NCBI GenBank assembly: GCA_032986305.1
Contig: GCA_032986305.1_3672.1
Reading direction: 5' to 3' (one strand)
DNA length: 64,000 nt
Source: a phage
Shown here: piece after piece, positions 1 through 64,000 of the stretch
Numbering within the stretch: the stretch's first letter is position 1
How the letters are laid out: the number at the start of each line of letters is the position of its first letter
The notes under the pieces: model-generated
What the model was told of the DNA's origin: nothing
The model's input: only the letters and a program-made list of their open reading frames with translations
The model's database searches: none
Program-made: the position numbers and the translations under genes

Positions 1-372
1 ACGATCCACAACCCTGTCTGGAACATCATGAATGCTTTTATTACCATGGCGGTTTTCAACCACGATCACGGTATAACTATACCCATGACTGATCGCCATG
101 TCAATATATTCTTGCACATATTTTTCTTTTGTAAACGTATTACTTACCACGATACGGTCGTATCCCATACGCATCATATCTTCTACGTTATCTTTGCACC
201 ATTTTGCTGCAAGTGTTACTTTACTTGCATCCCAGTTATAATTTCCATCATCGTCGTACCAGAACATGTCGTTCTCAAAATGTGGATACAGACCGTCTAA
301 AGATAGCGCATTTGCCAGTGTTGATTTGCCAGACCCTGGCAGACCACGCACGATATATAGCATTTTAGACAT
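1..372 (-). CDS. P-loop kinase, polynucleotide-kinase-like (3' end outside window)
   Basis: Minus-strand ORF starting ATG at 372 with RBS GGAGG; N-terminus MSKMLYIVRGLPGSGKSTLANAL has Walker A; divergent from RNA ligase. Confidence 0.55.
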   Translation of the reverse strand, partial: MSKMLYIVRGLPGSGKSTLANALSLDGLYPHFENDMFWYDDDGNYNWDASKVTLAAKWCKDNVEDMMRMGYDRIVVSNTFTKEKYVQEYIDMAISHGYSYTVIVVENRHGNKSIHDVPDRVVDR

Positions 373-472
373 AGTAATCCTCCGTTTTAATTTCAACGAT
401 AGTATACCTGACTGTTTTGTTAATTTCAAGTGTTGACACTAGGTTATTTGTGTGGCAGGATAGGCTGACAAA

Positions 473-1408
473 ATGACAAATGAGGAACGTATGATGAAGT
501 ATTTTAATGCAGATGACCTAGTAGACAAAGGTCTTGTAACCAGTCGGTATTATCCAGATCTTGGATTAAAGATCTATAAATATGCCAGAAAAGTATTCTA
601 CAACAATCTGTGGCATTTGTCTCCGCGTTTACTGGAGTGCCGAGGTATTGTTGTTGGCAATGAGGGGAATGTTGTGGCATGGCCTTTCACAAAAGTATTC
701 AACTTAGGAGAAAACTCCACCAACCTACCGGACAGTAAACTTGTTACTGCGGTAGAGAAAAAGAACGGATTCCTTGGTGTGGTATCATCTCATAAAGGTG
801 AACTATTGTTCTCAACAACCGGATCTCTTGATTCTCCATATTGTAACCTCACAAAGGAAACCATCCAAGAGCAATGTGGTAATTTAGATCTTATCAAGAA
901 GGTTATGGGCAATGAAAACATGACATTCATGTTTGAAATTTGTCACCCTTCAGATCCGCATATTGTTCAGGAAGATCATGGCGCATATTTGATAGGTTGC
1001 AGATATAATGATTCTGGAATAATGCTGCCAGAAGCAGCTTTAGATGGGATTGCCAAATACCTTGGCGCAAAACGTCCTCACACTGTGCGTGAAATTCCGT
1101 TCAGCTATGCAAAAGAATTGGCTGCAGAAACAAGAGGTGAAGGGTATATGATTCGTAAGCCTTACTACCCTTATGATCTGCAGCTGAAGATCAAGTCTCC
1201 ATACTATCTGGCACGGAAGGCCGTAATGAGGGGTAAAGCTTGGAAGATTTGGGATGATGATATCTTTAAACGTGTTGACGAAGAGTTTTACGGCATGGTA
1301 AACTTCATTCGTAGCAATTACACAGAAGATGTGTGGAACTGCCTACTGGAGCAGGAACGCAGGGAGATACTCGACCACTATTTCCACAACGAGGACTATA
1401 TGCAATGA
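473..1408 (+). CDS. RNA ligase (T4 Rnl1-like)
   Basis: 311 aa; LECRGIVV segment matches recalled T4 RnlA ALECRGIMF region. Confidence 0.7.
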   Translation: MTNEERMMKYFNADDLVDKGLVTSRYYPDLGLKIYKYARKVFYNNLWHLSPRLLECRGIVVGNEGNVVAWPFTKVFNLGENSTNLPDSKLVTAVEKKNGFLGVVSSHKGELLFSTTGSLDSPYCNLTKETIQEQCGNLDLIKKVMGNENMTFMFEICHPSDPHIVQEDHGAYLIGCRYNDSGIMLPEAALDGIAKYLGAKRPHTVREIPFSYAKELAAETRGEGYMIRKPYYPYDLQLKIKSPYYLARKAVMRGKAWKIWDDDIFKRVDEEFYGMVNFIRSNYTEDVWNCLLEQERREILDHYFHNEDYMQ

Positions 1409-1755
1409 AGAAGTTGATTGTGTGGCTGGATGATTTGAGAGATCCGTCAAATTATGGACTCCCAGACGCTGTTTGGCTGAAGAATTCCTCCGAGTTTATG
1501 GATTTTATTAACGATAATGGAAAGCTCTACAGACGCGTTTCTGAGTGGCATATGGACAACGACTTAGGAGAAGTATTCGAAGGATATGATTGCCTATCCA
1601 TGTTGGAGGAAAAATTTGTATTCGGTAAGCCTCCCGTGGTTGACAACGTGAAGATTTTCGTACATACTTCTAATCCATCAGCGGCTCGTAAATTCATGCT
1701 TGCAGCTGACTCGTTTAAAAAGTTTGGAATAGAGATTAAACAAAACATCTACTGA
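1405..1755 (+). CDS. hypothetical protein
   Basis: ATGA overlap with RNA ligase stop; 116 aa MKKLIVWLDDLRDP...; no family recognised. Confidence 0.5.
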   Translation: MKKLIVWLDDLRDPSNYGLPDAVWLKNSSEFMDFINDNGKLYRRVSEWHMDNDLGEVFEGYDCLSMLEEKFVFGKPPVVDNVKIFVHTSNPSAARKFMLAADSFKKFGIEIKQNIY

Positions 1756-1763
1756 GGACACTT

Positions 1764-2525
1764 ATGCGACGACTGATTATTATCTCCGGTGCTGGTTTGA
1801 GCGCTGAATCTGGTATTCCCACTTTCCGATCTGGTAGCACTGCAATGTGGGAGAATTTCAGCATCGATGAGGTGTGCAACATCCACACCTTTGCCAAGAA
1901 CTACTATAAGGTGCATGACTTTTACAATGCACGTCGTGTAGCTCTGGGCAGTGTTGATCCTAACCTTGCACATCTTCGGATCGCTGAGTGGTATTCCCGC
2001 TGGTCTGGTCGTGTGATCAACCTTACCACCAATGTAGATGATTTGCTGGAGCGTGCTGGTGTAAAACATGAAGATATTTTACATGTCCACGGGTATTTGC
2101 CTGAAATCACCTACGAAGATGCTGAAGGTAATGATGTAATTAAAAATATCGGATACACGGAGGTAGATACAGGTAAGTATACCTGGGTTAAGCCCAATGT
2201 AGTGTTCTTCGGTGAGGTTGCTCCTAAGTATACAGACATGTATGACCTGTTGACATCTCTCACAAGCAATGATATGGTGATCCTGGTAGGTTGTTCTAAC
2301 ACAGTTATTAATTTTAACTGGGAATTGTTTCCTGCTACTTGTAAAGGCACAAAACTGCTGATTGTAAACAAGTATGATTCGCAGAGTGCAGATGGAAGTG
2401 GCATTTCACGTAGCGACCTTTATCAATATGAGGATCGCGGGATCCCTGTATGGTTTAACGGTGCTGTTGACGCTTTCTCTGATAAAGTATTTATTGAAAC
2501 TGTAGAAAACTTTATGGAACTTTAA
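1764..2525 (+). CDS. Sir2-family NAD-dependent protein (sirtuin-like, zinc ribbon absent)
   Basis: GAGLSAESGIPTFR NAD-binding motif, TTNVDDLLERAG, catalytic HG (HVHGYL); no CxxC pairs where sirtuin Zn ribbon normally sits. Confidence 0.8.
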   Translation: MRRLIIISGAGLSAESGIPTFRSGSTAMWENFSIDEVCNIHTFAKNYYKVHDFYNARRVALGSVDPNLAHLRIAEWYSRWSGRVINLTTNVDDLLERAGVKHEDILHVHGYLPEITYEDAEGNDVIKNIGYTEVDTGKYTWVKPNVVFFGEVAPKYTDMYDLLTSLTSNDMVILVGCSNTVINFNWELFPATCKGTKLLIVNKYDSQSADGSGISRSDLYQYEDRGIPVWFNGAVDAFSDKVFIETVENFMEL

Positions 2526-2538
2526 AAGGAGACCTTTA

Positions 2539-3252
2539 ATGCTGAATACTAAACTGATCGACAACCTGGAAAAACTGTCTCAGCCTGAAAACTACCTTTG
2601 GTCTGCCAACTGGGTGGAAAACTGGAACCGTGTGGCAGCTAAGGTGAAAAAATCATACACACCATTCGAATTACAGCTTAGCTTCATTGAGGAAGAGTTC
2701 AATGAAGTTTTGGAAGAGCTGGAGAAAGGTGATGGTGGAGATCACTTGCTAAAAGAGGCCTGCGATCTTCATGTTGTCACAAGTTATGCCGCTTATCTTG
2801 TTAATGACAATCACGAAAAGTGGTCAAACCTGTTTGATAATCCACGAGGTATTAAGTTCAAGATTGGTGAGTTCTATGATACACTGATCGCTGCGAAAAA
2901 CACCTCTAAGCAAAGAGCGTCTGCTTACCGCTTAGCAGAGTTGTCAACAGCTTTGCTGTTCCAGCTTCGCGGAGATGTGTGCGGGATGATGCGTAAGGTT
3001 CTCAAATCGAATGACAGCAAGTTTGCACGGGTCAACCATCTACGGTATTCACACGGTGCCAGTGCAGATATGCCTGCTGAACAACTCATCGAGTTGGAGA
3101 TTAAAGATCTTGAGCGACGCTTTGATGGTCGATATGAAGGTTTTGTTGCTAAGGAAGAATTCTACAACGGTAATAAAGTTATCATATTCCTTGACAGTAA
3201 AGGTAAGATCATGAAGCCTTCAAGCTTCAAGGATGTAACAGGGTATATTTAA
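2539..3252 (+). CDS. MazG-like nucleotide pyrophosphohydrolase (putative)
   Basis: EEEFNEVLEELEKGDGGDHLLKEACDL resembles MazG E-x2-E ... E-x2-D motif. Confidence 0.5.
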   Translation: MLNTKLIDNLEKLSQPENYLWSANWVENWNRVAAKVKKSYTPFELQLSFIEEEFNEVLEELEKGDGGDHLLKEACDLHVVTSYAAYLVNDNHEKWSNLFDNPRGIKFKIGEFYDTLIAAKNTSKQRASAYRLAELSTALLFQLRGDVCGMMRKVLKSNDSKFARVNHLRYSHGASADMPAEQLIELEIKDLERRFDGRYEGFVAKEEFYNGNKVIIFLDSKGKIMKPSSFKDVTGYI

Positions 3253-3258
3253 CAACAT

Positions 3259-3285
3259 AGCCGGGATCACCCGGCTTTACTTGTT
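3259..3285 (+). terminator. intrinsic terminator
   Basis: AGCCGGG-atca-CCCGGCT hairpin followed by T-rich tail. Confidence 0.5.
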
Positions 3286-3624
3286 GTGGAAAGTATGCAA
3301 GTGAGGCAGATAGTTATGTACAAGCACTCTAGAGATCTTGAAAACGATGCTGTGTTTGGGGATCAGATGAAAGAGTTGGTTAAACTCATAGGCAGGATAG
3401 AGGATAAGTTTGACACTAAGATCTACATCGACAGCAAAGTATTCAACCACAAAATATGGACAAATCTGTGTGTTGGACTACATGGAGATAAAGATGTTGT
3501 AAATTTAGTTGTAATTAAGTTCATAGTGTGGCAGAATAAGACTATACGTTATTCCGATCCACACTTACTTGTTTATCCTATAAAAGACCTACTACAGAAA
3601 GAGGACTGCAATGCCGTTATTTAA
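3286..3624 (+). CDS. hypothetical protein
   Basis: 112 aa ORF, co-oriented. Confidence 0.4.
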   Translation: MESMQVRQIVMYKHSRDLENDAVFGDQMKELVKLIGRIEDKFDTKIYIDSKVFNHKIWTNLCVGLHGDKDVVNLVVIKFIVWQNKTIRYSDPHLLVYPIKDLLQKEDCNAVI

Positions 3625-3880
3625 TCTTGCTAAACCTGTAGAAGCCCACCAGTTTGACGGAAGCTCTTCATCAGTATCTGATCTGCAACGGTGGATTGAT
3701 ACAGGTGTGTTTACATCGTCACCTGTTCGGACCAGAGATCTTCGTCGCATGTGTGAGCTTGTCGAGCCTTTTGGTAACCTTGTCTTGTACCAAGGAGATT
3801 GGCTAGTTGACTTTATGGGAGACTGGTTGGTAATGAGTAAAGAAGAGATGTTTAAAATTTTTAAGGAAGAGGCCGAGTAA
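3611..3880 (+). CDS. hypothetical protein
   Basis: 89 aa ORF; stop overlaps ligase start (TAATG). Confidence 0.4.
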   Translation: MPLFNLAKPVEAHQFDGSSSSVSDLQRWIDTGVFTSSPVRTRDLRRMCELVEPFGNLVLYQGDWLVDFMGDWLVMSKEEMFKIFKEEAE

Positions 3881-5163
3881 TGCATCAAATCAAAACAACA
3901 CTGTACGCACTGAACAAAGATGGCAGCTACCAACAGTGGAAAGTATTCACTGATGGCGAAAAGGTTATCGTAGAGTTTGGCAAGCTTGACGGTAAATTGC
4001 AGTACAAAGAGACGGTATGCACACCTAAGAACGTAGGTCGTGCCAATGAGACTACAGCTGAGCAACAGGCCGAGCTTGAGGCTATCAGCAAGTGGGAAAA
4101 ACAAGTCCGTCTGGGGTATGTTGAAAACATGGAAGATTGCGAGCAGGGTGTTGATCTTTTACCCATGCTGGTGCATGACTACCTGAAGCGTGGCAAGGCA
4201 CTTAAACTACCTTGCTGGATCTTGCGTAAGTTAGATGGCCTTCGTCTGCTTGTTGTTTTCCAAAATGGTGAGCCTAAATTTATTTCCCGTGGTAATAAGT
4301 CCTACCCTATTCAAGGAAAGCTTTTAGAGCAACTTCGTTCTTTCCATTCTACCACTGGGATTAAACAACTTGATGGGGAACTATACATTCATGGTCTTCC
4401 TTTGCAGAAAATAGTGTCTCTTGCTAAACGGTGGCGAACACAGGAAGAGATTCAGGCCGAGATCGATAAAGACTATGAGGCAGATAAAAAACGCCGTCAT
4501 ACCGCAATTAAGGCAGGCTTATCAACATACAAAAACTTCAACAAGGTAGATATTCCTGTCGATGTTGAGCCTGTTCGTGATGATTTGCGTTACGGTGGGT
4601 ACTGTAGCTACGATCTTGAGTATCACATTTTTGATATTCCTAGCGACAAGGTGTGGTGGGATCCAGAAACAGAGTCTGGACGCTGCAAGGATCTTATGGA
4701 TGCAGAGGATACCGTTACCACTCTGATGCTTGACCATATCAAGGTTGTTGACGCAGAGCTTGCGTACACAGTTGATCATTGCGAAGAATCTGTTGGTATA
4801 TTCATGTCCGAAGGATATGAAGGTACTATCATGCGTAATTTCTGCGGTAAATATGAGTATGGTCAGAGAACATCTGAAGCATTGAAATGGAAAAAGTTCA
4901 ACGACGCAGAGGTGAAAGTTATTGACGTTGAGAAAGATAAGAATGATGAAGGTGTTCTTATCTGTGTTGACAAGGAAGGTGTTGTTGTTAAAATGAAGAT
5001 GAAAGGCACGCACGAGGAGCGTAGCTATGACAGGATGCAGGAAATGATCGGCAAGTTTGTCACCTTCAAATATCAAGCAAGGACAGAAGACAACAACTAC
5101 CAATTCCCTGTCGGTATCTGCGTCCGAAATGTTAACCCAGACACTTGGGAGGTGCTGGAATAA
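3880..5163 (+). CDS. ATP-dependent DNA ligase
   Basis: 427 aa; nucleotidyltransferase motif I KLDGLR; EGTIMRN motif; resembles recalled T7 gp1.3 layout. Confidence 0.7.
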   Translation: MHQIKTTLYALNKDGSYQQWKVFTDGEKVIVEFGKLDGKLQYKETVCTPKNVGRANETTAEQQAELEAISKWEKQVRLGYVENMEDCEQGVDLLPMLVHDYLKRGKALKLPCWILRKLDGLRLLVVFQNGEPKFISRGNKSYPIQGKLLEQLRSFHSTTGIKQLDGELYIHGLPLQKIVSLAKRWRTQEEIQAEIDKDYEADKKRRHTAIKAGLSTYKNFNKVDIPVDVEPVRDDLRYGGYCSYDLEYHIFDIPSDKVWWDPETESGRCKDLMDAEDTVTTLMLDHIKVVDAELAYTVDHCEESVGIFMSEGYEGTIMRNFCGKYEYGQRTSEALKWKKFNDAEVKVIDVEKDKNDEGVLICVDKEGVVVKMKMKGTHEERSYDRMQEMIGKFVTFKYQARTEDNNYQFPVGICVRNVNPDTWEVLE

Positions 5164-5316
5164 TTTAGGTATGCTTAGTAGATAACGGTAGCCAATTGAA
5201 TAAGTGTTTTCAATTTGCACCTACATATACCCTGATGTATGCACTGTGCAACCTAGCCACACCACACAGTGGTGCTGATCGGGGCCTCGTTATGAGTGAA
5301 CTGGAGAGTATGAAAA

Positions 5317-5787
5317 ATGAAACTTGATAAAAATGTTCAACGAAAAGCTTTCTTGGATATGATCGCATATTCGGAAGGCACAGATAATGGTAGACAACCA
5401 ACTAAGGATCGGGGATACGATGTCATAGTTGGTGGCAAGCTGTTTAGCGATTACAGCAAGCATCCAGGTGTGTACGTTAAGCTAAATGCTAAACTTACCT
5501 CCTCCGCTGCTGGGCGTTACCAGGTTTTGGAGAAGTTTGCTAAACACTACATGGAACAGTTAGGATTGCCAGATTTTGGCCCTGCCAGTCAGGACAAGAT
5601 TGCGTTGCAACTGATCCGTGAGTGCAAGGCTCTCTCCGACATTGACGAAGGGCGTATCCACGAGGCTATCCATAAATGCCGTTCCCGCTGGGCTTCGTTA
5701 CCTGGTGCTGGATATGGTCAGCATGAACAGAAGATCGAGAAGTTGATCGAGGTGTTTAAAAAGGCAGGCGGTGTTGTCCTTGATTGA
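5317..5787 (+). CDS. endolysin, lambda R-type lytic transglycosylase
   Basis: QRKAFLDMIAYSEGTDNGRQ...GYDVIVGG...RWASLPGAGYGQ closely matches recalled lambda R. Confidence 0.85.
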   Translation: MKLDKNVQRKAFLDMIAYSEGTDNGRQPTKDRGYDVIVGGKLFSDYSKHPGVYVKLNAKLTSSAAGRYQVLEKFAKHYMEQLGLPDFGPASQDKIALQLIRECKALSDIDEGRIHEAIHKCRSRWASLPGAGYGQHEQKIEKLIEVFKKAGGVVLD

Positions 5788-5850
5788 TCATTGACATAAC
5801 CACACGGACGTGGTATTGTTACCTCATAAAATGTTTAGCAGGGTTTAACC

Positions 5851-6057
5851 ATGAAAGATTTTCTGTTGGCAATTTTGTTCATGGCAGCATGTCTGGCCTG
5901 TGGTGTCGTGTTTGCAGGTGAAACAGCGTATCTTGTCGATGTATATCGGGACAATGGTAAACGTATTTGCCTTTATGAGACAAGTCAAGGTGAGCTCTAC
6001 GAGCTTGTGAAACAAGGCGAGGCTGGATCTTGTCCTCGCACCCATTTCTTTGAATGA
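5851..6057 (+). CDS. small secreted or lipoprotein (possible spanin-like)
   Basis: 68 aa; hydrophobic N-terminus with lipobox-like LAC; immediately downstream of endolysin. Confidence 0.4.
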   Translation: MKDFLLAILFMAACLACGVVFAGETAYLVDVYRDNGKRICLYETSQGELYELVKQGEAGSCPRTHFFE

Positions 6058-6066
6058 GGAGAATAC

Positions 6067-6531
6067 GTGGAAGACGGACGTTTAATGAAGTCTGAACGCA
6101 GGCTTATTGTGCAACTGATCCCAGAAACAGCTTGGTATAATAACCTCCGAAACGCTGTGAAGAAGAGTGAGTGGGATAAGATCCGTAAGAAGTGCTACAG
6201 AGAAGCCAACTACACTTGTGAGGTGTGCGGAGGCAAAGGCAGCAAACACCCTGTGGAGTGTCATGAACTTTACACTTTCGAAGAGGGAGTGATCCGGCTT
6301 GTCGGACTGATAGCGTTGTGCCCGGATTGTCACACATCGGTGCATCCTGGGTTAGCAAATATCCGTGGGAAGTATGCTCAGGCAGTTAGTCAGTTAGCTA
6401 AGGTGAATAAGATCACCAAGGGTATGGCGGAGGCCTATTACCGAGACTGCTTTGCAGAGTGGCGTGAGCTTAGTAAAGTTCCAGAATGGAAGACTGACTT
6501 TTCGTGGATAGAGGGTTACCTTGATGGCTAA
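6067..6531 (+). CDS. HNH-like nuclease domain protein (putative)
   Basis: CEVCGG...H...CPDCH metal-finger pattern; GTG start at 6067 or ATG at 6085. Confidence 0.4.
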   Translation: MEDGRLMKSERRLIVQLIPETAWYNNLRNAVKKSEWDKIRKKCYREANYTCEVCGGKGSKHPVECHELYTFEEGVIRLVGLIALCPDCHTSVHPGLANIRGKYAQAVSQLAKVNKITKGMAEAYYRDCFAEWRELSKVPEWKTDFSWIEGYLDG

Positions 6532-6814
6532 GAAACCTGTAAAAGAGAAATTTGATAAGACAGCTTTTGTATTCGATACACCTTTGGACGATATCATCAG
6601 AGGTATGCAAGACTTGTATCGGAAGGCTGAATCTGAGCAGCTGTCAGAATCAGAGCTTTACTGGTTGGGTTGGTGGGAGCTTAATCTACCTAAAGCTGAA
6701 AGATCTGATCTAAAAACCGTTAAAACGTGTGCCCAAGAAAATGCTGCACTTGGAATTTACCACAAAAGAAAAAGATCAACAAAAAGCTCTCCAAGAAAGA
6801 CTAAAAAGTCTTGA
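6521..6814 (+). CDS. hypothetical protein
   Basis: 97 aa ORF, basic C-terminus. Confidence 0.4.
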   Translation: MMAKKPVKEKFDKTAFVFDTPLDDIIRGMQDLYRKAESEQLSESELYWLGWWELNLPKAERSDLKTVKTCAQENAALGIYHKRKRSTKSSPRKTKKS

Positions 6815-6840
6815 CAAATGAGTCTCTGATCTGATATTAT
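6811..6840 (+). promoter_or_regulatory. sigma70-like promoter
   Basis: TTGACA - 18 nt - TATTAT. Confidence 0.4.
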
Positions 6841-6873
6841 CAGTTAACTATTTATTAACTAGGAGAACTAGGT

Positions 6874-7182
6874 ATGCTTAAAATTTTTATTGTTGAAGAT
6901 AAAGATATCGTCCAGTTGTATGCAAATGAGAATCACAAAGGTATGATTCTGAAGAAGGCAAAAAACCTTCATGAAAACACAATTCAACCGGGTGATGTAA
7001 TTAAGATCTGTGGTTATATGATACCAGACTCCTTGATGAAAATAACCCACCACTGGGGGTCTAATCCGTTCCTTTTTGAAAAGTATTGGGATGTTGAGTC
7101 ACTTATTGCAGAGAGTGATGATGCATTTCATTACAGCATCCAACCATCTTGCAGAATAACTAACAGGAGGGGCTTTGAGTAG
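6874..7182 (+). CDS. hypothetical protein
   Basis: 102 aa ORF with RBS AGGAGAA. Confidence 0.45.
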   Translation: MLKIFIVEDKDIVQLYANENHKGMILKKAKNLHENTIQPGDVIKICGYMIPDSLMKITHHWGSNPFLFEKYWDVESLIAESDDAFHYSIQPSCRITNRRGFE

Positions 7183-8314
7183 AGAATATCCACTTATTGA
7201 ATCTGTAGATTGTCTTGCTGATCTTCTCGAACCTGACGCTATAGTTTATTATGACTTCGACCAGGTTGCATATCAAGCTGCGGCAAGTTGTGAAAAAAGG
7301 ACAATTGAGGTAACACACAAAGCCTCCGGACGCAAGAAGATGTTTAAAACACGAACAGAGTTCTGGGGGCGGCAGAAAAACACCGTTGGTGGTTGGTTAA
7401 AAGCTGAGAATACCAACCGTGAAGCCGCATGTAAAAAGGCTGGAAAGGAGTTTATTCCGTGGACACGCGAAGATTTCGATGTCTTGGATATCCAAACCCC
7501 TGATCCTGTAGAGAACTGCTTACACACAATTAAGTGTAAAGCTAATGCAGTTCTTAACTATCTTGGTATTCCGGAAGAGCGATGTGTCGGGGTGTTGGGA
7601 GGCACAGGTAACTTCAGACTAGATCTTCCAATGCCGGAAAGATACAAAGCCAACCGTAACAATACTCTTCGACCACTGCTGCTTGGAGATGCAAGACAGT
7701 ATCTCCAAAAGCAGTATAATGCTCAAGTGATCAACGGTATCGAGGCTGACGACTGGTTAGCTATCCAGCAATTTGAAGGTTGGAACCACTACCAAAAAAC
7801 AGGAAAGTTCAACAAGTTTATTATCTCTATTGATAAGGACCAAAGAACACTACCGGGGCTTGTGTTCGATCCTATGCGAAACGATAAGGGAGATTTTGTA
7901 AGGGAAACCCCTATGCTGATCGATAACGGTATGGGGAACATCTTCATGAAGCCTAATGGAGAGGTTGGTGGTTACGGAATGCTGTTCTTCGGATACCAAA
8001 TGCTGTGTGGTGACTCTGCTGACAATATCAAGCCGTATCAAGGACTTATCGGTAAGGGTAAGTTCGGGGATGCCTCAGCATTCTACCTACTGTCTCAGTG
8101 CAGCACTCCAAAGGAGATGTGGGTGGCTATTATTGATCAGTACAAGAAGTGGTTCCCGAAAGGTGTTGTTAAGTACACTGATTTCAATGGTATTGATCGT
8201 AGAATTTCCGTAGGTCAATGGATGAGTATAATTTTTGACTGTTTGTATATGAAGCGAACATTCAATGATCAGACAAAACTTGTTAACGTTCTTAGAAATG
8301 TTGGAGCAATTTGA
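7175..8314 (+). CDS. 5'-3' exonuclease / flap endonuclease
   Basis: IEADD and GDSADNIKP motifs typical of FEN/Pol I 5' nuclease family. Confidence 0.7.
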   Translation: MSREYPLIESVDCLADLLEPDAIVYYDFDQVAYQAAASCEKRTIEVTHKASGRKKMFKTRTEFWGRQKNTVGGWLKAENTNREAACKKAGKEFIPWTREDFDVLDIQTPDPVENCLHTIKCKANAVLNYLGIPEERCVGVLGGTGNFRLDLPMPERYKANRNNTLRPLLLGDARQYLQKQYNAQVINGIEADDWLAIQQFEGWNHYQKTGKFNKFIISIDKDQRTLPGLVFDPMRNDKGDFVRETPMLIDNGMGNIFMKPNGEVGGYGMLFFGYQMLCGDSADNIKPYQGLIGKGKFGDASAFYLLSQCSTPKEMWVAIIDQYKKWFPKGVVKYTDFNGIDRRISVGQWMSIIFDCLYMKRTFNDQTKLVNVLRNVGAI

Positions 8315-8646
8315 TGACTAAAAATTCTGTAGATAGTGCAATTATGGAAGCTGTTTTTGAGGATGATCATACAACAGGGACCATTAAAACAAAAAATACA
8401 TTTATTGTTGCCACAGGTATGTGGCGGTTGTATGAAGATGACACTATTGCATACATCTTGTATACTGATGATTACGCAGATGATCGTGTATGGTCTGCTG
8501 TTTTAAAAGAGGATTGTGAGCTGATTGAGGGCGAGCGGTTATGCATGTTCACCAGTGTGGAAACAGATGTTAAGCTTTGCTCTCTCGTCTTGTTCAAAGA
8601 TAAGGCTTATGCTCCTGATGAAGGAGAGGAGGATGAGGAAGCATGA
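8311..8646 (+). CDS. hypothetical acidic protein
   Basis: 111 aa, ATGA overlap with upstream gene. Confidence 0.45.
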   Translation: MMTKNSVDSAIMEAVFEDDHTTGTIKTKNTFIVATGMWRLYEDDTIAYILYTDDYADDRVWSAVLKEDCELIEGERLCMFTSVETDVKLCSLVLFKDKAYAPDEGEEDEEA

Positions 8647-9272
8647 GAGAGCGCCTATTATCCATAGACCAGTCGTTGACACACACAGCTTGCGTTGTAT
8701 GGGACGATGGAAAGCCTGTTCATAAGGTTGTGTTACGAACTCAAAGCTCATCTGCAAAAGAGAAGAAACCAGGGACGGTTTCTTTTGCAACAGCTGCTGA
8801 GCGTATTGACTGGATCTGCAAACAGGTCAGATATTATATCCACACGCACGGAGTTGACACCGTGGTTATGGAAGGGCTTTCCTTTGGATCACGCGGAGAT
8901 GCCACACGTGAACTGGCCGGGTTGTTTTACGGTCTTGAAATTATGCTTTGGGATGCCTTAGCTGATTGTGAAAATGACGGCCTGTTTAAGGTCCACACAG
9001 TGACACCAACAACTGCCAAAAAGTTTGCTCGCAGTCATCTTCCTGAAGAACTTGCTTTTGAGGAGAAGAAAAAGCTTGACAAAAAGACAGGTAAAGAGCA
9101 TACTGTGAAGAAACCTGTTACAATGGATAAAAAGTTGATGGTTAAGGCCTGCGAAGTATCTGAACCGGGGTTCCTAGACGGGATCAATTTGGTACAAGGT
9201 AAGGCCGATCTCGCAGATGCTTATTGGATAGGCAGGGCTCATCTGGAGGGATTATCGCAAAGCGTAAAATAA
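8643..9272 (+). CDS. RuvC-like Holliday junction resolvase (putative)
   Basis: N-terminal LSIDQSLTHTACVV and VVMEGLSFGSRGDA resemble RNase H-fold resolvase acidic motifs. Confidence 0.5.
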   Translation: MRERLLSIDQSLTHTACVVWDDGKPVHKVVLRTQSSSAKEKKPGTVSFATAAERIDWICKQVRYYIHTHGVDTVVMEGLSFGSRGDATRELAGLFYGLEIMLWDALADCENDGLFKVHTVTPTTAKKFARSHLPEELAFEEKKKLDKKTGKEHTVKKPVTMDKKLMVKACEVSEPGFLDGINLVQGKADLADAYWIGRAHLEGLSQSVK

Positions 9273-9829
9273 GAAAGAAAGCTGTCAAAGCCCCAGTTCA
9301 TAACGGGTGGTTAAAAGATTCTAAGGACATAGCCAACTTTCGAAAAGAATTGTCAGAGGAGCAGGATGGTCTTGATCCGATCTTGTGCGAGCCACTTCGT
9401 AAGCCTTGTTTAGATCATGATCATCTGACTGGTCGTTGCAGGGGTGTTTTGTCTCAGTGCACTAATACCTTTGAGGGGTATGTGCTTAAATACTGGATGA
9501 AATACTGTAACGAGTATACAGATTGCAGTTTATCAGAGGCGTTGCGCCGGATGGCTGACTATTTGGAGAAAGACTACAGCGACTTCCCGCTCCACAAAAA
9601 CTACAGAGATGATATGACAAAGTTCTTGAGGAGATGCTCTAAAGCTACGATTATTGCACGAGCAGAATCAGATCTCAATCTTGTCATTAATCCGGAGTGC
9701 ACCAAGCATGAGGCTATTGAGTTCTACATGCAGGAGTTTATAAAGAAAACTGAGGAGAGAGATTTCTATGGGGATGAAAAAGGTATTCAATCCTTGCGAC
9801 TCAGTCCTGATCAGGATGAAATACCGTAA
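9224..9829 (+). CDS. endonuclease VII-like HNH protein
   Basis: CLDHDHLTGRCRGVLSQCTN matches recalled T4 endo VII CVDHCHKTGKVRGLLCNRCN; exact start uncertain. Confidence 0.6.
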   Translation: MDRQGSSGGIIAKRKIRKKAVKAPVHNGWLKDSKDIANFRKELSEEQDGLDPILCEPLRKPCLDHDHLTGRCRGVLSQCTNTFEGYVLKYWMKYCNEYTDCSLSEALRRMADYLEKDYSDFPLHKNYRDDMTKFLRRCSKATIIARAESDLNLVINPECTKHEAIEFYMQEFIKKTEERDFYGDEKGIQSLRLSPDQDEIP

Positions 9830-9989
9830 CTGGAAAGGTGTTGTTGCAGATCGCTGCGTTACTGAGCCTAATTTATGGTTTGGCTCTACAGAGTATCATA
9901 AAGAAGAGCAGTGGTTGATGCGTGCCTTCGATGTAGACAAGGGCGAATATCGTGACTTCGCTTTAAAAGACATTCTTCAGTTTTACTAA
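9768..9989 (+). CDS. hypothetical protein
   Basis: 73 aa ORF overlapping end of previous gene. Confidence 0.3.
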   Translation: MGMKKVFNPCDSVLIRMKYRNWKGVVADRCVTEPNLWFGSTEYHKEEQWLMRAFDVDKGEYRDFALKDILQFY

Positions 9990-10001
9990 GGAATCTTAAC
10001 G

Positions 10002-10985
10002 ATGATGACAAAGTTAACTCTTGAGCAAATTTTAACACTAAAGCAACAGGGATACACTAATAGACAAATTGCTCGTGAATTTTTAGGCCGTGAGTCACGT
10101 GAGAGCTGGATCCGACTACAGCTTAAACGTGCACAAGAGAATATGTCAGAGATTGTAGGAGAAGCAACGGAGCGCTTCCTTGAAGAGCACAAAGGTGCTA
10201 AAGTTTGGGTGTATGATACAGAGACATCCCCAACAAACGGCTGGTTCTTTGGGCACTATAAGACCAACATTCAAACCTGTGGTATTGAAGTTATGCCTTA
10301 TATGCTAACTTTCGCAGGTAAGTGGTTAGACAGCCCTAGTGTGGTTGACTGCGCTCTTCCAGATTACAAAATGTGGGATGAGGATATTCACAATGATCTC
10401 GAATTGATTCAGGATTTGTGGTATTATCTGGATAAATGCGATGTCGCAGTAGCCCACAATTCAGGTTTTGACTGCGGGTGGGCCAACCAACGATTTGCAT
10501 TTCACGGGTTGCCTCCAACAAGCCCCTACAAAGATGTTGACACCCTTAAAATGATCAAAAAGGCATTCCGTTTGAATGCAAACACTTTGGAGTATGCATG
10601 CAAATACTTCCAACTGGCCCGACAGAAACTGATTGATCACACATTTGAAATGTGGATCAAGTGTGTCCATGGCGATCTTGAGGCATTTAAACAGATGCGG
10701 GAGTATAATGTTGGTGATATCCTGTCTCTGGAAGGACTGTATTTGCTGGCTCGCCCGTTTGCTAAGCAGCACCCAAACATGTCATTGTACTACCAGGACG
10801 AGGAGCCAAAGGTTCGTTGCCCACGCTGTGGTGGAGAACACTTTCACGAGGAAGAAGCTTTGGCATATACTCAGCTGAGTGCATTTAAAACATACCGCTG
10901 CGAAGGTTGTGGATCTGTTGTTCGTGACCGTAACAACATCCGTACCAGAGAAGAAATGAAAAACACCCTGATTCAGATAATCTAA
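10002..10985 (+). CDS. DEDDy-type 3'-5' exonuclease with N-terminal HTH
   Basis: Exo motifs YDTETS, HNSGFD, YNVGD; C-terminal CxxC...CxxC. Confidence 0.55.
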   Translation: MMTKLTLEQILTLKQQGYTNRQIAREFLGRESRESWIRLQLKRAQENMSEIVGEATERFLEEHKGAKVWVYDTETSPTNGWFFGHYKTNIQTCGIEVMPYMLTFAGKWLDSPSVVDCALPDYKMWDEDIHNDLELIQDLWYYLDKCDVAVAHNSGFDCGWANQRFAFHGLPPTSPYKDVDTLKMIKKAFRLNANTLEYACKYFQLARQKLIDHTFEMWIKCVHGDLEAFKQMREYNVGDILSLEGLYLLARPFAKQHPNMSLYYQDEEPKVRCPRCGGEHFHEEEALAYTQLSAFKTYRCEGCGSVVRDRNNIRTREEMKNTLIQII

Positions 10986-10992
10986 CAATTAT

Positions 10993-11022
10993 AGGGAGGC
11001 TTGCGCCTCCCTTTTCCTTTTG
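10993..11022 (+). terminator. intrinsic terminator
   Basis: GGGAGGC-ttgc-GCCTCCC then TTTTCCTTTT. Confidence 0.55.
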
Positions 11023-11030
11023 GAGGCACT

Positions 11031-11849
11031 TTGAGCAAGAAAGAGTCCAACGACAAATATTACACAAACCCTGAGTATGCAGAATATCTTGTTGGTAAAG
11101 TAAAAGACAAGTATGGGAATTGTGCATACGTTGAGCCTTCTGCTGGAAGGGGTTCTTTTTCAAAACTATTTTCAAAGATACTGTCGTACGATCTAGTACC
11201 AGATCCTGAATTTGAAGGACCAACACAGTGCATTCAGGCAAACTTCTTGGAGGTGCATCCCAAGGCAGATGTCTTCATAGGTAACCCACCATTTGGCAAG
11301 AATTCATCTTTAGCTTGCAAATTCTTTAACCATTGTGCATCATTGCTAGAGCTTGGCGGGGCTATAGCCTTCATATTGCCACGGACATTTGAAAAAATAT
11401 TTTTTGCAAACAAACTGGACATGTCTATGCACCTTGTCTACAGCGAAAGGTGCCCTAAGAACTCGTTTTTACTTAATGGCAAACCTTACGACGTGCCATG
11501 TGTTTTCCAAATTTGGGAGAAAAAGGCGTGCAATAGGGATCCTGTAGAGATTGGAGAGAATAAGTTATTTTCTTTTAGCACTCCAGATGACTACGACTTC
11601 TGTGTAAGACGTGTTGGGTATAATGCTGGAAAAGTATTGGGGGATGATGACCCAAAATCTGAAGAATCGACATATTTCATAAAATCTTTAGTTGACGGTG
11701 TTGACAGAGTGTTTGCCGAATGCTATTCTTCTTTTCAAGAAGAAGCAGGTAAGACTGCTGGAATGAAGAGTATAGGCAAGAAAGAACTACAATACATTTT
11801 GGAGACCCGGTATGATCAAAAGCATAGACTTGACCAAAGAACTTACTGA
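11031..11849 (+). CDS. DNA N6-adenine methyltransferase (putative)
   Basis: Motif I VEPSAGRGSF and motif IV GNPPFG; probable TTG start after RBS GGAGG. Confidence 0.6.
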   Translation: MSKKESNDKYYTNPEYAEYLVGKVKDKYGNCAYVEPSAGRGSFSKLFSKILSYDLVPDPEFEGPTQCIQANFLEVHPKADVFIGNPPFGKNSSLACKFFNHCASLLELGGAIAFILPRTFEKIFFANKLDMSMHLVYSERCPKNSFLLNGKPYDVPCVFQIWEKKACNRDPVEIGENKLFSFSTPDDYDFCVRRVGYNAGKVLGDDDPKSEESTYFIKSLVDGVDRVFAECYSSFQEEAGKTAGMKSIGKKELQYILETRYDQKHRLDQRTY

Positions 11850-12270
11850 TGCAAAAGCTTTTGGTGAGACAGCGGTACAAAGAGGCCAGGCGATGGGACT
11901 GGCACTACCTTTCGTCTTAAAAGAGCACTTTACAGATTTTCAACTTATCAAAGGTGATAAGGGAATGCTTATCCTGGAGCATAAGTTGAGTAAGAAACGC
12001 TACAAAGTTGTTTTTAATTCTAAAGCCCCAACAAAACTTGGATTCAGAACTTACAATCTCAACCCATCCTATACTAAGGGTGTTGGAAGGGTAGAACAAC
12101 AGCATTTCAGTGCTAGAGCTTCTTTAGCCCCTTTGATGCTAAATTTCTCAGGGGTGGCTTTAGGATACCTTGATAAGAAAAGAGTTCTTCATGTCCGTTT
12201 CACAGACTTTGTAACGCTTTTAGCTAACAACGAAGTTGATGAAAAGGGACGTGTAAAAACAAACTTCTAA
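11812..12270 (+). CDS. hypothetical protein
   Basis: 152 aa ORF. Confidence 0.4.
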   Translation: MIKSIDLTKELTDAKAFGETAVQRGQAMGLALPFVLKEHFTDFQLIKGDKGMLILEHKLSKKRYKVVFNSKAPTKLGFRTYNLNPSYTKGVGRVEQQHFSARASLAPLMLNFSGVALGYLDKKRVLHVRFTDFVTLLANNEVDEKGRVKTNF

Positions 12271-12285
12271 TAACGCATAGTATGA

Positions 12286-12489
12286 TTGGAGACCGCAATG
12301 ACACTAAAGTTAACAATTACAGACAGCTTTTCAGAAAACTTTATCCCAGAAATGATGGGTAAGATGCGATCATTGCTTGATCAGATTGAGGAAGCTGTTT
12401 GGGAAGACGATGCTGTAGTGGCTAACGAGCTAGTAGATAAGTGTAAAAGTATTATTGATGCAGTTGAAGAATATCACGGAGGTTTTTGA
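12286..12489 (+). CDS. hypothetical protein
   Basis: 67 aa acidic ORF. Confidence 0.35.
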   Translation: METAMTLKLTITDSFSENFIPEMMGKMRSLLDQIEEAVWEDDAVVANELVDKCKSIIDAVEEYHGGF

Positions 12490-13103
12490 TGGATATTATT
12501 GTTCTTAACGCCCCACCTAGCAGCGGCAAGGATCACATTGCAGATCTCTTGTTGGAAGCTATTCCTAACTCACACCACCGTGAGGTTAAGGAGATGCTCT
12601 TCAGTGTGGCAATTAAGGCAGCTGGTGTAACTCCTCAACTCTGGAATGCACTTTATGACCGCCACTACAAAGAAGAGCCTTGCCCTTTCTTAATGATAGA
12701 CGGCAAGCATGTTTCTCCGCGAGAGTGGATGATCCATTGTAGTGAAAATCTGATTAAACCTATCTTTGGTGAAGATGCTTTCGGTAAGGCCGCAGTCACA
12801 TCCTTGAAGAAAGATTTCCCTAAAGGTAAAGGGGTTGTTGTTTACTCCGATGGTGGATTCAAAGAGGAGCTGGCATGCCTTAGTGAGTACGCATACAGCA
12901 CAGGTGGAGATCTGTTGTTGTTCCGTATTCACCGTGTCGGATATGACTGGGGAAATGATTCCAGAACCTATCTAAGCCTGGAAAAGAACGGAATAAAAGG
13001 GATTGAGTTCGATGTTGTAAATCCTGAAGGTGCACCTTGGGAATGTGCATCGGAGATTGTGTGCAAGTATATTGATGCTAAAGAGGCCCAAGAAGAATGT
13101 TAA
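12486..13103 (+). CDS. P-loop kinase, dNMP-kinase-like (putative)
   Basis: NAPPSSGKD Walker A-like; ATGA overlap with upstream gene. Confidence 0.45.
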   Translation: MMDIIVLNAPPSSGKDHIADLLLEAIPNSHHREVKEMLFSVAIKAAGVTPQLWNALYDRHYKEEPCPFLMIDGKHVSPREWMIHCSENLIKPIFGEDAFGKAAVTSLKKDFPKGKGVVVYSDGGFKEELACLSEYAYSTGGDLLLFRIHRVGYDWGNDSRTYLSLEKNGIKGIEFDVVNPEGAPWECASEIVCKYIDAKEAQEEC

Positions 13104-13690
13104 TCGGAATTGATGTAGATTTGACACTGGTAGATTCAGGAACAGCATGGTGGGAGTGGTTGGAGCGTTTGTATGGTCCAGCCAGTAAGACAGTCGTTAA
13201 ACCTTCTAATGGGCTGATGTATTACGATCTGTCAAAGTATTGGCCTGATCGCCCCAAAGAAAACATCATAGGACCTTTTGATTTCTGGAGTGATCCGTTC
13301 CTCTACGACTTTCTTAAGCCTGAAGAGGGGGCTATTGAGGTTATGAAAGATTTGGTGGCTCGCGGTCACAAGCTCGCATTTATCTCGGTATGCAAGAAAG
13401 GTCACCTTGCATCTAAATCAAGGTTCTTAAAGCGCTGGACCAGTGATTTTATGGATCTGGATGATCACACCCAGGGTCACGGCTTCTACGCCACACATTT
13501 CAAAGGTAATGTGGCTGTAGATGTTATAATTGATGACAGGCATGAATACCTGAACCAATTCGCTTCACGACCTGAAGTTATTAAAATCCTAAAAGACACG
13601 CCTTATGAGCAATTCGAAGAGTTAAAGGTCAGTGTTGACTATACCGCTAATAGCTGGTATAAAATAGGAAAGTTTTTAGAAGGTATTTGA
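13097..13690 (+). CDS. HAD-family 5'-nucleotidase-like hydrolase (putative)
   Basis: N-terminal GIDVDLTL (DxDxT) and downstream IIDD. Confidence 0.45.
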   Translation: MLIGIDVDLTLVDSGTAWWEWLERLYGPASKTVVKPSNGLMYYDLSKYWPDRPKENIIGPFDFWSDPFLYDFLKPEEGAIEVMKDLVARGHKLAFISVCKKGHLASKSRFLKRWTSDFMDLDDHTQGHGFYATHFKGNVAVDVIIDDRHEYLNQFASRPEVIKILKDTPYEQFEELKVSVDYTANSWYKIGKFLEGI

Positions 13691-13691
13691 A

Positions 13692-13892
13692 ATGGGCAGA
13701 TGTTCTAAAGGTGGCGATCCTGTAGTCAGATACGGTGACTGGCTAGAGGTGTATGATCTGGGAGGTAAGCTGGTGTATGCCTCCAGGATCACCCAAGACA
13801 TGTGCTCCGATATGTTCAACAGATACCTTGCATTTAAGGCTAACATAAACCCAGACGAAATTTCCAAAATTAAAACAAGGAGAGCTAAATAA
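13692..13892 (+). CDS. hypothetical protein
   Basis: 66 aa ORF. Confidence 0.35.
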   Translation: MGRCSKGGDPVVRYGDWLEVYDLGGKLVYASRITQDMCSDMFNRYLAFKANINPDEISKIKTRRAK

Positions 13893-14875
13893 TGCTAAAA
13901 CTGTGCACTGCAAAGATCATTGCTGACAGCATTTCCGAGAAAGGTAAGCGTATCACCACTTTTGAGCTAGAGTATCCTCGAATTATTCACTCAGAGCTTA
14001 TGACACATCGAGTGTTCAGCCGAAACGCCATGTCTTCCCGTGCAGTGCCTGTAGGCAAGATGCTACAACAGATTGTGGAGAATCCGGCAATGCCAGTTCG
14101 CTTCGGTGTAAATAAGCGAGGGATGGAAGATGGTGGGAAGCACGATCAAAAGATCCGTGTAGAGTACACCGACATGGAGCTAACTCCTGAAGAGTTTTGG
14201 AAAGAAGCTGCAAAAAACGCCGCTTGGCATGCAGAGAAGTTCGCCCTTGCTGGTTACCATAAGCAAGTATGTAACCGCTTAGTGGAGCCGTTTCAGCGCA
14301 TGAAAACAGTTGTAACAAGCACAGAGTGGAATAATTTCTTCCATCTCCGTTGTTGGCACGATGCTGACCCTACTATTCAGATGTTGGCTAATTGCATGTG
14401 GGAGGCTCTTATGAATAGCACTCCTGAAATCCTTAAACCGGGTCAATGGCACACTCCATATGTAGAGCACGTTTATTTGGACGGAGAGTTTAACTACGCT
14501 GTACGTGACACAGAAGGAAAGCTCTGTATTCTCGATACTAAAGAAGCTCTGTCTATTAGTGCTAGTTGCTGTGCACAAGTATCTTATCGAAATATTGACA
14601 GCACGTTTGAAAAGGCAGATAGTGTGGCTAAAAAATTGATTGGTGGGGATCGTATTCATGCAAGCCCTTACGAGCACCAGGCAACACCTATGGATCACGA
14701 TAACGCAATGGAACGTTTAAACTACTATCTATCTTCATGTGAAATCACACAAGACAGCTGTGTTTGGCAGGAAGGTGTAACCCATCAAGACCGTGATGGT
14801 AAATTCTGGTCTGCCAACTTTTGTGGGTGGGTTCAGCACAGACAACTGCTTAATAACCACTTTGTGAAAGGTTAA
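13892..14875 (+). CDS. thyX: flavin-dependent thymidylate synthase ThyX (putative)
   Basis: SELMTHRVFSRNAMSSR resembles ThyX RHR-x7-S signature; RBS AAGGAG. Confidence 0.65.
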   Translation: MLKLCTAKIIADSISEKGKRITTFELEYPRIIHSELMTHRVFSRNAMSSRAVPVGKMLQQIVENPAMPVRFGVNKRGMEDGGKHDQKIRVEYTDMELTPEEFWKEAAKNAAWHAEKFALAGYHKQVCNRLVEPFQRMKTVVTSTEWNNFFHLRCWHDADPTIQMLANCMWEALMNSTPEILKPGQWHTPYVEHVYLDGEFNYAVRDTEGKLCILDTKEALSISASCCAQVSYRNIDSTFEKADSVAKKLIGGDRIHASPYEHQATPMDHDNAMERLNYYLSSCEITQDSCVWQEGVTHQDRDGKFWSANFCGWVQHRQLLNNHFVKG

Positions 14876-14904
14876 TCCTATCACAGCGATAGGTAACTTT
14901 TGTG

Positions 14905-14933
14905 TTGACTAATAGTATCAGATAGTCTATAAT
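14905..14933 (+). promoter_or_regulatory. sigma70 promoter (near consensus)
   Basis: TTGACT - 17 nt - TATAAT. Confidence 0.55.
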
Positions 14934-14973
14934 AATGGCTCACTTTGTTGGTGAGCCAGAAATGGAGACAGAT

Positions 14974-15435
14974 ATGAGTAATGTTATGATTCCTAAAAAG
15001 ACATTTATTTCAGTTACTTTAGATTTCCTAGCTACCGTCCCTGGGTTTAACGTTCGCACACGAAACGGTCTCCGAGCTGCACTCTTCACCGTAGGGTTTG
15101 ATTTAAAAAATATTGATGTTCTTCGTGGAAAAAACGTTAGATGCAAAAATAAGCCAACCCATTATCGAAAGGCAGATGTATTTGCTGGTGTCATGCGTGC
15201 AGACTTTAGATACCCACAAATGTATAACGGTGTAGATATTTTAGATGTAGATAAAGCACCTGGTGAGGCAATGCTTGTTCAAGATCTTCCGTATGATATC
15301 TCTGTAGAGGATCGTGTTAATGTAAGAAAGTATACAAAACAATCTGAAAAGGCTGAAGATATTCATATTGTTGATGAACCTTTCAATTTTGAAGATCTGC
15401 ATCGCCTGGAAAAATTATTCGGTATTGAAAGCTAA
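14974..15435 (+). CDS. hypothetical protein
   Basis: Start moved to ATG with RBS GGAGA because the promoter -10 lies upstream of the tracked start. Confidence 0.4.
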   Translation: MSNVMIPKKTFISVTLDFLATVPGFNVRTRNGLRAALFTVGFDLKNIDVLRGKNVRCKNKPTHYRKADVFAGVMRADFRYPQMYNGVDILDVDKAPGEAMLVQDLPYDISVEDRVNVRKYTKQSEKAEDIHIVDEPFNFEDLHRLEKLFGIES

Positions 15436-15445
15436 GGTGGTGAAG

Positions 15446-15676
15446 ATGAGTCATAACTCCAAGTGGAAGGATCTTGGTTTTGCAAGTCGGGCAGAATATG
15501 TTGGTTGGCTTTGGTTCAACGGCCTGACAAACGATATTAAAATGTATGATGATGTTTATTATGATGAGTATACAGGTAAAATTATAAATATCTCTGTAGA
15601 AGAGGATACCTTTATTCAGCAAGATACTGATACCTGCCTTGATAAATACGTTAATGAAGTGGAGGAAGCAAATTGA
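15446..15676 (+). CDS. hypothetical protein
   Basis: ATG after RBS AAGGTGG; 76 aa. Confidence 0.4.
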   Translation: MSHNSKWKDLGFASRAEYVGWLWFNGLTNDIKMYDDVYYDEYTGKIINISVEEDTFIQQDTDTCLDKYVNEVEEAN

Positions 15677-17988
15677 TCACCAAGGTAATTAAAAGCAACG
15701 GATGTGAAGTGGCATTCGACCCAGAACGTTTAAATAAGGCAGCTATTTTCGGTGACGACGGTAACGGCAATTGGTCACACATTGCACTGGATGCATACAA
15801 ACGACTGTATGATGGATGTACAACCAAAGAAGTTAACCAAGCTATCATAGACTCCTGTGTTAGCCGTAAAGACGAAGCACATTCCCGTATGGCTGGTCGT
15901 GTTCTTATTGGTCAGATTTATAAAGAGGCTTTTGGAGGGTTTACAAAGATCCCTTCCTTACCATCATTTTACAACGACATGGTTGAGAAAGGGTATTGGG
16001 AGGATATGGGTTATAGCTTTACCGAGCTAAATACTTTAGACGCTGTTATTGACCACAGCAAAGATCTCGGTTACGGCTATGCAGTCCTTAAACAGTTTCG
16101 CGACAAATACGGGATCAAGGATACTCTTAAAGACACCCTGTTTGAATCTCCCCAGATGATGTTTATGGGGATAGCAATGGCTGTCATGAAGAATATGCCG
16201 AAAGAACGTCGTATCAACGATGTTGTAAAATTATACACTTATCTGTCCGACTTAAAGATCAATGCTCCGACACCGTACTTAAACGGGCTGCGCACAGGTA
16301 AGACAGGGTATGCATCTTGTTGTGTAATAAAAGCGGATGATACAGCAAAATCTATTGGTGTGGCACGTGAAGTTGCGTACACAATGACGGTTAACCAAGC
16401 AGGTATCGGCTACTATTTATCATCAAGATCTGCAGGCGATGGTGTTCGTGGTAACACTATTAAACACATGGGTAAGATTCCATATTATCGAGGTATTGAT
16501 GCTGGGGTTAAGGAGAACAGACAACAATCGCGTGGCGGTTCTGCAACAGTATCATTCCTTGCACTAGACCCGCAGATTGATGAGCTAATCCGTTTGAGAA
16601 ACCCTATGACTGTTGCTTCAAAAAGAATCAACACCATGGACTACTCTATAGGTATTAATAGGTCGTTTATCAACCGTGTGGCTAAGAATTTAGATTGGAT
16701 GCTTGTTTCTTATAAGCACGCTCCTCAACTGCATGAAGGTATCTTCACCATGTCTATGGAGGAGTTTGATGCAGAGGTTGATCGTATCGCTAAAGATGAC
16801 AGTATTCCTAAAACATGGATCCGAGCTAGAGATCTTGCTGTTGAGCTGATCACGCAGCGTACCGAAGTGGGGAGGCTGTACGTATACTGGACAGATGAGA
16901 TGAATAGACATACACCTTTTAAAGATGTGATCTACTCAAGTAACCTGTGTGCAGAAATAGCCCTCCCGACAAAAGGCTATTCAGATATGCGTAATATCTT
17001 CAAGTACGATGCTGATGATGGCGAGGTTGCATTGTGCTTCCTGTCATCTCTTGTAGCTGGAAGGGTTACCCCAGAGGAGTATGAGGATGTTGCATACTAC
17101 ACGGTGCTTATGATTGACAATGTTATGGAAATCATGACATATCCGTATGAAAATATGGAGAGCACTGTTAAAAAACGCAGATCCATCGGGGTTGGCCTTA
17201 CCAATGTTGCACATTTTATTGCCAGCCACAAGGTTACTTACGGATCTCCTGAAAGTAAACAGCTTGTTCACGATCTTGCAGAACTTCACAGCTACAGCTT
17301 GCATAAGGCAAGTTTACGGTTGGCAAAAGAGCGTGGTGTCTGCGAGTGGATGCATAAAACAAAATATCCAGAAGGTTGGTTACCAATCGACACCTATAAC
17401 AAAGAGGTAGATAGCGTGGTGAAAGATCCTTCTCTTAAACAGGATTGGGAAGGGTTACGTAAAGAAATCATTGAAAATGGTGGGCTACGTAATAGCGTTC
17501 TTGAAGCATATATGCCTAATGAAAGCTCTTCGCTGGCAACAAACACCACTAATGGGGTTTATCCTGTCCGTGAGCACATTATCTTTAAAAAATCGCCACA
17601 AGGGCAGGTGCTGTTTATCGTTCCTGACTATGATGAGTTGAAAGAGTATTACACCTCGGCTTGGGACGTTGATACTAACGACATGATCGATATGTATGCT
17701 GTGATTCAAAAATTCACAGGTCAGGCAATCAGCGCGGATTTATACATAGACTACACCAAGTTGAAAGATGGTAAAATTTCAATGAAGGAGCAGCTAGGGT
17801 ACCTTATCCGTGCCACTAAATTCGGGATGAAGACATGGTATTATTTAAACTCTAGGGTTGGTGCTGGTGACTCCTTGGCAGAGGAACTTCATGCCAAGAA
17901 ACAGGCTGAAGATGAAACCAGAAAGAACTACCCTTTGATTGCAGATAGTTCAGTTGAAGATCCGTATTGCGAAAGCTGTGCACTATAA
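15673..17988 (+). CDS. nrdA: ribonucleotide reductase class Ia large subunit
   Basis: 771 aa; N-terminal ATP-cone-like; SSNLCAEIALPT active-site motif; apparent TTG start. Confidence 0.9.
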   Translation: MITKVIKSNGCEVAFDPERLNKAAIFGDDGNGNWSHIALDAYKRLYDGCTTKEVNQAIIDSCVSRKDEAHSRMAGRVLIGQIYKEAFGGFTKIPSLPSFYNDMVEKGYWEDMGYSFTELNTLDAVIDHSKDLGYGYAVLKQFRDKYGIKDTLKDTLFESPQMMFMGIAMAVMKNMPKERRINDVVKLYTYLSDLKINAPTPYLNGLRTGKTGYASCCVIKADDTAKSIGVAREVAYTMTVNQAGIGYYLSSRSAGDGVRGNTIKHMGKIPYYRGIDAGVKENRQQSRGGSATVSFLALDPQIDELIRLRNPMTVASKRINTMDYSIGINRSFINRVAKNLDWMLVSYKHAPQLHEGIFTMSMEEFDAEVDRIAKDDSIPKTWIRARDLAVELITQRTEVGRLYVYWTDEMNRHTPFKDVIYSSNLCAEIALPTKGYSDMRNIFKYDADDGEVALCFLSSLVAGRVTPEEYEDVAYYTVLMIDNVMEIMTYPYENMESTVKKRRSIGVGLTNVAHFIASHKVTYGSPESKQLVHDLAELHSYSLHKASLRLAKERGVCEWMHKTKYPEGWLPIDTYNKEVDSVVKDPSLKQDWEGLRKEIIENGGLRNSVLEAYMPNESSSLATNTTNGVYPVREHIIFKKSPQGQVLFIVPDYDELKEYYTSAWDVDTNDMIDMYAVIQKFTGQAISADLYIDYTKLKDGKISMKEQLGYLIRATKFGMKTWYYLNSRVGAGDSLAEELHAKKQAEDETRKNYPLIADSSVEDPYCESCAL

Positions 17989-17992
17989 TTTT

Positions 17993-18016
17993 AAAGGGGC
18001 TTCGGCCCCATTTTAG
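17993..18016 (+). promoter_or_regulatory. hairpin between nrdA and nrdB (attenuator or partial terminator)
   Basis: GGGGC-ttcg-GCCCC then ATTTTA, 10 nt before nrdB RBS. Confidence 0.35.
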
Positions 18017-18026
18017 AGGTAGAATA

Positions 18027-19115
18027 ATGGCTGTATTTAATGCTGAGAACACCGCTCATAAAACTGGTGACTATCCGCTGTTTCTGGGACAGCAAATGGG
18101 TATGTACGACTCTATCAACAAAAAATATCCACAACTGTTCGAACTGTACAAAAAACAAAAAGAACAAGACTGGGCAGAGGATGAAGTGGATTTGTCGCAA
18201 TCTATTTCAGATTTTGTAACATGCTCCAAGTCAACTTATGATGTGATGGTGCAGACCTTGATGTGGCAATGGGAGGCTGATAGCGTTGCGGCAAGATCGA
18301 TCATCTGCCTCTTTTCACCATTCATCACTAATAGTGAGCTTTTCACTCTATTGATGAAACAGTCAGAGATTGAAGTTCTTCACGCGCTAACTTACTCAGA
18401 GATTGTTAGACAATGCCTCCCCAATGCCCGTGAGATTATAGAAGAGATTCAGGAAAACCAAAACGTTCTGAGCAGATCTGGCGTTATTGTCAAATACATG
18501 CAAGAGCTTGAGGTTATTGGTGCAAAATACCGACTGGATCCTTCTAGTGTTGAAGAAGATATTGTGCGGAAATGCATTCTTAGAGCGCTTTTTGCACTTT
18601 TAGCCCTGGAAAGTATTGAGTTTATTGCAAGTTTTGCATGCACTTTCGCAGTAGCTGAACAGGGTATTTTTGTTCAGGTGGCGCAGCTTGTTCAAAAAAT
18701 CATGCTTGACGAAATGCTACATTCGAAAGGTGATTTTGCCATCATTGATATCCTGCTTAATGATCCGGCATGGGAGAAAAGCTTCCTTGAGATAAAAGGG
18801 GAGTTAAAAGAGATTCTTGATGAAGTACGAACCAAAGAGTACGGTTGGAGTGACTATATTTTCAGCGAAGGAAGAGCGATTATAGGTCTTAACTCACCAT
18901 TGCTTAAAGAATGGGTTGACTATAACTGCTCACCGATTTATGATTACTACGGCATCGACAAAGACTTTGTGCCGCCAACAAAGGACCCTCTACCGTTTAT
19001 GCAGGTGTGGATGAAACCTTCATTGCAACAGACGGCGAACCAAGAAATGTCGAACACTGACTACCGCGTCAACACAACTGTTAATGACGCTGAAGAAGAA
19101 ATTTGGGAGTTTTAA
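18027..19115 (+). CDS. nrdB: ribonucleotide reductase small subunit
   Basis: ATG at 18027 after RBS AGAGGT; sits directly after nrdA. Confidence 0.85.
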   Translation: MAVFNAENTAHKTGDYPLFLGQQMGMYDSINKKYPQLFELYKKQKEQDWAEDEVDLSQSISDFVTCSKSTYDVMVQTLMWQWEADSVAARSIICLFSPFITNSELFTLLMKQSEIEVLHALTYSEIVRQCLPNAREIIEEIQENQNVLSRSGVIVKYMQELEVIGAKYRLDPSSVEEDIVRKCILRALFALLALESIEFIASFACTFAVAEQGIFVQVAQLVQKIMLDEMLHSKGDFAIIDILLNDPAWEKSFLEIKGELKEILDEVRTKEYGWSDYIFSEGRAIIGLNSPLLKEWVDYNCSPIYDYYGIDKDFVPPTKDPLPFMQVWMKPSLQQTANQEMSNTDYRVNTTVNDAEEEIWEF

Positions 19116-19118
19116 TAC

Positions 19119-19397
19119 ATGAGCTGTGAAAAATCTTTTTTCTTTATTATTTACGGTAAAGATAACTGCCCACATTGTGTAAGAGCAAAAGAATTTGCAG
19201 TCAGTAAAGGTCTGCCTTTTGTATATAAGACACTTGGCGAGGGTTACACAAAAGAAGAGCTTATTGAGAAGTGCAGTCCAATCGTACCCAGAACGTTGCC
19301 GCAGATCTTCTTAGAAAGCAATCTTGAAAGTGCCCATATAGGCGGTGCCGACGATTTCATCTCTTTTGTTAAGAATGGTTTTGGAGAGAAAAAGTGA
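19119..19397 (+). CDS. glutaredoxin/NrdH-like redoxin
   Basis: 92 aa; CPHC redox motif; between nrdB and nrdD. Confidence 0.7.
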   Translation: MSCEKSFFFIIYGKDNCPHCVRAKEFAVSKGLPFVYKTLGEGYTKEELIEKCSPIVPRTLPQIFLESNLESAHIGGADDFISFVKNGFGEKK

Positions 19398-20254
19398 AAG
19401 TTGTAAAACGGGACGGTAGAGAAGAGGTCTATAACGGAATTAAGGTGATCAAGGCGGCAGAGTCCGCCTTACTTGAGTCTGGACATACTGAAGAAGAAGC
19501 TTACCGGATCGCCTGCGCGGTTAATGAAGTTGTTGCTAACAATCTACCAACCGACCAGTGCACGATCTCTGTAAAAAATATCCATATCCTTGTTGAAGAC
19601 GCTCTTATGGATATGGGTTTAAAATGTGCAGCCAGAGAATACATCCAGTATAGGCAGACAAGAGATAATAACAGAGAGGCAGGTGGAAAACTGCTTGCAG
19701 ATATTAGTGGCTTCTTGGATCGCACTTGTGATGAATTTACAAAAGAAAACGCAAATAAGCCTACCAATCATGTACACACTCATCGTGACCTGCTTGCAGG
19801 CATCCTTAGCAAACACCTTGCATCAACACAGATCCTGCCAGACCGTGTCTCAGAAGAGCACAATAAAGGCTTCATCCATGTGCATGATCTTGACTACTTG
19901 ATCAGTCCGTTAACAAACTGTTGTTTGGTAAATTATCCAGATATGTTGGAAAACGGATTCAACATTGGTAACGCCCATGTCAGTAAGCCGAAGTCAATAG
20001 GGGTTGCAACAACAATCCTTAGCCAAATTTCTAGTGCAGTAGCTAGTGCTCAGTATGGGGGTCAGACTATGAGCCATATTGATCATTATCTGGCACAGTA
20101 TGCTGAGGCGACCTATGAGAAGAATCTTAAATTTTGCCAGGAACACTGGTTGCCAGATGCTGAGACTGTTGCAATGCAAATGACAGATAAAGACGTATTT
20201 GACAGCATGCAGACTTTGCTCTATCAAATCAATACGTTAACCTCTGTCAACGGT
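19394..20254 (+). CDS. nrdD: anaerobic ribonucleotide reductase NrdD, exon 1
   Basis: GFIHVHDLDY...TNCCLV...GNAHVSKPKSIGVATT matches recalled T4 NrdD; ends ...NTLTSVNG then in-frame stop. Confidence 0.8.
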
Positions 20255-20511
20255 TAACAAACTGGCCGTTTTAAAACTCTGCTAACCTCAGTATGAGGGG
20301 TCAGCTGATCGCTGGCTAACGGGGAACGCTAAGGCGAAAGCTATGCCAATCCCGTGACTAGCTTCACAAGGAGTGAGGCGGTTGTAACGACTAACCTTTT
20401 GGTGTAGGGATTATGGAAGATTCCGAAACGCAGAGGTCTGATTAAGAATCACACGGTGTGATTTCAGGCAAGAGATAGTCTGGCCTTGTGGAAACATAAG
20501 GGTGGGGACCG
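20255..20511 (+). mobile_element. group I-type intron 1 in nrdD (ORF-less, 257 nt)
   Basis: Interrupts NrdD between SVNG and QTPF; upstream exon ends in U, intron ends in G. Confidence 0.6.
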
Positions 20512-20811
20512 CAAACCCCTTTTATCACATTAAGTTTAGGTCTGGACACCTCAGTATTTGGTAGAATGATTACCAAAAACTACTTGAAAGTCCACAAAAT
20601 GGGTCTTGGTGAAGAATGTATCACACCTGTGTTCCCTAAAGTGCTGTTCTTCCTAGAAGAGGGTGTCAACATGAACCCTGGAGATCCTAACTATGATTTG
20701 AAACGTTTAGCTCTGGAATGCTCTGCAGAGCGGATTTATCCTGACTTTGTTTCTGTTCCACTAAATCGTAAAGTGACAGGCTCGACAGATGGCAAAGTAA
20801 CGAGCATGGGT
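20512..20811 (+). CDS. nrdD: NrdD exon 2
   Basis: QTPFITLSLG...ITPVFPKVLFFLEEGVN...DPNYDLKRLALEC continues the T4 NrdD alignment. Confidence 0.7.
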
Positions 20812-21573
20812 AAACTATAACTGCTCATGTAAAATCTATCTAAACGGGGAAACTCCAGAACGGACAATCCCGTGCTAAACGTAACAGAACTCCTGACCAA
20901 GAGGAGTCCTGAAATGAGAAAACAAATTCGTGATTTTGAAGGTTATGAAATTGACGAGATGGGCAATGTTTATTGCACCCGCTACGAAAATGAAAGAATT
21001 ATTCATTCGTGGGAAGAGATAAACACAGGTTACCGTCTTGTTAGGATACGCAAGAACAAAAAGACTGTTTGCCTAAGGGTTCACAGACTTGTTGCTGAAG
21101 CGTTCTTACCAAATCCAGACAATTTACCCTATGTTAAGCACAAAGGGGACAACAGGAAAGATAACAGTGTATACAACCTTGAGTGGGGAGCTTGCCCAGA
21201 CAATACGCAAGAAGGATACAACAACAACTGTTATGCTTTTTACACAAGATGCCACGGTGTGAAAGCCACCAACAAATTAACTGGTGAGGTTTTCCACTTT
21301 AAAAGTCTGAGATGTTGTGCTGATGTTTTAGGAGTGGATAGAAAAAGAATATCTGCTATCCTGAAACGTGGTGCGCCTAATAACTATGATTACGAGTTCT
21401 GTTACGAAATGCCTAACGACTAACCGTGATGAATGTAGCGGTGTAGGGTGTAAGCCGATGACACTCGAAATGGTAGACACACTAAGTGTGAAGATATAGT
21501 CTGATCTGCATGGGAACATGCAGCAGCACGTAAAGGTGCGGGGGTGGACTTGCGAACCACCCTGAACATAATG
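20812..21573 (+). mobile_element. group I-type intron 2 in nrdD carrying HNH endonuclease ORF (762 nt)
   Basis: Exon 2 ends ...TSMG (last nt U); exon 3 resumes CRSFLS; intron ends in G. Confidence 0.6.
20914..21423 (+). CDS. HNH homing endonuclease (intron-encoded)
   Basis: RBS AGGAG 7 nt before ATG; VHRLVAEAFLPNP...HKGDNRKDNSVYNLEW typical of phage HNH endonucleases. Confidence 0.7.
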   Translation: MRKQIRDFEGYEIDEMGNVYCTRYENERIIHSWEEINTGYRLVRIRKNKKTVCLRVHRLVAEAFLPNPDNLPYVKHKGDNRKDNSVYNLEWGACPDNTQEGYNNNCYAFYTRCHGVKATNKLTGEVFHFKSLRCCADVLGVDRKRISAILKRGAPNNYDYEFCYEMPND

Positions 21574-22536
21574 TGTAGAAGTTTCTTATCGAAATATAGC
21601 GACCCTGTAACAGGCGAGGAGAAATACCTTGGCAGATTTAACTTAGGCGTTGTTAGCCTTAACCTGCCAATGATTGCGGCAAAAGCCAAGACGGAAGGTG
21701 TTGATTTCTTTGCAGTTCTTGACGAATACTTGGATCTTGCATACGAGGCTCACCTTGTAAGGGTTAATCGTCTAAAAGGAACAAAGGCAGGGCAGAACCC
21801 CATCATGTGGTGTGAAGGCGCTCTTGCTCGCCTGGATCCTGAAGAGAGTGTTGATAAACTCTTCTATGACGGGTACGCTTCCATCAGTATTGGGTATATT
21901 GGTGTGTATGAAACCTGTCAGATTTTGGGTAGAGAGGGTGACAAGGCTTTAGCTCTTGGAATCCTTCAGCACATGAGAGATGCTTGTGAGCGATACAAGA
22001 AGGAAAGTAGACTAGCGTTTAGCTTGTACGGCACTCCTTCTGAGAGTCTATGCTATAAAGCTGCAACCTGTCTGGATCGTGAATATCCGGAAGTGTTGAA
22101 GCACGAGCATGAATATCTCACCAACAGTTTCCATCAGCCAGTATGGATAAATAGCTCTCCTTTTGATAAGTGGGAGTATGAGGAAGGTTTTGCTATGATC
22201 TCCTCTGGTGGCAACATCGGATACGTAGAAACACCTAACCTGAAAAACAACCTGGATGCTTTAGAGGCTCTTGTTGACTTCGGGTATAAACATATTATGT
22301 ACTTCGGTATAAACCAGCCTGTTGACCAATGCTTCAAGTGCGGTTTCCAGGGAGAATTTAAAGCCTCTCCAAGAGGTTTTATATGCCCTTGTTGTGGAAA
22401 CCATGAGGAGGGAACGATCAGTGTAATTAGACGTGTGTCTGGATACCTTTCCAGTCCTAACTCCCGTCCTTACAATAAAGGTAAGCAAGCGGAAGTTATA
22501 GAACGGGTTAAGCACTATGGAAGTTGTAGTTGCTGA
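21574..22536 (+). CDS. nrdD: NrdD exon 3 (glycyl-radical domain)
   Basis: C-terminal Zn site CPCCG and glycyl radical motif RRVSGYL. Confidence 0.8.
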   Translation, partial: CRSFLSKYSDPVTGEEKYLGRFNLGVVSLNLPMIAAKAKTEGVDFFAVLDEYLDLAYEAHLVRVNRLKGTKAGQNPIMWCEGALARLDPEESVDKLFYDGYASISIGYIGVYETCQILGREGDKALALGILQHMRDACERYKKESRLAFSLYGTPSESLCYKAATCLDREYPEVLKHEHEYLTNSFHQPVWINSSPFDKWEYEEGFAMISSGGNIGYVETPNLKNNLDALEALVDFGYKHIMYFGINQPVDQCFKCGFQGEFKASPRGFICPCCGNHEEGTISVIRRVSGYLSSPNSRPYNKGKQAEVIERVKHYGSCSC

Positions 22537-22602
22537 TACTTGACAGAAGCCACAAGGATGTGGCATACTTGGCTAATCTATGAGAACCAAGAGGGATCAA
22601 AG

Positions 22603-23559
22603 ATGCCTAGAGGAAAACAACTTACAACTGAAGAATTTACAAAAAGAGCTAGAGAAGTACATGGCGATAAATATGACTATTCAAAAACCGTATATAAAAC
22701 TGCTAAAAGTAAGGTTGTAATTGTATGCCCTGTTCATGGTGAGTTTACGCAGATCGCTGGACATCATATCCTTGACGGTAGTGGGTGTCCTAAGTGTGGT
22801 AGAGTGCCAGTAGGCAATAAGCTTAGAAACGATTCTAGTGATATTATCAAAAAATTTGTAAAAATCCACGGTGACACCTATGATTATTCTAAGGTTGAAT
22901 ATGTTAACTATAAAACTCCTGTAAAAATTGTATGCCCTGAGCACGGAGTGTTCTTGCAATCCCCATCTAACCATTTGAAAGGCCAAGGGTGCCCTGAGTG
23001 TAGTAAACTCATTAGCGCAGCAAAAAGGAATAAAGGCCCTGAATTCATAGAAAGAGCCAAAGAAATCCATGGCGATAAATATGACTACTCTTTTGTAGAT
23101 TATATGACTTGCGAAGATAAGGTAGAGATAATCTGCAACACTTGTGGAAATCACTTCACCCAGACACCTTCTTGCCACCTGTCTGGTCGTGGATGCCCTA
23201 AATGTGCCAAAAACGGTTTCTTATCTCACAACTATGGGAAGCTTTACCTCATGGTTGATAACTTAGAAGCGCCAACACTTATGAAGATTGGTGTGAGCGT
23301 CAATGTAGAAGCGAGGAAGGGAAGGATATTAAGAGCATCCAAGAAGGCTGGTGCAGGTATTTATGATCTCCACATAGTAAAAACATGGGGCGGATCGACT
23401 GAAAACATGCTGAGTGTAGAAAAATCTGTGCATGAAGCCTTCAATAAGTATAAAATAAACTTCTCTAAAGTATTTAGTGGAAGCACTGAATTCTTTCACT
23501 ACAGACCTGAAGTGTTTAGCATAGTGGAAGCAGTATACAAAGAGATCTGTGGTAAATGA
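22603..23559 (+). CDS. T5orf172/GIY-YIG-like protein with three tandem Zn-binding modules (free-standing homing endonuclease candidate)
   Basis: Three repeats of HGDxYDYS...C..HG.F.Q....HL.G.GCP.C, then KLYLMVDN...KIGVS...R core. Confidence 0.55.
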   Translation: MPRGKQLTTEEFTKRAREVHGDKYDYSKTVYKTAKSKVVIVCPVHGEFTQIAGHHILDGSGCPKCGRVPVGNKLRNDSSDIIKKFVKIHGDTYDYSKVEYVNYKTPVKIVCPEHGVFLQSPSNHLKGQGCPECSKLISAAKRNKGPEFIERAKEIHGDKYDYSFVDYMTCEDKVEIICNTCGNHFTQTPSCHLSGRGCPKCAKNGFLSHNYGKLYLMVDNLEAPTLMKIGVSVNVEARKGRILRASKKAGAGIYDLHIVKTWGGSTENMLSVEKSVHEAFNKYKINFSKVFSGSTEFFHYRPEVFSIVEAVYKEICGK

Positions 23560-23611
23560 TCGTAGAAAGATACACATGTCTTAAATATGCTATTAACTAA
23601 GGAGGTGCAGT

Positions 23612-23728
23612 ATGTCATCGGGTATCTATAAAATCTGCAAGTGCGGTTGTCATTGTAATCTTCGTTGGTGCAAGGCACTGGACGATTTTATTTGGCATTG
23701 CCCTAAATGTGATGCGGAGTATCTATGA
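23612..23728 (+). CDS. small Cys-rich protein (zinc-ribbon-like)
   Basis: 38 aa with RBS AAGGAGGT; CKCGCHC...CPKC; ATGA overlap with nrdG. Confidence 0.3.
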   Translation: MSSGIYKICKCGCHCNLRWCKALDDFIWHCPKCDAEYL

Positions 23729-24198
23729 ATATTGCCGGATACACAGAAATATCTTACACCGAAGGGCCAGGTATTAGAACTGCCTTATGGGTATCTGGGT
23801 GCCCACACGCTTGCCCTGGTTGCTTTAATCAGGCATTTTGGTCAAAAGATAAGGGGAGAGAGTTTACTGAAGAAGACTTGCAAAAAATCTTGTCAGATTT
23901 AGATAACCCGTCTGTGTGCGGTATCTCTCTGCTGGGTGGAGAACCCTTAGCATACTATAATGAGCCAGATATTATTAGCCTGATGGAGAAAATTAAGGAA
24001 AAATTTGGTGACAAGAAAACTATTCTTGTATATACTGGGTTCACATTTGACCATATCTCTAGTGATGTTCTTAAACTGGCTGATATCATCATTGACGGTA
24101 AGTATGTAAAAGATTTACCAACCAAGAAACCGTTCCGAGGTAGTGATAACCAAAGAATGTTTAAAAAAGTATCAGGCGGTTGGGTTCAGGTAGACTAG
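23725..24198 (+). CDS. nrdG: anaerobic RNR activating protein (radical SAM)
   Basis: CPHACPGC cluster; directly downstream of nrdD. Confidence 0.75.
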   Translation: MNIAGYTEISYTEGPGIRTALWVSGCPHACPGCFNQAFWSKDKGREFTEEDLQKILSDLDNPSVCGISLLGGEPLAYYNEPDIISLMEKIKEKFGDKKTILVYTGFTFDHISSDVLKLADIIIDGKYVKDLPTKKPFRGSDNQRMFKKVSGGWVQVD

Positions 24199-24201
24199 TT
24201 G

Positions 24202-24231
24202 TTGACAAAGCTTTGTTAAGTTGGTTATAAT
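24202..24231 (+). promoter_or_regulatory. sigma70-like promoter
   Basis: TTGACA - 17/18 nt - TATAAT. Confidence 0.45.
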
Positions 24232-24260
24232 TGTCGTAATGAAAGCAGAGGAGGTGCCAA

Positions 24261-24374
24261 ATGGCTAAAAAAGCCTTGAAGAAGGCGTACAAGAAAGAGA
24301 TTGCGCTTGAGCTTAAGAAAAAACACAAGCGTGAAAAGAAACATCATGAGGATGAAGAGGGGGTGCAACAGTGA
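24261..24374 (+). CDS. small Lys-rich protein
   Basis: 37 aa with RBS GAGGAGG. Confidence 0.3.
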   Translation: MAKKALKKAYKKEIALELKKKHKREKKHHEDEEGVQQ

Positions 24375-24721
24375 CACAAGAACGTATCGATTTGGCTAAT
24401 AAGTTTGTAGATCTCATTTTGCCACGGTTAGTTACTCAACATGCAGACGCTATTTCTACTAATCTTGATGGCTTACGCCTAATGCTGAATCGCACAGATG
24501 ACCCTCGTATTCGGGCTGATTTAGAAGCCTCTGCCAACAAACTGGAAAAGTTCTTGCAAGTAGATACGCAAGAGGCCTTACACAAGATTATGGTGGAAGG
24601 TTTCTCTAAAGAATTTACCATTAAAGAGCTTAAGGAGCTGATCCACCAAGAAGAGATGAATATCCGAGTTCAGGCTGTTGCAAGCAGCATGGAAGCGGCT
24701 ATTGAAAAACTGTTGCAGTAA
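24371..24721 (+). CDS. hypothetical protein
   Basis: 116 aa, GTG start overlapping upstream stop. Confidence 0.4.
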   Translation: MTQERIDLANKFVDLILPRLVTQHADAISTNLDGLRLMLNRTDDPRIRADLEASANKLEKFLQVDTQEALHKIMVEGFSKEFTIKELKELIHQEEMNIRVQAVASSMEAAIEKLLQ

Positions 24722-24759
24722 AAGTGCTTGGTACATCTCAATCTGAAAGGAGTCCCAAC

Positions 24760-25548
24760 ATGGGTCGAGCTAAAGAAACAAAACGCATGCGTGATGAAGC
24801 TAGAGAGGCTCGCAAATCTGATCGCCTGCGTAAGGCTGCTGAGAAATTTGCTGACGAACGAGAGCACACCGCTCCAGCTCTCCGACCAATGAATAAGAAG
24901 CAGCAAAAGTATCTTGATTATCTAGGGTCACGTAAGATTATTATTGTAAACGGTGTGTTTGGATCCGGTAAGACATTCATGGCATCTGCATATGCAGGTG
25001 ATCTTCTGCGTAAGAACGAGATTGATAAGATCATTGTTGCACGTCCTTATGTACAGACCGGAAAATCAAGCGGATACAAACCGGGAACGTCAATGCAGAA
25101 GCTTTGGCCTTACCTTCGTAGTATGATGGACACTATTTGTCGTCGTGTTGGCAAAGGTGCTTTTGCCGCAATGCTAGGAGACGGTCAGAACAGCCGTATC
25201 GAGATTTGTGAAGTTGAAAGCATTCGTGGTCGTAGTTTCGATGAGCGATGCTTTGTCCTGATTGACGAGGCACAGCAAACTAACCCTGAAGAAATGTTGT
25301 CAATTATCACAAGGATCTCTGATCAGGCAACCCTTGTAATTATGGGCGATAATAGCCAACGTGACATCCCTGGTAAATCTGGCCTTGCATGGGTGACGGA
25401 TTTCTTTACTCGTCATCCAGATCCTGAGGTTGGAATGATCAGCTTTGATAGTCCAGACGATGTCGTTCGTTCCGGGTTGGGTCGTCAGATTGCACTCAAT
25501 CTTATTGAGGATCGTGCAAATCATATTTGGACCCCTGTTTCCGAGTAA
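24760..25548 (+). CDS. phoH: PhoH-like ATPase
   Basis: GVFGSGKT Walker A, LIDEAQ Walker B; start set at ATG after RBS AAAGGAG. Confidence 0.85.
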   Translation: MGRAKETKRMRDEAREARKSDRLRKAAEKFADEREHTAPALRPMNKKQQKYLDYLGSRKIIIVNGVFGSGKTFMASAYAGDLLRKNEIDKIIVARPYVQTGKSSGYKPGTSMQKLWPYLRSMMDTICRRVGKGAFAAMLGDGQNSRIEICEVESIRGRSFDERCFVLIDEAQQTNPEEMLSIITRISDQATLVIMGDNSQRDIPGKSGLAWVTDFFTRHPDPEVGMISFDSPDDVVRSGLGRQIALNLIEDRANHIWTPVSE

Positions 25549-25592
25549 TACAGAAGGGTGGTTATTCCACCCTTAAATATCTAAAACAGTTG

Positions 25593-25621
25593 TTGACAAA
25601 TAGGCAAGCTTTAGATATTAT
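25593..25621 (+). promoter_or_regulatory. sigma70-like promoter
   Basis: TTGACA - 17 nt - TATTAT. Confidence 0.4.
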
Positions 25622-25649
25622 TATCGGACAAAACAAGGAGGAGGACAGT

Positions 25650-25961
25650 ATGGCTACAATACAAGAGAAACTGAATAAAATATACTGCCTGTTTGTCTAT
25701 AACGGCGAGACAATTTTGGCAAATAAAGGATCCAAGAATGTGTGGATCAAGGACAGTGGTGGTAATATAATCAACTTAGCGTTGCTACGTGAGCGCCGAC
25801 ACAGATTCTTTATCGAGTCTCGGATTATTGAAAGCAGCACCTGCTACAGAACAGGCGATAAAGTAATTGTTGACAATGATACGTGGTATGTGGTAGACTG
25901 GCAATCATTGAGTTGTGATGCTTCTGACAATCGTAAGTATTCCATAGTGATTGCTAAATAA
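25650..25961 (+). CDS. hypothetical protein
   Basis: ATG after RBS AAGGAGGAGG. Confidence 0.45.
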   Translation: MATIQEKLNKIYCLFVYNGETILANKGSKNVWIKDSGGNIINLALLRERRHRFFIESRIIESSTCYRTGDKVIVDNDTWYVVDWQSLSCDASDNRKYSIVIAK

Positions 25962-26021
25962 AGGTAAATGTGAATCAGGTTTAAATAAATAGCTTTCAAC
26001 TTCCAATATTAAGGATTTCTC

Positions 26022-27071
26022 ATGAATTTAACACCTCGCAGCACCATGGTACACGGCATGAAAGAAAAACAGAACGGTTTCGAACCTATGAGTAATAAAA
26101 TGTTTGGTATGCCGGGCGGTATCATGGAAACATACAGCTACCCAACACCTGTTGTTGACCACGTTCTTTATATCGACGATTTGGAAGACCTACAGGATCA
26201 TATGTCTCGTCTGCAGACGATCCGTATGGCTCAGCCGGAAGAAAGCATTCGGGTAATCATCAATAGCCCTGGGGGTTGCGTGCACATTGCAATGGCTTAT
26301 CTGCAGGCATTCCGCGAGTCTCAGGCAAGCGTTGTTGCACATGCTGAAGGGATGTGCTGCTCTGCTGGAACAATCCTATGGCTGGGTTGCAAAGAACGCA
26401 CCGTGGCTCCGGACACAGAGTTTATGTTCCACTACTATCAAGGCGGCACTTATGGTAACGGTGTGAACATGAATACTCAGGTCAGCTACTGGAAAAAACG
26501 TTTCGAACGCCTGATCGAAAAATACTACGGTGGGGTGCTTACAGAAGATGAGATCGCATCCATCACAGCTGGTGGCGAAGTGTGGTTGGACGGAGAAGAG
26601 CTGGCAGCACGCACTGGAGCTATTATTCTGGATGAAGGCAACATACAACGCATCCAGAACGGACAAAAACCGAAAAAGCTTCTGGCAAAAGGTGATGAAG
26701 AAGGCGTGTTAGGTGAAGCAGGTCTTCCGGAGATTCACCAGTGCACATCTTTAGATGAGTTAGTTCATGCTGTTGAATCTGCAAAAGCGGGTGGTTCGAA
26801 AGGTGATGTTCACACTGTGTTCCTGAATCTGCAGATGGAGAGTGGCGAGACCGTCAGAATTGCCCTGGGTGAGATTACTTCAGAAGATCTGCAGAGATTC
26901 TCTGTCGTTGAACTTCAGGATATTCTGTCTCAATTGAAGACTACTCTGAACGGCGGTGAAGAGGTTAAGGTGAAAGATAAGACTCGCAAGCGTCTGGTGG
27001 ACAATATTATTAAAACAGCAAAAGAGCTCAATGAAAAAATCCTGGGTGCAGGAATTGTCGAAGAAGCTTAA
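26022..27071 (+). CDS. ClpP-like serine peptidase with C-terminal extension
   Basis: INSPGG, GMCCSAGT (Ser), MFHYYQ (His) in ClpP order; about 150 aa extra acidic tail. Confidence 0.6.
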   Translation: MNLTPRSTMVHGMKEKQNGFEPMSNKMFGMPGGIMETYSYPTPVVDHVLYIDDLEDLQDHMSRLQTIRMAQPEESIRVIINSPGGCVHIAMAYLQAFRESQASVVAHAEGMCCSAGTILWLGCKERTVAPDTEFMFHYYQGGTYGNGVNMNTQVSYWKKRFERLIEKYYGGVLTEDEIASITAGGEVWLDGEELAARTGAIILDEGNIQRIQNGQKPKKLLAKGDEEGVLGEAGLPEIHQCTSLDELVHAVESAKAGGSKGDVHTVFLNLQMESGETVRIALGEITSEDLQRFSVVELQDILSQLKTTLNGGEEVKVKDKTRKRLVDNIIKTAKELNEKILGAGIVEEA

Positions 27072-27083
27072 ACATTAATTCTA

Positions 27084-27108
27084 AAGCCCTCTTCGGAGGG
27101 CTTTTATG
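27084..27108 (+). terminator. intrinsic terminator
   Basis: AAGCCCTC-ttcg-GAGGGCTT then TTAT. Confidence 0.5.
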
Positions 27109-27122
27109 ATCTGGAGATTTGC

Positions 27123-27656
27123 ATGACTTGTGCTAGAAAACCTGATGAACAACGTAACGCCTACGATGAGTATGTGACACCGGAGTGGTGTGCAGAAGGG
27201 CTGTATGACCTTATTCCGTTCCCAGAAGACTGGACCTACTTAGAGCCTTGCAGGAATAGTGCCTCAGGTGTGTTCTACTCCCGTATGCCGTTAGGATCTG
27301 CATGGGGAGAAATCCAAGAAGGTGTTGACTATCTGAATACAGAATACAACCATGTTGACTGTATTATCACCAACCCACCATACAGCCTGGCTCGTGAGTT
27401 TGTAGACAAGGCGTTGAAAGATGCTGACGTAGTTATTATGCTTTTGCGTCTTAATTTTCTGGAAAGCAAAACCAGATTCGAATGGTGGCTTGATAATGCA
27501 CCTACCACTGTGATCACAATATCTAAGCGCCCGTCATTCCAATCCAATGGTAGAACGGATGGGCAGGCATATGCATATTTTGTATGGGACAAGAAAAACC
27601 GTCTAGACTTGCCGCCATTTATGTGGTTGGCACCACCAGAGGCAGACTTGAAATGA
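27123..27656 (+). CDS. DNA N6-adenine methyltransferase, small phage Dam-like (putative)
   Basis: YVTPEW and IITNPPYS motifs. Confidence 0.55.
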   Translation: MTCARKPDEQRNAYDEYVTPEWCAEGLYDLIPFPEDWTYLEPCRNSASGVFYSRMPLGSAWGEIQEGVDYLNTEYNHVDCIITNPPYSLAREFVDKALKDADVVIMLLRLNFLESKTRFEWWLDNAPTTVITISKRPSFQSNGRTDGQAYAYFVWDKKNRLDLPPFMWLAPPEADLK

Positions 27657-27937
27657 AAATGAGTGCTAAGGACAAGTTGCACCAGTTAGCGCTAAAACGT
27701 CCTGTAACGCTCCCTGACGAGCTTAACTCCATTTATGATGCGATTGTAGGGGAGATACAAAATAAAGCGTTAGCAGGCTTTCTGGGATGCGGATTTTCGA
27801 TAAATCTACCCTCACATCTCTCAGATTACTTCCCACACATTGTTGGGGATTTGAGGGCAGGAGGTCTGCAGGTGGATGTTGTTGGCATCTCTCCGGAGAA
27901 AAATAACACAGTTGCCTACTTGACAGTGACCTGGTAG
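27653..27937 (+). CDS. hypothetical protein
   Basis: ATGA overlap with MTase stop. Confidence 0.4.
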   Translation: MKMSAKDKLHQLALKRPVTLPDELNSIYDAIVGEIQNKALAGFLGCGFSINLPSHLSDYFPHIVGDLRAGGLQVDVVGISPEKNNTVAYLTVTW

Positions 27938-27974
27938 TAGTGTATTTTGTTTTCAACAAGAGGGGGGGTCATCC

Positions 27975-28214
27975 ATGTATAAGTCATTTTCAATTTACTC
28001 AAGACAGGCAAAACACTACACAGAGATTCTGATCACTCAGAAAAAATCTGTAGAAGGTGAGTGGGAATATCATCATAAAATGTTGCGTCCAGACTGGGTT
28101 TTTGATAGACTTATTGCTATGATCCCTCTTGGAGAAGTATACCCTATGACAGGCCATAGGGATGCTTGGGATTTAATTGACTATATAGATTCATTTAAGG
28201 AGCCCAGTGTATGA
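27975..28214 (+). CDS. hypothetical protein
   Basis: 79 aa ORF. Confidence 0.4.
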   Translation: MYKSFSIYSRQAKHYTEILITQKKSVEGEWEYHHKMLRPDWVFDRLIAMIPLGEVYPMTGHRDAWDLIDYIDSFKEPSV

Positions 28215-28609
28215 AGATTGAGATCACTAAAGAAGGTAAGAAAGTGTCTGGAGACTATGCAACAGTAATTCGAGATTTAATGTTTGAAACCACCAAGTTC
28301 GGCACATCTAAAGTTGGTCAAACTGTTAGTGTGCAAGGTAATATCGTCTCAGGAGAGAAGATAATCATCGTAATAAAAGGCCAGGACCCTGTAGAAGGGA
28401 CAGTGGGCCGAGGAGGCTACCTGTGTATCTCTGAAGAGCCTCGTATGCTAGTTGCTGATAACTCTACAGGTAAAAAGCGGGTATGTAACACGGACGAGGT
28501 GATGATTATCTATCCAGTCAACCCAGATGATCCGGCAACATGGATTGTGGGAAATGAAATCTTCTCTTTAGAAGAGTTATCCTTCCCAGCTCCGCGCTCT
28601 GTTCAGTAA
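28211..28609 (+). CDS. hypothetical protein (MKIEIT-type small paralog family)
   Basis: 132 aa, begins MKIEITKEG. Confidence 0.45.
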   Translation: MKIEITKEGKKVSGDYATVIRDLMFETTKFGTSKVGQTVSVQGNIVSGEKIIIVIKGQDPVEGTVGRGGYLCISEEPRMLVADNSTGKKRVCNTDEVMIIYPVNPDDPATWIVGNEIFSLEELSFPAPRSVQ

Positions 28610-28648
28610 TAATTTATCTTACCAGGGACGGTAGAAGTAGGAGGTAGC

Positions 28649-28882
28649 ATGAAAGTTAAATTTCTTACAGATTTAGGGTACCCTTCCTTGGTTGACTGCA
28701 TTGGTAAAATTGTGGAAGCAAAACGGCTATCTGCAAACGATAATGTTGTCATGGTTAAGGGAAAAGATTTATTAGCTGCAGGTGCAGAGTCTGGCAGGAT
28801 CTCTCCTGACTATACATATTACCTATCTTTAAGTAATCTACCAGAACGAGGTGGCAAAGGCCTTGAAGTTGTGGAGGAGTGA
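28649..28882 (+). CDS. hypothetical protein (small paralog family)
   Basis: MKVKFLTDLGYPS...LLAAGAESG shares motifs with ORFs at 32323 and 32537. Confidence 0.45.
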   Translation: MKVKFLTDLGYPSLVDCIGKIVEAKRLSANDNVVMVKGKDLLAAGAESGRISPDYTYYLSLSNLPERGGKGLEVVEE

Positions 28883-28887
28883 CAGGT

Positions 28888-29412
28888 ATGCTTCTTATTA
28901 ACTGGGAAGACCTCTATGGGGACAAAGACCCTGTTGCGTTTGTTGATCGTAGATGGAGATATACTGAAGAACAACTGGCTGCAAAAAATTTAACTGCGAA
29001 ACGCAGAAAGATCATCCAGTGCAAGTATAAATACGCACAGTTTGCTGCAAAAGTGTCTCCACAAATCGAGAGCTTTGTGCTTAAATTGTATGACGAGTAC
29101 CTCAAATTCAGATTGGATTTTGTACAGGTATACCGTACACAGTTGCGCCCAGATACTAGCATTTGTAGATGGAAGGTTGTTTGTGACGGTAAAGATTTGC
29201 CGCTCAGCTTGACAATTGAGCAGCGTTGTGGGTATCATGAGTGCGGTCTGTATGAGACTTGGGATGTCATTGTAGATCCTGCTAAGTACCTGAACACGGA
29301 GGAGCTGGAATATATCAATAAGGTTATTCTAGATATGTTTTTCAGCTACACCTGTGAAAACTCCAAGAAAGAACGGGATACTTTTCTTGACACCATAAGC
29401 AACCATCTGTAG
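28888..29412 (+). CDS. hypothetical protein
   Basis: ATG after RBS GGAGGAG. Confidence 0.4.
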   Translation: MLLINWEDLYGDKDPVAFVDRRWRYTEEQLAAKNLTAKRRKIIQCKYKYAQFAAKVSPQIESFVLKLYDEYLKFRLDFVQVYRTQLRPDTSICRWKVVCDGKDLPLSLTIEQRCGYHECGLYETWDVIVDPAKYLNTEELEYINKVILDMFFSYTCENSKKERDTFLDTISNHL

Positions 29413-29442
29413 TATACAATTTAACCTACAAAGGGAGGGCTA

Positions 29443-29679
29443 ATGAGTATAAATGTTGTGTTAATAGGTTACCTGGTAATATCCGTTATAACAGCGGTAT
29501 TCTTGACAGGTATATGCATCGTGTCCAGACGAAGGGTGAAGTTTGATGATTTTATCACCATCATCACTGCTGCACCTTTTTGGCCTGTTGTTATCTTCAT
29601 AGTGATAATGTGTCTGGTTGATTACTACAAGAATATCCGTAAGGAGAAAAAGGAGAGTAGAGATGGATACCGCACCTAA
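29443..29679 (+). CDS. small membrane protein
   Basis: Two hydrophobic helices, basic C-terminus. Confidence 0.4.
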   Translation: MSINVVLIGYLVISVITAVFLTGICIVSRRRVKFDDFITIITAAPFWPVVIFIVIMCLVDYYKNIRKEKKESRDGYRT

Positions 29680-29815
29680 AACTATCTATGCTGTTCTTAA
29701 AGAGATTGCGTTCTACGCAGATCTTAGCAAGGCACCTTTATGGGAAAAGAGCATGTATTTAAAATGGTGCGTTAATTTAGGGAGACCTTCTAGTGTTTCA
29801 AGCCATGTTTATTGA
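29663..29815 (+). CDS. hypothetical protein
   Basis: ATG after RBS AGGAGAG. Confidence 0.3.
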   Translation: MDTAPKTIYAVLKEIAFYADLSKAPLWEKSMYLKWCVNLGRPSSVSSHVY

Positions 29816-29898
29816 GATGCTATCCGGGGTATTGTTACTGGTAGCCATCTTAGGTGGTGCAGTTCTGATGTATAACTATCTTGAAAAAGGAGACAGCA

Positions 29899-30084
29899 AT
29901 GGTAAAAAATAAATCTTTAGAGCAGGCTGAAAACCTTCTCCACGAGCTGGTAAAGGAGTGGAAAGTTGAATACTCAGATTTTAATGCACGAGAGGGTGAA
30001 GATTATTGGCCTACGGAGCGCTCAGAGGGAGAGTGGTATCAAGATTTTATAGAATGGCTATATCAGACGTGTGATGAGGGGTGA
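29899..30084 (+). CDS. hypothetical protein
   Basis: ATG after RBS AAAGGAGA. Confidence 0.4.
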   Translation: MVKNKSLEQAENLLHELVKEWKVEYSDFNAREGEDYWPTERSEGEWYQDFIEWLYQTCDEG

Positions 30085-30086
30085 CG

Positions 30087-30542
30087 ATGTTTGTTAAATA
30101 TGTAAAAACGTGCCTCAACAATCTTGGTAGAGAGCATTGGTACACCTTGCTTGAAAAAGGAGAAATTTTAACAAAATCTGGAAAGATAACTTTGATACCC
30201 TTGGACGATAAAGATCCGTCACTACTTATCATAGATGATTACGTTACAGGTGTGTCGTACGAGGTCTCTGTGGAGAGGTTAATACGTAGATCTGGAGGTC
30301 CTTATGACCGAAGAGAGTATGTTTTCGATTCTGTTACAGAGAAGGAAGATCCGTCTCTAATGTTTAGGATGGTAATCAGGGATATGAAATCATCTATAAA
30401 TAGGATCGTAAAGGACATTAAGGAGCCTTTTAGGGTAAAAGTTAAGAAGTTTTTTGATTCTAAGATTAACATACTTGCCGTTGTGCTAGGCGTAATTCAA
30501 CTTCTGTTAATTTTGCACTATCTTGAACTGTTGTTTAAGTAG
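30087..30542 (+). CDS. hypothetical protein with C-terminal TM helix
   Basis: 151 aa; C-terminal ILAVVLGVIQLLLIL. Confidence 0.4.
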   Translation: MFVKYVKTCLNNLGREHWYTLLEKGEILTKSGKITLIPLDDKDPSLLIIDDYVTGVSYEVSVERLIRRSGGPYDRREYVFDSVTEKEDPSLMFRMVIRDMKSSINRIVKDIKEPFRVKVKKFFDSKINILAVVLGVIQLLLILHYLELLFK

Positions 30543-30602
30543 CGTGCAATAAGGCACAAAGGATGTGCCATAATTAAATAGGTTAAGAAAGAGGTAGAGA
30601 GA

Positions 30603-30968
30603 ATGACAAATATTAAATCGATATTAAAATGGGTAGCTGCTATGGGGCTGGTAACCGTCGTGGCTTTTATAGGGTACTGGGTTTGGGAAACTGAATTAAA
30701 AGATATCGGATATACCAGTCTTGAGAGCAAGGCGTGTATTGGCATAACCGATGCATTCAGGCAAAATGCCATGGATCACGAATGTGTCGATGCAGATATA
30801 GATGAGAAACTGTCTAAGGACAAAGATTTTTACCATGGTCATGCCTTGCTTGATAGTGGTGACACTGTAGAATTCTGGTCGTGGTTCCGTGAAGATGGAA
30901 CAATAAAGACAGCAGTAAAGATTTCCAACAAAGAGTTAATGCTGTTGCAGCAGAAGGAGGTGCAATGA
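30603..30968 (+). CDS. hypothetical protein with N-terminal signal anchor
   Basis: RBS GAGGTAGAGAG; hydrophobic N-terminus. Confidence 0.45.
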   Translation: MTNIKSILKWVAAMGLVTVVAFIGYWVWETELKDIGYTSLESKACIGITDAFRQNAMDHECVDADIDEKLSKDKDFYHGHALLDSGDTVEFWSWFREDGTIKTAVKISNKELMLLQQKEVQ

Positions 30969-31252
30969 TTTGGATATCCTACACTGATGGCACCATGCTG
31001 TATACTGCAGGTACTAGGTATGAAGTCCAGGAGGACGATAAAAAATTTATCGTAAAAACATTTGACAAGGACGACAACCTTTTGTTAGAATTGACTTACA
31101 AGGTTGGGGAGGTATCTAGCATCCAATTGGATTGCGGTCATAAAGATAACCCGCTCAAGAAACCTGGGGTAGGTAAAGCTTCAGAAGAACGCCTGTCTCG
31201 TATTGCAGAAAGCGTTTCTGCACAAAAATCTAAGAAGGGGACTAGAAAATGA
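30965..31252 (+). CDS. hypothetical protein
   Basis: ATGA overlap, 95 aa. Confidence 0.4.
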   Translation: MIWISYTDGTMLYTAGTRYEVQEDDKKFIVKTFDKDDNLLLELTYKVGEVSSIQLDCGHKDNPLKKPGVGKASEERLSRIAESVSAQKSKKGTRK

Positions 31253-31443
31253 AAAACTTACGTTTTAACACTTATTACTACAACACTTTGAATGATTTGT
31301 ATTATATTATTCGAAGTAAAAGTCCTGAAACAGTCCTATTCTGCCGCGAACCTTTCAAAGGAGAGGAAGTAGAGTCTGAGATGAATGTTAGCCATATTAC
31401 CTCTTTGTTGCTCTCAGGTGCAATGGAAGAAGCAATATTCTAA
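31249..31443 (+). CDS. hypothetical protein
   Basis: ATGA overlap, 64 aa. Confidence 0.35.
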   Translation: MKNLRFNTYYYNTLNDLYYIIRSKSPETVLFCREPFKGEEVESEMNVSHITSLLLSGAMEEAIF

Positions 31444-31460
31444 ACCGGGCGGGAGGGTTT

Positions 31461-31646
31461 ATGAAGCACTATTGCCTGTTTGGTAGGATGGGTGTAGAGT
31501 GTGATTGGGTTTTCTTAAAACTTGTCAGCATCCGAGAGTCAATCCCAGAGGAAGAGCAAGAAAGTGAGCTGATGTCATGGATCAACTATTACGGCAACAC
31601 TTTCCGGTATGTCAAAATGGAAGGGCTGCCAAGCGAGGATGATTGA
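31461..31646 (+). CDS. hypothetical protein
   Basis: 61 aa after RBS GGGAGGG. Confidence 0.35.
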   Translation: MKHYCLFGRMGVECDWVFLKLVSIRESIPEEEQESELMSWINYYGNTFRYVKMEGLPSEDD

Positions 31647-31741
31647 TTATGATTGCATCAATATTAACGTTTATGGGTGGCGTGGCAGTCGGATTCATTA
31701 TTTGCCTGTTTATAGTGATTATGTCTATGCGAGGCTGACTT

Positions 31742-32026
31742 ATGAAACTGTTCGAGTGGTTTAAAAAGTTTAAATATCGGGCCGTTGCTGTATCGAAATG
31801 GACCGTCCGCTGGGTGGACAATGATGGAACACAAATTCCCGGTGATCAGGATACCGGATACTGGGTTATGATGGAGAACGGATTTGGGAAAAGGAAGTTT
31901 AAATGTGTTGGTGCTCCTACTCTTTTAAATGTTAGAAGTGTGCCAGGGTACAGCACTATGGTTGTTTGGGAGCTATCCGGTGTTCCTCCTGCCAATGTGC
32001 AATATCTGCCAAACCCAGAAAAATAA
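31742..32026 (+). CDS. hypothetical protein
   Basis: 94 aa ORF. Confidence 0.4.
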   Translation: MKLFEWFKKFKYRAVAVSKWTVRWVDNDGTQIPGDQDTGYWVMMENGFGKRKFKCVGAPTLLNVRSVPGYSTMVVWELSGVPPANVQYLPNPEK

Positions 32027-32038
32027 AAGGAGAAGATA

Positions 32039-32323
32039 ATGAGCAATGGTGTTAGCAATAGTGCTGCAGAGTTTAAAGTGATCTGTGAAGGAACTTATTG
32101 GATAGTGAAACAGAAAGTGTACCTATTCGGTTTCATACCGTTTTGGCAGAGATTTTGCTGGGGAGCTAACGAGCTTAAAAGATACGCCACCAAGTCTATG
32201 GCACTTATTGGTATAGCTGAATACATTGCTGCCAGAGACAGAGAGGGGAAAACTTGTTACTACACTGCTGACGAGATTCGTAACAGTGTTTACGTTCCAC
32301 AGCCGCCCGATGGAGACCGCTGA
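32039..32323 (+). CDS. hypothetical protein
   Basis: RBS AAGGAGAAG; 94 aa. Confidence 0.4.
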   Translation: MSNGVSNSAAEFKVICEGTYWIVKQKVYLFGFIPFWQRFCWGANELKRYATKSMALIGIAEYIAARDREGKTCYYTADEIRNSVYVPQPPDGDR

Positions 32324-32547
32324 TGAAAGTGAAAGTTTTAGATTCAAACTTCTATATTGGTCAAGAGCCTTTAGTTGGAAAAGTGTTTACCGCTATCCCT
32401 AACGAAGATTATCCTGACCTTTTAAAAATAAAAGGGGCAGATCTTATTGCCGCTGGCGCGTCTCAGGAATGCTTTGACAGTCAGTGGGCCTACAACTTTG
32501 CCCTAGGGGAGGATGTGGAGATAGTGGAGGACGATTATGAAGGTTAA
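32323..32547 (+). CDS. hypothetical protein (MKVK paralog)
   Basis: MKVKVLDSNFYIGQ...DLIAAGASQ; paralog of 32537 gene. Confidence 0.5.
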   Translation: MKVKVLDSNFYIGQEPLVGKVFTAIPNEDYPDLLKIKGADLIAAGASQECFDSQWAYNFALGEDVEIVEDDYEG

Positions 32548-32791
32548 AATTCTTGACTCTAACGTCTACTTGGGACAATCATTCCTGAAGGGAAAGGTAG
32601 TACCTGCTGTATACTTCGAAGGGTTGCCGTGGGATGATCCTGTGCGGCAAAATCACAGCTATGTAGGCCACAATGTGGTGTTCATTTTGGGATCAGACCT
32701 GATCGCGGCTGGTGCTCCGGAATATTATTTCGGAGAGGACTCGTATTATGCCTTTGGGGTAGGGTCAGATGCAGATATTTTAGAGCCGTGA
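32537..32791 (+). CDS. hypothetical protein (MKVK paralog)
   Basis: MKVKILDSNVYLGQ...DLIAAGAPE; tandem paralog. Confidence 0.5.
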   Translation: MKVKILDSNVYLGQSFLKGKVVPAVYFEGLPWDDPVRQNHSYVGHNVVFILGSDLIAAGAPEYYFGEDSYYAFGVGSDADILEP

Positions 32792-33202
32792 TTGGGGACT
32801 GTTGTGAAAAATAAACTGTTCAAAGTTACAATGAAAATTCGCGGAGCTTGGAGCGTAAAGCAAGGGCGTATCCCAGAGTTTGAGAAAGACTTCTACGTAG
32901 TCTCCACCTCTAAAGAGGCTGCATGCTGGCAGGCTGGATATGCCTATGCAAGAACCTGGTACGAAGGATACCAGACTGGAGGCTATGACGGAGAAATTGT
33001 CAGCAAGGGTGTGGAAGAAATTAATGTGTTGACAAGTGAAAAAGTTTTTGTTATAGTGCATCCTGATTCCAGAGTGAAGCATTACTGGAATGCCAGAACA
33101 AAAACTTGGACACCGTTTGCAGATTCTGCTACACCACTTTTAAACCAAAAAGCTCTTGACTCTGCCCCGAGCTATGGGGTTGTTGAAGAAAAGCTAGACT
33201 GA
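32792..33202 (+). CDS. hypothetical protein (paralog of 35012 gene)
   Basis: Shares VxHPxSxxxYW...WTP C-terminal motif with 35012..35407; start uncertain (TTG/GTG/ATG). Confidence 0.4.
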   Translation: MGTVVKNKLFKVTMKIRGAWSVKQGRIPEFEKDFYVVSTSKEAACWQAGYAYARTWYEGYQTGGYDGEIVSKGVEEINVLTSEKVFVIVHPDSRVKHYWNARTKTWTPFADSATPLLNQKALDSAPSYGVVEEKLD

Positions 33203-33219
33203 AACAGTGAGGTGCCACT

Positions 33220-33510
33220 ATGATGGATTTAGTTCTGAATATTGATAACGCAGGAGAGGTTAAAGACGATGGTGTAACAAGCATGGACCAACCATGCCCT
33301 GCCAAGATTGACTCAAAATGGACATATAAGTTTGACGGAGAGATCTTTGCAAATGATGAAAAGGTTGTAGATGCTGCAGCCATTTTGAACGCTCTAGGGT
33401 ACGACCCTGTGAATTCTTTGATCAAGGATCCTGTTGAGTTTGCAGAGTATGTTCGAAAAATGGCAGATCTTGCTGTAGATATTTTAGATACTATCGACAA
33501 CAATCTGTAA
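33220..33510 (+). CDS. hypothetical acidic protein
   Basis: 96 aa after RBS GAGGTG. Confidence 0.4.
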   Translation: MMDLVLNIDNAGEVKDDGVTSMDQPCPAKIDSKWTYKFDGEIFANDEKVVDAAAILNALGYDPVNSLIKDPVEFAEYVRKMADLAVDILDTIDNNL

Positions 33511-33516
33511 AAACTG

Positions 33517-33545
33517 TTGACACAACGCTTCAGCTATAGTATTAT
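33517..33545 (+). promoter_or_regulatory. sigma70-like promoter upstream of HPF homolog
   Basis: TTGACA - 17 nt - TATTAT. Confidence 0.5.
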
Positions 33546-33592
33546 TGTTTTCAAAGAGGGTTTGGTTCCCTCTTCTTTAAAAGGAGCACGTT

Positions 33593-33910
33593 ATGCAAAT
33601 TGAAATCACTGGCAACGTAGAAATCACTGAAGGCATGGTGTCTTTCATTTCCCACAAAATGTCAAAACTGGAGCGTCTACATCCTTCTGTAAATCATGCA
33701 CGTGTAAGTGTAAAAGTTGAAAATGACCACCAGGAAGTTATGGCGTTCATTTTTGACAATTCTGGAAAAGAAGTTATTGCCAAAGCTAAAGGTAGTGATG
33801 CTTACGAGGCAACTGACCGTATGGTAGATGTTGCAGCACGTCAGCTGGCTAAGTGCGGTGGAAAGAAAGGTAAGGGGAAAGGCAAAGTAAAGATTGACTT
33901 TGGAGAATGA
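33593..33910 (+). CDS. ribosome hibernation promoting factor homolog (HPF/RaiA, S30AE family)
   Basis: MQIEITGNVEITEGM...KLERL...VSVKVE...GSDAYEATDRMVDVAARQLAK aligns along length with recalled E. coli HPF. Confidence 0.7.
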   Translation: MQIEITGNVEITEGMVSFISHKMSKLERLHPSVNHARVSVKVENDHQEVMAFIFDNSGKEVIAKAKGSDAYEATDRMVDVAARQLAKCGGKKGKGKGKVKIDFGE

Positions 33911-34047
33911 GGTGCTATAATGGGAGTGATTAAGAAATTAGTCCCAAATGTAGAGATTGCATGCTTTGAAATTATGTTTGCAATCGCAGTTGTAGTTAAT
34001 GTGTTAGGTTACGGCTATTAATATCAAATAATTGAGGAGACCTCTAA

Positions 34048-34317
34048 ATGAAAATTAAATTATTCAAAACTGAGCTGGCAGACAAAAACTGTGGACTGGT
34101 TGAAGGCATGATTGTTGAAGCACAACCAGTGGACTATATGAAGGTGGTTCGTGATGCACTGGGTGAAGGCTTTGATCTGATGGAGCCAGCTCTGCGAGAA
34201 GATGTTATCGAGATGGCTAAAAAGCACACACCTGAAGGCTTGGTGGTGTTTGTTGCACCAGGTAACGGAGAAGAGTTGATTGTAACTCCTGATGTGTATG
34301 AGATTGTAGAAGGGTAA
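34048..34317 (+). CDS. hypothetical protein (small paralog family)
   Basis: MKIKLFKTEL..., RBS GAGGAGA. Confidence 0.45.
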   Translation: MKIKLFKTELADKNCGLVEGMIVEAQPVDYMKVVRDALGEGFDLMEPALREDVIEMAKKHTPEGLVVFVAPGNGEELIVTPDVYEIVEG

Positions 34318-34411
34318 TCCTGCTTGGATTAGCATACTCCCTCAATAAAAAGAAAAGTTTGTAATTATTTGTGGGAAAGGAATCCCCATCTCTTGCCAGA
34401 GGTGATACTAT

Positions 34412-34675
34412 ATGATTGTTTATTTTAAAACTTCAGGTGGATACCCTGATTCTCAAAGCTTGATCGGAAAAACGTGCACAGCATACTCACCTCTTGATGA
34501 GGAGGTAAGCGATATCCTACGAGATATGTATCGGATTGATCCCCAAGAAGCTTTTGATCAAAACCTTGTATTTGTCAAGGGCTCAGACATGAAGTCTTTG
34601 GGAGCATTTCCTGAAGCAGATGATGATGCCGTTTATTCGTTCATGACCCCTTTTGAAGCTATGGTTGTTGGGTGA
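34412..34675 (+). CDS. hypothetical protein (small paralog family)
   Basis: 87 aa, acidic. Confidence 0.4.
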   Translation: MIVYFKTSGGYPDSQSLIGKTCTAYSPLDEEVSDILRDMYRIDPQEAFDQNLVFVKGSDMKSLGAFPEADDDAVYSFMTPFEAMVVG

Positions 34676-34679
34676 GAAT

Positions 34680-35012
34680 ATGAAAGTACGATTTATTGGT
34701 GAAACAATTCCTGTGCATCTCCGGTCTCCTGAAGATTCTGCAGATCTTGCATCTCAGAAGGCGAGAGGTTATGATAAGAAAGTAATCTCAACCGATGTAG
34801 AACTTGAGGCTACTAGTTTACCTGACCCTGCTGCATTCTTTAATCATTATGGATACTATTTCAGCAATCTTATGAATATCGGTGAGCTTGTGTTTATTAG
34901 TGGTGGAGAAATTGTTAGCAAGCTTGGCGGCGATCCGGATATCTTTCATGAAACCTGTCCTTTTGCATTTGTGGTGGGTTCAGATGTGGAAGTTATTGAG
35001 GAGGTGCGGTAA
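34680..35012 (+). CDS. hypothetical protein (small paralog family)
   Basis: MKVRFIGET...; ends ATGA-type overlap at 35012. Confidence 0.4.
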   Translation: MKVRFIGETIPVHLRSPEDSADLASQKARGYDKKVISTDVELEATSLPDPAAFFNHYGYYFSNLMNIGELVFISGGEIVSKLGGDPDIFHETCPFAFVVGSDVEVIEEVR

Positions 35013-35407
35013 TGGTAAGCCTATACCGTGTTGAGTATAGCTCAGATACTGTATACAACGTAAGAAGCAAAGATCGCAGCGACAGAGTGCAAGAAATGTA
35101 TGTTCTTGCCGACAGTCCGTTATCTGCAGCGTTCAAGGCAGGGGCTCTTGCATCTCGTTGGAAATTTGAAGGCGGATCTTTCTATGAAGAAACCCTTGAA
35201 GATTCTGTTGTTATTTCTTCTGTAGAGGTTTCAGATGACTACGAAGGGAAAAAGTTCGTAATGCGGCACCCACACAGCAACATTGCGTACTACTGGGATG
35301 TTCTGAACAACGAGTGGACCCCAGATCTTCAGAAGGCTACTGTGCTAACACCGTTTTTGGCAGATAAGTTTCCACCAGAAGGTAATTTATCCGCACTGTT
35401 TCAGTAA
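35012..35407 (+). CDS. hypothetical protein (paralog of 32792 gene)
   Basis: MRHPHSNIAYYWDVLNNEWTP matches VIVHPDSRVKHYWNARTKTWTP. Confidence 0.45.
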   Translation: MVSLYRVEYSSDTVYNVRSKDRSDRVQEMYVLADSPLSAAFKAGALASRWKFEGGSFYEETLEDSVVISSVEVSDDYEGKKFVMRHPHSNIAYYWDVLNNEWTPDLQKATVLTPFLADKFPPEGNLSALFQ

Positions 35408-35425
35408 TTTTCTTGCACACAGGTG

Positions 35426-35454
35426 TTGACAACGCCAACCCTGTGTGAAATAAT
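35426..35454 (+). promoter_or_regulatory. sigma70-like promoter
   Basis: TTGACA - 17 nt - AATAAT. Confidence 0.4.
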
Positions 35455-35486
35455 ACCTTCATCTTAACAAGACAGGAGACCGATTG

Positions 35487-35744
35487 ATGAAGATTAAATT
35501 GAAAAACCTTGAAACGGCAGAGATTCAGGACGGTGTGGATTTCCGTTCTAAAGATGGTGACATCTTAGAGGTAAATATTCCAACCTACGAGCTGATCAAA
35601 GGTTTTGGCAACGTCCCCGAGGAAGGTATCGCAGACGTTCTTCTAATGTTAATCGTTAGTGGGACAGTGTTCTTGGGGGAAGGTGAGAACGCTATTGCAA
35701 TCCCAAGCCATTTTTATGAAGTAGTTGACGAAGAGGTGCTGTAA
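35487..35744 (+). CDS. hypothetical protein (small paralog family)
   Basis: MKIKLKNLE..., RBS AGGAGA. Confidence 0.45.
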   Translation: MKIKLKNLETAEIQDGVDFRSKDGDILEVNIPTYELIKGFGNVPEEGIADVLLMLIVSGTVFLGEGENAIAIPSHFYEVVDEEVL

Positions 35745-36095
35745 ATGAAAGTAGAAATTACTGGTTTTGATGTGAATGTGGTTCCGGAAGATATTTTAGC
35801 TAAACTCCCGGAAGGTTTTGGTAACGGTGTTGTGGTGGATGCTGTTCCTCCTACCAAAGACATTCTGCTGCAGTATGGTGTAGCAGAGGAAGATGTTGAT
35901 AAAGTTCTTACAATGATGGCAATCGATCGTGTTGTCGTTGTTAAGGGTCTCGATAATTTTGAGAGTGATCCCCTGATTATTCGTGGAGATGACTACAAAG
36001 TCATCGATAATGAAGGCCAAGAGTTCTATGAGCCTTGTGCAGAAGATATTCTTAACTTATTACTGGAAGCAGGCACCGAAGAGGAGGACGAATAA
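35745..36095 (+). CDS. hypothetical protein (small paralog family)
   Basis: MKVEITGFD..., acidic tail. Confidence 0.45.
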   Translation: MKVEITGFDVNVVPEDILAKLPEGFGNGVVVDAVPPTKDILLQYGVAEEDVDKVLTMMAIDRVVVVKGLDNFESDPLIIRGDDYKVIDNEGQEFYEPCAEDILNLLLEAGTEEEDE

Positions 36096-36424
36096 TGAAG
36101 ATTGACCAGTTACTGAAGGCTCGTGCAGAAAAAGCTTACACCATTAAGCTTACCAACCTGGTCCCTACTTGTCATCCGGATGTAGGTTGGCCCGAAGGTT
36201 TGGTGGAGGGAACTGTAACAGCTGCATACCTTCCTAACATCAAATACCTCATGGAGATCTTAGAGATGGATGAGGAAACTGCAGAACAGTTCCAGTTGGA
36301 TATGAAACAGAGTGGGACTCTGGTTATTCACGGGTGGTATAATACTAAAGATGCAGAAGACCCTCTGGTAACTTCTAATCTGGCATATGAAATCTTAGGG
36401 CCTTTGAACCTGGAGGAAGACTAA
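36095..36424 (+). CDS. hypothetical protein
   Basis: ATGA-coupled, 109 aa. Confidence 0.4.
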   Translation: MKIDQLLKARAEKAYTIKLTNLVPTCHPDVGWPEGLVEGTVTAAYLPNIKYLMEILEMDEETAEQFQLDMKQSGTLVIHGWYNTKDAEDPLVTSNLAYEILGPLNLEED

Positions 36425-36711
36425 TGAAAGATCTGGTTAAGATTAAGATTAAAGATACCAATGGGGAGCTCAGCCATTTTGGAATTAATGATGGTGACGA
36501 GCTGATCGCACACCTGCCTACCAAGGAGGTTGTAAGCAAAGCAGTTGCCGGAGAAGAAGCTGCAATGCAGGCTGCAGGTGTGGATGAAAACTATGTAGCT
36601 ATGTGCATGTGCCGAGATCAGGTTGTTCTGTATAAAGCGTATCGACCAAGCGGAGCCACGGAGTGGCTTGTATTCCGACCCGAAGGGTATGAAATCTTAG
36701 AGGCACTATGA
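36424..36711 (+). CDS. hypothetical protein
   Basis: 95 aa, coupled to upstream gene. Confidence 0.4.
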   Translation: MKDLVKIKIKDTNGELSHFGINDGDELIAHLPTKEVVSKAVAGEEAAMQAAGVDENYVAMCMCRDQVVLYKAYRPSGATEWLVFRPEGYEILEAL

Positions 36712-36800
36712 TAAATCTTGCCAAGGTTGCAACGGCACTGCTAATTATTTGCTGGTCAGTAACCTTAACACTGTGTCTTGTATTTCAGTGAGGTGCTTGT

Positions 36801-37064
36801 ATGAACATCCTGATGTGGGTTATAGCAGTGGCGTTTGTTGCATGTTTTTGCTGCTGGGTTGCGGTGAGGATTTCTGTAGCTACCCTTCGGAAGTTAGGGT
36901 TCTCAGAATGGGATATTAATATCCTTTCTTTTCGCAATGAGACAATATCAGCCGCCCTGCTTTGTAAGAAATTCAAGTGGGAACCTTGTGAGGTCATGAA
37001 CTATCTAAGAACTGGAGATATCCCTGAAAGATTTAAAAAAGTTCTTGACGGTAAGGATAAATGA
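36801..37064 (+). CDS. small membrane protein
   Basis: N-terminal hydrophobic helix ILMWVIAVAFVACFCCWVAV. Confidence 0.4.
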   Translation: MNILMWVIAVAFVACFCCWVAVRISVATLRKLGFSEWDINILSFRNETISAALLCKKFKWEPCEVMNYLRTGDIPERFKKVLDGKDK

Positions 37065-37219
37065 TAGTATAGTGACTAACAAGAGGTGAGGAATGACAGA
37101 TTTTACTGAAGCTTTAATGATGGCCTTGTCTGTTTTAGCGCTATCGGTGTGTTTTGGGGCGTTATTCACATCTCTGGTTAAAGTTTTACATACAGTATTA
37201 TTACCCAAGGAGCGCAGTA

Positions 37220-37471
37220 ATGACGAAGATTGACTTGAATGCTGGCGACCATGTTGTTGTCAAATGCATCGGAGATTATCTTGGATTCACAATCGGCAAT
37301 ACTTACGAGGCGGTAGTGGCGAAGGTTTATCATGATAAAGTCCTCAGTCTTGTATTTGACTGCGATGATGATGGGGATGACCGATACGTTTGTGAGGTGC
37401 TGGCACGAGACGATAGTGAAGACCAGAAATTCCTGGTTATTGAACTGAACGGTATTTTTGTAGAACGTTAA
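37220..37471 (+). CDS. hypothetical protein
   Basis: MTKIDLNAGD..., 83 aa. Confidence 0.4.
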   Translation: MTKIDLNAGDHVVVKCIGDYLGFTIGNTYEAVVAKVYHDKVLSLVFDCDDDGDDRYVCEVLARDDSEDQKFLVIELNGIFVER

Positions 37472-37499
37472 TTTAAAACAACATAAGGAGACTCTTACT

Positions 37500-37805
37500 A
37501 TGGCTAAATCTAAAGTTGAACTGTTCACCTCTCTTCCTTCTGACACTGCAGAGCGTGATCGCCTTCGCAAGACAATCGAAGAACTGGTTGAACTCCAACT
37601 TCAGATTAAAGATCTGAAAGATGCCATTAAGGATATCATTCTCGTTGAGAAGCAGGATCATCTGTATTCTCCTAAATTCATCAAATCTCTGGTGGCTACC
37701 GAGTTCGATATTCGCTATGAGGCTGAAAAACGTCGAGCTAAAATCGAAGAAGAGGTTGAGCACATGTCTGAGGCAGACATTCTGTTCAAACGCTCTGTAG
37801 AATAA
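37500..37805 (+). CDS. hypothetical coiled-coil protein
   Basis: RBS AAGGAGA; charged heptad-like sequence. Confidence 0.45.
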   Translation: MAKSKVELFTSLPSDTAERDRLRKTIEELVELQLQIKDLKDAIKDIILVEKQDHLYSPKFIKSLVATEFDIRYEAEKRRAKIEEEVEHMSEADILFKRSVE

Positions 37806-37811
37806 TGACAA

Positions 37812-37838
37812 AGAGGGGCTTTGACCCCTCTTTTTACT
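37812..37838 (+). terminator. intrinsic terminator
   Basis: AGAGGGG-ctttga-CCCCTCT then TTTTAC. Confidence 0.55.
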
Positions 37839-37858
37839 ATCTATGAAGGAGATTTGAG

Positions 37859-38185
37859 ATGGGTATACCGGTCACTGTAAAAGAATTGAATGAACGTGAT
37901 GCAGGTGGTCTATGGCCTGCACGAAAAATACGCTGCGTCTACATGAAAGAGAACCTTGAACATCTTGATCAACAGATCAAGGTCGGTGATATTTTCGAGG
38001 TCTTCTATTCCAATCGTCGCAACTGGGAAACCATTCAGCCTTCTGGTTTTGTTCTTGCCAAACTTGACACTGGAGAAGTGATTATTCCAGGGTTGGATAT
38101 TGTCTTCGAAATTATCCAGGAGTGGGATCCGGATAAGATTAGATACGAAGAGTTATTCGGTAAAGGTATTATCAAACCTGTGTGA
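37859..38185 (+). CDS. hypothetical protein
   Basis: RBS GGAGA; 108 aa. Confidence 0.4.
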   Translation: MGIPVTVKELNERDAGGLWPARKIRCVYMKENLEHLDQQIKVGDIFEVFYSNRRNWETIQPSGFVLAKLDTGEVIIPGLDIVFEIIQEWDPDKIRYEELFGKGIIKPV

Positions 38186-38193
38186 GGTGGATT

Positions 38194-38493
38194 ATGTCTA
38201 CAAAGGCGGCTAAATACTCTTACATGCCATCAACCTCTGCAGAGGTAGACTTTAGTTTTGATGTGTTTCCACTGTTCGAGGTGGTTCTGGCATACCCAAC
38301 AATACTATCTACCCCTGAATCACTTGTGCCTGTTAAGTTGCAGAACGCTATGCATTCTATGCATTACAACAATAAATGTAGGCACAGATGGTGTCAGGAC
38401 GAGGAAAAGGATCTGGACAGTTTGAGAGATTTTGACAATCACCTTTTGACACCTTTCAGCTACTCCAACCTTGATAAGCCCTCATGGATATAG
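38194..38493 (+). CDS. hypothetical protein
   Basis: ATG after RBS GAGGTGG. Confidence 0.4.
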   Translation: MSTKAAKYSYMPSTSAEVDFSFDVFPLFEVVLAYPTILSTPESLVPVKLQNAMHSMHYNNKCRHRWCQDEEKDLDSLRDFDNHLLTPFSYSNLDKPSWI

Positions 38494-38517
38494 CAAAATA
38501 TCAAATTTAAGACACCT

Positions 38518-38550
38518 AGGACGCTCTGTGGCGTCCTTTTCTTTATTTAG
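38518..38550 (+). terminator. intrinsic terminator
   Basis: AGGACGC-tctgtg-GCGTCCT then TTTTCTTTATTT. Confidence 0.6.
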
Positions 38551-38706
38551 TGCACGATTGCATACCTTGGACAGATAATCTCATTACAGAGCGTTTAAGA
38601 GCTTCCTGCAAACAACTCCATATTTCGAGCGTAGCGAGAACGCACGTCCGTTTTGACCAAAATCACCATACGCTCGGATTTTAACCAAACCCTCGCGGCG
38701 TTTATG

Positions 38707-38735
38707 TTGACACATTACCGCTCTCGTGATAGTAT
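38707..38735 (+). promoter_or_regulatory. sigma70-like promoter
   Basis: TTGACA - 17 nt - TAGTAT. Confidence 0.5.
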
Positions 38736-38853
38736 CCACACATAGTTTGTAGAATATGGAATACACAATGAAAACATTGTCCGAAGTTTTGGTAGTGATC
38801 CTGATGATCATTACGTCCATAGCAGCTGTTGCCGGAATACTCACGGGTGGAAC

Positions 38854-39066
38854 ATGATCAACACACATGTATCTGAAGAGACATCCAAAGGGGTGACCAT
38901 CTGTCACTTGGCTGAGCCAGTGCAAGAGGAAAACTTCGATTCTGAAGATTCTCCATCTTCGCTACAGGTAGATCCTGAGGCTGATGACCTGACGTGGGAG
39001 GACATCGTAGATATCTGGTTCTCTATTATGCCTGAGCACGAAGAGTTCAGGGGTGGTAGACTATGA
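38854..39066 (+). CDS. hypothetical acidic protein
   Basis: 70 aa; preferred over antisense ORF 38584..38925. Confidence 0.35.
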   Translation: MINTHVSEETSKGVTICHLAEPVQEENFDSEDSPSSLQVDPEADDLTWEDIVDIWFSIMPEHEEFRGGRL

Positions 39067-39187
39067 AGCACCGAGCCCACACAGGTTCCTCATGCTAAAG
39101 CATGGCCTGAAGAGGCAAACGTGCATAATTCCTGTGCATTGGAACGTATGAAACCCTGTTCACACTCTCATTTCCAGAGGAGATTTC

Positions 39188-39403
39188 ATGAAGATAGAAA
39201 TATTTGGTGGAGCTGACAACACTCGTGGCCTGATTTACCTTGAATTCGATGAATCATACCTGCCAGAGGTGTTAAATATAAACTCTGTTGCTGAGGCTTT
39301 GGGAGTAAACCCTAAAGAACTCCACTCTTGTGCTGAGATCGATGGTTGGGAAGAGACCATGAACATTGATTTCAGTGAAGTAGAGGATGAACCGCTGGAC
39401 TGA
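39188..39403 (+). CDS. hypothetical protein (MKIEI small paralog family)
   Basis: MKIEIFGGADNT..., RBS AGAGGAGA. Confidence 0.45.
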   Translation: MKIEIFGGADNTRGLIYLEFDESYLPEVLNINSVAEALGVNPKELHSCAEIDGWEETMNIDFSEVEDEPLD

Positions 39404-40985
39404 CACACAATTAGCTGCCCGGCTAAAGTGCTGGAAGCACCTATAACACATCTTTCAACTAAATTTCCCACCACCACAATCACTTACCTCCCACACATGA
39501 CTGTTTGCTTGTTTAGTGAGCAGTCATGCCTTGACATTCTTGCCTATCCTGATAAAATTAAGTTCTTCTCTTTTCTTTTACCGAGTAATTCGGGTTTTCT
39601 GTTCTCTTCGGTTTGAAGAGGTATGGAGATACACCTGAGTGAACAGGGTGAACAACCGAACCATTGGCTATGGCATTAGCATGGCGAAGCGGACGGGTGA
39701 CGAAAGAGGGGCCGGAGGACACCAGTCACTGCCATATGATATACGGGTGATAACCTGAAGAGTCTGAATAAGTGTTTAAGTACCAGTCAGAGGAAAAGGT
39801 GAATGGTAGCCGAAGGGGGAGGGGGGTTTCTTGTATCTTTAATTTGTATATTATGTATACACTTGTAAACCAATCTCATCTGAATCTGTTTACTACACAA
39901 AGCTGATAGGGACAAATATTACCTATTAAACTTGAATTATTTATAGAAAATACCACAACACAACTTAAGTCTTTGATTTTACACACAAATCCTGCAGATA
40001 TTCACCCTCCATATTTAACATACTTGTAACATATTCCATACTCTACCTACCTGATCAATTTACCCACCAACATCCTCCATATTTTCCCTGTCTGTACCAC
40101 CCCTGCCCCGCCGGGAGTCCCGTCATATCTGGCTTTCCAGCAAATATCACACCCACAAATATCATTGCCTGAAGAGGATTTCATCTCATAATACATGCCT
40201 TGCCTGAAGAGCGCTTCATACACCACGTAAATTTTTTAATTGACCCCCTCCCCGCCGCCGGAGAGGTTGGCTTTTCCCACACAGACCTGAAGAGTCAGCC
40301 AGAAATATCTGAATGGACCCAATTCTGCCCTGTTATGAGCCGTAGCTACTGGAGTGCTGCCAGGCGGACGAAATGGGAATACTTCTCATTCTTATAACAA
40401 TTCTCAAATATCAAGGCAGTGAGTCAAATTAATAGGCGAGGCCGTTCACACAGTGGCACAACATTTGCAACCTATCTTGTGGGGGTGAATGAGAATACCT
40501 ATCATTGTGAGAATAGTTATCATTACGGGCAATTTAACATAATACCCATTATGCGCACCACTGGCGATACATACAGGGATTGATAACATGAGTTACTGTT
40601 TACGCATATAACAATTATATTTCTTACTATTTGTGTGGGATATAGTTAGCAGCCAATAGATTAGATATTGACCTGTAGACTTCCAACCGTCTAGACGTCT
40701 AAACGCCCACACAGCAAGGGTTATACATACACTTCTGAATGTAAACAGGGCCGCAAAAATGCTACCATACCAGTTTGTAAATTTTTCATGCAGCACTTGA
40801 CAAAGAGGAGAAAAACTTGTCTGACACTTTAGACACAATAGTGACATACTATGACACCTTTGACACTTTTGCATACCTGATTGTTTGCATGTCTAATAGT
40901 TTACATGGATAACTGTTCACATACTTATCATTTACATGATTGACTGTTTACACAAATATGATAAGCCATGACATTCGTTTGCATG

Positions 40986-41045
40986 AAAACAATTAACAAG
41001 ATAACAATTGACAAGCTAACAGCCAACAAGCTGACAATTAACAGG
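40986..41045. repeat. four tandem 15-bp iteron-like direct repeats
   Basis: AACAATTAACAAG / ATAACAATTGACAAG / CTAACAGCCAACAAG / CTGACAATTAACAGG. Confidence 0.6.
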
Positions 41046-41056
41046 TTAATAATATA

Positions 41057-41229
41057 TGACATAATATAAAAGCAGGGCAACTATTAGCAGATCTATAGTT
41101 GCCTTGCTTGTTATGTCATGATTAACTAAATACAAGGCAACTATGATCTGATTAATAGTTTGCAGACAAACTATCACGGGGGTGATTGTTACTGCTTTTA
41201 TATTATGTCGCGACTCCGTCGCGACATGT
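41057..41229. repeat. nested inverted repeats (cruciform-capable locus)
   Basis: 19-bp arms TGACATAATATAAAAGCAG and CTGCTTTTATATTATGTCA; inner hairpin GGCAACTAT...ATAGTTGCC; 10-bp palindrome ATGTCGCGAC..GTCGCGACAT. Confidence 0.6.
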
Positions 41230-41854
41230 CATTCGTTTGCATAGTTGCCTTATTGTTACGGATAAAATAATTGTATTGTTAATTATTTCTTATCTTTCTC
41301 TTAGTCATCTAATGATTCCAGTCAGTATAGTAATGTACAGTAAACATTAGACGACTAAATATTTCTCTGATTATAGTAACCTATCGTGACAATTTCGGAC
41401 TGTTTACGAAAAATGTTGACACCTGGGCAGGTTTATGTTATGCAGTTTGTACGAATAATTATTTTATACAGGTATTGACTATTCCGTTATTCTGTGGTTG
41501 GAATAAATACTTTGCAGGCTATAGAATGATGTTCGTACGTGAATTCTGAGATCTGTCGGCTATAGTTACACCCGATTTTTCACGTAGGACACGCTTTTTG
41601 GTTTGTGTAAGTGTATGACTTATAAGGGTTTTTAATTGTTGACAGTATGCTGAAAATGTGCATCAGGTTAAATTTTGTGCAATAGCTGCATTACGTGCGT
41701 TTTTGGAAGGAAAAACGTGTAAAAATGACCCTGCTACCACAAGATGAAAGATTATGCAATAGTTATTTTATATGTATATTTGTACAGTGTGCGGGATTAA
41801 TGGCTCGTCAATTATTCCACTTGCCAGGTAGGGCCGTTTATGGTAGGAAAAGAG

Positions 41855-41883
41855 CAAACAAAAAGAAAGGGGCCTAAGCCCCT
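41855..41883 (-). terminator. intrinsic terminator for leftward gene block
   Basis: AGGGGC-cuaa-GCCCCU hairpin; on minus strand followed by UUCUUUUUGUUUG. Confidence 0.6.
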
Positions 41884-41895
41884 TGATAATGTTTA

Positions 41896-42243
41896 TTATT
41901 TGTTTCTCATCCAGCTTTCCCAAGCTGCCTGATAATCTGCCTCACTGCGGCGGATCTCTTCTTGCTCTTCAAGCCGGATCTCTTCTTCCAGGTACCCCAG
42001 GATATCAGCCTTTTTGGTCTGGCGTAACATCCAATCATCTTTTTTACGAGTAAAGATCTTGTACGCTTTCTCGCAAACCTCCTTTTTACTACCTTTTTGG
42101 ACTTCAATAACTTTGTAGGCCATGTACTGAACTAGTTTGAGCTGATCAAGGCGTTTCATGATGTTTTCCTCTTTATGGGGTTCTGGTTTGGTGGGCCTTT
42201 TGGCCCGTGTCATTATCTTATTACTTACGGCGGCAAAATTCAA
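41896..42243 (-). CDS. hypothetical protein
   Basis: 115 aa, basic/charged. Confidence 0.45.
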   Translation of the reverse strand: MNFAAVSNKIMTRAKRPTKPEPHKEENIMKRLDQLKLVQYMAYKVIEVQKGSKKEVCEKAYKIFTRKKDDWMLRQTKKADILGYLEEEIRLEEQEEIRRSEADYQAAWESWMRNK

Positions 42244-42493
42244 GTGTTTTTAATTGATAATCTTCTTCAGCCTGAAGTACAACCGCTTCAATCATTTCGT
42301 TGGCATTGTTGAAGCCATACCCTTGAGCGAACTCATCCGCGCCACCTTTGTGATCATGTTCTGCGTTCATCGCTTCCACAAAATGGAATTCAAGATTATT
42401 GAGGTAAGGGCTTGATGTTCCGTCCTCTTTTTCGATGAGATCCCAGATAGCATTAAAACGTGATTCAACTTTTTGATTAATCCAGCTTGACAT
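42221..42493 (-). CDS. hypothetical protein
   Basis: 90 aa; own promoter and RBS AGAGGAAA. Confidence 0.45.
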   Translation of the reverse strand: MSSWINQKVESRFNAIWDLIEKEDGTSSPYLNNLEFHFVEAMNAEHDHKGGADEFAQGYGFNNANEMIEAVVLQAEEDYQLKTLEFCRRK

Positions 42494-42547
42494 AATGTTT
42501 TCCTCTCTTCTGGTTGTTGTGTGGGCACTTTTGCCCCTTCAAGATAA

Positions 42548-42576
42548 ATGTTACCTAACCACCTGGCAGATGTCAA
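42548..42576 (-). promoter_or_regulatory. sigma70-like promoter (minus strand)
   Basis: Minus-strand TTGACA - 17 nt - TAACAT, followed by GC hairpin then RBS. Confidence 0.45.
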
Positions 42577-42696
42577 CTGTTTTTATAGTTTTTATATAAC
42601 GGGCACCCCCGGTGATTGTCTCCCCCCCGTCGCCAGGTGCCACCCGTGAGATAAGTATAACAAAAAACAGGACCATTGCAAGCCCTGTTTATTATC

Positions 42697-42831
42697 TTAA
42701 AACCAGTTGCCAACCGTTTCCAATAGATCACTGACTATCAGGACAATACTGATCAGCACATACCTAACCATAAAGGGAAAGATCGCCAACATTGCCGCCA
42801 CGATCCCTATGGTGATAATTATCTTTCTCAT
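42697..42831 (-). CDS. small membrane peptide (44 aa)
   Basis: MRKIIITIGIVAAMLAIFPFMV...; co-oriented, below ORF-track cut-off. Confidence 0.3.
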   Translation of the reverse strand: MRKIIITIGIVAAMLAIFPFMVRYVLISIVLIVSDLLETVGNWF

Positions 42832-42921
42832 GTTTTTGTATTCTCTTTCTGTTGCGTTCAAGGCGGTCACCGCCGCCTGCTTATGCTTTGTTAGTTAATG
42901 GGGCGTACGGTATAGATTAAA

Positions 42922-43146
42922 CTATGCTGTACGCTCAACTATAACAACGGCTTGAGGGATCTCACCTTCCACCACTATCAAGGCTTTTTTCTGCGTGATA
43001 GATATCTTTACCCGCTTCAGCGTGGCGGTAAAATCTTTCATTTCGTCACGTGGTGTTTTAGTGCAATACCAGATCTCAGGCTTACCTATTTGCAAGCCGC
43101 GTAAAAATTCCGTTTTGCCTGTTTTGTTCGTGATCATTTGTTTCAC
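42922..43146 (-). CDS. hypothetical protein
   Basis: 74 aa ORF. Confidence 0.4.
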   Translation of the reverse strand: MKQMITNKTGKTEFLRGLQIGKPEIWYCTKTPRDEMKDFTATLKRVKISITQKKALIVVEGEIPQAVVIVERTA

Positions 43147-43324
43147 CTTACCCGATACCGTGGGGAGATAGGATCATGTTAGCCATAGTTGCAACCACTC
43201 CAACCGATAATGCCATGCCAACTACTACAACCGTGAAAATTTTTTCTAACATGATTCCACCCTCATTAATGGGCGTTGCCTTATTGCCCCGCCCTATGTC
43301 GTACACTTTTCTTCTGATCCTCTG

Positions 43325-43588
43325 TTAGCATACGATAGCGATCACGCCGCCACAAATAAAAGGTAAATCAAAACGGTCTACCTTGCAAGCTATTTTTAAA
43401 CGAAAGGCAACATAAAAGAAAAGTTGCAAACAATCGATCATTGTGTTAGCTGTTGAAACACTGCCAGCATTAAACACCACCCCGCCCACGGCGTTAAACG
43501 TTGCGTTACTCACGAAAGCGAAAAGGCAAGCGATCACGGTGGCGATCATGATGTTGCGTTTTGTCAATCTGTAAATGATGTTTTTCAT
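43325..43588 (-). CDS. small membrane protein
   Basis: 87 aa with hydrophobic segments. Confidence 0.4.
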   Translation of the reverse strand: MKNIIYRLTKRNIMIATVIACLFAFVSNATFNAVGGVVFNAGSVSTANTMIDCLQLFFYVAFRLKIACKVDRFDLPFICGGVIAIVC

Positions 43589-43658
43589 TCTGTCATGTTG
43601 GCGGCATCGCTGCCGCCTTATGTATTATGCTTTGTAAGATGGCTGTTGTCAAACTATT

Positions 43659-43838
43659 TTAACGATAATCATCGTACGCTTTATTAACCTGGCGGATATA
43701 ACATTCAAAAGCCAGATCAATGGATTTATATTCACGGGTATATTCACCATAGGAAACTACATACATTTCTATAGCTTCCTCATATGCGAGGAGAATAGAA
43801 TCCAAGCCTACGATCTCAGTCTTTGCAATAATAGCCAT
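43659..43838 (-). CDS. hypothetical protein (59 aa)
   Basis: MAIIAKTEIVGLD...; N-terminus resembles that of 44203..44487 product. Confidence 0.35.
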   Translation of the reverse strand: MAIIAKTEIVGLDSILLAYEEAIEMYVVSYGEYTREYKSIDLAFECYIRQVNKAYDDYR

Positions 43839-43913
43839 GATTTTTTATCCTCTTTGTGGTTGGTGGGGCTTGTTGCCCCCTTGATTTATATATTACAGTC
43901 TTATATGGTCATG

Positions 43914-44147
43914 TCAACTATTTTCAAAAAATTTTTCTGCTGTGATATTCTTCCCGGTAGGGTTCGCTACTTTCAAAATTTTATCATGCACTGGACGCCC
44001 AAAAGAATAAGCGCCGTACACAGTAAACCAATAATCGCCGTCAGGTTGTACTATTACTGCCGCATATGGTACGCCTTTTTCGTTTTTGCTGACAGAATAG
44101 ATCACGTTGCCATTAATAGCCTCGGCGCGTTTAATTTGTTCCATCAT
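43914..44147 (-). CDS. hypothetical protein
   Basis: 77 aa ORF. Confidence 0.4.
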   Translation of the reverse strand: MMEQIKRAEAINGNVIYSVSKNEKGVPYAAVIVQPDGDYWFTVYGAYSFGRPVHDKILKVANPTGKNITAEKFFENS

Positions 44148-44202
44148 GATGATTTGCCTCTCTTTATTTTCATAATTGGGGGCCTTTTCGGCCCCGCCAG
44201 GT

Positions 44203-44487
44203 TTATTTATTGATAGCGTGCAGCGGGAAAGGTACGCCAGGTTGATAGATAACTTTTACAACCTCATCAGGGCAAAAGAAGTTGCAGAACTCACCGCAAT
44301 AGGCCTCATCCTCTTTCAACTCTTCATCAACATACTCAAAAAAGTAGTCGATGCTTGGATAATCTTGCCCTGGGTTATAGTCAACCATTGTCAGGACTAG
44401 TTCAAGATCGTTGCGTAGGATATGCATACCCGCTTTTAAGTATTTTGCTTCCATTTCTACTACATCGCCAACGGTAACAATAGCCAT
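44203..44487 (-). CDS. hypothetical protein
   Basis: 94 aa acidic, MAIVTVGDVVEM... Confidence 0.4.
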   Translation of the reverse strand: MAIVTVGDVVEMEAKYLKAGMHILRNDLELVLTMVDYNPGQDYPSIDYFFEYVDEELKEDEAYCGEFCNFFCPDEVVKVIYQPGVPFPLHAINK

Positions 44488-44712
44488 GATTTTAACTCCT
44501 ATCTATCCGGTTAATGATTGGGGGCCGCCCCCCTGACACGTCCTATTATCCATATTGTAGGGCTTGATGCAAGTACTTCTTTAAAAATTTTTTAAGCGCC
44601 TTGGGGGCCGCTGTAGCGCCAAAATAATAAAGGCCATGCAACCGCATAGCCTTTATGTGATTATATCGCTGCAGGCCCTGCCATGGGCCTTATTTTGCAT
44701 CATTTGCTGGAA

Positions 44713-45012
44713 TTATTCAGAGAAAACATCGTTCACAATAGCGATCACAATGCCGCCCACCTTGTCACGGTCAACAATGCACAAATCACCATAGATCATG
44801 TGGTAGTCTGGATGATCTTTCACGGAATAGTCAATGAGTGTTTTCTTATCGTCCAGCTTCGTAACTTCCATTCTCATAACGATATGAGAATCATCAAAGG
44901 CATTATTGCGAAAAGTCATAGCCTGACCGCCAGGGCACCCGGTGATCTCCACTTCCACACCGTCTACGATCTGACCATCAAAGAAATAAAGATTATTGGC
45001 GGGTATAAACAT
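44713..45012 (-). CDS. hypothetical protein
   Basis: Start set to downstream ATG because upstream codons AAAGGAG read as the RBS. Confidence 0.4.
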   Translation of the reverse strand: MFIPANNLYFFDGQIVDGVEVEITGCPGGQAMTFRNNAFDDSHIVMRMEVTKLDDKKTLIDYSVKDHPDYHMIYGDLCIVDRDKVGGIVIAIVNDVFSE

Positions 45013-45060
45013 GATCATTACTCCTTTTTGCACTGATTATTTTAACAGGGTTTAAATTTA

Positions 45061-45101
45061 CTTTATTGATGGCCTTGGAGTCAAGGCCATCTAAAAATAA
45101 A
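45061..45101 (-). promoter_or_regulatory. 45-bp repeated promoter/operator element, copy 1
   Basis: Minus strand: AT-rich, GATGGCCTTGACTCCAAGGCCATC palindrome containing TTGACT, then TAAACT; near-identical copies at 48780 and 49371. Confidence 0.5.
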
Positions 45102-45103
45102 TT

Positions 45104-45304
45104 TTACAGGCCTACAATCTCTTTGATTCGTTTTACTGCTGCCTCAGCGCCTTGAGGGTAGAAATTATGATAACCAATCACGCGGGTAATACTGATCGCC
45201 GCTTGGTGGTCCTCGTAGTCGCCTTTGAATATTTCTTGACCATCAACCAGCACAGCAATTTTTTCTTCTTTTTTGAAGTTAATAACGCGGATATTGTTGC
45301 TCAT
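45104..45304 (-). CDS. hypothetical protein
   Basis: 66 aa ORF. Confidence 0.4.
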   Translation of the reverse strand: MSNNIRVINFKKEEKIAVLVDGQEIFKGDYEDHQAAISITRVIGYHNFYPQGAEAAVKRIKEIVGL

Positions 45305-45361
45305 TTTGTTTCTCCTTTGGAACTTTGTCTGTGTGGTGGGGAGTGTCTCCCCGTTGATTGT

Positions 45362-45390
45362 TATTATCCATATTCAGGACCGGATTGCAA
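45362..45390 (-). promoter_or_regulatory. sigma70-like promoter (minus strand)
   Basis: TTGCAA - 17 nt - ATAATA, then hairpin GGGGAGACACTCCCC and RBS. Confidence 0.4.
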
Positions 45391-45589
45391 CACCCCGGAA
45401 GAAAAATTTTTTTGAAAAAAGTTAGGCCCCCAGGGATCGGGGGCCGTTATCAGGTGCGTACAGCGATAAAATACATCCCTACGCCTAACAATATTTCAAG
45501 GGCGATAATCTCCAGCCATACCATAACACGGCGCGCCTTATCGGTGCGGGGCTTATCCTTGGGTGTCATCGTCTCCCCCTTTCCTCCTG

Positions 45590-45811
45590 TTAGTAGTGAC
45601 GTGGTTTACAATGGTCCCCAGGAGTACTATCGCCACGCACATTACGAGAAAAATTATTTCTTCCGTTGTTCGGTCCATTGTTATAAAACCTCTCAAGATC
45701 AGGTCTAAAAGTAAATCTTTCGTTATTGAATCCGTCACGCCAGGCGGCTGGCTTCAAATCTTCACTAAATGGATTAATTAACGTGGCATTATTTAAACGG
45801 TTGGCCCACAT
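45590..45811 (-). CDS. hypothetical Asn-rich protein
   Basis: ATG after RBS GAGGA; 73 aa. Confidence 0.3.
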   Translation of the reverse strand: MWANRLNNATLINPFSEDLKPAAWRDGFNNERFTFRPDLERFYNNGPNNGRNNFSRNVRGDSTPGDHCKPRHY

Positions 45812-46160
45812 ATTTTCTATTCCTCTCAAATAGGCGATCCGCCTCAGTTAAACATATCTCATGGGCGTGATCTCTGGTTTTAGCTTCATCGAAAACCTGT
45901 TGTGCAAGGCTGCAACGTAGGGAGACTGGAAGATCACTATAATAGGCGTTGACAAACGTTTGAGCGTCGTACAGGTCTGAAAATACTTTACCCTTTCTAT
46001 TATTTCCCTTGTCAACAATTGCAAGGATAACCAATACAATAGTTGCAACCACCCCCAGGAAAATAGATATAATAAACCATAAAAAGGCGGATCTCCCCAT
46101 CTTGCCAGCGATCCAGGCGTTAAACAAGGCAACCAATATAGCCAAAATAATAAATTCCAT
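45789..46160 (-). CDS. membrane protein (two TM helices)
   Basis: MEFIILAILVALFNAWIAG...FLWFIISIFLGVVATIVLVILAIV. Confidence 0.45.
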   Translation of the reverse strand: MEFIILAILVALFNAWIAGKMGRSAFLWFIISIFLGVVATIVLVILAIVDKGNNRKGKVFSDLYDAQTFVNAYYSDLPVSLRCSLAQQVFDEAKTRDHAHEICLTEADRLFERNRKYVGQPFK

Positions 46161-46224
46161 TCTATGTACCTCTTTTACAGTTCTGATTAACAATAAGGCG
46201 GCAAATATGCCGCCTGTTACCTGA

Positions 46225-46605
46225 TTAAAAATTATCGCCGTAAATCTTTCCGCTTTCTACCCATACCACCACGCGAGGCATACTATCCCACACGTCTTGT
46301 TTTAGATTGAGCGCGTGCAATTCTTCGGTGGTGCTCATACCGGGCACGGGCTGATTGTATACTGCAAAACGACCGCCTGCATAATCATAGGCCAGGGTTA
46401 AATCACACTGGATCATCTTTTTGATCATGGCATTAAGCATGGCGTTAGCCGCATATTGATCACGTTTTAAAGGCAACTCTTTGATTAGTTTGCGATAGTT
46501 TTCGATATGGTCGCACACTGTTTCACGAGGAAGATCTTTCATATCCTCGCGAAAGGTAACCAGGTTAAACATAACGGTGTCAATGGCCTTGGTAGTGTTT
46601 TTCAT
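46225..46605 (-). CDS. hypothetical protein
   Basis: Start at ATG after RBS AGAGGA. Confidence 0.4.
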   Translation of the reverse strand: MKNTTKAIDTVMFNLVTFREDMKDLPRETVCDHIENYRKLIKELPLKRDQYAANAMLNAMIKKMIQCDLTLAYDYAGGRFAVYNQPVPGMSTTEELHALNLKQDVWDSMPRVVVWVESGKIYGDNF

Positions 46606-46694
46606 AATGTTATCCTCTCTGTTTTGTGTTGGGCAAGTCATCTCGCCCCTTGAGTTTTAATATAGCAGGTTTTTAGATTATTGCAACACTTTAT

Positions 46695-47318
46695 TTATGA
46701 AAAACTCATCTCCCCATATTCATCCACATCAAACCGCCAATCATTGGCTTCAATAAGGCCGATCAGGTTTTCGGTAGTAAACTGTTCAAGATAGGCCCCC
46801 TCCAGGTCTACGTAAACCTTGCGGGATAGCTCCCGTACCGTCTCGGTGATCAGCTCTTCCAGCTCTTCAACTTTATCCTCTTGCTTGGTGGTCAGGTCTA
46901 GCCAATTAGTATCGATGCACCCTCCTATTGTGTTTTCGTGGTGATAATGGCTAAACGGGATACGTTCAACACTAGCTGATAACTCGCCATCGTGCATTGT
47001 GCCGAACAAGTGACGAATTGATCGGAACTTGGTCAGGGCCTTGACTTTACGCAAGAATTTTTCTAAATCCACGTTTTCAGCACTGATTGACGCGCCATCG
47101 CCTTGACACCAAAAGCCGGACCAACGTACTTCGGTATCTTCAAGGCCGTACTCTGGAAAGACATATTCTTTATAGTGTTCAATTACGCTTTCTGCAAAAA
47201 AATTATCCCCGCTGTGTTCTTCTCTTTCGCGTACCATTTCAATGGCTTTTTCTTTTTGTTCGTCGGTCAGCACATCGAAAGATAAATTGTAACCTGTGGT
47301 AATGTTAACGGTGGTCAT
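46695..47318 (-). CDS. hypothetical acidic protein
   Basis: 207 aa, strongly acidic; consensus promoter upstream. Confidence 0.5.
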   Translation of the reverse strand: MTTVNITTGYNLSFDVLTDEQKEKAIEMVREREEHSGDNFFAESVIEHYKEYVFPEYGLEDTEVRWSGFWCQGDGASISAENVDLEKFLRKVKALTKFRSIRHLFGTMHDGELSASVERIPFSHYHHENTIGGCIDTNWLDLTTKQEDKVEELEELITETVRELSRKVYVDLEGAYLEQFTTENLIGLIEANDWRFDVDEYGEMSFS

Positions 47319-47346
47319 GATATTTTCTCCTGTTTTCTTTGTTAGT

Positions 47347-47365
47347 GGCGGGAAGTTTTCCCGCC
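47347..47365 (-). promoter_or_regulatory. 5' UTR stem-loop
   Basis: GGCGGGAA-gtt-TTCCCGCC between promoter and RBS of 46695..47318. Confidence 0.45.
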
Positions 47366-47375
47366 TGTGTGTTTA

Positions 47376-47403
47376 ATTATACTTATTGAGATTTACTTGT
47401 CAA
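47376..47403 (-). promoter_or_regulatory. sigma70 consensus promoter (minus strand)
   Basis: TTGACA - 16 nt - TATAAT; -35 abuts stop of upstream gene. Confidence 0.6.
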
Positions 47404-47653
47404 CACTATTTTTTAAATTATTGTGGCGCAAAATGTTTAAAATCTCTTCAACGTCATCAACACGGCGGCAATTTTTAAACGCTACCAATTGCCCCATGAT
47501 TTTAATCACTGGGCGGCCTTGCCAGTGCCCTTGGAGAAAGCGCGCCTTGACTTTATCGGTGGAACTATCACGCCACCAAATAGCCTTGTTGTTGCAGTAG
47601 TAAAAATTATTCAGGATAACATCAACTTTATCAAAATTTTTTAATTTACGCAT
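47393..47653 (-). CDS. hypothetical protein
   Basis: 86 aa ORF. Confidence 0.4.
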   Translation of the reverse strand: MRKLKNFDKVDVILNNFYYCNNKAIWWRDSSTDKVKARFLQGHWQGRPVIKIMGQLVAFKNCRRVDDVEEILNILRHNNLKNSVDK

Positions 47654-47871
47654 GGCGTTTACTCCTTCCTCTCTTTGATGTGGTTAGTATAGCTAACCTG
47701 TTGACGATGTCAATGATATTTTTAACGCCATAAAACGGCCCTGGGCGATGTTTTCAGGTTAAAGGGGGCGATTGCATAGGTGGGGGCCTTTTTGGCGCTT
47801 ACAGGGCCAACCAGGGGCGCTATTCGTATGATAGAAATAAAAAGCCCCGCACAATGGCGGGGCGTTGGTTG

Positions 47872-48069
47872 TTATTTGTCTTTATGGCGGTATCGTTCTG
47901 CCTGTCGTTCACGTTCCAAAAGTAGGCCGGGCAATTTACGATCATAATGATTACGCCAGATCTTCCCAAACCTTTTTGGCTTATTCAGTTTATTGTTACG
48001 CTGGCGGCGTTCTGGCAGCTCTTCGGAATCATGAGGGCGCTTTACAATTTTCTCGAAATTAATTTTCAT
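47872..48069 (-). CDS. hypothetical basic protein
   Basis: 65 aa, Arg/Lys-rich. Confidence 0.35.
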   Translation of the reverse strand: MKINFEKIVKRPHDSEELPERRQRNNKLNKPKRFGKIWRNHYDRKLPGLLLERERQAERYRHKDK

Positions 48070-48413
48070 ATATTCCCCCCCTTGCTAACTTCAATATTGG
48101 CCTGAATAGCTCGGATACGGCGCTTTATAACTTCCTGATCTGTGTGGTCGTATCCCCAAAAGTCTACAATTTTTGCGCCCCCCGCCTCCAGGCGGTATAG
48201 TGTTTCCTGCATTTTGTAAGCCGGGATCGGGCGCGGTGTTACTTGGTCACCTTCTTTATTTTTATACTTTATAATATAATCTTCGTTATCGTTGAATGCC
48301 CAAAATGGATATTCTGCAAGGGCGGTACTTCCTCTTTCCTTTTTATCCTGGATCTTATTTACAATTAAAGCCGTAGCAATAGCGCCAATAATAAAACTAG
48401 CCCCGCTAATCAT
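48066..48413 (-). CDS. hypothetical protein with N-terminal TM helix
   Basis: MISGASFIIGAIATALIV... Confidence 0.4.
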   Translation of the reverse strand: MISGASFIIGAIATALIVNKIQDKKERGSTALAEYPFWAFNDNEDYIIKYKNKEGDQVTPRPIPAYKMQETLYRLEAGGAKIVDFWGYDHTDQEVIKRRIRAIQANIEVSKGGNI

Positions 48414-48489
48414 GTGTACTTTCTCCTTTCATGGTGTTAATAAATTATCTTTATAGATGGCCCTGCAACCAGGACCACCGAAAAAATAA

Positions 48490-48735
48490 CTATTTCACAA
48501 TGCCTACAAAACAGATCCCGCCTTCACCTATGTAAGCAATATCGGTAACTTTATAATTTGTCAAGATCTGTTTATTTAGTTCATTAATAAAATCGGTCAT
48601 TGCGTTGGTGTAGTTGTCTTCCATATCTAAGGCATAATCCCAGGCGTAAACCTTTTTACGTCCGAAGCCTTTTACCATGATACGGGCGCTTTTGGTGTTG
48701 GTGGGCGCATAATATTTTGTGATTAGTGCTGCCAT
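48490..48735 (-). CDS. hypothetical protein
   Basis: 81 aa; RBS GAGGAG; preceded by 45-bp element copy 2. Confidence 0.4.
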   Translation of the reverse strand: MAALITKYYAPTNTKSARIMVKGFGRKKVYAWDYALDMEDNYTNAMTDFINELNKQILTNYKVTDIAYIGEGGICFVGIVK

Positions 48736-48779
48736 GGTTTTAACTCCTCATTAGTTCAGTGTTAACAGTGTAAAGTTTA

Positions 48780-48820
48780 CTTTATTGATGGCCCTGGAGT
48801 CAAGGCCATCTAAAAATAAA
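48780..48820 (-). promoter_or_regulatory. 45-bp repeated promoter/operator element, copy 2
   Basis: Near-identical to 45061..45101. Confidence 0.5.
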
Positions 48821-48822
48821 TT

Positions 48823-49134
48823 TTACTCGTTTTCTTCCAGCTCTGTCTGCAATTCCTGGTATTCTTCATCGTCCTCAATATCCAGGCTGTCGATGTAGTC
48901 GCTAAATCCGCAGCGGTAAGCGATAGGATCTAACTCCTTGAGGATACGCGACGGAAGAAAAGAAATGTTTCCGATCATAATTTCGCCGTAGATCTCGTCT
49001 AGCCATTCGTCATAGTTTTCGTCGTACTTGTCCTCGTCGATTTCAAAGTTATCGATCTTGTTCTCAAGGTCTGCGATCTGTTTTTTCAGCGCGGCGATCT
49101 GCATAGCTTTTTCTGCGGCGGTCATAGTAGTCAT
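48823..49134 (-). CDS. hypothetical acidic protein
   Basis: 103 aa, coiled-coil-like N-terminus. Confidence 0.4.
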   Translation of the reverse strand: MTTMTAAEKAMQIAALKKQIADLENKIDNFEIDEDKYDENYDEWLDEIYGEIMIGNISFLPSRILKELDPIAYRCGFSDYIDSLDIEDDEEYQELQTELEENE

Positions 49135-49370
49135 GGTGTTTTCTCCTTTTGTGTGTTCTGGGAAGTTTTCCCGTTTACGTGTTTAAGTATACCGATTTGG
49201 GTTAGCTTGTCAATTAAAAATTTAAGAAAAATTTTGCAAAACTGTTGGCGCTACTCATTAACATTTGCGCCAGGATGTAACCGACAACGCAAACGATAAT
49301 AGTTACCTTTGTGTATTGGCGTGTAGTGCTCATCTTAAAGCCCCCTTTTCGCTTAGTTGAGACTAGTTTA

Positions 49371-49411
49371 CTTTATTGATGGCCCTGGAGTCAAGGCCAT
49401 CTAAAAATAAA
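49371..49411 (-). promoter_or_regulatory. 45-bp repeated promoter/operator element, copy 3
   Basis: Near-identical to 45061..45101; upstream of a 39-aa membrane ORF. Confidence 0.5.
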
Positions 49412-49412
49412 C

Positions 49413-49817
49413 TTAATAAGTTTTCAGTACTTTACCGTCCAACCTGTCAAGCTGGATCTCAATAGCTGCAGAAAACCTATTGTACACCACGTCGCCCATA
49501 GAATCCAACCAATCTATGACGTTATATACCTGCTCTTTATTCTTACAGGTCCGGATCCGTTTCATGATGTAAGCCGGATCAATATTGGTACTCTCGTTGG
49601 TGTTCCCCTGTACCTGGTTTGCCGTATTAGTTACATCTTTAATGGCCTTTACCACCACCTGGAATGGCTTTAAGGTGCCTTTTGCGTTCATCTCACGCGC
49701 TTTTGCGGCGCGGTTGTTATATGTTACACAACGGCGGCAAATATTGATCAAATGCATGTCAATAATTTTTTCATCGTTTGCCAACTCGTTCATGATGCGG
49801 CGTACGTTCTTATTCAT
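49413..49817 (-). CDS. hypothetical protein
   Basis: 134 aa ORF. Confidence 0.4.
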   Translation of the reverse strand: MNKNVRRIMNELANDEKIIDMHLINICRRCVTYNNRAAKAREMNAKGTLKPFQVVVKAIKDVTNTANQVQGNTNESTNIDPAYIMKRIRTCKNKEQVYNVIDWLDSMGDVVYNRFSAAIEIQLDRLDGKVLKTY

Positions 49818-49899
49818 GGTCTTTTTCCTTTATGTTGGCGGGAAACATTCCCGCCTTTTGTGCCCAGTTTACTTGAATTTTGCAGCGTGTCAACAATTT

Positions 49900-50298
49900 T
49901 TATTCATGGGCGCATGTTACAATGTGCTTTTTATAGCCCAGGCGGTCAGCAAGTGCCGACAAAAACTCTTCTTCGTAGATCCAGCCGTCGGCAGTGATCC
50001 CCATAGTATTTAATGCGCTCTCAAGTGCTGCGTTGGCCTTATCATAACCGTGACCGCTCGCCTTGCCGCCAGTATAGCCGTACTTATTGTTCTTGTTGTC
50101 GTGTATCCAAAAAACGCAGTAGTAAGTGTTCCCGCTGGCGGCGGCATAGTACCGGATCTCCGCTACTTCGTGCAAATTATTATCATCGTCCAGGCCAACC
50201 AGATTATAAGCCTTGTAAAATCCACGATCACGGCGGCAATTTTTAACATCAGAAAAAGAGAAGTCGGCATTGTCAAAATTAAAGGTTGTGGTTTTCAT
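49900..50298 (-). CDS. hypothetical protein
   Basis: 132 aa ORF. Confidence 0.4.
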   Translation of the reverse strand: MKTTTFNFDNADFSFSDVKNCRRDRGFYKAYNLVGLDDDNNLHEVAEIRYYAAASGNTYYCVFWIHDNKNNKYGYTGGKASGHGYDKANAALESALNTMGITADGWIYEEEFLSALADRLGYKKHIVTCAHE

Positions 50299-50362
50299 GA
50301 TTTTATCCTCTCAGTGTCTTTTTTGATTTCAGTATATTTTGTGTCAGGCCATATGTCAATAC

Positions 50363-50560
50363 TTATTTTTTATTAAACCAGTGGTTGATCTGGCCTTTTG
50401 TCAGGGCGCAACGATTAAGTTGGTGCCGTGTATAGCTCTGACCGCGACGGAATTTATAAAGGCCTTGCCCGTTGTTGATGGTTACATCCACCCGGCAAAC
50501 CATTTGATCGGTGACCACCTGGCGAGTGTTGCGACGTACTTTGATTCCGTAGGCGTTCAT
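50363..50560 (-). CDS. hypothetical protein
   Basis: 65 aa ORF. Confidence 0.35.
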   Translation of the reverse strand: MNAYGIKVRRNTRQVVTDQMVCRVDVTINNGQGLYKFRRGQSYTRHQLNRCALTKGQINHWFNKK

Positions 50561-50645
50561 GATTTTTTATCCTCTCTGTTAATTGGTGTGGTGTTGTTCA
50601 CCTTGCGAGGATAAGAATAACAATAACTGTACGAGCTGTCAACCA

Positions 50646-50822
50646 TCAGTTAAAATTATTTTTTGGGTAGAATTCTCCAGCCGCCGCCCCTGCCAGGTTA
50701 ACCATCATTTTTTCGTACTCTTCTTTATGTTCCAACGCTCCCGCCATAGCCTTTTCAACCAGGGCGATAGCCTCAGCGTCATTAATAGCTACATTTTCCA
50801 GGGGGATCATGTTACCTTTCAT
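50646..50822 (-). CDS. hypothetical protein (58 aa)
   Basis: RBS GGAGGT then ATG; MKGNMIPLENVAIND... Confidence 0.35.
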   Translation of the reverse strand: MKGNMIPLENVAINDAEAIALVEKAMAGALEHKEEYEKMMVNLAGAAAGEFYPKNNFN

Positions 50823-50869
50823 TTTTGTACCTCCTCTTCAATTGTTACCTATCCTATAGCATAGGCCCA

Positions 50870-51838
50870 CCAGGTTTGCAAGCCTTCATTCTCTCCTACC
50901 TGGTCAGTTAGGTCCTACCAGGCTGGCCCCGCCAGGTTGCAGCGGTTAGCGCATCAGGTTAGAAAATTTTTTTGAAAAGTGTTGACAGCGGCCCAGCCAG
51001 GTGGCACAATATACCTATCGAAAGGACGGCAGGCACCGGTGACGGGGGAGACAACCACCGGGGATGGGCGCTGCATAAAATGAGAACGGTTATCATTATC
51101 CTTTAAAAATTTATGCAAAAATCCTTGCTTTCTTTGTCCTGTGTGATACTATAATAACAAGCCGGGGCAACAGGGGCCGGGAGACAATCACCGGGCCTGC
51201 CCGTTATTCTGCAAACGAGAATGATTATCATTCAAAATTCTAAATGAGAACTCCTCGCATTTAATAAATTTAATTAGCATGCTAATTACCCTCCGTAACA
51301 ATTTCCTATAAAACAGTATCCCATAAAATATTCCCATACAGAAATTTTAAAAATCCATTTCTGAAAACGAAAAATCGATTTCGTCCCCAAAAATTTCAGG
51401 TCGAGATCCGGAACGATTTCTAGAAAATCCGATTTAGAAAACGAAAAACAGATCGAGTACTGAGAAATTTATCGAGAAAAATTTTCAGAAAATTCAATCT
51501 TTGAAACGAAAAACAGATCGAGTACCTGGAAAGCTGCACTGCAACTTCAAGATAGTGGTTAGATTATTACCATAGAAGGTCAAGGGTAAGTGGAGGAAGT
51601 TCTAGTAGAAGGATGTGAGCATGTGTGGGAAATCTGTAATGGTGGCCTGAAATATGGTGCAAACGATAGGATGAGTGATTCAGCTTGTCGCGCCTACTCT
51701 GAAAAAATCCATTTTAGTTTTCGATCCATTTTCTGATTTTCTAAGGATTTTAAAATATCCGGCCCGGTGAAATATCAAAAGGAGGAAATCCATTTTAGAA
51801 ATCCCCCTTATACTTGATATGCCAGGAATTTTCAAGTA
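50870..51838. other. non-coding repeat-rich region
   Basis: No ORF of 60 aa or more; two paralogous promoter-hairpin units at about 50980-51240; direct repeats AAATCCATTT (x5) and GAAAACGAAAAACAGATCGAGTAC (x2). Confidence 0.5.
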
Positions 51839-52168
51839 TCAGCTGTCTTTGTTTTTAGGTTTGTACATGCGCAGAGGTATGGTCTTTGTAACATTCCATT
51901 TCCTCAACCCTTCCCAGCTCCAGTTGTGGGCGTGATACCCGGTTATGCATGCACTGCTGGCGTGATCATAAGCATAAGAGAACGCTATGTGCACCAGGTG
52001 GGGCCAGTCCTTCCACGGCTGTGGACCGTAAGCCTTTCTCCAACACCGACACAAACTAATTGTCTCAAGAATAGGGAGAATAACAATTCCATATACCACC
52101 ACCAGAATGGTCAGTGCAATGATTGTCAGGAACACATACCCTGCAGTTGAAATGATGATCTCTGTCAT
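51839..52168 (-). CDS. membrane protein
   Basis: N-terminal long hydrophobic helix. Confidence 0.4.
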   Translation of the reverse strand: MTEIIISTAGYVFLTIIALTILVVVYGIVILPILETISLCRCWRKAYGPQPWKDWPHLVHIAFSYAYDHASSACITGYHAHNWSWEGLRKWNVTKTIPLRMYKPKNKDS

Positions 52169-52368
52169 TTGTCGTCCCCTTTCTTACGAATATAGATGTG
52201 AGAGCCTGCCTGTATATAAATTTCTCGACCATCCTCTGCAAAGATATGAAATACACGATCACCTTCGTACTCGATACGAGATATCTTCATAATGGTCTTT
52301 CCACCTGGGGTACGGATCTCGTCCCCCACAGCGATGTTCCATGCAGATTTAAGCTTAAACATCTGCAC
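52165..52368 (-). CDS. hypothetical protein
   Basis: 67 aa, ATGA overlap. Confidence 0.4.
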   Translation of the reverse strand: MQMFKLKSAWNIAVGDEIRTPGGKTIMKISRIEYEGDRVFHIFAEDGREIYIQAGSHIYIRKKGDDK

Positions 52369-52600
52369 CCTCCTTTGGGAACTTGAACTCTGGCATAGCC
52401 ATATACGCTACAACAGGGTTGTGATCAAAGTAGAACTGACCGTTAATTATCCCGGTTTTGTCCACATAGTTACCAGATCCTGCAAGAACAACCTCACAAG
52501 CTCCGAAATCTACATTGCCATCCTCATCAGCCATGGCTACGATATACTTTCCAAGAGGCATGTTTTTAACGCCGTCTACAAATGTCCACCCTTTGCTCAT
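52355..52600 (-). CDS. hypothetical protein
   Basis: 81 aa ORF. Confidence 0.4.
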   Translation of the reverse strand: MSKGWTFVDGVKNMPLGKYIVAMADEDGNVDFGACEVVLAGSGNYVDKTGIINGQFYFDHNPVVAYMAMPEFKFPKEGADV

Positions 52601-52620
52601 ACTTTATCTCCTGCGCTTTC

Positions 52621-52953
52621 TTAAGGTAACCAGTAAACAATCTCGCCTTTCAGCTTCATGTCGTTTCCAACATAAATTTCCCAGCCATCCATCTTAGCAA
52701 CTGTAGGCCCAAAGTCATCCGCACCCCTTACCTCTTTCCAGGCTCCGTAGTCAGGTTGCCAGATATAGAATCCACCTTCTTTGTCCCATGCTCCGTACAC
52801 TACGTTTAACAGGTTTCCCATTGCAACAATGGTGGGCCGTGGGAATAATACATCTACAGATGCGCCACAATTTCGAGTATCTTTTAAGTTGCAATCCCAA
52901 AAGATGTCTGCCAGTGTGGCGGCAATAGCTTTACGTCTTTCCAATGTTACCAT
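52621..52953 (-). CDS. hypothetical protein
   Basis: 110 aa ORF. Confidence 0.4.
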   Translation of the reverse strand: MVTLERRKAIAATLADIFWDCNLKDTRNCGASVDVLFPRPTIVAMGNLLNVVYGAWDKEGGFYIWQPDYGAWKEVRGADDFGPTVAKMDGWEIYVGNDMKLKGEIVYWLP

Positions 52954-52963
52954 GGCACGATAC

Positions 52964-53155
52964 TCACTTGTTGTTAATAAGTTCTAAAACTTTCTGTCTT
53001 ACTTTGTCAAGGTCTGTTGATTCAAAAACTGTGCGATATCCCCAACTTTGCCCATAAGAGTGACTGCAATCCCCGTAGCACCATTGCTCAATTTGATAGT
53101 ATTCAAGGAATGGGTGCTGCCTGACTATGATACCGTCTCGATTAAAAATTACCAT
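52964..53155 (-). CDS. hypothetical protein
   Basis: 63 aa ORF. Confidence 0.35.
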   Translation of the reverse strand: MVIFNRDGIIVRQHPFLEYYQIEQWCYGDCSHSYGQSWGYRTVFESTDLDKVRQKVLELINNK

Positions 53156-53218
53156 AATATATCCCTCTCTGCTAGTTTATGTTTGTACTATACCCCGCAG
53201 TTTTCAGATGTCAACCTC

Positions 53219-53413
53219 TTACAGATTGCTCCAGTACAATCGGCATTTACATTTTGGGCAATGAGGTTCTTTTATGTAATAACCGTCAGTCTTTGGAACA
53301 CTTTTTGGTGCAGTTTTAAGATTGTACCTGGTAAAACATCGGAAGCAGGTTACCTCTCCCACCTGTTGATCGTTGATCCACTCACCAGAGTAAAGCTCTT
53401 TCTTGTTTCTCAT
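53219..53413 (-). CDS. small Cys-rich (zinc-ribbon-like) protein
   Basis: CFRC...CPKCKC; start set at internal ATG with RBS GGGAGAG. Confidence 0.35.
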   Translation of the reverse strand: MRNKKELYSGEWINDQQVGEVTCFRCFTRYNLKTAPKSVPKTDGYYIKEPHCPKCKCRLYWSNL

Positions 53414-53664
53414 AATTCTCTCCCAAATCCTCTGCAATCTTATACCAAAATCTCCAGCCAGAAAGCACACGGGAACACCTTGAGGATTGAATCTTTACTT
53501 GGCTCGGAAGTTCTTTTTCCGTATGGTAGGTAGAAATACCCCCCTGCAGATTCGAATATAGCTCCTTCGGTTGTATCTACCACAGCAAGAATTAAGATTT
53601 TAGTCTCCACAGTGCTCTCCTCTCTTAGTTGTTGTGGAAACTATATCACCTCAGAAGATGGTCG

Positions 53665-54129
53665 TCAACACTTTTTGTACTCTACTACAACCACATCAAT
53701 ATCTGTGGTTGCAAGATTAATTACATCTTCTACATGTTCCCACTTTAGACCGCCAATACCGCATCCAATTTTAGGAATGTAGAACGGCAATGACACACCT
53801 TTGAATACCTCGTTGACTCGCTCAAAACCTTTCATTATTGAGAAGTATTCAGCATTGGGCCCTGGGTAGAACTGGGTATACAGGTTGATTCCATATACGA
53901 CCCTGTTCTTGGCAAAATGCTCCCAACAAGAAAACATACCCAGCTTGTCCAGATTACCATAGGCAGTCTCTTTGTCGGCTGCCAGTGCTTGAGGGAACTC
54001 ACGGGCAATATCTTTCGCTATGCCTGCACCCATTGTATGAAAGCAGTTACAACCGTGGATCAGGTGACCAGCACCGCTCTTAAAAAGGGAGATTAAATCT
54101 CCCGCTACAGTATCAATAATCGCGGTATG
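53665..54129 (-). CDS. macrodomain protein, TARG1/OARD1-like ADP-ribosyl hydrolase (start codon unclear)
   Basis: GDLISLFKSGAGHLIHGCNCFHTMGAGIA...PKIGCGIGGLKWE resembles recalled TARG1/DarG macrodomain; reading frame opens at 54129 without ATG, first ATG is internal (54033). Confidence 0.6.
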   Translation of the reverse strand, partial: HTAIIDTVAGDLISLFKSGAGHLIHGCNCFHTMGAGIAKDIAREFPQALAADKETAYGNLDKLGMFSCWEHFAKNRVVYGINLYTQFYPGPNAEYFSIMKGFERVNEVFKGVSLPFYIPKIGCGIGGLKWEHVEDVINLATTDIDVVVVEYKKC

Positions 54130-54538
54130 TCAGCTCCTCTTCCGCAATTTCAAAAAACTCATCCCAACCTTGTGGCATATTTGAGTTGCCGAAGTGGCTT
54201 TCATAGTAAAGGTTCTCACCACTTGGGAGATAGAAATCTGTTACCTCGTAGAATCCACAATCGTCGCACTCGCCTTCTTCAAACTTGGCCTCAACCTTAA
54301 TACCTAGGAAGGTGAAAAGTTTATGGATATCTTCAGTTTCGAACTCCCAGCAGATATTGTTTTCCGCATCGGTGTAGAACTGGATCAGCAGACCATTATC
54401 CAGTTTACCAAAATATTCTGTGAAGTAACTACCTTCCCAGAAATCTTTATGACAAATAATATCCATGCGCTTGCCCATGATAAAGGTGTGGGCGTTTTGG
54501 GCATCGTCACGAATCAGTTTTGGCATTTCATAGATCAT
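54113..54538 (-). CDS. hypothetical protein
   Basis: 141 aa; 3' end overlaps open frame of macrodomain gene. Confidence 0.4.
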   Translation of the reverse strand: MIYEMPKLIRDDAQNAHTFIMGKRMDIICHKDFWEGSYFTEYFGKLDNGLLIQFYTDAENNICWEFETEDIHKLFTFLGIKVEAKFEEGECDDCGFYEVTDFYLPSGENLYYESHFGNSNMPQGWDEFFEIAEEELTYRDY

Positions 54539-54606
54539 CTTAGTTCTCCGGGTTCAACAGGTGGTGGTGCTACAGGAAGATCATAAAACATAGCTATCAC
54601 AGTCTC

Positions 54607-54804
54607 TTACACAGGAATTGCTTCAAACAGGCCGTTATCTATACCGTCCTTCAGATAGAGATTATATTCTATGTCGGTATCTGTATAAAGGGCAGCATCC
54701 AGCATTCTATCTGTGAGTCCATCCATTGGGTGGAGAAACCACCACCCACGCCAGTCAAAGTAACAGCCTGGTGCATCTTCTCTTACACGGATTCGATAAA
54801 TCAT
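54607..54804 (-). CDS. hypothetical protein
   Basis: 65 aa ORF. Confidence 0.35.
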   Translation of the reverse strand: MIYRIRVREDAPGCYFDWRGWWFLHPMDGLTDRMLDAALYTDTDIEYNLYLKDGIDNGLFEAIPV

Positions 54805-54900
54805 GGGCAGTGGCCTCCTGTTAGTTATACATCCCAGTTTTCTTCGTTCATCACGTCCTCCCGTTCTATGAAGTTATAATTGCACACCTTTCCACCTGTG

Positions 54901-55317
54901 TCAACAGAAAACTTCAACAAACTCTTCCACAGTTTTAATGTCGTGGGAAAAAGGTTTACGGCTATAACGGGCAATAGCACTATCAACCACCGCCCGGTAC
55001 TCCAAATCTTCAGAATATTTCATGAAGCATTGCAGCGTCTCTGGGCAGATAGCTAAATAGCTCCACCACCCTTCTTCAGATTGGTAGTCGAATCCCATAC
55101 TTTCCAACCATGAAGCATATACTCCTGCACCCTCAAGCCAGTGAGTATTTTCATCCAGAAACTTGTTAATAGACATGTGAGCTTCTAAGCATTTATCCAG
55201 CTCTTTTCCGTTAACCAGCCACGCACTGACCGTGGCGCATCCAAGGTCTACAGATTGAGTTGACAGGTTGTATTGGTCATAGTTCTCAGGTTTAACAATG
55301 ATATCTTCTAATGTCAT
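54901..55317 (-). CDS. hypothetical protein
   Basis: 138 aa ORF. Confidence 0.4.
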   Translation of the reverse strand: MTLEDIIVKPENYDQYNLSTQSVDLGCATVSAWLVNGKELDKCLEAHMSINKFLDENTHWLEGAGVYASWLESMGFDYQSEEGWWSYLAICPETLQCFMKYSEDLEYRAVVDSAIARYSRKPFSHDIKTVEEFVEVFC

Positions 55318-55328
55318 TTTTCAGATCT

Positions 55329-55364
55329 CCTTATACAAAAATGCCCCACCCTTTCGGGCAGGGC
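55329..55364 (-). terminator. intrinsic terminator downstream of SSB-like gene
   Basis: Minus strand GCCCUGCCC-gaaa-GGGUGGGGC then AUUUUUGUAUAA. Confidence 0.55.
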
Positions 55365-55379
55365 TATGTTAACTAATTG

Positions 55380-56606
55380 TTAAAAAGGGATGTCATCATC
55401 AAAGGAGTACTGTGCTGGATTCTGATCCATCGGGTCATCTTCCCCATCATTTACAGGAGGAGCGTCTACAGTGTTTTGCTGTGGAGCTGCTTCCTGTTTG
55501 GCAGCCTTAGGTTCTTGATGGTCAGTTGACCCAGCACCGTTCTTGATCCAATCGTACAACGGCTCAGCCAGATTAGTCAAGACATCTTTTGCTTCTGCAG
55601 TAATTGCCGCTGCAAAATCATCAACTTTCGTTTTCTTGTCAATACGGCGACAAGCGTTCAACACCGCATTACCGACACTGGCACCTACTTCATCTTCAGT
55701 TCGGTTGGTGGCTTGAGCATACTCTTTCTTAAGCTCAATGGTGACTACGTGCAGTGTTTTAGCCACGCCCAGTGGGTCGTCTACCTTAAACCCGCGATCC
55801 AGGATGATCTGCAACGCATTGATGCTATGCCCCGTTTCCACACCGATAGGGTCGTAAGAGGATTTACGCTTGCCACCAGAGCCTTGAGTGCCGTTCTCTG
55901 CCTTAGGAGGATAGGCCTTGAAACCACTGATAATGTTTCCGGTGTCTTTGTCAACAATGGCTGCAACACGACCACCTACCACCAGGTCTTTAAGCTGCTC
56001 ATCAGTTACAACCATAGCACCTTCGCCAATCTTGTGGTCATTAACAGTAACCACGTTGCCAACAATCTGAGTCACATCACCATAGATGCGTAAAACGTCC
56101 TGATTGGCATTCTGCTGAGGTTTCTGCTTCTGGCCTTGTGATTGTGCACCTTGTTGCTGTTTTTGCTGCTGAGTCGCTGCTGGAGCCTCTCCTGCACCCA
56201 GCTTGACCATCTTAGCCAGTGAGCCTTTGTAATAGGTCTTACCGTTATGCTCGTTTGCCTTCAAAGGAATATTTACGATCCATCCCGGCGTTACGGTTTC
56301 CCACTTGTCATCAATTTTAACAGAGACAGAGTCTTGATGACCAGGTTTAAGCAGCTTATCACCCATGCTGATCCAAACTTCTTCACCACCTTGAAGCAGG
56401 TTATCAGAGGAATCCAGTTCAGAAATCAGTAAAGAGATGGTGTGGCTGGATTCAATTTTCTTACCTTGCCACACAGTGGTTTTAATACCTGTTGTAGGAT
56501 CAGCACCTTTGATAGGCTTGATGCTGACACGTTTAATCATGCCGTGAGCCAGTAAAACAGTTTCACGCGGATTCATCGGGTTAGCGAATTGTTGAATAAC
56601 GCTCAT
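55380..56606 (-). CDS. SSB-like protein with host-SSB-type C-terminal tip
   Basis: 408 aa; Gln-rich linker; C-terminus ...YSFDDDIPF identical to E. coli SSB tip DDDIPF. Confidence 0.55.
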   Translation of the reverse strand: MSVIQQFANPMNPRETVLLAHGMIKRVSIKPIKGADPTTGIKTTVWQGKKIESSHTISLLISELDSSDNLLQGGEEVWISMGDKLLKPGHQDSVSVKIDDKWETVTPGWIVNIPLKANEHNGKTYYKGSLAKMVKLGAGEAPAATQQQKQQQGAQSQGQKQKPQQNANQDVLRIYGDVTQIVGNVVTVNDHKIGEGAMVVTDEQLKDLVVGGRVAAIVDKDTGNIISGFKAYPPKAENGTQGSGGKRKSSYDPIGVETGHSINALQIILDRGFKVDDPLGVAKTLHVVTIELKKEYAQATNRTEDEVGASVGNAVLNACRRIDKKTKVDDFAAAITAEAKDVLTNLAEPLYDWIKNGAGSTDHQEPKAAKQEAAPQQNTVDAPPVNDGEDDPMDQNPAQYSFDDDIPF

Positions 56607-56971
56607 TATTTGTCTCCTTGTTCTTCGTTAGTGTTTGCCGTGTGTGCAAACCCTGCTTGAATTAATTTGTCCTGAACTTGAGCCAACAGCCCCATTGCAA
56701 AACTTGTGGTCCCAGAGAGGGCCATCAGCATATCTCGTTGTTGAGCTACCCAACCTAAGGCATAGTCCAAACGACGATATTTTTCTTCTTCACGCAGAGC
56801 TTGAAATAATTGTTCAGCCTCTGGTTGTTGTGTGAGCTCCTGAAGTCTTCCCATGAAAGAAGAAAGCACTAGTAGAAGAGACACTTGATCTTTACTTAAC
56901 CCTAAGAAAAATTCTTGAGGTTGTTCTTGCTCGTTCATCGCAACCGACGCTTGATCGTTCATTTGTTCCAT
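56606..56971 (-). CDS. hypothetical protein
   Basis: 121 aa; stop overlaps SSB-like start. Confidence 0.4.
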   Translation of the reverse strand: MEQMNDQASVAMNEQEQPQEFFLGLSKDQVSLLLVLSSFMGRLQELTQQPEAEQLFQALREEEKYRRLDYALGWVAQQRDMLMALSGTTSFAMGLLAQVQDKLIQAGFAHTANTNEEQGDK

Positions 56972-57054
56972 TATGGAATCTCCGATTTTATTTGAACAAC
57001 ATAGAAGGAGACACTATTTTAGCATCCCCTTCTGCAAATTACAATAGGTATTTG

Positions 57055-57300
57055 TTAGCCAATCACTTCGAAAGTTCCCCAATTCCCGTCCAGCAGGCAG
57101 GTGATCGGATCCCCATCGTCGTCAAAGATTTCAAAGTTTTCAGCATCCAGGATGTGGCCCTCGAACACAATACTTTCGTCGCCACCACCAGAAATAACAG
57201 CGTATTCCTTACCTTCAGTCAAGTTTTGACACCCTTTGCCACCAAAACCTACTTCAACACAACGTACTTTCTGTCCTGCGCGAGCAACTACTTCAGTCAT
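57055..57300 (-). CDS. hypothetical protein
   Basis: 81 aa ORF. Confidence 0.4.
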   Translation of the reverse strand: MTEVVARAGQKVRCVEVGFGGKGCQNLTEGKEYAVISGGGDESIVFEGHILDAENFEIFDDDGDPITCLLDGNWGTFEVIG

Positions 57301-57317
57301 CTTAAGGTCTCCTGATA

Positions 57318-57638
57318 TTAATCGTCAAGTTCAAAATAGATTTTAACAGCTTCATCAAAGATTGGAATCCCAATGTTGTTGATAAGCTGCCAAACTACCA
57401 TATCTTTACCTGGATCTGGGAGAATGTCAACCTTTCTCCATGCGCTGTATATCCAGTTCGGACCACCTTCTGCACTAACTGGCAGATTTTCACCAGCCTC
57501 CTGCAGATACTTATACAGCAAAAGATATTCTGGATACTCTAGAACACTGTCCTCTGTAGTATATAGCAGTTCACGGTATACTTTTAAGAACCCTGCTGGG
57601 GTAATGTTTTCAGTCTTCATTTGCCGCTTCTCCTGCAT
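57318..57638 (-). CDS. hypothetical protein
   Basis: 106 aa ORF. Confidence 0.4.
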   Translation of the reverse strand: MQEKRQMKTENITPAGFLKVYRELLYTTEDSVLEYPEYLLLYKYLQEAGENLPVSAEGGPNWIYSAWRKVDILPDPGKDMVVWQLINNIGIPIFDEAVKIYFELDD

Positions 57639-58002
57639 TCATCAGGTCTGCCATAGCGTCACCTACGAAGAGAACAACCACATCGTTGACAGCGTCAGCA
57701 TCATCTTTATTGACGTTGCTGAATTTAGGACACACCGCAATGATCATATAGACACCGTTACCAACCTGAACTGTCCGTGTGGTGCACATCATGGCGGTAT
57801 TTGTGCCTTCTTTGAAGGCGAAGCCTTGAAGACGCTCCTCTAAAGTGTTACCGGTAGATTTCAGAAGCGCCAGCTCGTCCAAGGCATAGATGATATCTCC
57901 GGAAGTTAGTGTTGCCTTGCCATCAGACACCATAATAACTCCATCAGCACCGTCAAGCTTAGAGGCTTCAAAGATATCAATATCCCAAATATTTTTCATC
58001 AC
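57610..58002 (-). CDS. hypothetical protein
   Basis: 130 aa ORF. Confidence 0.4.
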   Translation of the reverse strand: MMKNIWDIDIFEASKLDGADGVIMVSDGKATLTSGDIIYALDELALLKSTGNTLEERLQGFAFKEGTNTAMMCTTRTVQVGNGVYMIIAVCPKFSNVNKDDADAVNDVVVLFVGDAMADLMNAGEAANED

Positions 58003-58319
58003 GCTTCCTCGTCGTCTAAAGAGTTGAAGATTTCACCGAAGTATTCTAAGACTTCTAGCTCCCGTGTGGTGCAGAAAACACAGTCACCGTTGTCATCCTC
58101 GATAACGGCCTCTTTACCCAGCACATCTACTTCAAGTTTATCGTTCAACAGGACAGCCCCTGTGTAAACTTTGTCGGCTGTGCAGTCCCGAAAAGCAGAG
58201 TCTTTCTCCAGATAGTCTGGCTTAACCTTGGCTTTAATTCGTTGGTATTGTTTGGTCATTGCTGTGGTCCCCTTTCGTTTTGATAGGGCCATTATATTAG
58301 GCCCCATCACTGTTGTCAA
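57999..58319 (-). CDS. hypothetical protein (paralog of 58323 gene)
   Basis: KPDYLEKDSAFRDCTADKVY...DDNGDCVFCTT parallels 58323 product. Confidence 0.4.
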   Translation of the reverse strand: MTTVMGPNIMALSKRKGTTAMTKQYQRIKAKVKPDYLEKDSAFRDCTADKVYTGAVLLNDKLEVDVLGKEAVIEDDNGDCVFCTTRELEVLEYFGEIFNSLDDEEA

Positions 58320-58322
58320 GTA

Positions 58323-58577
58323 TTAATGTTCAGGTTTTACAAAAACTACTTCATTAACAGTGCACCAGACAGAGTCTCCTTCATCATCTTTAAAGGTAAG
58401 GCACTGTGCTGAGTTTTCCAGCTCATCAATCTCTTCTTGTGATAAAGGGGCCCCTTCTTCCAAAAGGGCTTTTACCAAAGGGTTCTCACAAAACTCTGCT
58501 TCATAAATAGTGCCAAGTGTGCAATCTTTAAAAGCTCGGTCGTTTGCAACGCATTCTGGTTTCAACATGATTTTCAT
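58323..58577 (-). CDS. hypothetical protein (paralog of 57999 gene)
   Basis: KPECVANDRAFKDCTLGTIY...DDEGDSVWCTV. Confidence 0.4.
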   Translation of the reverse strand: MKIMLKPECVANDRAFKDCTLGTIYEAEFCENPLVKALLEEGAPLSQEEIDELENSAQCLTFKDDEGDSVWCTVNEVVFVKPEH

Positions 58578-58653
58578 CTTGGAGGTCTCCTTAATTATTT
58601 AACAATCAATACTCTGTTTGTGGGGAGTATCTTACATCTAACCTTACTTCTTG

Positions 58654-59052
58654 TCAACGACTATTTTCAATCATCCACCAAGGATCAAGGTAGGTTTGTT
58701 GACTTTTTGCCCACTGGCAAACATCTTCGTACATCTGAACTTCGTTTTCAGTCAGTTCACGAATAGGCTCATCTATACCCTCATTTTTGTGGTAATCCCA
58801 GTCGGCATCGATCTCCCACAACCACGACTTGTTGTCACCACGCTTACGCACACAGAAGTCACCGGGACGGCCTGCCAATGCATTTAAGAACTCGTTCTCC
58901 GCTCGCTCCTGAAGAATACTAAGGAGCAAAACGTTGGAGCATGACCGTAAAATATGCTTCAGCTCACAATCATCAATCTCAACTTCAATACGTTGTTTGA
59001 CTGTGTGGGTACCTTTTACTAACATCCTACCTCCTCTAAACGAACTCTGCAA
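58654..59052 (-). CDS. hypothetical protein
   Basis: 132 aa ORF. Confidence 0.4.
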   Translation of the reverse strand: MQSSFRGGRMLVKGTHTVKQRIEVEIDDCELKHILRSCSNVLLLSILQERAENEFLNALAGRPGDFCVRKRGDNKSWLWEIDADWDYHKNEGIDEPIRELTENEVQMYEDVCQWAKSQQTYLDPWWMIENSR

Positions 59053-59230
59053 GAGTTGTGTTGTTCACTGCACCGCAGTAAATGGAGTATCCCAGCCCAT
59101 TAGAGTGCAGAAACCACGGCGTGCCGAAATTATCTTTCACGTAGACATCGCCGTTGTTTGTAAAGGGCCAATATTCTTCACCAAGGGTAAAATACCTATT
59201 CATATCTTCAGCAAGATACTTTACTTTCAT
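59036..59230 (-). CDS. hypothetical protein
   Basis: 64 aa ORF. Confidence 0.35.
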   Translation of the reverse strand: MKVKYLAEDMNRYFTLGEEYWPFTNNGDVYVKDNFGTPWFLHSNGLGYSIYCGAVNNTTLAEFV

Positions 59231-59454
59231 AGGTCCTCTTCAACAACTACAAACTTGGCAAGCAAAGTGGTTCCGTAGATATGATACTCACCGTTTGCCA
59301 GGTGAGAGATATACCAGGCAACCCCTTCCTCGTCTTTAATCATTTTGTTTGCACGAGCTTTATCGTAATAAACCTCGTAGGTCTTTCCTTCTTTAAAGAA
59401 GGACAGGTCTGTCATCTTTTCTTCTACAAAAGTAGCTTTAACCAAAGTTGTCAT
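59227..59454 (-). CDS. hypothetical protein
   Basis: 75 aa ORF. Confidence 0.35.
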   Translation of the reverse strand: MTTLVKATFVEEKMTDLSFFKEGKTYEVYYDKARANKMIKDEEGVAWYISHLANGEYHIYGTTLLAKFVVVEEDL

Positions 59455-59768
59455 TGATCGGTCTCCTTCTTGTTAAGTCTGAATACTGCAATAATAGCAT
59501 TCCCAAGGTGCAGTGTCAAATCATTTCCAAGATACCACAACATTCCACGGTCATCTTTAATGAAAGGGTAACAATCTGGTGCCTTCCAGACATTGTACAC
59601 TTTCCCAACCTGAAAGAAATCAGGCCCTGTTGGGATTTTGGTGCCAGGCCACACTTGAGATACCTGAACACACTCCACCTGCATAATAACAGGAATGGTC
59701 ATGGATGTAAATGTTTTTGTTGGCTCTACTACCATAAAAGTCTCCTCTTTGCTCAACAACACTTCCAT
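59451..59768 (-). CDS. hypothetical protein
   Basis: Start set at MEVLL... to avoid overlapping polymerase exon. Confidence 0.35.
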   Translation of the reverse strand: MEVLLSKEETFMVVEPTKTFTSMTIPVIMQVECVQVSQVWPGTKIPTGPDFFQVGKVYNVWKAPDCYPFIKDDRGMLWYLGNDLTLHLGNAIIAVFRLNKKETDQ

Positions 59769-59784
59769 GTGTTGATAGTTTACA

Positions 59785-60138
59785 TTAGTGACAATCACCC
59801 CAGTTACGACCACACAAGTATTCACCTGTGATCTGGAACGGGACTCCCATCATTTTAGAAGCTTGCCAGAAGCAATGCACCACCATTTCACCCACAGGGC
59901 TCCAGATAAGTTCAAGCTTTCCGTCATCGTTCAGGATAGGATCGTACACCGTGTTTCCGTCTCTGTCAACCACCTCGTTTCCGTTTTCATCCTTGCGTGC
60001 CTTTTTGTACTTATGACCGTCGAACACATGAAGTTTGGCTTCCTGCTCTGCCTTAAATGCTTCCAGTTCTTCAATTGTGTCGAAGGTGTACACAGTCTTA
60101 TACTTAGGTGTGTCAGGGACCTGAAGTTGGTACTCATC
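59785..60138 (-). CDS. DNA polymerase (family A, T7 gp5-like), exon 2
   Basis: Begins at motif C (H)DEYQLQV; ends ...GRNWGDCH resembling recalled T7 gp5 C-terminus GPNWAICH. Confidence 0.6.
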   Translation of the reverse strand, partial: DEYQLQVPDTPKYKTVYTFDTIEELEAFKAEQEAKLHVFDGHKYKKARKDENGNEVVDRDGNTVYDPILNDDGKLELIWSPVGEMVVHCFWQASKMMGVPFQITGEYLCGRNWGDCH

Positions 60139-60414
60139 CAATAGTTCAGGTAGGTCGTTAAGCTACCCCGCACCATTACGTGCATAGCCATACGTTTTCA
60201 CGTAGGATCGGACCATCTCATATTCCTATGATAAGCAACCACAGGAATCCTCCCATTTCGACCGCACTTGCTGGTCTACTTCCTTTCGGAATGGCCTCTG
60301 AGCGTTCGCTCTTTTGAGCGCTTCGTTGCGGATTACCTTGCCATAAGGTTTAGGCTTCCCGCAGTTAAAGAGGTTATTCGACATAGATTACTCTATGAAG
60401 CCACAATGTTATTT
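60139..60414 (-). mobile_element. group I-type intron in DNA polymerase gene (ORF-less, about 276 nt)
   Basis: Separates ...IIYYH from DEYQLQV at motif C; exon 1 ends in U, intron ends in G. Confidence 0.5.
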
Positions 60415-62838
60415 ATGGTAATAAATAATACGACGAACACCTTCATCGTACCACCCACGCTTCACCATTTGGTGGTGCATGAGTATCCCAACTAAGTCAC
60501 ACAGCGATGCACCACCATTCTGTTGGTATGCATTAAGTAAAGAGTGTTTAGATCGGGTCCAGATGGCATGACCATCAAAAGAGTAGATAAACTTCTTACC
60601 CGTTGCTTCCCAGAATTTCTCCAGATCCTCTTTACGCCCCTTAAGACCAGGGTTGGCATCCCAAAGTGCATCGATTACCCTTTGTCCCAACTCTGGAGAG
60701 ATGTCCAGCATATCTGCAACTTTATCTTTTTGTGCCCCGTACATAACCCCATACGTGATAGGTTTACCGTCGTTACGGGACACCTCTCTGCCTGCTACTT
60801 TTGTATATGCCTCAGCATTGTTTTGGTGTGCGTCTCCGTTACTTACAACATCGTAATACAGGCCGTTGTCGAACTCAAAGGCACCCCAAGCCCCGATAAG
60901 CTGCTCTAAGTTGGACCCGTCGATACCGATCTCAAAGTATCCTGGAGGAACACCCCACAAGCTACGCATCTCTTTACCCATAACCACTTTAGGAGAGGGT
61001 TTAGGCATGTTTGCACAAATACTGTGTTTCTGTCTGGAAGTGTTTGTTAATCCAGAGCTTTTAGCAGGAAGCTTATGGTCAATCTTCAAGCGTGGGTGAT
61101 TAAGAAGACCAGTATCAACCTTATCCTCCTTGATCGGATCAAGGACCGATCTGCGGTTTCGCAATGATAACCACAAGACGATATCTTTAGCCATCTCTCC
61201 GTTCAATTTTTCAAGATTCGGACATAGGTGTCCAAACGTATCTTTCAGTTGCGGAGAAGTAATAAGTGCCCTAGCTTTTCTACGTATTTTCCTGAATACT
61301 TCCTTTTTAATCCTTTCGGAGTTAGGAAAGCTTCGGAACTTGTGCACAGTTGTCTGGAACTTAGCATCAGTTTTGTTCCAGAAGTTGATAATTAGGTCAC
61401 AATACTCTGACTCCAAAAGCTCGTCCATATATGCATATACTCGTGCATCAACATCTGCATCAGGTAAAGCTTTCTTCTTGCTGTCTTTAGTTACATCCTT
61501 AGTTCTCCACATTGTCGGAAGCCAGCCAGCACTGATCAGGTATCGCTTAATGTCGTCCTGGTTGCTGATTTTCATAGGTATCTTGCAGTCCGGCATTCGC
61601 TTCTGCTGTAGATCACTTATTGCCTGATCCATCAACTCTTTAGGTAAAGGGTGTGGTGTGGAAGTGCCCTTAATATAGCCTCTCAAGAAATCAGCCATCT
61701 TATCGGGGTCTTTGCATCCCATCTCTTCACACCATTTTATCCCCATCTTGCTGACATCTCCTGTAGAGGTAAATGCTCTCTTAGGCGGGGCTTTGAACTC
61801 TAAAGCGCTCATGTCTACAGGATATCCAAGCTTATCTTTTAACCATTTCCAACCATTATTAGAGATTGTCCCGTCTTGGTTAAACGGCTTTTCAGGGAAC
61901 TTGGGCCGCTGAGACATTGACAGCTCTTTTAAAGGCAGTTGTGGTTCAACACGATCAGCGATTTCTTTCATCCACGCATCGCAACGGTCACGTAAAGCAA
62001 TAGCTCCATCTATGTCGAAATATACGCCCTGACGGGCCTGCAGCTCCATCAGGAAGTGCTGCAGCATACCTCGGCGCAATGCGTTCTTCCAGGTGATCTT
62101 CTTGAACCCTTTTGGCTTCTCTTTGGCAGGATCGTACATAAAGTTCTGCATGTCAGATTTGCCGTAGAATACACCTTTTGATTCCGCTACCAGCTCTTTC
62201 CAGAGCAACTCCTGGATGATAACGTCCTCGAATACACGATCCACATACTTCCACAACGGAAGATCGCGCCAGTCATCAATTTGAACTTTCTGGTTACCAA
62301 GGGCGTAGCCCCATGCCATAAGGCCGTGAGGACCAACAGGCTGCATTTTCTTAGTAACCGGGTTGAATACAGCGTCCGGACAACCTTTTGGTAAAGGGCG
62401 ATCAGGCCACAAGATTCGGCTCATCGCCAACGTATCAAACAGGTTAACCTGGTGGTCGTTGATAGTCCCCATACATTTAGGATCACGGAACATATCAAAA
62501 TGAATACCGGATAATCTCTCCATCAGCATAAAGTCATAACTATAGCAGTTATGGCAGTTCAAAGCTGTTGGTGACCAGTCGGAATTGCCTGTAAGCCAAC
62601 CTTCCAACTCCGAAAAATCTGCTATGCGAACTTCAAAATCTTTATAAAGAGCTTTCTTTGCCAGAATAAAGTTCTTAGCCTTCTCTATATCCTCCTCGGA
62701 GTAGTGTGTGCGGTCATTTAGAGGGAGGAACAGCATAAAACGGTTCTTATTCAGCTCTTTAAACAGGCCGCAGTGATAATAAAGATCTGGGTCTTCCAAA
62801 AGCCCGGAGGCCTCAAAATCGAAGCTATACATGCTCAT
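60415..62838 (-). CDS. DNA polymerase (family A, T7 gp5-like), exon 1
   Basis: N-terminal exo FDFEASGLLEDPDLYYHCG like T7 VSDIEANALLESVTKFHCG; motif A GIDGSNLEQL; motif B RNDGKPITYGVMYG. Confidence 0.8.
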
Positions 62839-62896
62839 AAAGTGTTCTCCTTAAAGGGGAGGCGGTTGTACTACCCCTCCCACTCTTGGTTAAACA

Positions 62897-64000
62897 TTAA
62901 AAAGGCGTTTCATCATCCTCAAAACCAGGGACAGGGTCAGAGGACGGATCATCGTACTGGAGGTCTTCCTGCGTGTCAACAGGCTTAACAGTAGGAGTTA
63001 CAACCTTATCAGCCACAACCTTGCCCATAGGTGTTTCTACAACTGCATGCTCCTGATCCTCAAACATAGCCTGAGGTCTCCAAACAACCTCCCCACCTTC
63101 TCCATCTGTAAACATTTGCATTTCTTTGTCCCAGTACCAATTACTGGCATCATGGAACTTACCTGTATGTGGGTCCATAACCAAAGTGTCTGCAATACCC
63201 AATGTTTTTGCTGGGCGGTTTTTAAGACCTACTAAACGGACACGCCCACGAGAACGATCCACCATTTCTTCGGCCTCAACACCTATGACTACCCAACTCA
63301 ACTGTTCAAGCCCAGCCGATCCTCGCAAATTCTCTTTTCGCACAGGATACCAGAAAGGTAATGGGTTACCATCCTTGTCCTTAGGAGGCACAATCTCTGT
63401 ACGTTTGAGGTGAGCGATCACCAAGATAAACACGTTAAACTGCTTACAAAACGCAGCCAGCTGAGTCATAGCCATGTCCAGTTCTTTTCGCTCATCTTTA
63501 ACATTAAGCCCTGAAATTACCATAGACAGGTGATCCAGCACAATATAGCGACAATGATACAGGCAGACCATTTGCTTAAGCTTGGTAATCAACTCGTCCA
63601 CTGGAATAGACCCGAAATGTTTGAACACTTTGATTTTTCCAGCTTTTGCCCATGATTGGTGAATCTCTGCGTGTTCTTGATCAGTTAAAAACTGGCTAGG
63701 ATCTTCAACAAACTCTTTAACATCAAACCCTAGCTGGTTTGCATACAAGGAGTTAATTGCTTCCTCTGGGTCCTCCTCAAGATGGATCATGCATAGACGA
63801 TCATCCTCTTCATAGTCATCGGCCTTCGGGCATGTCGGGTCCATCAAGTATCTTGCAATACAATGTTCCAGTTTTTTAGCTACAGTTGTTTTACCGCCCC
63901 CTGATGGCCCTGTAAGCATTACGAGTGTCCCTTTGTGCAAGCCTTTTAGCATTTTTTGCAGTTTTGGAAACTCTGCGCTGATATCTACCCCGTTGGAAGT
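62897..64000 (-). CDS. primase-helicase, helicase domain (T7 gp4-like; 5' end outside window)
   Basis: Walker A GPSGGGKT; acidic C-terminal tail ending ...FEDDETPF; frame stays open to window edge. Confidence 0.7.
   Translation of the reverse strand, partial: TSNGVDISAEFPKLQKMLKGLHKGTLVMLTGPSGGGKTTVAKKLEHCIARYLMDPTCPKADDYEEDDRLCMIHLEEDPEEAINSLYANQLGFDVKEFVEDPSQFLTDQEHAEIHQSWAKAGKIKVFKHFGSIPVDELITKLKQMVCLYHCRYIVLDHLSMVISGLNVKDERKELDMAMTQLAAFCKQFNVFILVIAHLKRTEIVPPKDKDGNPLPFWYPVRKENLRGSAGLEQLSWVVIGVEAEEMVDRSRGRVRLVGLKNRPAKTLGIADTLVMDPHTGKFHDASNWYWDKEMQMFTDGEGGEVVWRPQAMFEDQEHAVVETPMGKVVADKVVTPTVKPVDTQEDLQYDDPSSDPVPGFEDDETPF

Follow-up and report, generated by a model that had tools for sequence, protein, structure and literature searches.

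At its left end the window, the whole 64,000-nucleotide stretch of phage DNA that was analysed, holds genes of an rV5-like E. coli phage for the repair of RNA breaks, together with a sirtuin and a nucleotide pyrophosphatase (Table 1). Within positions 1-3252 these genes belong to two divergent operons: a leftward one with the kinase on the minus strand and, beyond the window, a phosphoesterase, and a rightward one in which the ligase, cREC, sirtuin (Sir2) and pyrophosphatase genes are tightly packed on the plus strand. An earlier note had placed four genes here, a kinase, a ligase, a Sir2 and a 'MazG-like' gene, and open reading frames with Pfam and PHROG profiles confirm all four and their arrangement.

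Table 1. Genes and sequence features at the left end of the window, with the evidence for each.
Feature	Position	Strand	Evidence
PNK-type P-loop 5'-OH polynucleotide kinase	1..372	-	AAA_33 1.9e-9; phrog_505 'polynucleotide kinase' 1.2e-9; phrog_2071
Divergent intergenic region, kinase operon versus ligase operon	373..493	.	sequence
Rnl1-type ATP-dependent RNA ligase	494..1408	+	PF09511 RNA_lig_T4_1 1.1e-14; phrog_562 1.8e-65
cREC_REC (cyclic-phosphate processing receiver-like) protein, 116 aa	1405..1755	+	PF20274 1.3e-14, above cut-off
Zinc-less CobB-derived sirtuin, phage-restricted clade, 253 aa	1764..2525	+	PF02146 7e-28
All-alpha NTP pyrophosphohydrolase, dimeric-dUTPase-like, with small C-terminal beta-hairpin extension, 237 aa	2539..3252	+	phrog_671 'nucleotide pyrophosphohydrolase' 5.7e-22
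GC-rich terminator-like hairpin closing the ligase-cREC-Sir2-pyrophosphatase operon	3259..3276	+	7-bp stem, 6 G-C pairs, then T-rich tail
ATP-dependent DNA ligase (context gene)	3880..5163	+	PF01068, PF14743, phrog_114 3e-83

In the intergenic region the minus strand has a promoter-like site (429-401) and the plus strand a perfect TTGACA (433-438), both of them consensus matches only. The plus-strand operon shows tight spacing, Shine-Dalgarno sites, an ATGA overlap of the cREC start with the ligase stop codon, and a terminal hairpin with a folding energy of -17.6 kcal/mol (z -3.97 against shuffles). The DNA ligase gene that follows stays in the block, about 1-2.5 kb from Sir2 in all rV5-, Seunavirus- and Mydovirus-like loci. 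The window contains no tRNA genes, a point to be set against the repair reading; in JES2013 a phage tRNA cluster lies about 3.5-4.4 kb outside the region corresponding to it.

The kinase gene is cut by the window edge, with 124 of its 136 codons inside and those for the C-terminal 12 residues outside. It belongs to the family that the earlier note had claimed (AAA_33, phrog_505), and when its family profile is compared with the PDB the first matches are the RNA-repair kinases Pnkp1 (4xrp), T4 PNK (1ltq) and CthPnk (4gp6); hhalign aligns it with residues 1-148 of T4 Pnk at a probability of 96.7%. The signature of a 5'-OH kinase, a P-loop GxxGxGK[ST], an Asp general base and a lid Arg, is present, and the P-loop GxxGxGKST (G10-x-x-G13-x-G15-K16-S17-T18), D35, S77-x-T79 and R108 are invariant in the kinase and nine relatives. 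A fused HAD (DxDxT) 3'-phosphatase domain is absent, the full-length JES2013 kinase being a P-loop domain only, of 136 aa. Genomes of relatives show its off-window operon partner to be a calcineurin-like phosphoesterase (Metallophos 6.4e-7) that starts 7 nt past the kinase stop and is nearest to Aquifex aq_1665 (1xm7), not to CthPnkp. This gene thus completes a kinase/phosphatase/ligase set for healing and sealing.

For the RNA ligase, the longest open reading frame spans 473-1408, and the start kept in relatives, at 494, gives a protein of 304 aa. It scores 55.2 bits against PF09511 (cut-off 28.3 bits), again the family claimed in the earlier note, and matches T4 Rnl1 both by BLASTP (7e-9) and by hhalign of the ligase family to the T4 adenylyltransferase domain (96.4%, T4 residues 33-249). 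Nucleotidyltransferase motifs I (KxxG), IV (EG) and V (KxK) are intact, with K96-x-N-G99 aligned to T4 K99-x-D-G102; R57, K74 and F76, upstream residues whose counterparts T4 Rnl1 cannot do without, are invariant in ten relatives, as are E223-G224, K239 and K241. The T4 Rnl1 C-terminal domain (about residues 255-374) is absent: the hhalign alignment stops at T4 residue 249 and is followed by some 60 unrelated C-terminal residues. Likeness to T4 RnlA does not reach equivalog level (TIGR02308, 35.9 bits against a cut-off of 242). One further profile, phrog_8238, built on 737-aa fusion proteins, is hit by kinase and ligase alike.

Between the ligase and Sir2 lies the cREC protein, which combines a REC fold and a conserved acidic pocket with a context of RNA-ligase or NAD/ADP-ribose genes without histidine kinases, the features that mark the cREC family. 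The family has been linked to RNA ligases (PMC7824862), and cyclic-phosphate hydrolysis by cREC is only a predicted activity (PMC9503650, PMC7824862). This gene was missing from the list in the earlier note, and the phosphoesterase lay beyond its view.

The sirtuin is a single-domain protein whose best PDB match is E. coli CobB (1s5p, 3.3e-21, about 180 alignable residues). It carries the conserved motifs GAG, FYNxRR, TxNVDDL, HG and FGE; the NAD-binding and catalytic residues expected of a sirtuin, G9-A10-G11, N90 and D93 as the N and D of TQNIDxL, and the catalytic H109, are invariant, and the Y-x-x-R pair within FYNxRR, which in class III sirtuins binds acidic acyl groups, occurs in 95 of 95 homologues. 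With the class III enzymes E. coli CobB and human SIRT5 it has the GAGxS NAD-binding motif, catalytic His and Y-x-x-R pair in common, but the phage clade lacks the zinc ribbon and scores below all CobB equivalog cut-offs. None of the 95 homologues has a CxxC in the 27-35 aa that separate HG from KPNVxFF, and there are no zinc-ribbon cysteines at the position of CobB's Cys-rich stretch. Among NCBIfam models the sirtuin reaches 122.6 bits at best, where the cut-off is 243, and the CobB equivalog model gives 104 against 320. The best 120 database homologues are likewise single-domain proteins, of 240-292 aa, many of them on phage-sized contigs. As for the defence-type SIR2 NADases (ThsA, DSR1/2, SIR2-HerA, pAgo-associated), the PADLOC defence SIR2 profiles give no match at E <=0.01, and the SIR2_2 domain, at 0.097, stays below its cut-off. 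A Tpt1/KptA ADP-ribosyltransferase-fold domain was found in none of the cluster proteins, the NAD+ enzyme having a sirtuin fold, and any KptA-like role of the sirtuin would be one by analogy, not by membership.

How far does this arrangement extend? The Vequintavirus (rV5-like) phages JES2013, PDX and Murica are 96-98% identical to the window, and 110 phage records match window positions 1-6000 over at least 80% of their length at 90-99% identity, so the arrangement is not a product of chance. Gene order, which the earlier note had wished to see compared, is conserved in relatives; within rV5-like genomes, however, this is weak evidence of functional coupling because all of them are related. 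Kinase, phosphoesterase, ligase, cREC, Sir2, DNA ligase and pyrophosphatase lie within about 4 kb of one another in Vequintavirus, Seunavirus, Mydovirus and related contigs, with differing order and strand. In an independent lineage, the T5-like phages, this sirtuin clade has a HAD_SAK_2 'RNA repair' phosphatase for a neighbour, and no ligase or kinase is detectable within 10 kb of Sir2. Conversely, phiMK has phosphoesterase, ligase and kinase without Sir2, and the phi92-like AV123 has a repair block that includes cREC and lacks Sir2, which lies about 30 kb away. The ligase type is found in 808 phage records, 177 of them from Pseudomonas phages, and Pseudomonas is not among the ten commonest host groups in the Sir2 search. 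The link between sirtuin and ligase is facultative. NAD+ salvage genes flank the block in relatives, either NAMPT with Prs or a NadR-like gene with PnuC.

The T4 enzymes PseT (Pnkp) and RnlA (Rnl1) repair tRNA, countering the anticodon nuclease PrrC. That the kinase and Rnl1-type ligase follow this T4-like strategy of RNA healing and sealing, as the earlier note had suggested, is upheld by the alignments to both T4 enzymes and by the intact motifs. The kinase is homologous to the Pnk kinase domain, the ligase is an Rnl1-type adenylyltransferase with the same motifs, and the two genes are near neighbours, like pseT and rnlA in T4. Here, however, the kinase stands alone without a fused 3'-phosphatase, 3' healing is assigned to the phosphoesterase and/or cREC, and the ligase lacks the T4 C-terminal domain; the T4 system, in turn, has neither sirtuin nor cREC. 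The bacterial Pnkp/Hen1 and Pnkp1-Rnl-Hen1 systems of Clostridium thermocellum and Capnocytophaga gingivalis likewise bring together a P-loop kinase, a dinuclear metallophosphoesterase and an ATP-dependent ligase, whereas the phage has a small protein of its own for each activity. No Hen1 RNA 2'-O-methyltransferase was found among the cluster proteins scanned with Pfam, PHROGs and NCBIfam. The phage set resembles the Trl1 and Tpt1 pathway of fungal and plant tRNA splicing in pairing an Rnl1-family ligase and a PNK-type kinase with an enzyme that uses NAD+, and in having cREC as a candidate cyclic phosphodiesterase. As a group they could mirror its cyclic phosphodiesterase/kinase/ligase/2'-phosphotransferase logic, but the phage's NAD+ enzyme is a Rossmann-fold sirtuin, not of the Tpt1/KptA fold, and its candidate phosphodiesterase is receiver-like, not a 2H enzyme.

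We consider it probable that the window holds the resident part of a conserved rV5-type module for RNA end healing and sealing, with the sirtuin as an accessory and the pyrophosphatase as a nucleotide-pool enzyme. What we show is which families the proteins belong to, their catalytic motifs, how the operons are built and the synteny with relatives; the substrates, the order of the steps and a role in counter-defence are inferred. The phosphoesterase and/or cREC would heal the 3' end of a broken RNA, the kinase would phosphorylate the 5' end and the ligase would reseal the break, while the sirtuin would act as an NAD+-using accessory on a putative substrate. A computational survey by Iyer, Burroughs, Anantharaman and Aravind in 2022 (Viruses 14:1977; PMC9503650, section 3.7.3) had already reported this very neighbourhood from Escherichia phage V5 and read it as RNA repair. 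Their type 2 sirtuin-centred RNA-repair neighbourhood, with Escherichia phage V5 and Proteus phage Mydo as prototypes, agrees with ours in phage genus and in its sirtuin, T4-like RNA ligase, cREC, nucleotide kinase, MazG-superfamily pyrophosphatase and calcineurin-like phosphoesterase, and we see no essential difference between the two.

What might the sirtuin contribute? It is possible, though we think it somewhat unlikely, that it is an ordinary protein lysine deacylase or a protein ADP-ribosyltransferase for host takeover, which stands beside the repair genes only through a shared block of early or middle accessory genes. Its closest solved relative is CobB, and conservation extends to the GAG motif, the catalytic His, FGE and the class III Y-x-x-R pair, the last of which fits a deacylase equally well. 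In phi92-like phages, moreover, Sir2 lies at a distance from the repair genes, and in the Vibrio, Pseudomonas and jumbo-phage loci that were examined none of its neighbours could be recognised as a repair gene. Against this, the clade adjoins two different kinds of RNA end-healing enzyme in the unrelated rV5-like and T5-like lineages, it falls well short of the CobB equivalog cut-offs, the loss of the zinc ribbon extends through the whole clade, and the analysis of gene context in print (PMC9503650) favours RNA repair.

Within the healing-and-sealing reading, Iyer et al. (PMC9503650) place the sirtuin inside the repair pathway, not as a degrader of signals. In their proposal, which is the most specific one for this protein, it would take off the junction 2'-phosphate in the manner of KptA/Tpt1, and cREC would be a cyclic phosphodiesterase or a processor of ADP-ribose 1'',2''-cyclic phosphate; we found no published experimental test of RNA 2'-phosphate removal by the sirtuin. 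The chemistry is plausible by inference because it parallels the steps of sirtuin deacylation: a phosphate oxygen would attack C1'' of NAD+, and the His-activated 2''-OH would then attack phosphorus, while the conserved Y-x-x-R pair could hold the anionic phosphate. A 2'-phosphotransferase would be unnecessary, however, if the phosphoesterase fully removes the cyclic phosphate. That this zinc-less, phage-restricted sirtuin is an NAD+-dependent RNA 2'-phosphotransferase, acting after a Trl1-like route of cREC phosphodiesterase, PNK-type kinase and Rnl1-type ligase, is in our judgement an unlikely proposition.

The last gene of the operon is that of the pyrophosphatase. The earlier note had named Sir2 and MazG families, and the Pfam Sir2 assignment stood, whereas for MazG only phrog_671 answered: no Pfam family (MazG PF03819, PRA-PH PF01503 or dimeric dUTPase) matches above cut-off, PRA-PH alone appearing at 0.099 and 13.5 bits against 21.3. 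The protein carries the metal-binding motif EExxE(12-28)ExxD on a four-helix core, and its top structural neighbours are dimeric dUTPases, represented by the staphylococcal phage Dut (5myd) and the enzymes of Campylobacter jejuni (1w2y) and Leishmania major (2yay), which belong to the MazG/HisE (all-alpha NTP pyrophosphohydrolase) superfamily. It differs from them in an extra conserved C-terminal beta-hairpin segment, and no PDB chain matches it at sequence level, even with a family profile. Could it serve the sirtuin, hydrolysing a product that contains a pyrophosphate, for instance ADP-ribose 1'',2''-cyclic phosphate or ADP-ribose itself? Iyer et al. count MazG in the neighbourhood, which implies such a role (PMC9503650), and in Vequintavirus the gene starts 13 nt past Sir2 in one operon. 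But DNA ligase and at least two open reading frames separate the two genes in Seunavirus, Mydovirus and related loci, in AV123 the pyrophosphatase follows the DNA ligase in a block without Sir2, T5-like phages have no homologue of it near the sirtuin, and its top structural neighbours are dUTPases; we regard a place in the sirtuin pathway as quite improbable. Most likely the pyrophosphatase serves the nucleotide pool, accompanies the DNA ligase next to it and is not a step in RNA repair.

In many database records the ligase is labelled 'RNA ligase and tail fiber attachment catalyst' after T4 gp63, for which such attachment is reported, and ligase and kinase might accordingly serve tail-fibre attachment or the phage's own RNA processing, such as maturation of the tRNAs clustered nearby in JES2013, and not counter-defence. 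We hold this to be very unlikely: the annotation was transferred through homology of the adenylyltransferase domain only, the T4 C-terminal domain being absent, and co-occurrence of a 5' kinase, phosphoesterase and cREC is an end-healing signature. Least probable of all is the single counter-defence island that the earlier note had suggested, taken here as one where, besides the repair of tRNA, Sir2 and the MazG-like enzyme would disarm NAD-derived or nucleotide immune signals of the Thoeris, DSR or CBASS type: both enzymes do act on nucleotide-type substrates from one operon with the ligase and cREC, and the flanking NAD+ salvage genes of relatives would suit it, but the sirtuin is CobB-like without a PADLOC defence-SIR2 match, an NAD+ consumer would worsen and not counter NAD+ depletion, the dimeric-dUTPase-like pyrophosphatase follows the DNA ligase regardless of Sir2, and Pfam, PHROG and NCBIfam scans matched no cluster protein to a known anti-Thoeris or anti-CBASS family.

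The cluster is thus real and coherent and already known, being annotated in more than 100 phage genomes and described computationally in 2022; our literature search found no published experiments on any of its proteins. To the description by Iyer et al. our analysis adds three refinements: a pyrophosphatase that is dimeric-dUTPase-like and follows the DNA ligase, the clade-wide absence of the zinc ribbon in the sirtuin, and a phi92-like repair block without sirtuin. The idea of a 2'-phosphotransferase is already theirs, and only its confirmation would be new. If true, it would make the phage protein the first sirtuin that acts on RNA and a non-homologous replacement of Tpt1/KptA.

The first 3252 nt of the window hold five genes by ORF analysis, one more than the four (P-loop kinase, RNA ligase, sirtuin and MazG-like pyrophosphohydrolase) in which the earlier note saw a single counter-defence island. 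Those four do lie at the place and in the arrangement it described, with three corrections, and the gene that it overlooked, between ligase and sirtuin, encodes a cREC protein. The four plus-strand genes are closely spaced and have good Shine-Dalgarno sites; the ligase stop and the cREC start share an ATGA, and the next intergenic gaps measure 8 and 13 nt. Given this tight packing and the hairpin after the last stop codon, the layout is that of two divergent operons, about 120 nt apart. A sigma-70 promoter scan of the region returned 16 sites against 13.5 expected from shuffled sequence, and thus no excess.

Coordinates of the repair cluster, neighbouring features and loci in relatives (L-numbers are loci of relatives compared with the window)
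Feature	Position	Strand	Remarks
P-loop kinase	372 down to 1	minus	starts MSKMLYIVRGLPGSGKST; 124 of 136 aa, leaves the window at its edge
RNA ligase ORF	473-1408	plus	311 aa; ATG at 494 is the start kept in relatives
cREC ORF	1405-1755	plus	116 aa
Sirtuin ORF	1764-2525	plus	253 aa
Pyrophosphatase ORF	2539-3252	plus	237 aa
GC-rich hairpin	3259-3276		directly 3' of the pyrophosphatase stop; -17.6 kcal/mol, z -3.97 versus shuffles
Two small conserved ORFs	3295-3624, 3611-3880		phrog_7684, phrog_14585; between pyrophosphatase and DNA ligase
Endolysin	5317-5787		phrog_90, 3.4e-56; no Pfam match; just 3' of the DNA ligase, among nucleic-acid enzymes
Conserved protein between kinase and Sir2	L051:9079-9564 (also in L050, L058)		161 aa; no Pfam match
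Sirtuin, small ORF, HAD_SAK_2 phosphatase, DUF7415 protein	L003:5001-6922 (T5-like NBSal003)		in this order
Two conserved proteins directly preceding Sir2	L006:4793-5989 and L005:3792-5010 (phi92-like and a Pseudomonas phage)		one acidic, about 165-176 aa, with CxxC; the other about 203-221 aa; neither matches Pfam
NAD+ salvage genes beside the repair block	L076:1-2101 (Mydo), L074:5322-8148 (phiMK), L007:1-1006 (FBKp34), L004:1-681 (KE23), L075:1-556 (AV123)		

Positions 1-6000 of the window share 96-98% identity with numerous phages, among them the Escherichia phages JES2013, PDX and Murica, and 110 phage records cover at least 80% of this query; JES2013 and EmilHeitz have Vequintavirus (rV5-like phages) as their classification. 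About 19-25 unannotated 'Campylobacter phage' records (MG065644-MG065682) also match it; their host is given as C. jejuni, yet they are 96-98% identical to E. coli rV5-like phages, and the host label looks doubtful. Further along, the GC skew changes sign at about 38000-40000, where gene orientation turns from plus to minus. The JES2013 annotation has a gap near window 37-40 kb, where the window has ordinary plus-strand ORFs and unremarkable repeats. JES2013 also has a second endolysin, annotated elsewhere as ORF2.

The proposal that kinase and ligase together constitute a T4-like RNA repair system is supported, with matches to the PNK and Rnl1 families variously from Pfam, PHROGs, a PDB profile search and hhalign. 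The ligase matches PF09511 (RNA_lig_T4_1) over the cut-off (1.1e-14) and T4 Rnl1 itself at 24% identity (BLASTP, E 7e-9), and its ten-member family aligns to T4 Rnl1 residues 33-249 (hhalign, 96.4%). K96 corresponds in the alignment to the adenylylated K99 of T4 Rnl1, and R57, K74, F76, E223-G224, K239 and K241, which we take to align with essential T4 Rnl1 residues, are invariant across the family. By sequence, this is an Rnl1-family enzyme and not the T4 RnlA equivalent, because the C-terminal domain of T4 Rnl1 is absent and the score against the NCBIfam T4 RnlA equivalog model is far under the cut-off. Against PDB sequences, single-sequence phmmer gave no useful match for the ligase or the pyrophosphatase and their family profiles gave none at all; profile-profile and fold comparison took the place of these searches.

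For the kinase, Pfam returns only the generic AAA_33 (1.9e-9), PHROGs return phrog_2071 and phrog_505, 'polynucleotide kinase', and single-sequence phmmer against PDB sequences gave nothing useful. When a family profile of nine diverse homologues was searched against PDB sequences, RNA-repair kinases ranked first (Pnkp1, 4xrp, 6.9e-6; T4 PNK, 1ltq, 7.1e-6; the Clostridium thermocellum Pnk domain, 4gp6), with a fungal tRNA-splicing kinase also among the matches. This search, the hhalign comparison with T4 Pnk (96.7% probability over residues 1-148) and the P-loop, D35, S77-x-T79 and R108, invariant in the family, support assignment as a predicted PNK. Proteins of phrog_8238 (737 aa) match the kinase at their N-terminus and the ligase at their C-terminus, and thus other phages encode both activities in a single protein.

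Unlike T4 Pnkp, the phage kinase, 136 aa at full length in Vequintavirus genomes, has no fused HAD phosphatase. In these relatives a 184-aa calcineurin-like metallophosphoesterase (Metallophos, 6.4e-7; best PDB relative Aquifex aq_1665, 3.2e-11) begins 7 nt after the kinase stop, outside the window. Beyond it JES2013 and EmilHeitz encode an HTH protein and then, about 3.5-4.4 kb further, 4-6 tRNA genes; ARAGORN found no tRNA gene in the window.

Iyer et al. 2021 defined the cREC family, linked it to RNA ligases and predicted it to open cyclic phosphates (PMC7824862). Its acidic pocket (WLDD, FDNDLG) and HTSN motif are invariant. No cREC was detected in three 147-149 kb contigs of the Vequintavirus, Seunavirus, Mydovirus and related group with an otherwise full block (L050, L051, L058), nor did Pfam recognise a substitute there; the 161-aa protein between kinase and Sir2 in these contigs may be a non-homologous one.

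The sirtuin (PF02146, 7e-28) has E. coli CobB as its best solved relative (1s5p, 3.3e-21), followed by SIRT5, and scores well under the cut-off of every NCBIfam CobB-type model. It has the NAD-binding GAG, TxNVDDL, the catalytic HG and the class III Y-x-x-R pair (FYNxRR), and a cysteine-poor stretch where CobB has its cysteine-rich zinc ribbon; FYNxRR is present in all 95 homologues and CxxC in none of them. The best 120 database homologues each consist of one domain and measure 240-292 aa; many lie on phage-sized contigs, and no fusion among them ties the sirtuin to RNA repair. A defence-type SIR2 was rejected because no PADLOC defence-SIR2 model matched. The literature searched yielded no experiments on phage sirtuins, on RNA repair in rV5 or on the ligase and kinase of Vequintavirinae, and the NARP3 paper proved to concern something other than this sirtuin.

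The label MazG-like for the last gene is right no further than the superfamily, and among known folds that of dimeric dUTPase is the closest; PHROGs place the protein in phrog_671, 'nucleotide pyrophosphohydrolase' (5.7e-22), and Pfam offers only a sub-threshold PRA-PH match (0.099). The fold, the constant place after the DNA ligase and the gene content of JES2013, which has ThyX and ribonucleotide reductases and no annotated dUTPase in stretches covering about 127 of 137 kb, point to a role in nucleotide-pool sanitation. The further suggestion in the earlier note, that the cluster acts on NAD-derived or nucleotide immune signals, found no support.

Synteny was surveyed with the cluster proteins in 60 viral contigs that carry a sirtuin of this clade and in eight annotated loci, with extra loci taken from the ligase search, and the gene cluster proved to be conserved. 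Vequintavirus, Seunavirus, Mydovirus and related 135-153 kb contigs have all seven genes within about 4 kb, usually on one strand in the order phosphoesterase, x, ligase, cREC, kinase, Sir2, DNA ligase, x, x, pyrophosphatase; the Vequintavirus variant has the kinase and phosphoesterase in inverted orientation and the pyrophosphatase directly next to Sir2. Homologues of the phrog_7684 and phrog_14585 ORFs are kept in the repair/DNA-ligase block of Seunavirus, Mydovirus and related loci but shifted, one upstream of the phosphoesterase and the other after the DNA ligase. The phi92-like AV123 has a block of cREC, phosphoesterase, ligase, kinase, DNA ligase and pyrophosphatase with Sir2 about 30 kb off, and Pseudomonas Pakpunavirus phiMK has phosphoesterase, ligase and kinase without Sir2, cREC or pyrophosphatase. 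T5-like phages carry Sir2 with a HAD_SAK_2 phosphatase ('Swiss Army Knife RNA repair', 1e-19) after it, and neither ligase nor kinase was detected within 10 kb. Pfam searches for a cREC substitute in L050, L051 and L058 and for known domains beside Sir2 in phi92-like and Pseudomonas phages brought up only a DNA methylase and uncharacterised domains. Records in the phage collection number 1011 for the sirtuin, 808 for this ligase type and 357 for cREC, with only partial overlap. We read these patterns as suggesting a core of phosphoesterase, ligase and kinase to which cREC is a frequent add-on, a sirtuin linked to end-healing enzymes in two lineages that are unrelated, yet separable from these enzymes, and a pyrophosphatase that tracks the DNA ligase and not the sirtuin.

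Several relatives carry NAD+ salvage genes beside the RNA-repair block, either NAMPT with a Prs-like kinase or a NadR-like enzyme with PnuC, in phiMK directly after the kinase; none is annotated in the parts of JES2013 examined. At the level of annotation, adjacency of RNA repair and NAD metabolism is seen recurrently.

How might these enzymes work together? Onto the observed family memberships, catalytic motifs, operon structure and conservation we place repair steps inferred from T4 Pnkp/Rnl1, bacterial Pnkp and fungal Trl1/Tpt1. The metallophosphoesterase and/or cREC would heal the 3' end of the broken RNA, the kinase would supply the 5' phosphate and the ligase would seal the break. Were 3' healing to end at a 2'-phosphate, as with a cyclic phosphodiesterase, the sealed junction would retain it and an NAD+-dependent transferase would then be needed to strip it, which is the slot proposed for the sirtuin. 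Iyer et al. 2022 (PMC9503650) proposed that the sirtuin removes RNA 2'-phosphates like KptA, and described the T5-type association of sirtuin and HAD phosphatase. Against an obligatory slot count phiMK and other phages that carry the repair core without a sirtuin, the T5-like phages with a sirtuin and no nearby ligase, and the metallophosphoesterase, which could remove the phosphate fully.

The cluster is already known, being annotated in more than 100 genomes, with its composition and mechanistic hypothesis published; the window is thus a further example with refinements and not a discovery. As the repair core shows, rV5-like, Seunavirus-, Mydovirus- and phi92-like phages and Pseudomonas Pakpunavirus are regularly equipped for tRNA repair in the manner of T4, with the steps divided among small individual enzymes. 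Such phages serve in therapy and are represented in the BASEL collection, and the repair core bears on forecasts of the ribotoxin-based defences that they can evade. What still draws interest is the function of the phage sirtuin clade, which spans about 1000 phage records, those of T5-like phages among them: if its members act on RNA 2'-phosphates, sirtuin chemistry would extend to nucleic acids.

Follow-up and report, generated by a model that had tools for sequence, protein, structure and literature searches.

Close to the start of the phage DNA analyzed here (the window, i.e. the whole stretch of 64,000 nt) lies a gene for a standalone SIR2 domain without recognizable zinc-binding cysteine pairs, which raises the question of whether such a protein is still a working sirtuin and, if so, on what substrate it spends NAD+. 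The first-pass annotation of this locus had described a sirtuin that keeps the NAD pocket and has lost the zinc ribbon, and had considered an NADase or decoy role by analogy to defense SIR2 domains. Our analysis confirmed the observation itself and partly supported its interpretation. The best-supported reading, a published prediction built on analogy, is that the enzyme may use NAD+ to remove 2'-phosphates from RNA; we assign it a probability of roughly 0.35.

Membership of the gene product in the SIR2 family is far beyond chance given its scores against the Pfam SIR2 model PF02146 (E=7e-28, 98.2 bits at a cut-off of 24, with residues 9-181 matching positions 1-178 of the 180 in the model) and against PHROG 2162 'Sir2' (E=1.6e-108). 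A GAGGA sequence sits 8 nt 5' of the ATG. The window derives from a Vequintavirus, its first 6 kb being 96-98% identical to ~110 rV5-like genomes (JES2013, PDX, Murica, FFH2 and others), and the sirtuin shows 100% identity to the Escherichia phage JES2013 protein that carries the annotation 'Sir2 (NAD-dependent deacetylase)'; the gene is already in the databases under the Sir2 name and is widely annotated. The positions of the sirtuin, of its motifs and of the surrounding genes are collected in Table 1.

Table 1. Positions in the window of the sirtuin gene, its sequence motifs and the neighboring features.
Feature	Position	Strand	Remarks
P-loop kinase (GLPGSGKST), polynucleotide-kinase-like	1..372	-	first 124 codons; divergent, runs off the window start
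T4 Rnl1-type RNA ligase	473..1408	+	first gene of the unit; Pfam RNA_lig_T4_1 PF09511, E=1.1e-14
cREC (cyclic-phosphate processing receiver domain)	1399..1755	+	PF20274, E=1.4e-14; PHROG 1479
Sirtuin, standalone SIR2 domain	1764..2525	+	253 aa, ATG start
NAD-binding loop GAGLSAESGIPTFR (residues 9-22)	1788..1829	+	G9, A10, G11, S16, F21 and R22 family-invariant
YxxR anion-recognition motif Y54-N-A-R57-R58, class III (CobB/SIRT5-type)	1923..1937	+	aligns with CobB FYNARR; invariant in 62 homologues
TTNVD (residues 88-92)	2025..2039	+	Thr (T89) in place of the Gln of TQNxD; N90 and D92 retained
Catalytic His109 (HVHG)	2088..2090	+	invariant in 142/142 aligned relatives
Cys-free zinc-ribbon remnant (residues 111-142)	2094..2189	+	0 Cys, 0 His; predicted beta-hairpin and third strand
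KPNVVFFGE (residues 143-151; VVFFGE, 146-151)	2190..2216	+	strand/loop lining the acyl-lysine channel and NAD site
MazG-like nucleotide pyrophosphohydrolase	2539..3252	+	PHROG 671, E=5.7e-22; starts 13 nt past the sirtuin stop
GC-rich hairpin (7 bp, 6 GC) with T-rich tail	3259..3276	+	directly 3' of the MazG-like gene
ATP-dependent DNA ligase	3880-5163		downstream of the unit

The NAD-binding loop, N90 and D92, the catalytic H109 and the VVFFGE segment that had been pointed out earlier are all present, and the list of positions invariant in 62 homologues (46-93% identity) is long: G9, A10, G11, S16, F21, R22, W29, Y54, R57, R58, P66, N67, H70, N86, T89, N90, D92, H109, G130, K143, P144, F148, F149 and E151. 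One amendment concerns the N/D motif, which had been described as kept: the canonical sirtuin motif is TQNxD, and while the Asn and Asp stand, the Gln has become a Thr that does not vary across the 62-sequence alignment. The residues of the sirtuin acyl-lysine channel are kept and hydrophobic (V91, V146/147, F148/149 and V181/I182), and the substrate loop, canonically GTSxxVxP (GTSxxVYP), reads GCSNTVINF in the phage protein. The cluster of Y54, R57 and R58 may bind phosphate. Judged from this sequence record, the phage sirtuin is apparently an active, NAD-dependent and zinc-independent enzyme, and its family appears to be one of enzymes under constraint, neither a decaying gene nor a decoy.

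The absence of zinc ligands is equally clear. The protein has only three cysteines (C38, C177 and C193), and the segment between HG and VVFFGE is indeed devoid of CxxC pairs, residues 111-142 containing neither Cys nor His. An intact Cys4 module overlooked in the first reading, which would have spoken against the description, was sought in these residues and found to be absent; a hidden zinc site of another kind was likewise rejected, as E114 is the only conserved residue among the acidic candidate ligands. On the other hand, the 'lost zinc ribbon' proved correct for the metal ligands and not for the module, which is retained: the slot measures 32 residues, about the canonical length, and its predicted strands are of high confidence. 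In an AlphaFold2 model built with the 62-sequence alignment (mean pLDDT 90.1, pTM 0.88), residues 110-150 reach pLDDT values of 94-96 and form strands at 110-118, 124-128 and 142-146. A deletion of the zinc module was rejected on these grounds, i.e. the maintained slot length and the confidently predicted strands. Moreover, only 29 residues of the phage protein remain unaligned to a zinc-bearing sirtuin, so that module and ribbon must superpose at least partially.

The slot is the least conserved segment in the phage family (mean majority-residue frequency of 0.50 vs 0.69 overall), with conserved anchors at L112, E114, G130-Y131 and W141 and a pattern in the phage homologues of [YF]L.E ... [DN][IV]GY ... 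W.KPN. A column comparison with zinc-bearing relatives places Y117 at the first cysteine and N123 at the second, with the turn between them 3 residues longer, and shows the CPxC knuckle to be deleted. By motif search the slot could be placed in 108 out of 120 homologues, and it holds 0-1 Cys in all but one of the 108; its length varies between 31 and 39 residues in the phage family vs 34-37 in zinc-bearing relatives, and it is Cys-free also in the distant sirtuins of phages VH7D and PHA46. The sequences thus indicate that the Cys4 set is absent in every phage family member examined, and that the slot is a derived, metal-free version of a zinc ribbon whose source, CxxC...CPxC, is still found in cellular relatives. 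The loss of the ligands is most simply structural, i.e. a change to metal-independent folding of the small domain, and is not a switch to NADase activity. As a natural passage from a zinc ribbon to a metal-independent fold, this domain has a certain interest for protein engineering, and it cautions that the absence of Cys4 is by itself no ground for calling a sirtuin an 'NADase'.

The evolutionary setting of this change was assessed with HMMER, an exhaustive search through 1.84 billion representatives yielding 5484 relatives. Zinc-ligand classes were assigned to the best 142 of these with a length of at least 200 aa: zinc ligands are missing from 48, incomplete in 11 and present as two CxxC knuckles in 83. 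A Thr in the TQN position is found in 36 of the 48 zinc-less and in 9 of the 83 zinc-bearing relatives (Fisher p=8e-14, a descriptive value that ignores phylogeny), suggesting that zinc loss and the TQN to TTN change are coupled across the relatives. The zinc-bearing relatives share the signatures IGY, KPN.VFFG and DDLLER (for example, ELKKLWCMDCKNIFEIGYSKYDLKKCEKCGSKWI followed by KPY). The closest zinc-bearing representative among those examined (P0135; about 50-51% identity over residues 2-189) is one of a family of short sirtuins that are cellular and occur in Helicobacter, Malacoplasma and Verrucomicrobiota. These have EVCN, IGY, KPNVVFFG and DDLLER in common with the phage protein and, unlike it, keep both CxxC...CPxC and TQN. 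A viral origin of P0135 itself was considered and rejected, since its best matches in the phage collection are only zinc-less phage genes at ~49% identity and its own family and contigs are cellular. The nearest zinc-bearing relatives examined are accordingly cellular, and they have no RNA-repair neighbors, their contexts being housekeeping chromosomal ones.

Among phages, tblastn detected homologues in 1011 of 50,697 records (~2%). The identity amounts to 90-100% in Vequintavirus, 46-58% in T5-like Tequintavirus and relatives, ~55% in Mydovirus, ~47-50% in Phapecoctavirus, 41-49% in schizo-T4-like Vibrio phages and 39-43% in jumbo phages. The carriers include T5-like, rV5-like, phi92-like, Mydovirus, KVP40-like and jumbo phages, which are used in therapy and as models.

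The sirtuin gene occupies the third place in a compact unit, Rnl1-cREC-Sir2-MazG, with gaps of -10, 8 and 13 nt: the first 10 nt of the cREC frame lie within the ligase frame, and 8 nt separate its end from the sirtuin ATG. The last gene has no significant Pfam match, and its relatives carry the MazG annotation. The hairpin behind it likely marks the end of the transcription unit; what is suggestive here is the position of the hairpin only, as a promoter and terminator scan of the region gave counts at chance, with terminators no more frequent than expected from shuffled sequence. In the JES2013 locus (97.7% identity), where the divergent kinase can be followed past the window edge, matches were obtained to AAA_33 (E=8.8e-11), to PHROG 505 polynucleotide kinase (5.7e-10) and to Metallophos (6.4e-7), a calcineurin-like phosphoesterase following the PNK-like kinase gene. 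A similar context recurs in shuffled order in lineages whose sirtuins are only 39-57% identical: Rnl-cREC-AAA_33 kinase-x-Sir2-DNA ligase in Mydovirus, Sir2-x-HAD_SAK_2 (a 'Swiss Army Knife RNA repair' phosphatase) in T5-like phages, Sir2-Nudt16-like Nudix-cREC in Asteriusvirus and 2H/Acb1-like-Sir2-x-Nudix, with NAMPT nearby, in the jumbo phage PHA46. No RNA-repair partner was recognized next to the sirtuin in Phapecoctavirus or in KVP40-like Vibrio phages (VH7D).

Both principal features of this protein, the loss of zinc ligands and the linkage to RNA repair, are each already published for phage sirtuins. Iyer, Burroughs, Anantharaman and Aravind (2022, Viruses 14:1977, PMC9503650, section 3.7.3) defined a neighborhood type 2 'prototyped by Escherichia phage V5 and Proteus phage Mydo' that contains a sirtuin, a T4-like tRNA ligase, cREC, a nucleotide kinase, MazG and, in some cases, a calcineurin-like phosphoesterase; T5-type HAD and jumbo-phage 2H/Nudix/cREC variants are covered there as well. 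They predicted that such sirtuins act like KptA, removing 2'-phosphates in RNA repair, and proposed ADP-ribosylating roles for other subsets of phage sirtuins. The window matches this V5-type system in phage group and gene set, with no difference in kind: all five partners are found in the window or in the JES2013 locus, and the Mydovirus locus has a matching set. Neither the loss of zinc ligands nor the TQN to TTN change is mentioned in that paper. The missing zinc ligand was in turn reported by Skliros et al. (2016, Front Microbiol 7:1807, PMC5107563) for the Sir2/CobB of Vibrio phages phiSt2, phiGrn1 and KVP40; they proposed that the finger domain stays folded through salt bridges, and argued for a deacetylase role in activating acetyl-CoA synthetase. 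These Vibrio-phage sirtuins are of one family with that of the window (41-49% identity), and the VH7D slot is also free of Cys, but VH7D reads TANVSD where the window sirtuin reads TTNVDD, and the Vibrio-phage loci examined, unlike the window, are without recognizable RNA-repair neighbors. Our literature search (phage sirtuins, rV5 Sir2, cREC) returned only these two computational papers and found no experimental characterization of any phage sirtuin. The additions made here are modest: the family-wide loss of Cys, the derivation of the slot from a zinc ribbon together with its predicted folded state, the covariation with TQN to TTN and the cellular nature of the nearest zinc-bearing relatives.

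The substrate and chemistry that we infer for the sirtuin follow the KptA-like prediction. A cellular CobB-like (class III-like) deacylase would have been the ancestor, recruited into a phage module for RNA end-healing and sealing in which the Rnl1 ligase, cREC, Sir2 and MazG are in one unit and the PNK-like and metallophosphoesterase genes adjoin; the loss of zinc ligands may have accompanied the move into phages, along with the Gln to Thr change at the NAD-ribose contact. The enzyme would then use NAD+ to strip the 2'-phosphate from broken or re-ligated RNA (tRNA), as KptA/Tpt1 does. An anionic oxygen of the substrate would attack C1'' of NAD+, expelling nicotinamide, and the ribose 2''-OH, activated by His109, would in turn attack the phosphate. 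KptA/Tpt1 is a proposed functional analogue. Its reaction is likewise NAD+-dependent and two-step (attack at C1'' and then transesterification by the 2''-OH, as outlined in PMC11417386, the source of the parallel), and its genes are linked to those for RNA ligase and cyclic phosphodiesterase; its fold, on the other hand, is unrelated, with neither sequence nor structural similarity to the phage sirtuin, KptA being a member of the ART superfamily (PMC9503650). In a more tentative form that we consider doubtful, the Cys-free phage sirtuins would be the first sirtuins with a nucleic acid as the physiological substrate, NAD+-dependent RNA 2'-phosphotransferases that arose from a protein deacylase and are convergent with Tpt1/KptA; the remodeled small domain and TTN would have made the peptide cleft accessible to an RNA end, and the resulting ADP-ribose cyclic phosphate would be cleared by cREC. 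If true, RNA 2'-phosphate removal would add a new substrate class to the sirtuin fold and complete a phage tRNA-repair pathway, bearing on the escape from anticodon nucleases and other RNA-cleaving defenses.

In favor of the RNA-repair reading are the invariance of the active-site residues in 62 homologues, the placement of Rnl1 and cREC directly upstream and of the MazG-like gene directly downstream with the PNK-like and phosphoesterase genes adjoining, the recurrence of the context in Mydovirus, T5-like phages, Asteriusvirus and PHA46, and the absence of such partners from the housekeeping contexts of the zinc-bearing cellular relatives. It agrees with the published KptA-like prediction (PMC9503650) and with the Tpt1 parallel as outlined in PMC11417386. 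Several observations point the other way. The protein is acidic (pI 4.9, net charge ~-12; family median pI 5.1) and shows no evident phage-specific conserved basic patch beyond R57/R58, which is not what a typical RNA-binding enzyme looks like. The adjoining metallophosphoesterase could clear 2',3'-cyclic phosphate completely, in the manner of T4- and Clostridium-type Pnkp enzymes, in which case the sirtuin would find no 2'-phosphate left. Phapecoctavirus and the KVP40-like Vibrio phages have no RNA-repair partner beside the sirtuin. Finally, gene adjacency in phages is weaker evidence than in bacteria because phage genes also cluster by the timing of expression.

The main rival reading draws on the same active site, since the channel residues and YxxR are exactly what a desuccinylase-type deacylase would retain. 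According to it, the protein is a conventional NAD+-dependent lysine deacylase like CobB and SIRT5 that probably favors acidic acyl groups (e.g. succinyl or malonyl) and strips acyl marks off host or phage proteins (e.g. enzymes of translation, transcription or ligation) to optimize the infected cell, zinc loss being a mere structural simplification. By sequence and by structure the closest matches are CobB, Sir2Af1 and SIRT5; a Foldseek search against the PDB returned E. coli CobB as the top match (E ~1e-18, TM 0.75/0.84), followed by Sir2Af1, SIRT5 and SIRT2. YxxR, the motif for recognition of acidic acyl groups, is invariant and aligns with the FYNARR of CobB, all catalytic and channel residues are retained, the nearest relatives are cellular and carry deacylase annotations, the acidic pI suits a protein substrate, and the Vibrio-phage homologue has been read likewise (Skliros et al. 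2016, PMC5107563). The identity to E. coli CobB, human SIRT5 and Archaeoglobus Sir2Af1 is, however, only 24-28%, and the phage protein differs from them in lacking Cys4, in the Thr at the Gln of TQN, and in being phage-encoded within an RNA-repair operon. Its scores fall far below every NCBIfam CobB/deacylase cut-off (at best 122.6 bits vs 243 for NF001753; 104 vs 320 for prot_deacyl_CobB), the GTSxxVxP loop is altered along with TQN, and a deacylase role does not account for the repeated presence of cREC, 2H, HAD_SAK and Nudix genes near the sirtuin in independent lineages. We consider a deacylase possible, albeit on balance unlikely; were it true, these phages would edit the host acyl-proteome. 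A more marginal place is given to the idea, least supported of all and in our estimate very improbable, that this zinc-less SIR2 protein is an NAD+ glycohydrolase (NADase) or else a decoy for host SIR2 defense whose own catalysis is irrelevant. What the phage protein shares with the defense NADases (ThsA, DSR1/2, SIR2-HerA, SIR2-APAZ/Ago, Avs5) is the Rossmann core and the missing Cys4 site. Sirtuins do hydrolyze NAD+ on their own in a weak side reaction. In addition, a passage in Skliros et al. (PMC5107563) relates that the KVP40 homologue was given a role in NAD+ hydrolysis when it was sequenced. The comparison of the predicted structure with CobB and defense SIR2 domains nevertheless came out against the analogy drawn in the first-pass annotation, with CobB at the top and no defense SIR2 among the top 50 Foldseek PDB matches; the protein lies on another branch of the superfamily. 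The NADase or decoy reading is also left unsupported because there is no PADLOC or SIR2_2 match (a spurious 13 bits in PADLOC; 13.2 bits vs 24.5 for SIR2_2) and because the class III YxxR is retained. The acyl/anion-recognition and His residues are invariant although an NADase needs none of them, which speaks against a decoy too. The protein is a standalone one of 253 aa with no sensor or partner (SLOG, HerA, Ago/APAZ, STAND or a C-terminal sensor), and its neighbors are RNA-repair enzymes. In the part of the near-identical JES2013 genome that was inspected (59-127 kb), the annotation lists no gene for NAD+ salvage, a macrodomain or KptA; lacking annotated salvage genes there, the phage would itself be harmed by depletion of NAD+.

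Two further readings retain the NAD chemistry and change its target. Sirtuin chemistry permits ADP-ribosyl transfer, and the protein could be an ADP-ribosyltransferase (SirTM-like, or DNA/RNA-modifying) that stably modifies a host protein or nucleic acid for cell takeover. Such roles have been proposed for other phage sirtuin subsets (Iyer et al., PMC9503650). This appears quite improbable here: there is no Macro match among the neighbors of the sirtuin, which sets it apart from the sirtuin-Macro toxin-antitoxin pairs, a weak one occurring only beside a distant Streptomyces-phage homologue (27% identity), the identity to SirTM is 13% with neither its operon nor its level of similarity in evidence, and the deacylase-type His and YxxR are conserved. 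The other reading, which we regard as improbable, is a counter-defense module in which the sirtuin, together with cREC, 2H/Acb1-like, Nudix and MazG proteins, acts on small NAD-derived or cyclic nucleotides instead of RNA ends. To our knowledge, no sirtuin acts on a signaling nucleotide, and no support for such a role was found in the literature. Moreover, the partners in the window are an RNA ligase and a PNK-like enzyme, both acting on polynucleotide ends. On the other hand, nucleotides are the substrates of MazG-like pyrophosphohydrolases, and Nudix and cREC neighbors occur in Asteriusvirus too. In PHA46 the immediate upstream neighbor of the sirtuin falls into the Acb1 family of anti-CBASS proteins by its profile match (PF23474, E=1.7e-16), and two genes downstream comes a Nudix gene of the Nudt16-like kind.

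The tight packing of the genes encoding Rnl1, cREC, Sir2 and the MazG-like protein, together with the hairpin that follows them (see table), gives the four-gene array the look of a single transcription unit, in which the ligase and cREC appear to be translationally coupled. The product of the last gene was recognised only via PHROG 671, matching positions 522–650 of this 678-position profile, as the Pfam search returned no significant match (the best was to PRA-PH, E=0.099); it is thus a divergent member. The full-length copy of the kinase truncated at the window edge, found in Escherichia phage JES2013, matches both AAA_33 and a polynucleotide-kinase PHROG. In relatives, a calcineurin-like phosphoesterase is located past this kinase gene, just outside the position of the window edge.

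Features in the window and their coordinates (nt)
Feature	Position	Strand	Description
Rnl1, cREC, Sir2, MazG-like gene, then hairpin	473-3276		successive spacing of genes: -10 nt (overlap), 8 nt (gap), 13 nt (gap)
MazG-like gene	2539-3252
Hairpin	3259-3276		7 bp, GC-rich, with T-rich tail; 3' of MazG-like gene
P-loop kinase gene (GLPGSGKST)	1-372	-	divergent; window begins inside gene
Sirtuin loop KYDSQSADGSGISRSD	2370-2435		residues 203-224
Gene-poor stretch	about 37,300-39,900		about 2.6 kb; JES2013 102,702-105,296

Among the sirtuin homologues, several lineages, namely the phi92-like and the 270–300 aa members, have the helical region of their small domain extended by an insertion of 20–30 residues, for example GFRVYKKS-DFELN--GVDKDGIDLY. 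The insertion maps to columns about 51–77 of the homologue alignment and would fall between residues 46 and 47 in the rV5-type sirtuin encoded in the window, which is without it. The acidic/Ser-rich loop KYDSQSADGSGISRSD, amounting to 12–14 extra residues, is shared by the rV5-type sirtuin and a subset of the longer (270–292 aa) homologues, is absent from most others, and is predicted with low confidence (pLDDT 60–75). A further variation affects the TTNVD motif, which is replaced (TTNVD-D by T[TA]N[VI]S-D) in a sub-group comprising the Vibrio phage VH7D sirtuin (4998–5759 of its locus) and the homologues P0123, P0129 and P0137. In these proteins a Ser is aligned with the usual Asp of the nicotinamide pocket and an Asp is present one residue further; the pocket may be altered or shifted.

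In the Salmonella jumbo phage PHA46, the gene at 4513–4959, directly upstream of the sirtuin, is annotated as "RNA ligase". It matches the anti-CBASS Acb1 family of the 2H phosphodiesterase superfamily (PF23474, E=1.7e-16) rather than an ATP-dependent ligase. Genes for NAMPT and a cytidylyltransferase-like protein are located 2–5 kb upstream.

A full-length sirtuin homologue of Klebsiella phage vB_Kpn_3 (P0037; 50% identity, 100% coverage) carries the NCBI name "tail assembly protein", probably a misannotation. About 25 unannotated GenBank records titled "Campylobacter phage" (host C. jejuni; MG0656xx; matches H1, H2 and H11–H13 among them) show 96–98% identity to E. coli rV5-like phages over the first 6 kb of the window. 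This points to wrongly assigned hosts, or to coliphage contamination, in this submission series.

P0135 is the closest of the zinc-bearing cellular relatives examined. On its mycoplasma-like contig, a gene for lipoate-protein ligase (LplA) is found two genes upstream of it. Translation of the called gene with table 11 does not give the protein, which may reflect use of a different genetic code by the organism.

Elsewhere in the window, the gene-poor stretch contains a single tiny annotated ORF. In the near-identical JES2013 genome it marks the switch point between rightward and leftward gene blocks, and it may have a regulatory role or serve as an origin.

Follow-up and report, generated by a model that had tools for sequence, protein, structure and literature searches.

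What is an endolysin gene doing among genes for DNA metabolism, with no holin gene at its side, and does the small gene that follows it, whose product begins with a hydrophobic stretch, belong to the lysis machinery? The question is raised by positions 5317-6057 of a 64,000-nucleotide stretch of phage DNA (GenBank assembly GCA_032986305.1, contig GCA_032986305.1_3672.1), which is referred to here, in its full length, as the window. Very probably, the locus encodes an independent, holin-dependent endolysin followed by a Sec-exported periplasmic mini-protein, rather than a lipoprotein or spanin, in a genome whose lysis genes are dispersed. The endolysin and its separation from the other genes of lysis, the location of the spanins beside the terminase gene, and a holin that is unidentified or only proposed have already been published (PMC3606486, PMC6139136, PMC6658697, PMC7344957), and because this layout has been described for rV5-like phages, the finding is largely ordinary. 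The modest addition made here is a description of the 68-aa product of the second gene, with its predicted signal peptide and disulfide, and of its distribution outside Vequintavirus.

Genomic setting and identity of the endolysin

The window is part of a Vequintavirus (rV5-like) genome, with ~97% nucleotide identity to JES2013, LL12 and Murica. Bases 4500-7500 matched 129 phage records, led by Escherichia phages JES2013, O157 typing phage 4, LL12, Murica and their relatives; these best nucleotide matches are full-length at 96-98% identity, and all belong to Vequintavirinae/Vequintavirus, rV5-like myophages of ~136 kb. Position 1 of the window corresponds to position 66302 of LL12, and the two genes recur in the same order, at ~97% nucleotide identity, as gp89/gp90 of rV5 and gp90/gp91 of LL12. 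The published annotations of these two phages leave the 68-aa protein blank or call it 'hypothetical' or 'putative membrane protein'; nothing substantive differs. Some 20 GenBank entries with the name 'Campylobacter phage' (MG0656xx; C. jejuni as host) likewise share ~96% identity with the window, and it looks as though their host label is doubtful or the lysates were contaminated.

Both ORFs (156 and 68 aa) were confirmed at the coordinates given in Table 1. Because a ligase, an HNH endonuclease and an exonuclease gene are their neighbours, the pair sits within a DNA-metabolism region, where the first-pass annotation had placed the endolysin; endonuclease VII lies further along, according to the gene order of LL12. 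An Rfam search of 4800-6600 returned no RNA family.

Table 1. Features of the locus and of the dispersed lysis genes. Coordinates are window positions, except those of the two LL12 genes, which refer to the LL12 genome. TMD, transmembrane domain.
Feature	Coordinates	Strand	Remarks
DNA ligase	3880-5163		neighbour of the endolysin/68-aa pair
Endolysin, 156 aa	5317-5787	+	soluble, lambda R-type (GH104); = rV5 gp89, LL12 gp90
Putative sigma-70-type promoter, extended -10	5791-5819	+	TTGACA-N17-TATTGT, TG before -10
68-aa precursor ORF	5851-6057	+	= rV5 gp90, LL12 gp91; PHROG 4641
Predicted signal peptide, residues 1-22	5851-5916	+	MKDFLLAILFMAACLACGVVFA; predicted signal-peptidase-I cut after VFA
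Mature domain, 46 aa	5917-6057 (incl. stop codon)	+	GETAYLVD...GSCPRTHFFE; two invariant Cys (C40, C61)
HNH endonuclease	6067-6531		directly downstream of the 68-aa gene
Two small genes			between HNH endonuclease and 5'-3' exonuclease; no assigned function
5'-3' exonuclease	7175-8314		neighbour gene
111-aa ORF	8311-8646		no assigned function
209-aa ORF	8643-9272		phage I29 counterpart annotated 'ribonuclease H superfamily protein'
Holin candidate, 78 aa	29443-29679	+	two TMDs, K/R-rich C-terminus; rV5 gp129 homologue
Cluster of small membrane-protein genes	29443-30968		78 aa with two TMDs; 39 aa with one TMD; 121 aa with N-terminal TMD; 153 aa with C-terminal TMD (PHROG 'virion structural protein'; mass-spectrometry evidence in rV5)
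Further small TMD proteins	36801-37233, 42697-43588, 45450-46193		
LL12 o-spanin gp65	60847-61134	-	starts MRVATLFIVCLLLCGC, then ATS; LLCGC lipobox
LL12 i-spanin gp66	61131-61529	-	N-terminal TMD

The first gene encodes, by its predicted activity, a lytic transglycosylase of the lambda R type, as the first-pass annotation had recognized. A phmmer search paired its product with lambda lysozyme (PDB 1AM7, E = 3.6e-56; 3D3D, E = 4.8e-56), residues 4-154 aligning with residues 3-153 of 1AM7 at 93 identical positions out of 151 (61.6%), and the protein also matches PHROG 90 'endolysin' (3.4e-56). Within the conserved SEGTDNGRQ motif, Glu20 pairs with Glu19 of lambda (AYSEGTD vs AWSEGTD), the catalytic residue of lambda lysozyme. 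The counterparts in the records of related phages are annotated as endolysin or lysozyme, and rV5 gp89 was named 'lysin (lysozyme)', with PF00959 recorded for it in 2013 (PMC3606486). A 2025 copy of Pfam-A gave no family at E <= 0.01 for either of the two proteins, and NCBIfam gave nothing meaningful for them; in the case of the endolysin, the missing Pfam match was ascribed to the copy of the library and not to the protein. Such silence on a 62%-identical homologue of lambda R is a caveat for the annotation of GH104 endolysins by Pfam only.

The enzyme has the same length as lambda R and, like it, is predicted to be soluble, without a signal and dependent on a holin. Its maximum 19-aa hydropathy is 0.42, which leaves no SAR, signal or other hydrophobic segment, and because it has no such segment it would need a holin lesion to reach the cell wall. 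The endolysin would accumulate in the cytoplasm and wait there for a holin encoded elsewhere. The two genes differ in their surroundings, as R of lambda lies in the S-R-Rz/Rz1 cassette under a late promoter, whereas the endolysin gene of the window stands by itself in a DNA-metabolism block, unlinked to the holin and the spanins. No convincing sigma-70 promoter was found in the 153-bp gap upstream of the gene (5164-5316), and the 'late promoter' motif of rV5, TGGTAAAATA, is absent upstream of it even when one mismatch is allowed. This gap carries an indel in LL12 and several other relatives, which splits their nucleotide matches in two.

Dispersed spanin and candidate holin genes

Among the annotated genes of 3000-9500, no two-TMD holin adjoins the endolysin, as had been noted on first inspection, and a hydropathy scan of this interval found a transmembrane-like segment in only one annotated gene, the 68-aa ORF; every other hydrophobic ORF overlaps an annotated gene, either out of frame or on the antisense strand. 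The description of the rV5 genome names gp89 as lysin, reports no holin homologue and lists gp129 as a putative holin (PMC3606486). The gp129 homologue in the window lies ~23.6 kb downstream of the endolysin, is 91% identical to rV5 94058-94291 and has the sequence features of a holin (small size, two hydrophobic segments and a charged C-terminus); it is the only proposed holin, and it is treated here as a candidate. Small membrane-protein genes cluster around it, and more of them occur further downstream (Table 1). Any of these products could be the true holin or a regulator of lysis.

For LL12, the endolysin (gp90), the i-spanin (gp66) and the o-spanin (gp65) have been published, with the holin not identified. 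Kongari et al. (2018; PMC6139136) grouped rV5, JES-2013 and FV3 in a family of 'separated' two-component spanins, and in CB7, rV5 and PVP-SE1 the spanin pair adjoins the gene for the large terminase, with no lysis cassette (PMC7344957). The LL12 pair lies immediately upstream of TerL, ~5 kb to the left of the window, and a tblastn search of the window with gp65 and gp66 found no spanin homologue, the best E being no better than 0.3. The lysis genes are not clustered: the endolysin is at 5317 and the holin candidate at 29443, and the spanins, encoded by the opposite strand in LL12, lie ~5 kb beyond the left end of the window. A search beyond the locus does lead to a spanin pair and a proposed holin, but these are scattered and form no canonical cassette.

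Such a dispersal of lysis genes, with the spanins beside the large terminase and the holin candidate far downstream of the endolysin, resembles that of T4, in which the genes for the endolysin (e), the holin (t) and the 'separated' spanins (pseT.3/pseT.2) likewise occupy separate loci. The proteins themselves differ between the two phages: e encodes a muramidase of the T4-lysozyme type, whereas the endolysin of the window belongs to GH104, and holin T combines a single TMD with a large periplasmic domain, whereas two TMDs are present in the putative rV5 holin.

Predicted signal peptide, mature domain and promoter of the 68-aa gene

The 68-aa protein matches PHROG 4641, a family of unknown function (4.4e-28). 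Across 120 Vequintavirus records its identity is 95-100%, with the rV5 protein at 100%; diverged alleles (63-87% identity) occur in metagenomic Vequintavirus contigs, and homologues of 31-41% identity in Serratia phage ChuuTotoro, Salmonella phage SSBI34 and other contigs. The record of SSBI34 cites Cronobacter phage CR8_243 as a relative. A profile search of 1.84 billion representatives added ~5 small secreted homologues, the other matches being spurious repeat proteins. Judged by these sequences, rV5 gp90 is a member of a small family of predicted secreted mini-proteins with two cysteines that extends across Vequintavirinae.

In the window, the protein has one strong hydrophobic segment, at the N-terminus (residues 4-22; 19-aa Kyte-Doolittle mean of 2.74), which the first-pass annotation had read as a signal or lipobox-like sequence, possibly of an outer-membrane spanin component. 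In an alignment of 17 family members, this segment is free to diverge while the next 46 residues are strongly conserved, and all 17 carry, in the same alignment columns directly before the conserved domain, a small residue in position -3 and Ala or Ser in position -1 (VFA/G, TFA/G, SFA/G, VRS/G, AWS/G, AWA/G, AQA/S, AEA/A, AEA/S, SYA/G, ARA/T, ASA/S and AHA/G, cut at the slash). The family thus combines a basic n-region, a hydrophobic h-region and small residues at -3 and -1, the features expected of substrates of Sec and signal peptidase I. A diverging hydrophobic segment with a fixed -3/-1 site before a conserved domain is characteristic of Sec signal peptides that are cleaved, and we infer that the 68-aa protein is exported by Sec, with a predicted signal-peptidase-I cut after Ala22.

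A lipoprotein processed by signal peptidase II was also considered for the 68-aa protein and rejected. No member of the 17 has the strict lipobox [LVI][ASTVI][GAS]C towards the end of its h-region, and a relaxed, PROSITE-like pattern occurs in four, which are the closest alleles, at Cys14 (FLLAILFMAAC in the window allele); under the PROSITE rule, a lipobox Cys at position 14 stands one residue too early. Cys14 and Cys17 of the window allele recur only in the closest alleles and are missing in 13 of the 17 members, and the signal region of eight members lacks Cys altogether. As a control for the scan, the LL12 o-spanin gp65 shows LLCGC. Because the window allele fits the relaxed lipobox, the protein may conceivably still be lipidated in the window's own lineage. 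In a metagenomic variant of 90 aa (P0004), the signal peptide is replaced by an out-of-frame ORF that starts at 5784 (5784-5921, +1) and is fused to the mature domain; this fusion is most likely an indel, an assembly error or a pseudogene.

The mature peptide would have a mass of 5.3 kDa and a pI of 4.9, with a single proline. T25, L28, D30, Y32, C40, Y42, C61 and P62 are invariant in 14 sequences that range down to 26-41% identity, and a disulfide between C40 and C61 probably stabilizes the domain. AlphaFold2, run with a shallow alignment, modelled the 68-aa protein with a helix at its N-terminus and with four beta strands (mean pLDDT 78.7; means of 10-residue blocks 78-93 over residues 21-68). 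Foldseek with this model found nothing in the PDB at E <= 0.001, and generic small beta-barrel or OB-like fragments at E > 0.01, and a fold search of BFVD gave significant matches only to the protein itself and to uncharacterised phage mini-proteins. No match came from a comparison of the family profile with PDB sequences or from Pfam searches with all family members.

The gene appears to have its own promoter of the sigma-70 type. The putative site, in the 63-bp gap between the two genes, matches the consensus at 10 of 12 positions, and it has already been catalogued in rV5 as promoter P090 (Table S4). TTGACA and the -10 element are retained upstream of the divergent alleles in L003, L005, L006, L010 and L012 despite differing spacer sequence, and in ChuuTotoro and SSBI34 a terminator-like hairpin lies immediately 5' of the homologue of the 68-aa gene.

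Relation of the two genes and the possible role of the 68-aa protein

In ChuuTotoro, SSBI34 and three metagenomic Vequintavirinae-like contigs, the homologue of the 68-aa gene is found in the syntenic early region that runs from the ligase to the exonuclease, and no homologue of lambda R occurs within its flanks of 3.5-5 kb; MazG-like, Band_7, PinA-like and NADAR genes are among the neighbours of the distant homologues. This comparison of gene contexts leaves out the most divergent homologues, P0017 and P0019, whose contigs are short. The alleles of the two genes also recombine independently, as phage EduardKellenberger (L010) has an endolysin that is 66% identical to that of the window next to a 68-aa protein of 98.5% identity, while in L006 the corresponding values are 83% and 62.5%. 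Because of its own putative promoter, its distant homologues without a nearby endolysin and these uncoupled alleles, the 68-aa gene seems to be functionally independent of the endolysin. At the same time, the pair stays adjacent in all relatives of the Vequintavirus type, even where the exonuclease is upstream of the pair (L003-L006), and this conserved adjacency could hint at a functional link. Because the genes are kept together in these genomes, a modest probability is retained for a role related to lysis.

Among otherwise near-identical Vequintaviruses, the endolysin gene is mosaic, with 61-83% aa identity to the window allele (L010 4947-5426, L003-L006 3459-3938), and such a divergent endolysin may be accompanied by a 68-aa gene with 98.5-100% identity, as in EduardKellenberger and V18. 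Several relatives carry a gene for an HNH homing endonuclease beside the pair, on its upstream side in L005, L006 and L010; in the window, the HNH gene is on the downstream side. Together, the flanking HNH genes and the mosaicism suggest an allele replacement associated with homing.

The form that a role in lysis would take is that of a periplasmic regulator tied to the endolysin, either an inhibitor that would neutralise lambda R-type enzyme leaked from the cell or coming from outside, or an antiholin like RI that would sense the state of the periplasm. Besides the conserved adjacency, the predicted periplasmic location of the 68-aa protein speaks for this possibility, and the presence of rIIA/rIIB homologues in rV5 makes a T4-like control of lysis conceivable. 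It is nevertheless unlikely, as the distant homologues have no lambda R endolysin nearby, the alleles of the two genes recombine independently in EduardKellenberger, L006 and V18, and the sigma-70 promoter would separate the 68-aa gene from co-transcription with the lysis gene. Moreover, the proposed holin, to judge from its sequence, has almost no periplasmic domain with which a partner of the RI type could interact, and searches of PDB, Pfam and folds detected no similarity of the 68-aa protein to RI, Sp or known lysozyme inhibitors.

The remaining alternatives concern the N-terminus. If it were not cleaved, the protein would be a signal-anchored type II protein of the inner membrane, perhaps resembling a holin or antiholin with one TMD; the hydrophobic stretch of ~19-20 residues, rich in Ala, Gly and Cys and somewhat SAR-like, would allow this, and several GenBank records say 'putative membrane protein'. 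The -3/-1 motif at the domain boundary in every aligned member and the freely diverging hydrophobic segment argue against an anchor, as does the lack of the charged cytoplasmic tail of holins, and such a protein is quite improbable. A holin proper was rejected, since the only hydrophobic segment looks like a signal that is cleaved off, and what follows is an acidic domain with a predicted periplasmic location. Least credible of all is an outer-membrane lipoprotein that serves as an o-spanin or o-spanin-like lysis component, and the spanin proposed at first inspection is not borne out. The position of the gene directly after the endolysin and the relaxed lipobox fit of Cys14, preceded by F-M-A-A, are in its favour, and LL12 gp65 and the 68-aa protein are both small with an N-terminal export signal. 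However, gp65 has its lipobox and directly follows an i-spanin gene, whereas the 68-aa protein has no conserved lipobox, the Cys being present in only four of 17 family members, and its gene in the window has no adjacent, overlapping or embedding i-spanin gene, its neighbours being the endolysin upstream and the HNH endonuclease downstream, with no gene for a type II membrane protein close by. A bona fide i-/o-spanin pair already exists next to TerL in rV5-like phages, and the 68-aa protein shows no sequence similarity to the o-spanin of the rV5 family. O-spanins are proline-rich and extended, whereas the mature part of the 68-aa protein has one proline and a compact predicted beta fold.

The cleaved, Sec-exported mini-protein remains the preferred reading. 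Its gene would be transcribed from the promoter in the intergenic gap, probably early, and its product would leave the cytoplasm through Sec; signal peptidase I would then cleave it after Ala22 and so release an acidic periplasmic beta-protein of 46 residues, probably with one disulfide, C40-C61. A literature search found no described function for this family in Vequintavirinae. Because of the predicted export, the host-type promoter and the place among early and host-takeover genes, it may be guessed, tentatively, that the mini-protein acts as an early periplasmic factor of the envelope, for example in superinfection exclusion or in protection against lysis from without. Sp (spackle) and Imm of T4 are early, envelope-located superinfection-exclusion proteins. 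The 68-aa protein shares with them a small size, a predicted destination in the envelope and a gene located among early ones, and differs in that no similarity of sequence or fold to them was detected, so that they offer an analogy for its role only. About as doubtful is the broader proposal of a new family of secreted, disulfide-bonded periplasmic effectors of ~46 residues, conserved across Vequintavirinae and expressed from their own host-type promoter, that would act in superinfection exclusion or modulate the envelope or the timing of lysis, and whose gene Vequintavirus would have come to retain beside that of the endolysin.

For the biology of lysis these results have little consequence. 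Their practical value lies in a correction of annotation, in that the 68-aa gene should be described as encoding not an o-spanin, a lipoprotein or a 'membrane protein' but a predicted secreted periplasmic mini-protein. Since phage therapy and biocontrol products make use of rV5-like phages, an early secreted factor with a possible role in superinfection exclusion is worth attention.

Follow-up and report, generated by a model that had tools for sequence, protein, structure and literature searches.

The gene block at 7175−10985 on the plus strand of the window, the whole 64,000-nt stretch of phage DNA analysed here, is a DNA-processing nuclease gene block of an rV5-like (Vequintavirus) myovirus of E. 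coli. We consider it probable that this block is a conserved Vequintavirus nuclease operon supplying four active nucleases for DNA processing, of which the two resolvases would clear junctions for packaging. The block matched 121 phage records, mostly Vequintavirus, at 98−99% nucleotide identity; it has been sequenced before, and some public records name all four nucleases. GenBank labels already in use are 'putative exodeoxyribonuclease', 'Holliday junction resolvase', 'recombination endonuclease VII' and 'putative DNA polymerase/exonuclease', in addition to '5'-exonuclease' and 'DnaQ-like 3'-5' exonuclease', and the rV5 genome paper mentions, among these proteins, solely an 'exo-deoxyribonuclease' (PMC3606486). 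As a whole, the block is known and ordinary.

Four nuclease families in the block

The original prediction placed a flap endonuclease, a RuvC-like resolvase, an endonuclease VII (EndoVII)-like HNH protein and a DEDDy exonuclease, of different folds, in tandem in this interval. Four nuclease ORFs lie at exactly these positions, and profile searches and alignments upheld all four family assignments. They lie on the plus strand in the order given there, but the genes are not strictly adjacent, since two small ORFs (8311−8646 and 9768−9989) are interspersed among them. The RNase H-like fold (Pfam clan CL0219, SCOP c.55.3) is common to RuvC and DnaQ/PolB-type exonucleases, so the block holds four families but only three folds. 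The catalytic residues are preserved in all four nucleases, as judged from family alignments of 28−31 sequences. Family membership, intact active sites and the folds of the RuvC and FEN proteins are thereby established, as are the operon-like packing and deep synteny described below.

The FEN-family 5' nuclease/5'-3' exonuclease (379 a.a.; 7175−8314, plus strand) matched phrog_107, 'exonuclease', in the PHROG profile search (E=2.8e-71). The protein itself gave no direct Pfam or PDB sequence match; homologues at 32−36% identity bear PF02739/PF01367. Residues D27, D29, K158, R161, E190, D192, D220, D222, D280 and D283 are invariant in the alignment, and the AlphaFold model (pLDDT 94.5) had its best predicted structural matches, by Foldseek, in ExoIX (3zdc) and the T5 FEN (1exn/5hp4), with a probability of 1.00. 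A large insertion is located after the first acidic cluster and before the YKxxR motif/second acidic cluster.

The RuvC-family junction resolvase (209 a.a.; 8643−9272, plus strand) matched phrog_159 (E=5e-39); the window protein gave no direct Pfam match, and its homologues P0100 and P0102 bear PF02075. Within the catalytic tetrad D9/E77/D189/D192, E77 is invariant and the three aspartates are present in at least 90% of the aligned sequences. The top Foldseek matches of the AlphaFold model (pLDDT 92.5) were the Thermus and Deinococcus RuvC proteins (target TM-score 0.75−0.79), and the RuvC of phage bIL67 was also matched. Relative to the 157−161 a.a. homologues in the alignment, the protein carries an insertion of ~35 residues with a beta-hairpin at 139−158. 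GenBank names for this protein vary among 'RNaseH', 'hypothetical' and 'Holliday junction resolvase'.

The EndoVII-family nuclease (201 a.a.; 9224−9829, plus strand) scored 31.6 bits against PF02945 (cut-off 23.6), matched phrog_423 and phrog_29095, and aligned with chain residues 37−147 of T4 EndoVII (1e7d, E=3e-4). Its D64, H65, H67, N81 and E84 are invariant and correspond to D40, H41, H43, N62 and E65 of T4, whereas the Cys4 zinc site of the T4 enzyme is absent from the alignment (C58 is replaced by S77 and C61 by T80, with no conserved CxxC), so the stability and dimer architecture may differ from those of T4 EndoVII. The protein bears a basic N-terminal extension, and its start codon is uncertain, with the GenBank records split between 9224 and 9350.

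The stand-alone DEDDy 3'-5' exonuclease (327 a.a.; 10002−10985, plus strand) matched phrog_403 (E=4.6e-110) and consists of an HTH-like N-terminal segment, a PolB-exo/RNase_H_2-type core and a C-terminal Cys4 zinc ribbon. Both the catalytic residues (D72, E74, D157, Y235 and D239) and the zinc-ribbon cysteines (C273, C276, C300 and C303) are invariant. PF13482 was matched by 23 of 30 family members, and the family comprises 3445 cluster representatives in a library of 1.8 billion proteins.

Operon-like packing and neighbouring genes

Seven genes are tightly packed or overlap one another by 4 nt to 62 nt. The first encodes a 102 a.a. protein (6874−7182, plus strand; phrog_14449, E=9e-72), is preceded by a good ribosome-binding site (aggag) and extends 8 nt into the FEN gene; the 'transposase' label of phrog_14449 is without support. 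The 111 a.a. ORF at 8311−8646 (plus strand; phrog_7583, E=1.6e-56) overlaps both neighbours by 4 nt and ends in the acidic tail EGEEDEEA. Homologues were found by tblastn at the equivalent position in 12 IMG/VR loci, and Cronobacter phage CR3 has there an ORF of equal length without detectable similarity. Between the EndoVII and exonuclease genes, the 73 a.a. ORF at 9768−9989 (plus strand; phrog_3715, E=2.6e-26) shows weak WYL/SH3-like similarity (Pfam WYL_2, sub-threshold, E=0.02) and has a 43% identical counterpart at the equivalent position in CR3, as well as in many IMG/VR loci.

A sigma-70-like promoter candidate at 6811−6840 (plus strand; TTGACA, 18 nt spacer, TATTAT, with a TG extension) is the best match within 5000−13000 at 11 of 12 positions; it is a consensus match only, and the overall count of promoter-like matches did not exceed that in shuffled sequence. 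An intrinsic-terminator-like hairpin (10993−11012, plus strand; 8 bp stem with 6 G-C pairs and a T-rich tail) starts 8 nt past the exonuclease stop codon and is likely to mark the operon end. At the corresponding place in CR3, 4 nt past the stop codon of the orthologue, lies a different hairpin (10045−10066 of locus L009). Judged by these signals and the packing, the block looks like a single operon running from the promoter-like site near 6811 to the hairpin.

Just upstream of the block and of the candidate promoter lies a fifth nuclease gene, encoding a 154 a.a. HNH endonuclease (6067−6531, plus strand; phrog_5200, E=4.5e-72); a 51% identical copy adjoins the FEN gene in CR3, and ~20 IMG/VR loci share this arrangement. 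Further upstream, an ATP-dependent DNA ligase of 427 a.a. is encoded at 3880−5163 (plus strand; PF01068 and PF14743; phrog_114, E=3e-83). The DNA polymerase of this phage is a T7-like family A enzyme, in which we saw no match to a 5'-nuclease domain.

Conservation of the arrangement and of the resolvase pair

The order FEN, RuvC, EndoVII was found in 24 of the 40 loci with a RuvC homologue, and 22 of these 24 have the exonuclease as well. The four-gene order persists down to ~30% protein identity across several genera, including Cronobacter phage CR3, Vibrio phage S4-7 and Aeromonas phage phiA009 (29−55% identity). Because the order recurs in this way, the arrangement is, on comparative sequence grounds, not due to chance. 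The alternative, that unrelated nuclease genes (mobile HNH genes of the homing type among them) came together by chance and form no functional unit, could draw on the presence of mobile endonucleases in this group, namely the HNH gene at 6067−6531 and a homing endonuclease inside a DNA polymerase intron of a relative. However, it is hardly credible in view of the conserved order and strand, the overlapping or abutting genes, the terminator found past the final gene in each of two divergent lineages, and the match of the EndoVII protein to a resolvase, T4 gp49, past the HNH core.

Having two resolvase candidates had been called unusual, and loss of catalytic residues from one of them would have refuted the prediction; both retain their full sets, so that RuvC and EndoVII alike appear catalytically competent from their sequences. 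In jumbo phages, EndoVII-like and RuvC-like resolvases are 'nearly complementary' in distribution (PMC7824862), which makes the pairing uncommon by that comparison, but it is fixed and annotated across the whole phage lineage; from the sequences compared, it is a lineage trait and no anomaly of this genome. That the pair is conserved contrary to the jumbo-phage pattern is a modest but real curiosity. Since the two have stayed neighbours while the phages diverged deeply, they most likely are not redundant and act on different substrates or at different times. We regard it as unlikely that they are redundant, one being a backup, for example in case a host or competitor inhibits one class: phage resolvases of either class have been called promiscuous in debranching DNA (PMC3864405), jumbo phages usually have one class only, and more distant relatives have FEN and RuvC with EndoVII undetected (L020, L031, L032 and L041−L043), indicating that RuvC alone can suffice in some phages, but dispensability is hard to reconcile with invariant catalytic residues and relative position kept in both at ~30% identity. 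Still less probable, in our estimate, is that one of them mainly does other work, the EndoVII-like protein as a nicking, mismatch or host-DNA nuclease, or the RuvC-like protein in RNase H-like primer removal. The lost zinc site and gained basic extension of the former, and the hairpin insertion and varied naming of the latter (several records say 'RNaseH'), would fit such a role, whereas the RuvC model best matches true RuvC dimers, one of them in complex with a Holliday junction, rather than RNase H, the EndoVII match to gp49 reaches chain residue 147, and the operon already supplies a dedicated primer-removal FEN.

Proposed role in replication and packaging

The biochemical activities, the way the nucleases share the work and the link to packaging are all inferred, as follows. 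The seven genes would be transcribed together from the promoter-like site to the hairpin. Like T4 RNase H, T5 D15 and T7 gp6, FEN would most likely strip away 5' flaps and RNA primers; the phage ligase, whose gene lies 2 kb upstream and which is likely the functional partner of FEN in nick sealing, would then seal the Okazaki fragments. The analogy of bIL67 RuvC and T4 gp49 suggests that RuvC and EndoVII would jointly free replicating concatemers of four-way and branched junctions, either ahead of headful packaging or while it proceeds. The DEDDy exonuclease would trim 3' ends. In the rV5 paper, related genomes are described as circularly permuted (PMC3606486), which fits headful packaging of concatemers.

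The block had also been proposed as a recombination-dependent replication module. The annotation of a closely related genome lists no phage recombinase, SSB or mediator, and no recombinase lies within the cluster, so this part of the original prediction stays conjectural. Junctions may arise through host RecA, template switching or a phage protein not yet recognised. By analogy, FEN together with the ligase more plausibly points to Okazaki-fragment/lagging-strand maturation.

Comparison with known systems

The window FEN shares every conserved acidic cluster with the family of T5 D15, E. coli ExoIX, T4 RNase H and T7 gp6, and has the YKxxR and GDxxDN H3TH-type motifs of 5' nucleases (PF02739/PF01367). 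ExoIX and T5 flap endonuclease-type 5' nucleases are the sole confident structural matches of its model, with modest TM-scores against bacterial and phage 5' nucleases (query-normalised 0.34−0.41), and it is ~100 residues longer than the T5 D15/ExoIX family, chiefly through the one insertion.

The modelled RuvC shares the fold of the RuvC proteins of E. coli (1hjr), Thermus (4ld0), Deinococcus (7xhj) and Lactococcus phage bIL67 (4ktw), with target TM-scores of 0.72−0.79, and the placement of the D-E-D-D tetrad (ends of strands 1 and 4, and the C-terminal helix with its DxxDA motif). It differs from them in its 11−17% identity, its ~50 additional residues, the beta-hairpin insertion and the lack of a RuvA or RuvB partner. 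T4 gp49 (1e7d, 1en7, 2qnc) shares PF02945 membership with the window EndoVII at ~25% identity, and the similarity extends beyond the HNH core into the C-terminal helical region; the predicted shared role is the debranching of DNA prior to packaging. The window protein differs in the missing zinc-binding cysteines, the basic extension and the accompanying RuvC-type enzyme, which T4, to our knowledge, does not have.

The DEDDy exonuclease shares the Exo I, II and III motifs, with a Tyr in Exo III, with PolB-exo-like/RNase_H_2 (PF13482) phage exonucleases, and its length and zinc ribbon with thousands of phage homologues in PHROG 403. The name of that group, 'DNA polymerase exonuclease subunit', implies a proofreading subunit; the polymerase of this phage appears to keep an exonuclease segment of its own at the N-terminus, where an FDFEA motif resembles Exo I, so a proofreading role for the stand-alone protein is unproven.

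Vequintavirus annotations place the EndoVII start codon differently (201 versus 159 a.a.) and do not agree on whether the 209 a.a. protein is named. The blocks of Escherichia phages rV5, Mangalyan, AlexBoehm/Bas56, LL12 and MiataMamis themselves are 98−99% identical to the window in nucleotide sequence across 3.8 kb, with identical gene content and order and no substantive difference.

A conserved nuclease block in Vequintavirus genomes

The 3.8-kb block at 7175-10985 (+) matches 121 phage records along its entire length with 98-99% identity; nearly all are from Escherichia phages that belong to the genus Vequintavirus (rV5-like myoviruses, ~136 kb). Six plus-strand ORFs occupy it: a predicted FEN-family 5' nuclease (FEN; 379 a.a., 7175-8314), a 111-a.a. 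ORF (8311-8646) with the acidic C-terminal tail EGEEDEEA, a predicted RuvC-family resolvase (RuvC; 209 a.a., 8643-9272), a predicted endonuclease VII-family nuclease (EndoVII; 201 a.a., 9224-9829), a 73-a.a. ORF (9768-9989) and a predicted DEDDy 3'-5' exonuclease (DEDDy; 327 a.a., 10002-10985). The 111- and 73-a.a. ORFs have no functional assignment. The original prediction of four nucleases in tandem located all four large ORFs at exactly these coordinates, but these two small ORFs intervene. Its claim of four different folds holds at the level of families: an RNase H-like fold is common to RuvC and the DnaQ/PolB-type exonucleases (Pfam clan CL0219, SCOP c.55.3), and the cluster therefore comprises four nuclease families in three folds, with RuvC and DEDDy both RNase H-like.

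Both the sequence and its functional labels can already be found in public databases, and every protein can be recognised as belonging to a family already described. The labels in the close relative Mangalyan are 'putative exodeoxyribonuclease', 'Holliday junction resolvase', 'recombination endonuclease VII' and 'putative DNA polymerase/exonuclease', and those in another, AlexBoehm/Bas56, include 'putative 5'-exonuclease', 'packaging and recombination endonuclease' and 'DnaQ-like 3'-5' exonuclease'. Twenty 'Campylobacter phage' records in GenBank (MG0656xx, host C. jejuni), which carry no annotation, are ~98% identical to the E. coli rV5-like phages over this block; their C. jejuni host assignment looks doubtful.

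The block sits in the DNA-metabolism arm of the genome, with an RNA ligase, a Sir2-like protein, an ATP-dependent DNA ligase (3880-5163), an endolysin and an HNH endonuclease (6067-6531) upstream, and an adenine methyltransferase, a dNMP kinase, thymidylate synthase and ribonucleotide reductases downstream. The HNH endonuclease, a fifth nuclease gene that adjoins the FEN gene just upstream of the block, is called 'putative homing endonuclease' in other annotations; it recurs at the same position, with ~50% identity, in the Cronobacter phage CR3 and ~20 IMG/VR loci, a placement steadier than a mobile homing gene would predict. Upstream of FEN, the small ORFs at 6874-7182 and 6521-6814 are called 'transposase' or 'transposase-like' in PHROGs or GenBank; no Pfam domain backs these names, which therefore look unfounded. 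As for the 111-a.a. ORF, a counterpart of equal length with an acidic end occupies the same position in CR3, and no homologue was detectable in the GenBank relatives CR3, S4-7 (a Vibrio phage) and phiA009 (an Aeromonas phage).

FEN and RuvC are assigned through distant homologues and structural models

Neither FEN nor RuvC could be assigned directly: FEN had no match in Pfam, NCBIfam or PDB sequence searches, and RuvC none in Pfam or PDB. The family link of FEN is transitive. It matches PHROG 107 'exonuclease' (E=2.8e-71), and its homologues at 32-36% identity (P0059-P0070) bear PF02739 and PF01367. In an alignment of 31 sequences, D27, D29, Y157, K158, R161, E190, D192, D220, D222, D280 and D283 were invariant, so that the carboxylate clusters for two metal sites and the basic YKxxR motif are both present; D280 and D283 lie within a GDxxDN motif (GDSADNIKP). 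The AlphaFold model built on this alignment (pLDDT 94.5) retrieved only E. coli ExoIX and T5 flap endonuclease as confident Foldseek matches in the PDB (probability 1.00, E=1e-5 to 8e-5), with modest TM-scores because the window protein carries ~100 extra residues. The model, these matches and the GDSADNIKP sequence point to a PIN-like 5' nuclease fold with an H3TH region, and FEN is thus a FEN-family protein with predicted 5' nuclease activity.

The family link of RuvC is likewise transitive: the protein belongs to PHROG 159, whereas the Pfam domain PF02075 is borne by its distant homologues P0100 and P0102. The Asp-Glu-Asp/His-Asp catalytic tetrad is represented by E77, invariant, and by D9, D189 and D192, each shared by at least 90% of the 30 aligned sequences. 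In the structural model (pLDDT 92.5), D9 ends strand 1, E77 ends strand 4 and D189/D192 lie in the last helix, the places where the RuvC tetrad sits. The best 11 Foldseek matches were bacterial RuvC proteins (Thermus, Deinococcus, Pseudomonas and E. coli; target TM-score up to 0.79), and RuvC of phage bIL67 and yeast Ydc2 were matched too, indicating an RNase H-like fold of the RuvC type. A β-hairpin insertion (residues 139-158) distinguishes the window protein from the homologues of 157-161 a.a. in the alignment, which do not have it. On alignment and model, the protein is a RuvC-family resolvase for which junction cleavage is predicted.

EndoVII retains the active site but appears to have lost the zinc site

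EndoVII was matched directly by PF02945 (31.6 bits, E=1.5e-7, exceeding the gathering score of 23.6 bits) and by T4 endonuclease VII (PDB 1e7d, E=3.3e-4). The latter match covers chain residues 37-147, a stretch of sequence similarity that spans the active site and the C-terminal helical part up to T4 residue 147. D64, H65, H67, N81 and E84, which align to T4 D40, H41, H43, N62 and E65, were invariant in 28 sequences, as would befit a β-β-α-metal active site. EndoVII is therefore a member of the T4 endonuclease VII family, with predicted nuclease activity.

In contrast to the active site, the structural Cys4 zinc site of the T4 type was not found in this homologue. The T4 zinc ligands C58 and C61 are replaced by S77 and T80 in the HMMER alignment to 1e7d. 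For the other two T4 zinc cysteines, C23 and C26, no conserved CxxC occurs upstream in the family, and Cys55, Cys72 and Cys79 of the window protein vary among homologues. The clade of the window protein thus appears, from these alignments, to be a zinc-less form of EndoVII that keeps its catalytic residues.

The start codon of EndoVII is uncertain. Its ORF opens in the -1 frame, 49 nt ahead of the RuvC stop codon; its TTG at 9224 lacks a ribosome-binding site, and within the ORF, at 9245-9250, the sequence reads GGAGGG. GenBank records are split between starts at 9224 (201 a.a.) and 9350 (159 a.a.), and a basic N-terminal extension conserved in several homologues favours the long form. We also considered, and rejected, a RuvC-EndoVII fusion produced by programmed -1 frameshifting; there is no slippery heptamer in 9224-9272, and in CR3 a separate 180-a.a. 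gene lies between the two, which also argues against it.

The exonuclease and the DNA polymerase

DEDDy matches PHROG 403 (E=4.6e-110), labelled 'polymerase exonuclease subunit', and its family counts 3445 cluster representatives in a library of 1.8 billion proteins. Among 30 sequences, D72, E74, D157, Y235 and D239 were invariant and H152, N153 and F156 were conserved in at least 90%, which places the Exo I (DxE), Exo II (NxxxFD) and Exo III (YxxxD) motifs; the four cysteines of a C-terminal zinc ribbon were also invariant. The RNase_T match of the window protein falls just short of the cut-off (23.0 vs 24 bits), PF13482 (RNase_H_2) is matched by 23 of the 30 family members (E<=1e-3), and some members also match PolB-type exonuclease families.

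If the T7-like family A DNA polymerase encoded in the window (exon 1, 60409-62838, -) had lost its own proofreading, this would account for a stand-alone exonuclease that serves the polymerase, as the PHROG label of DEDDy implies. The N-terminal 260 residues of this polymerase align colinearly with the exonuclease domain of T7 polymerase, though too weakly (E=0.28) to establish such a loss, and keep an Exo I-like FDFEA motif; a proofreading role for DEDDy is accordingly unproven. The polymerase gene itself (59785-62838, -) is split inside motif C: exon 1 ends with ...IIYYH (then K and a stop) at 60409, and the frame resumes with DEYQLQV... in the ORF at 59785-60141. A group I intron was detected in the gap, at 60189-60424 (-) (Rfam RF00028, 64.7 bits with a gathering threshold of 50, E=4e-16). 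It contains no homing endonuclease, whereas the AlexBoehm annotation joins the same gene from two pieces and places a homing endonuclease within it.

Candidate operon signals

The genes of the block abut or overlap by 4 to 62 nt. The best σ70-like site in 8 kb, at 6811-6840, agrees at 11 of 12 positions and has a TG extension; it precedes the small gene at 6874. Since promoter-like matches overall were not commoner than in shuffled sequence, it stays a candidate only. At the other end, a strong hairpin with a T-rich tail (10993-11012) begins 8 nt past the exonuclease stop codon. In CR3, whose proteins are 39-55% identical, a different hairpin lies 4 nt after the stop codon of the orthologue, and this conserved position supports a real terminator at 10993-11012. 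Because the hairpin covers the TTG at 11001, the earliest start codon that the downstream methyltransferase ORF could use, translation of that gene probably begins further downstream, as annotated in AlexBoehm.

The dual-resolvase arrangement is deeply conserved

The order FEN, RuvC, EndoVII, DEDDy recurs at 29-55% identity in CR3 (Certrevirus), S4-7 and phiA009 (Plateaulakevirus). Profiles built from the four nuclease alignments were then run against 40 loci: these three from GenBank and 37 from IMG/VR, each of the latter with a gene for a RuvC homologue. FEN, RuvC and EndoVII occurred in this order in 24 loci, 22 of which had the exonuclease downstream. Six loci (L020, L031, L032 and L041-L043) had FEN and RuvC with EndoVII not detected, eight had RuvC only, one was interrupted by a contig end (L023) and one was rearranged (L017). 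This pattern points to the FEN-RuvC pair as the older core; EndoVII is a later addition in the lineage of Vequintavirinae and their Vibrio and Aeromonas relatives, and has been kept since.

In jumbo phages, RuvC-type and EndoVII-type resolvases reportedly exclude each other almost completely (PMC7824862), so that their co-occurrence is uncommon. The original view that two resolvase candidates are unusual is borne out in this sense, though within this well-sampled lineage the dual-resolvase state is fixed and has already been annotated. Mapping of the active sites by alignment revealed no resolvase candidate lacking catalytic residues, and both look competent. Our literature search found no paper discussing the co-occurrence of RuvC and EndoVII in Vequintavirus, and the rV5 paper does not discuss the cluster (PMC3606486).

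Possible roles of the four nucleases

The polymerase is of family A, and its matches included no 5'-nuclease domain. A separate flap endonuclease and a ligase, as in T4, T5 and T7, would be the expected route for primer removal and nick sealing; FEN and the ligase encoded 2 kb upstream would then remove primers and seal nicks, respectively. For the two resolvases, the starting point is that genomes related to rV5 are circularly permuted (PMC3606486), which implies headful packaging from concatemers that need debranching. T4 EndoVII and phage RuvC enzymes remove branches in their own systems (PMC3864405), and RuvC and EndoVII would, by analogy, free the concatemers of branches for headful packaging.

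The original prediction had placed the cluster in a module for recombination-dependent replication and packaging resolution. Its four family assignments stand, and recombination-dependent replication is possible but unsupported by gene content: no recombinase, mediator or SSB is annotated in the complete genome of the close relative AlexBoehm, a scan of larger unannotated ORFs gave no match to any of the three, and a 408-a.a. ORF near the polymerase had no Pfam match and only a PHROG of unknown function. Both resolvases have kept their active sites while their lineages diverged deeply, which argues against simple redundancy; they may differ in substrate, timing or partner. We tentatively suggest, at somewhat less than an even chance, that the RuvC-type and the zinc-less EndoVII-type enzymes have distinct, non-redundant jobs. 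The work may be divided, for example, between Holliday-junction resolution in replication restart or recombination and portal- or terminase-coupled debranching in headful packaging, or one of the two enzymes may have been re-purposed against host defences.

These results have little significance beyond annotation quality. They provide firm names and active-site maps for four genes that are 'hypothetical' in many records of rV5-like phages, which are widely used in phage therapy and in the biocontrol of E. coli O157. Some modest novelty may lie in three points: the deep conservation of the dual-resolvase operon, the older FEN-RuvC core and the loss of the zinc site in the EndoVII clade of the window protein. 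If the two resolvases do have distinct jobs, the question of why a virus needs two junction resolvases could be put to a natural and genetically tractable system, the Vequintavirinae with their relatives in Vibrio and Aeromonas. The zinc site is thought to be structurally essential in T4 endonuclease VII; the clade described here, if truly zinc-less, would show the same fold stabilised without structural zinc.
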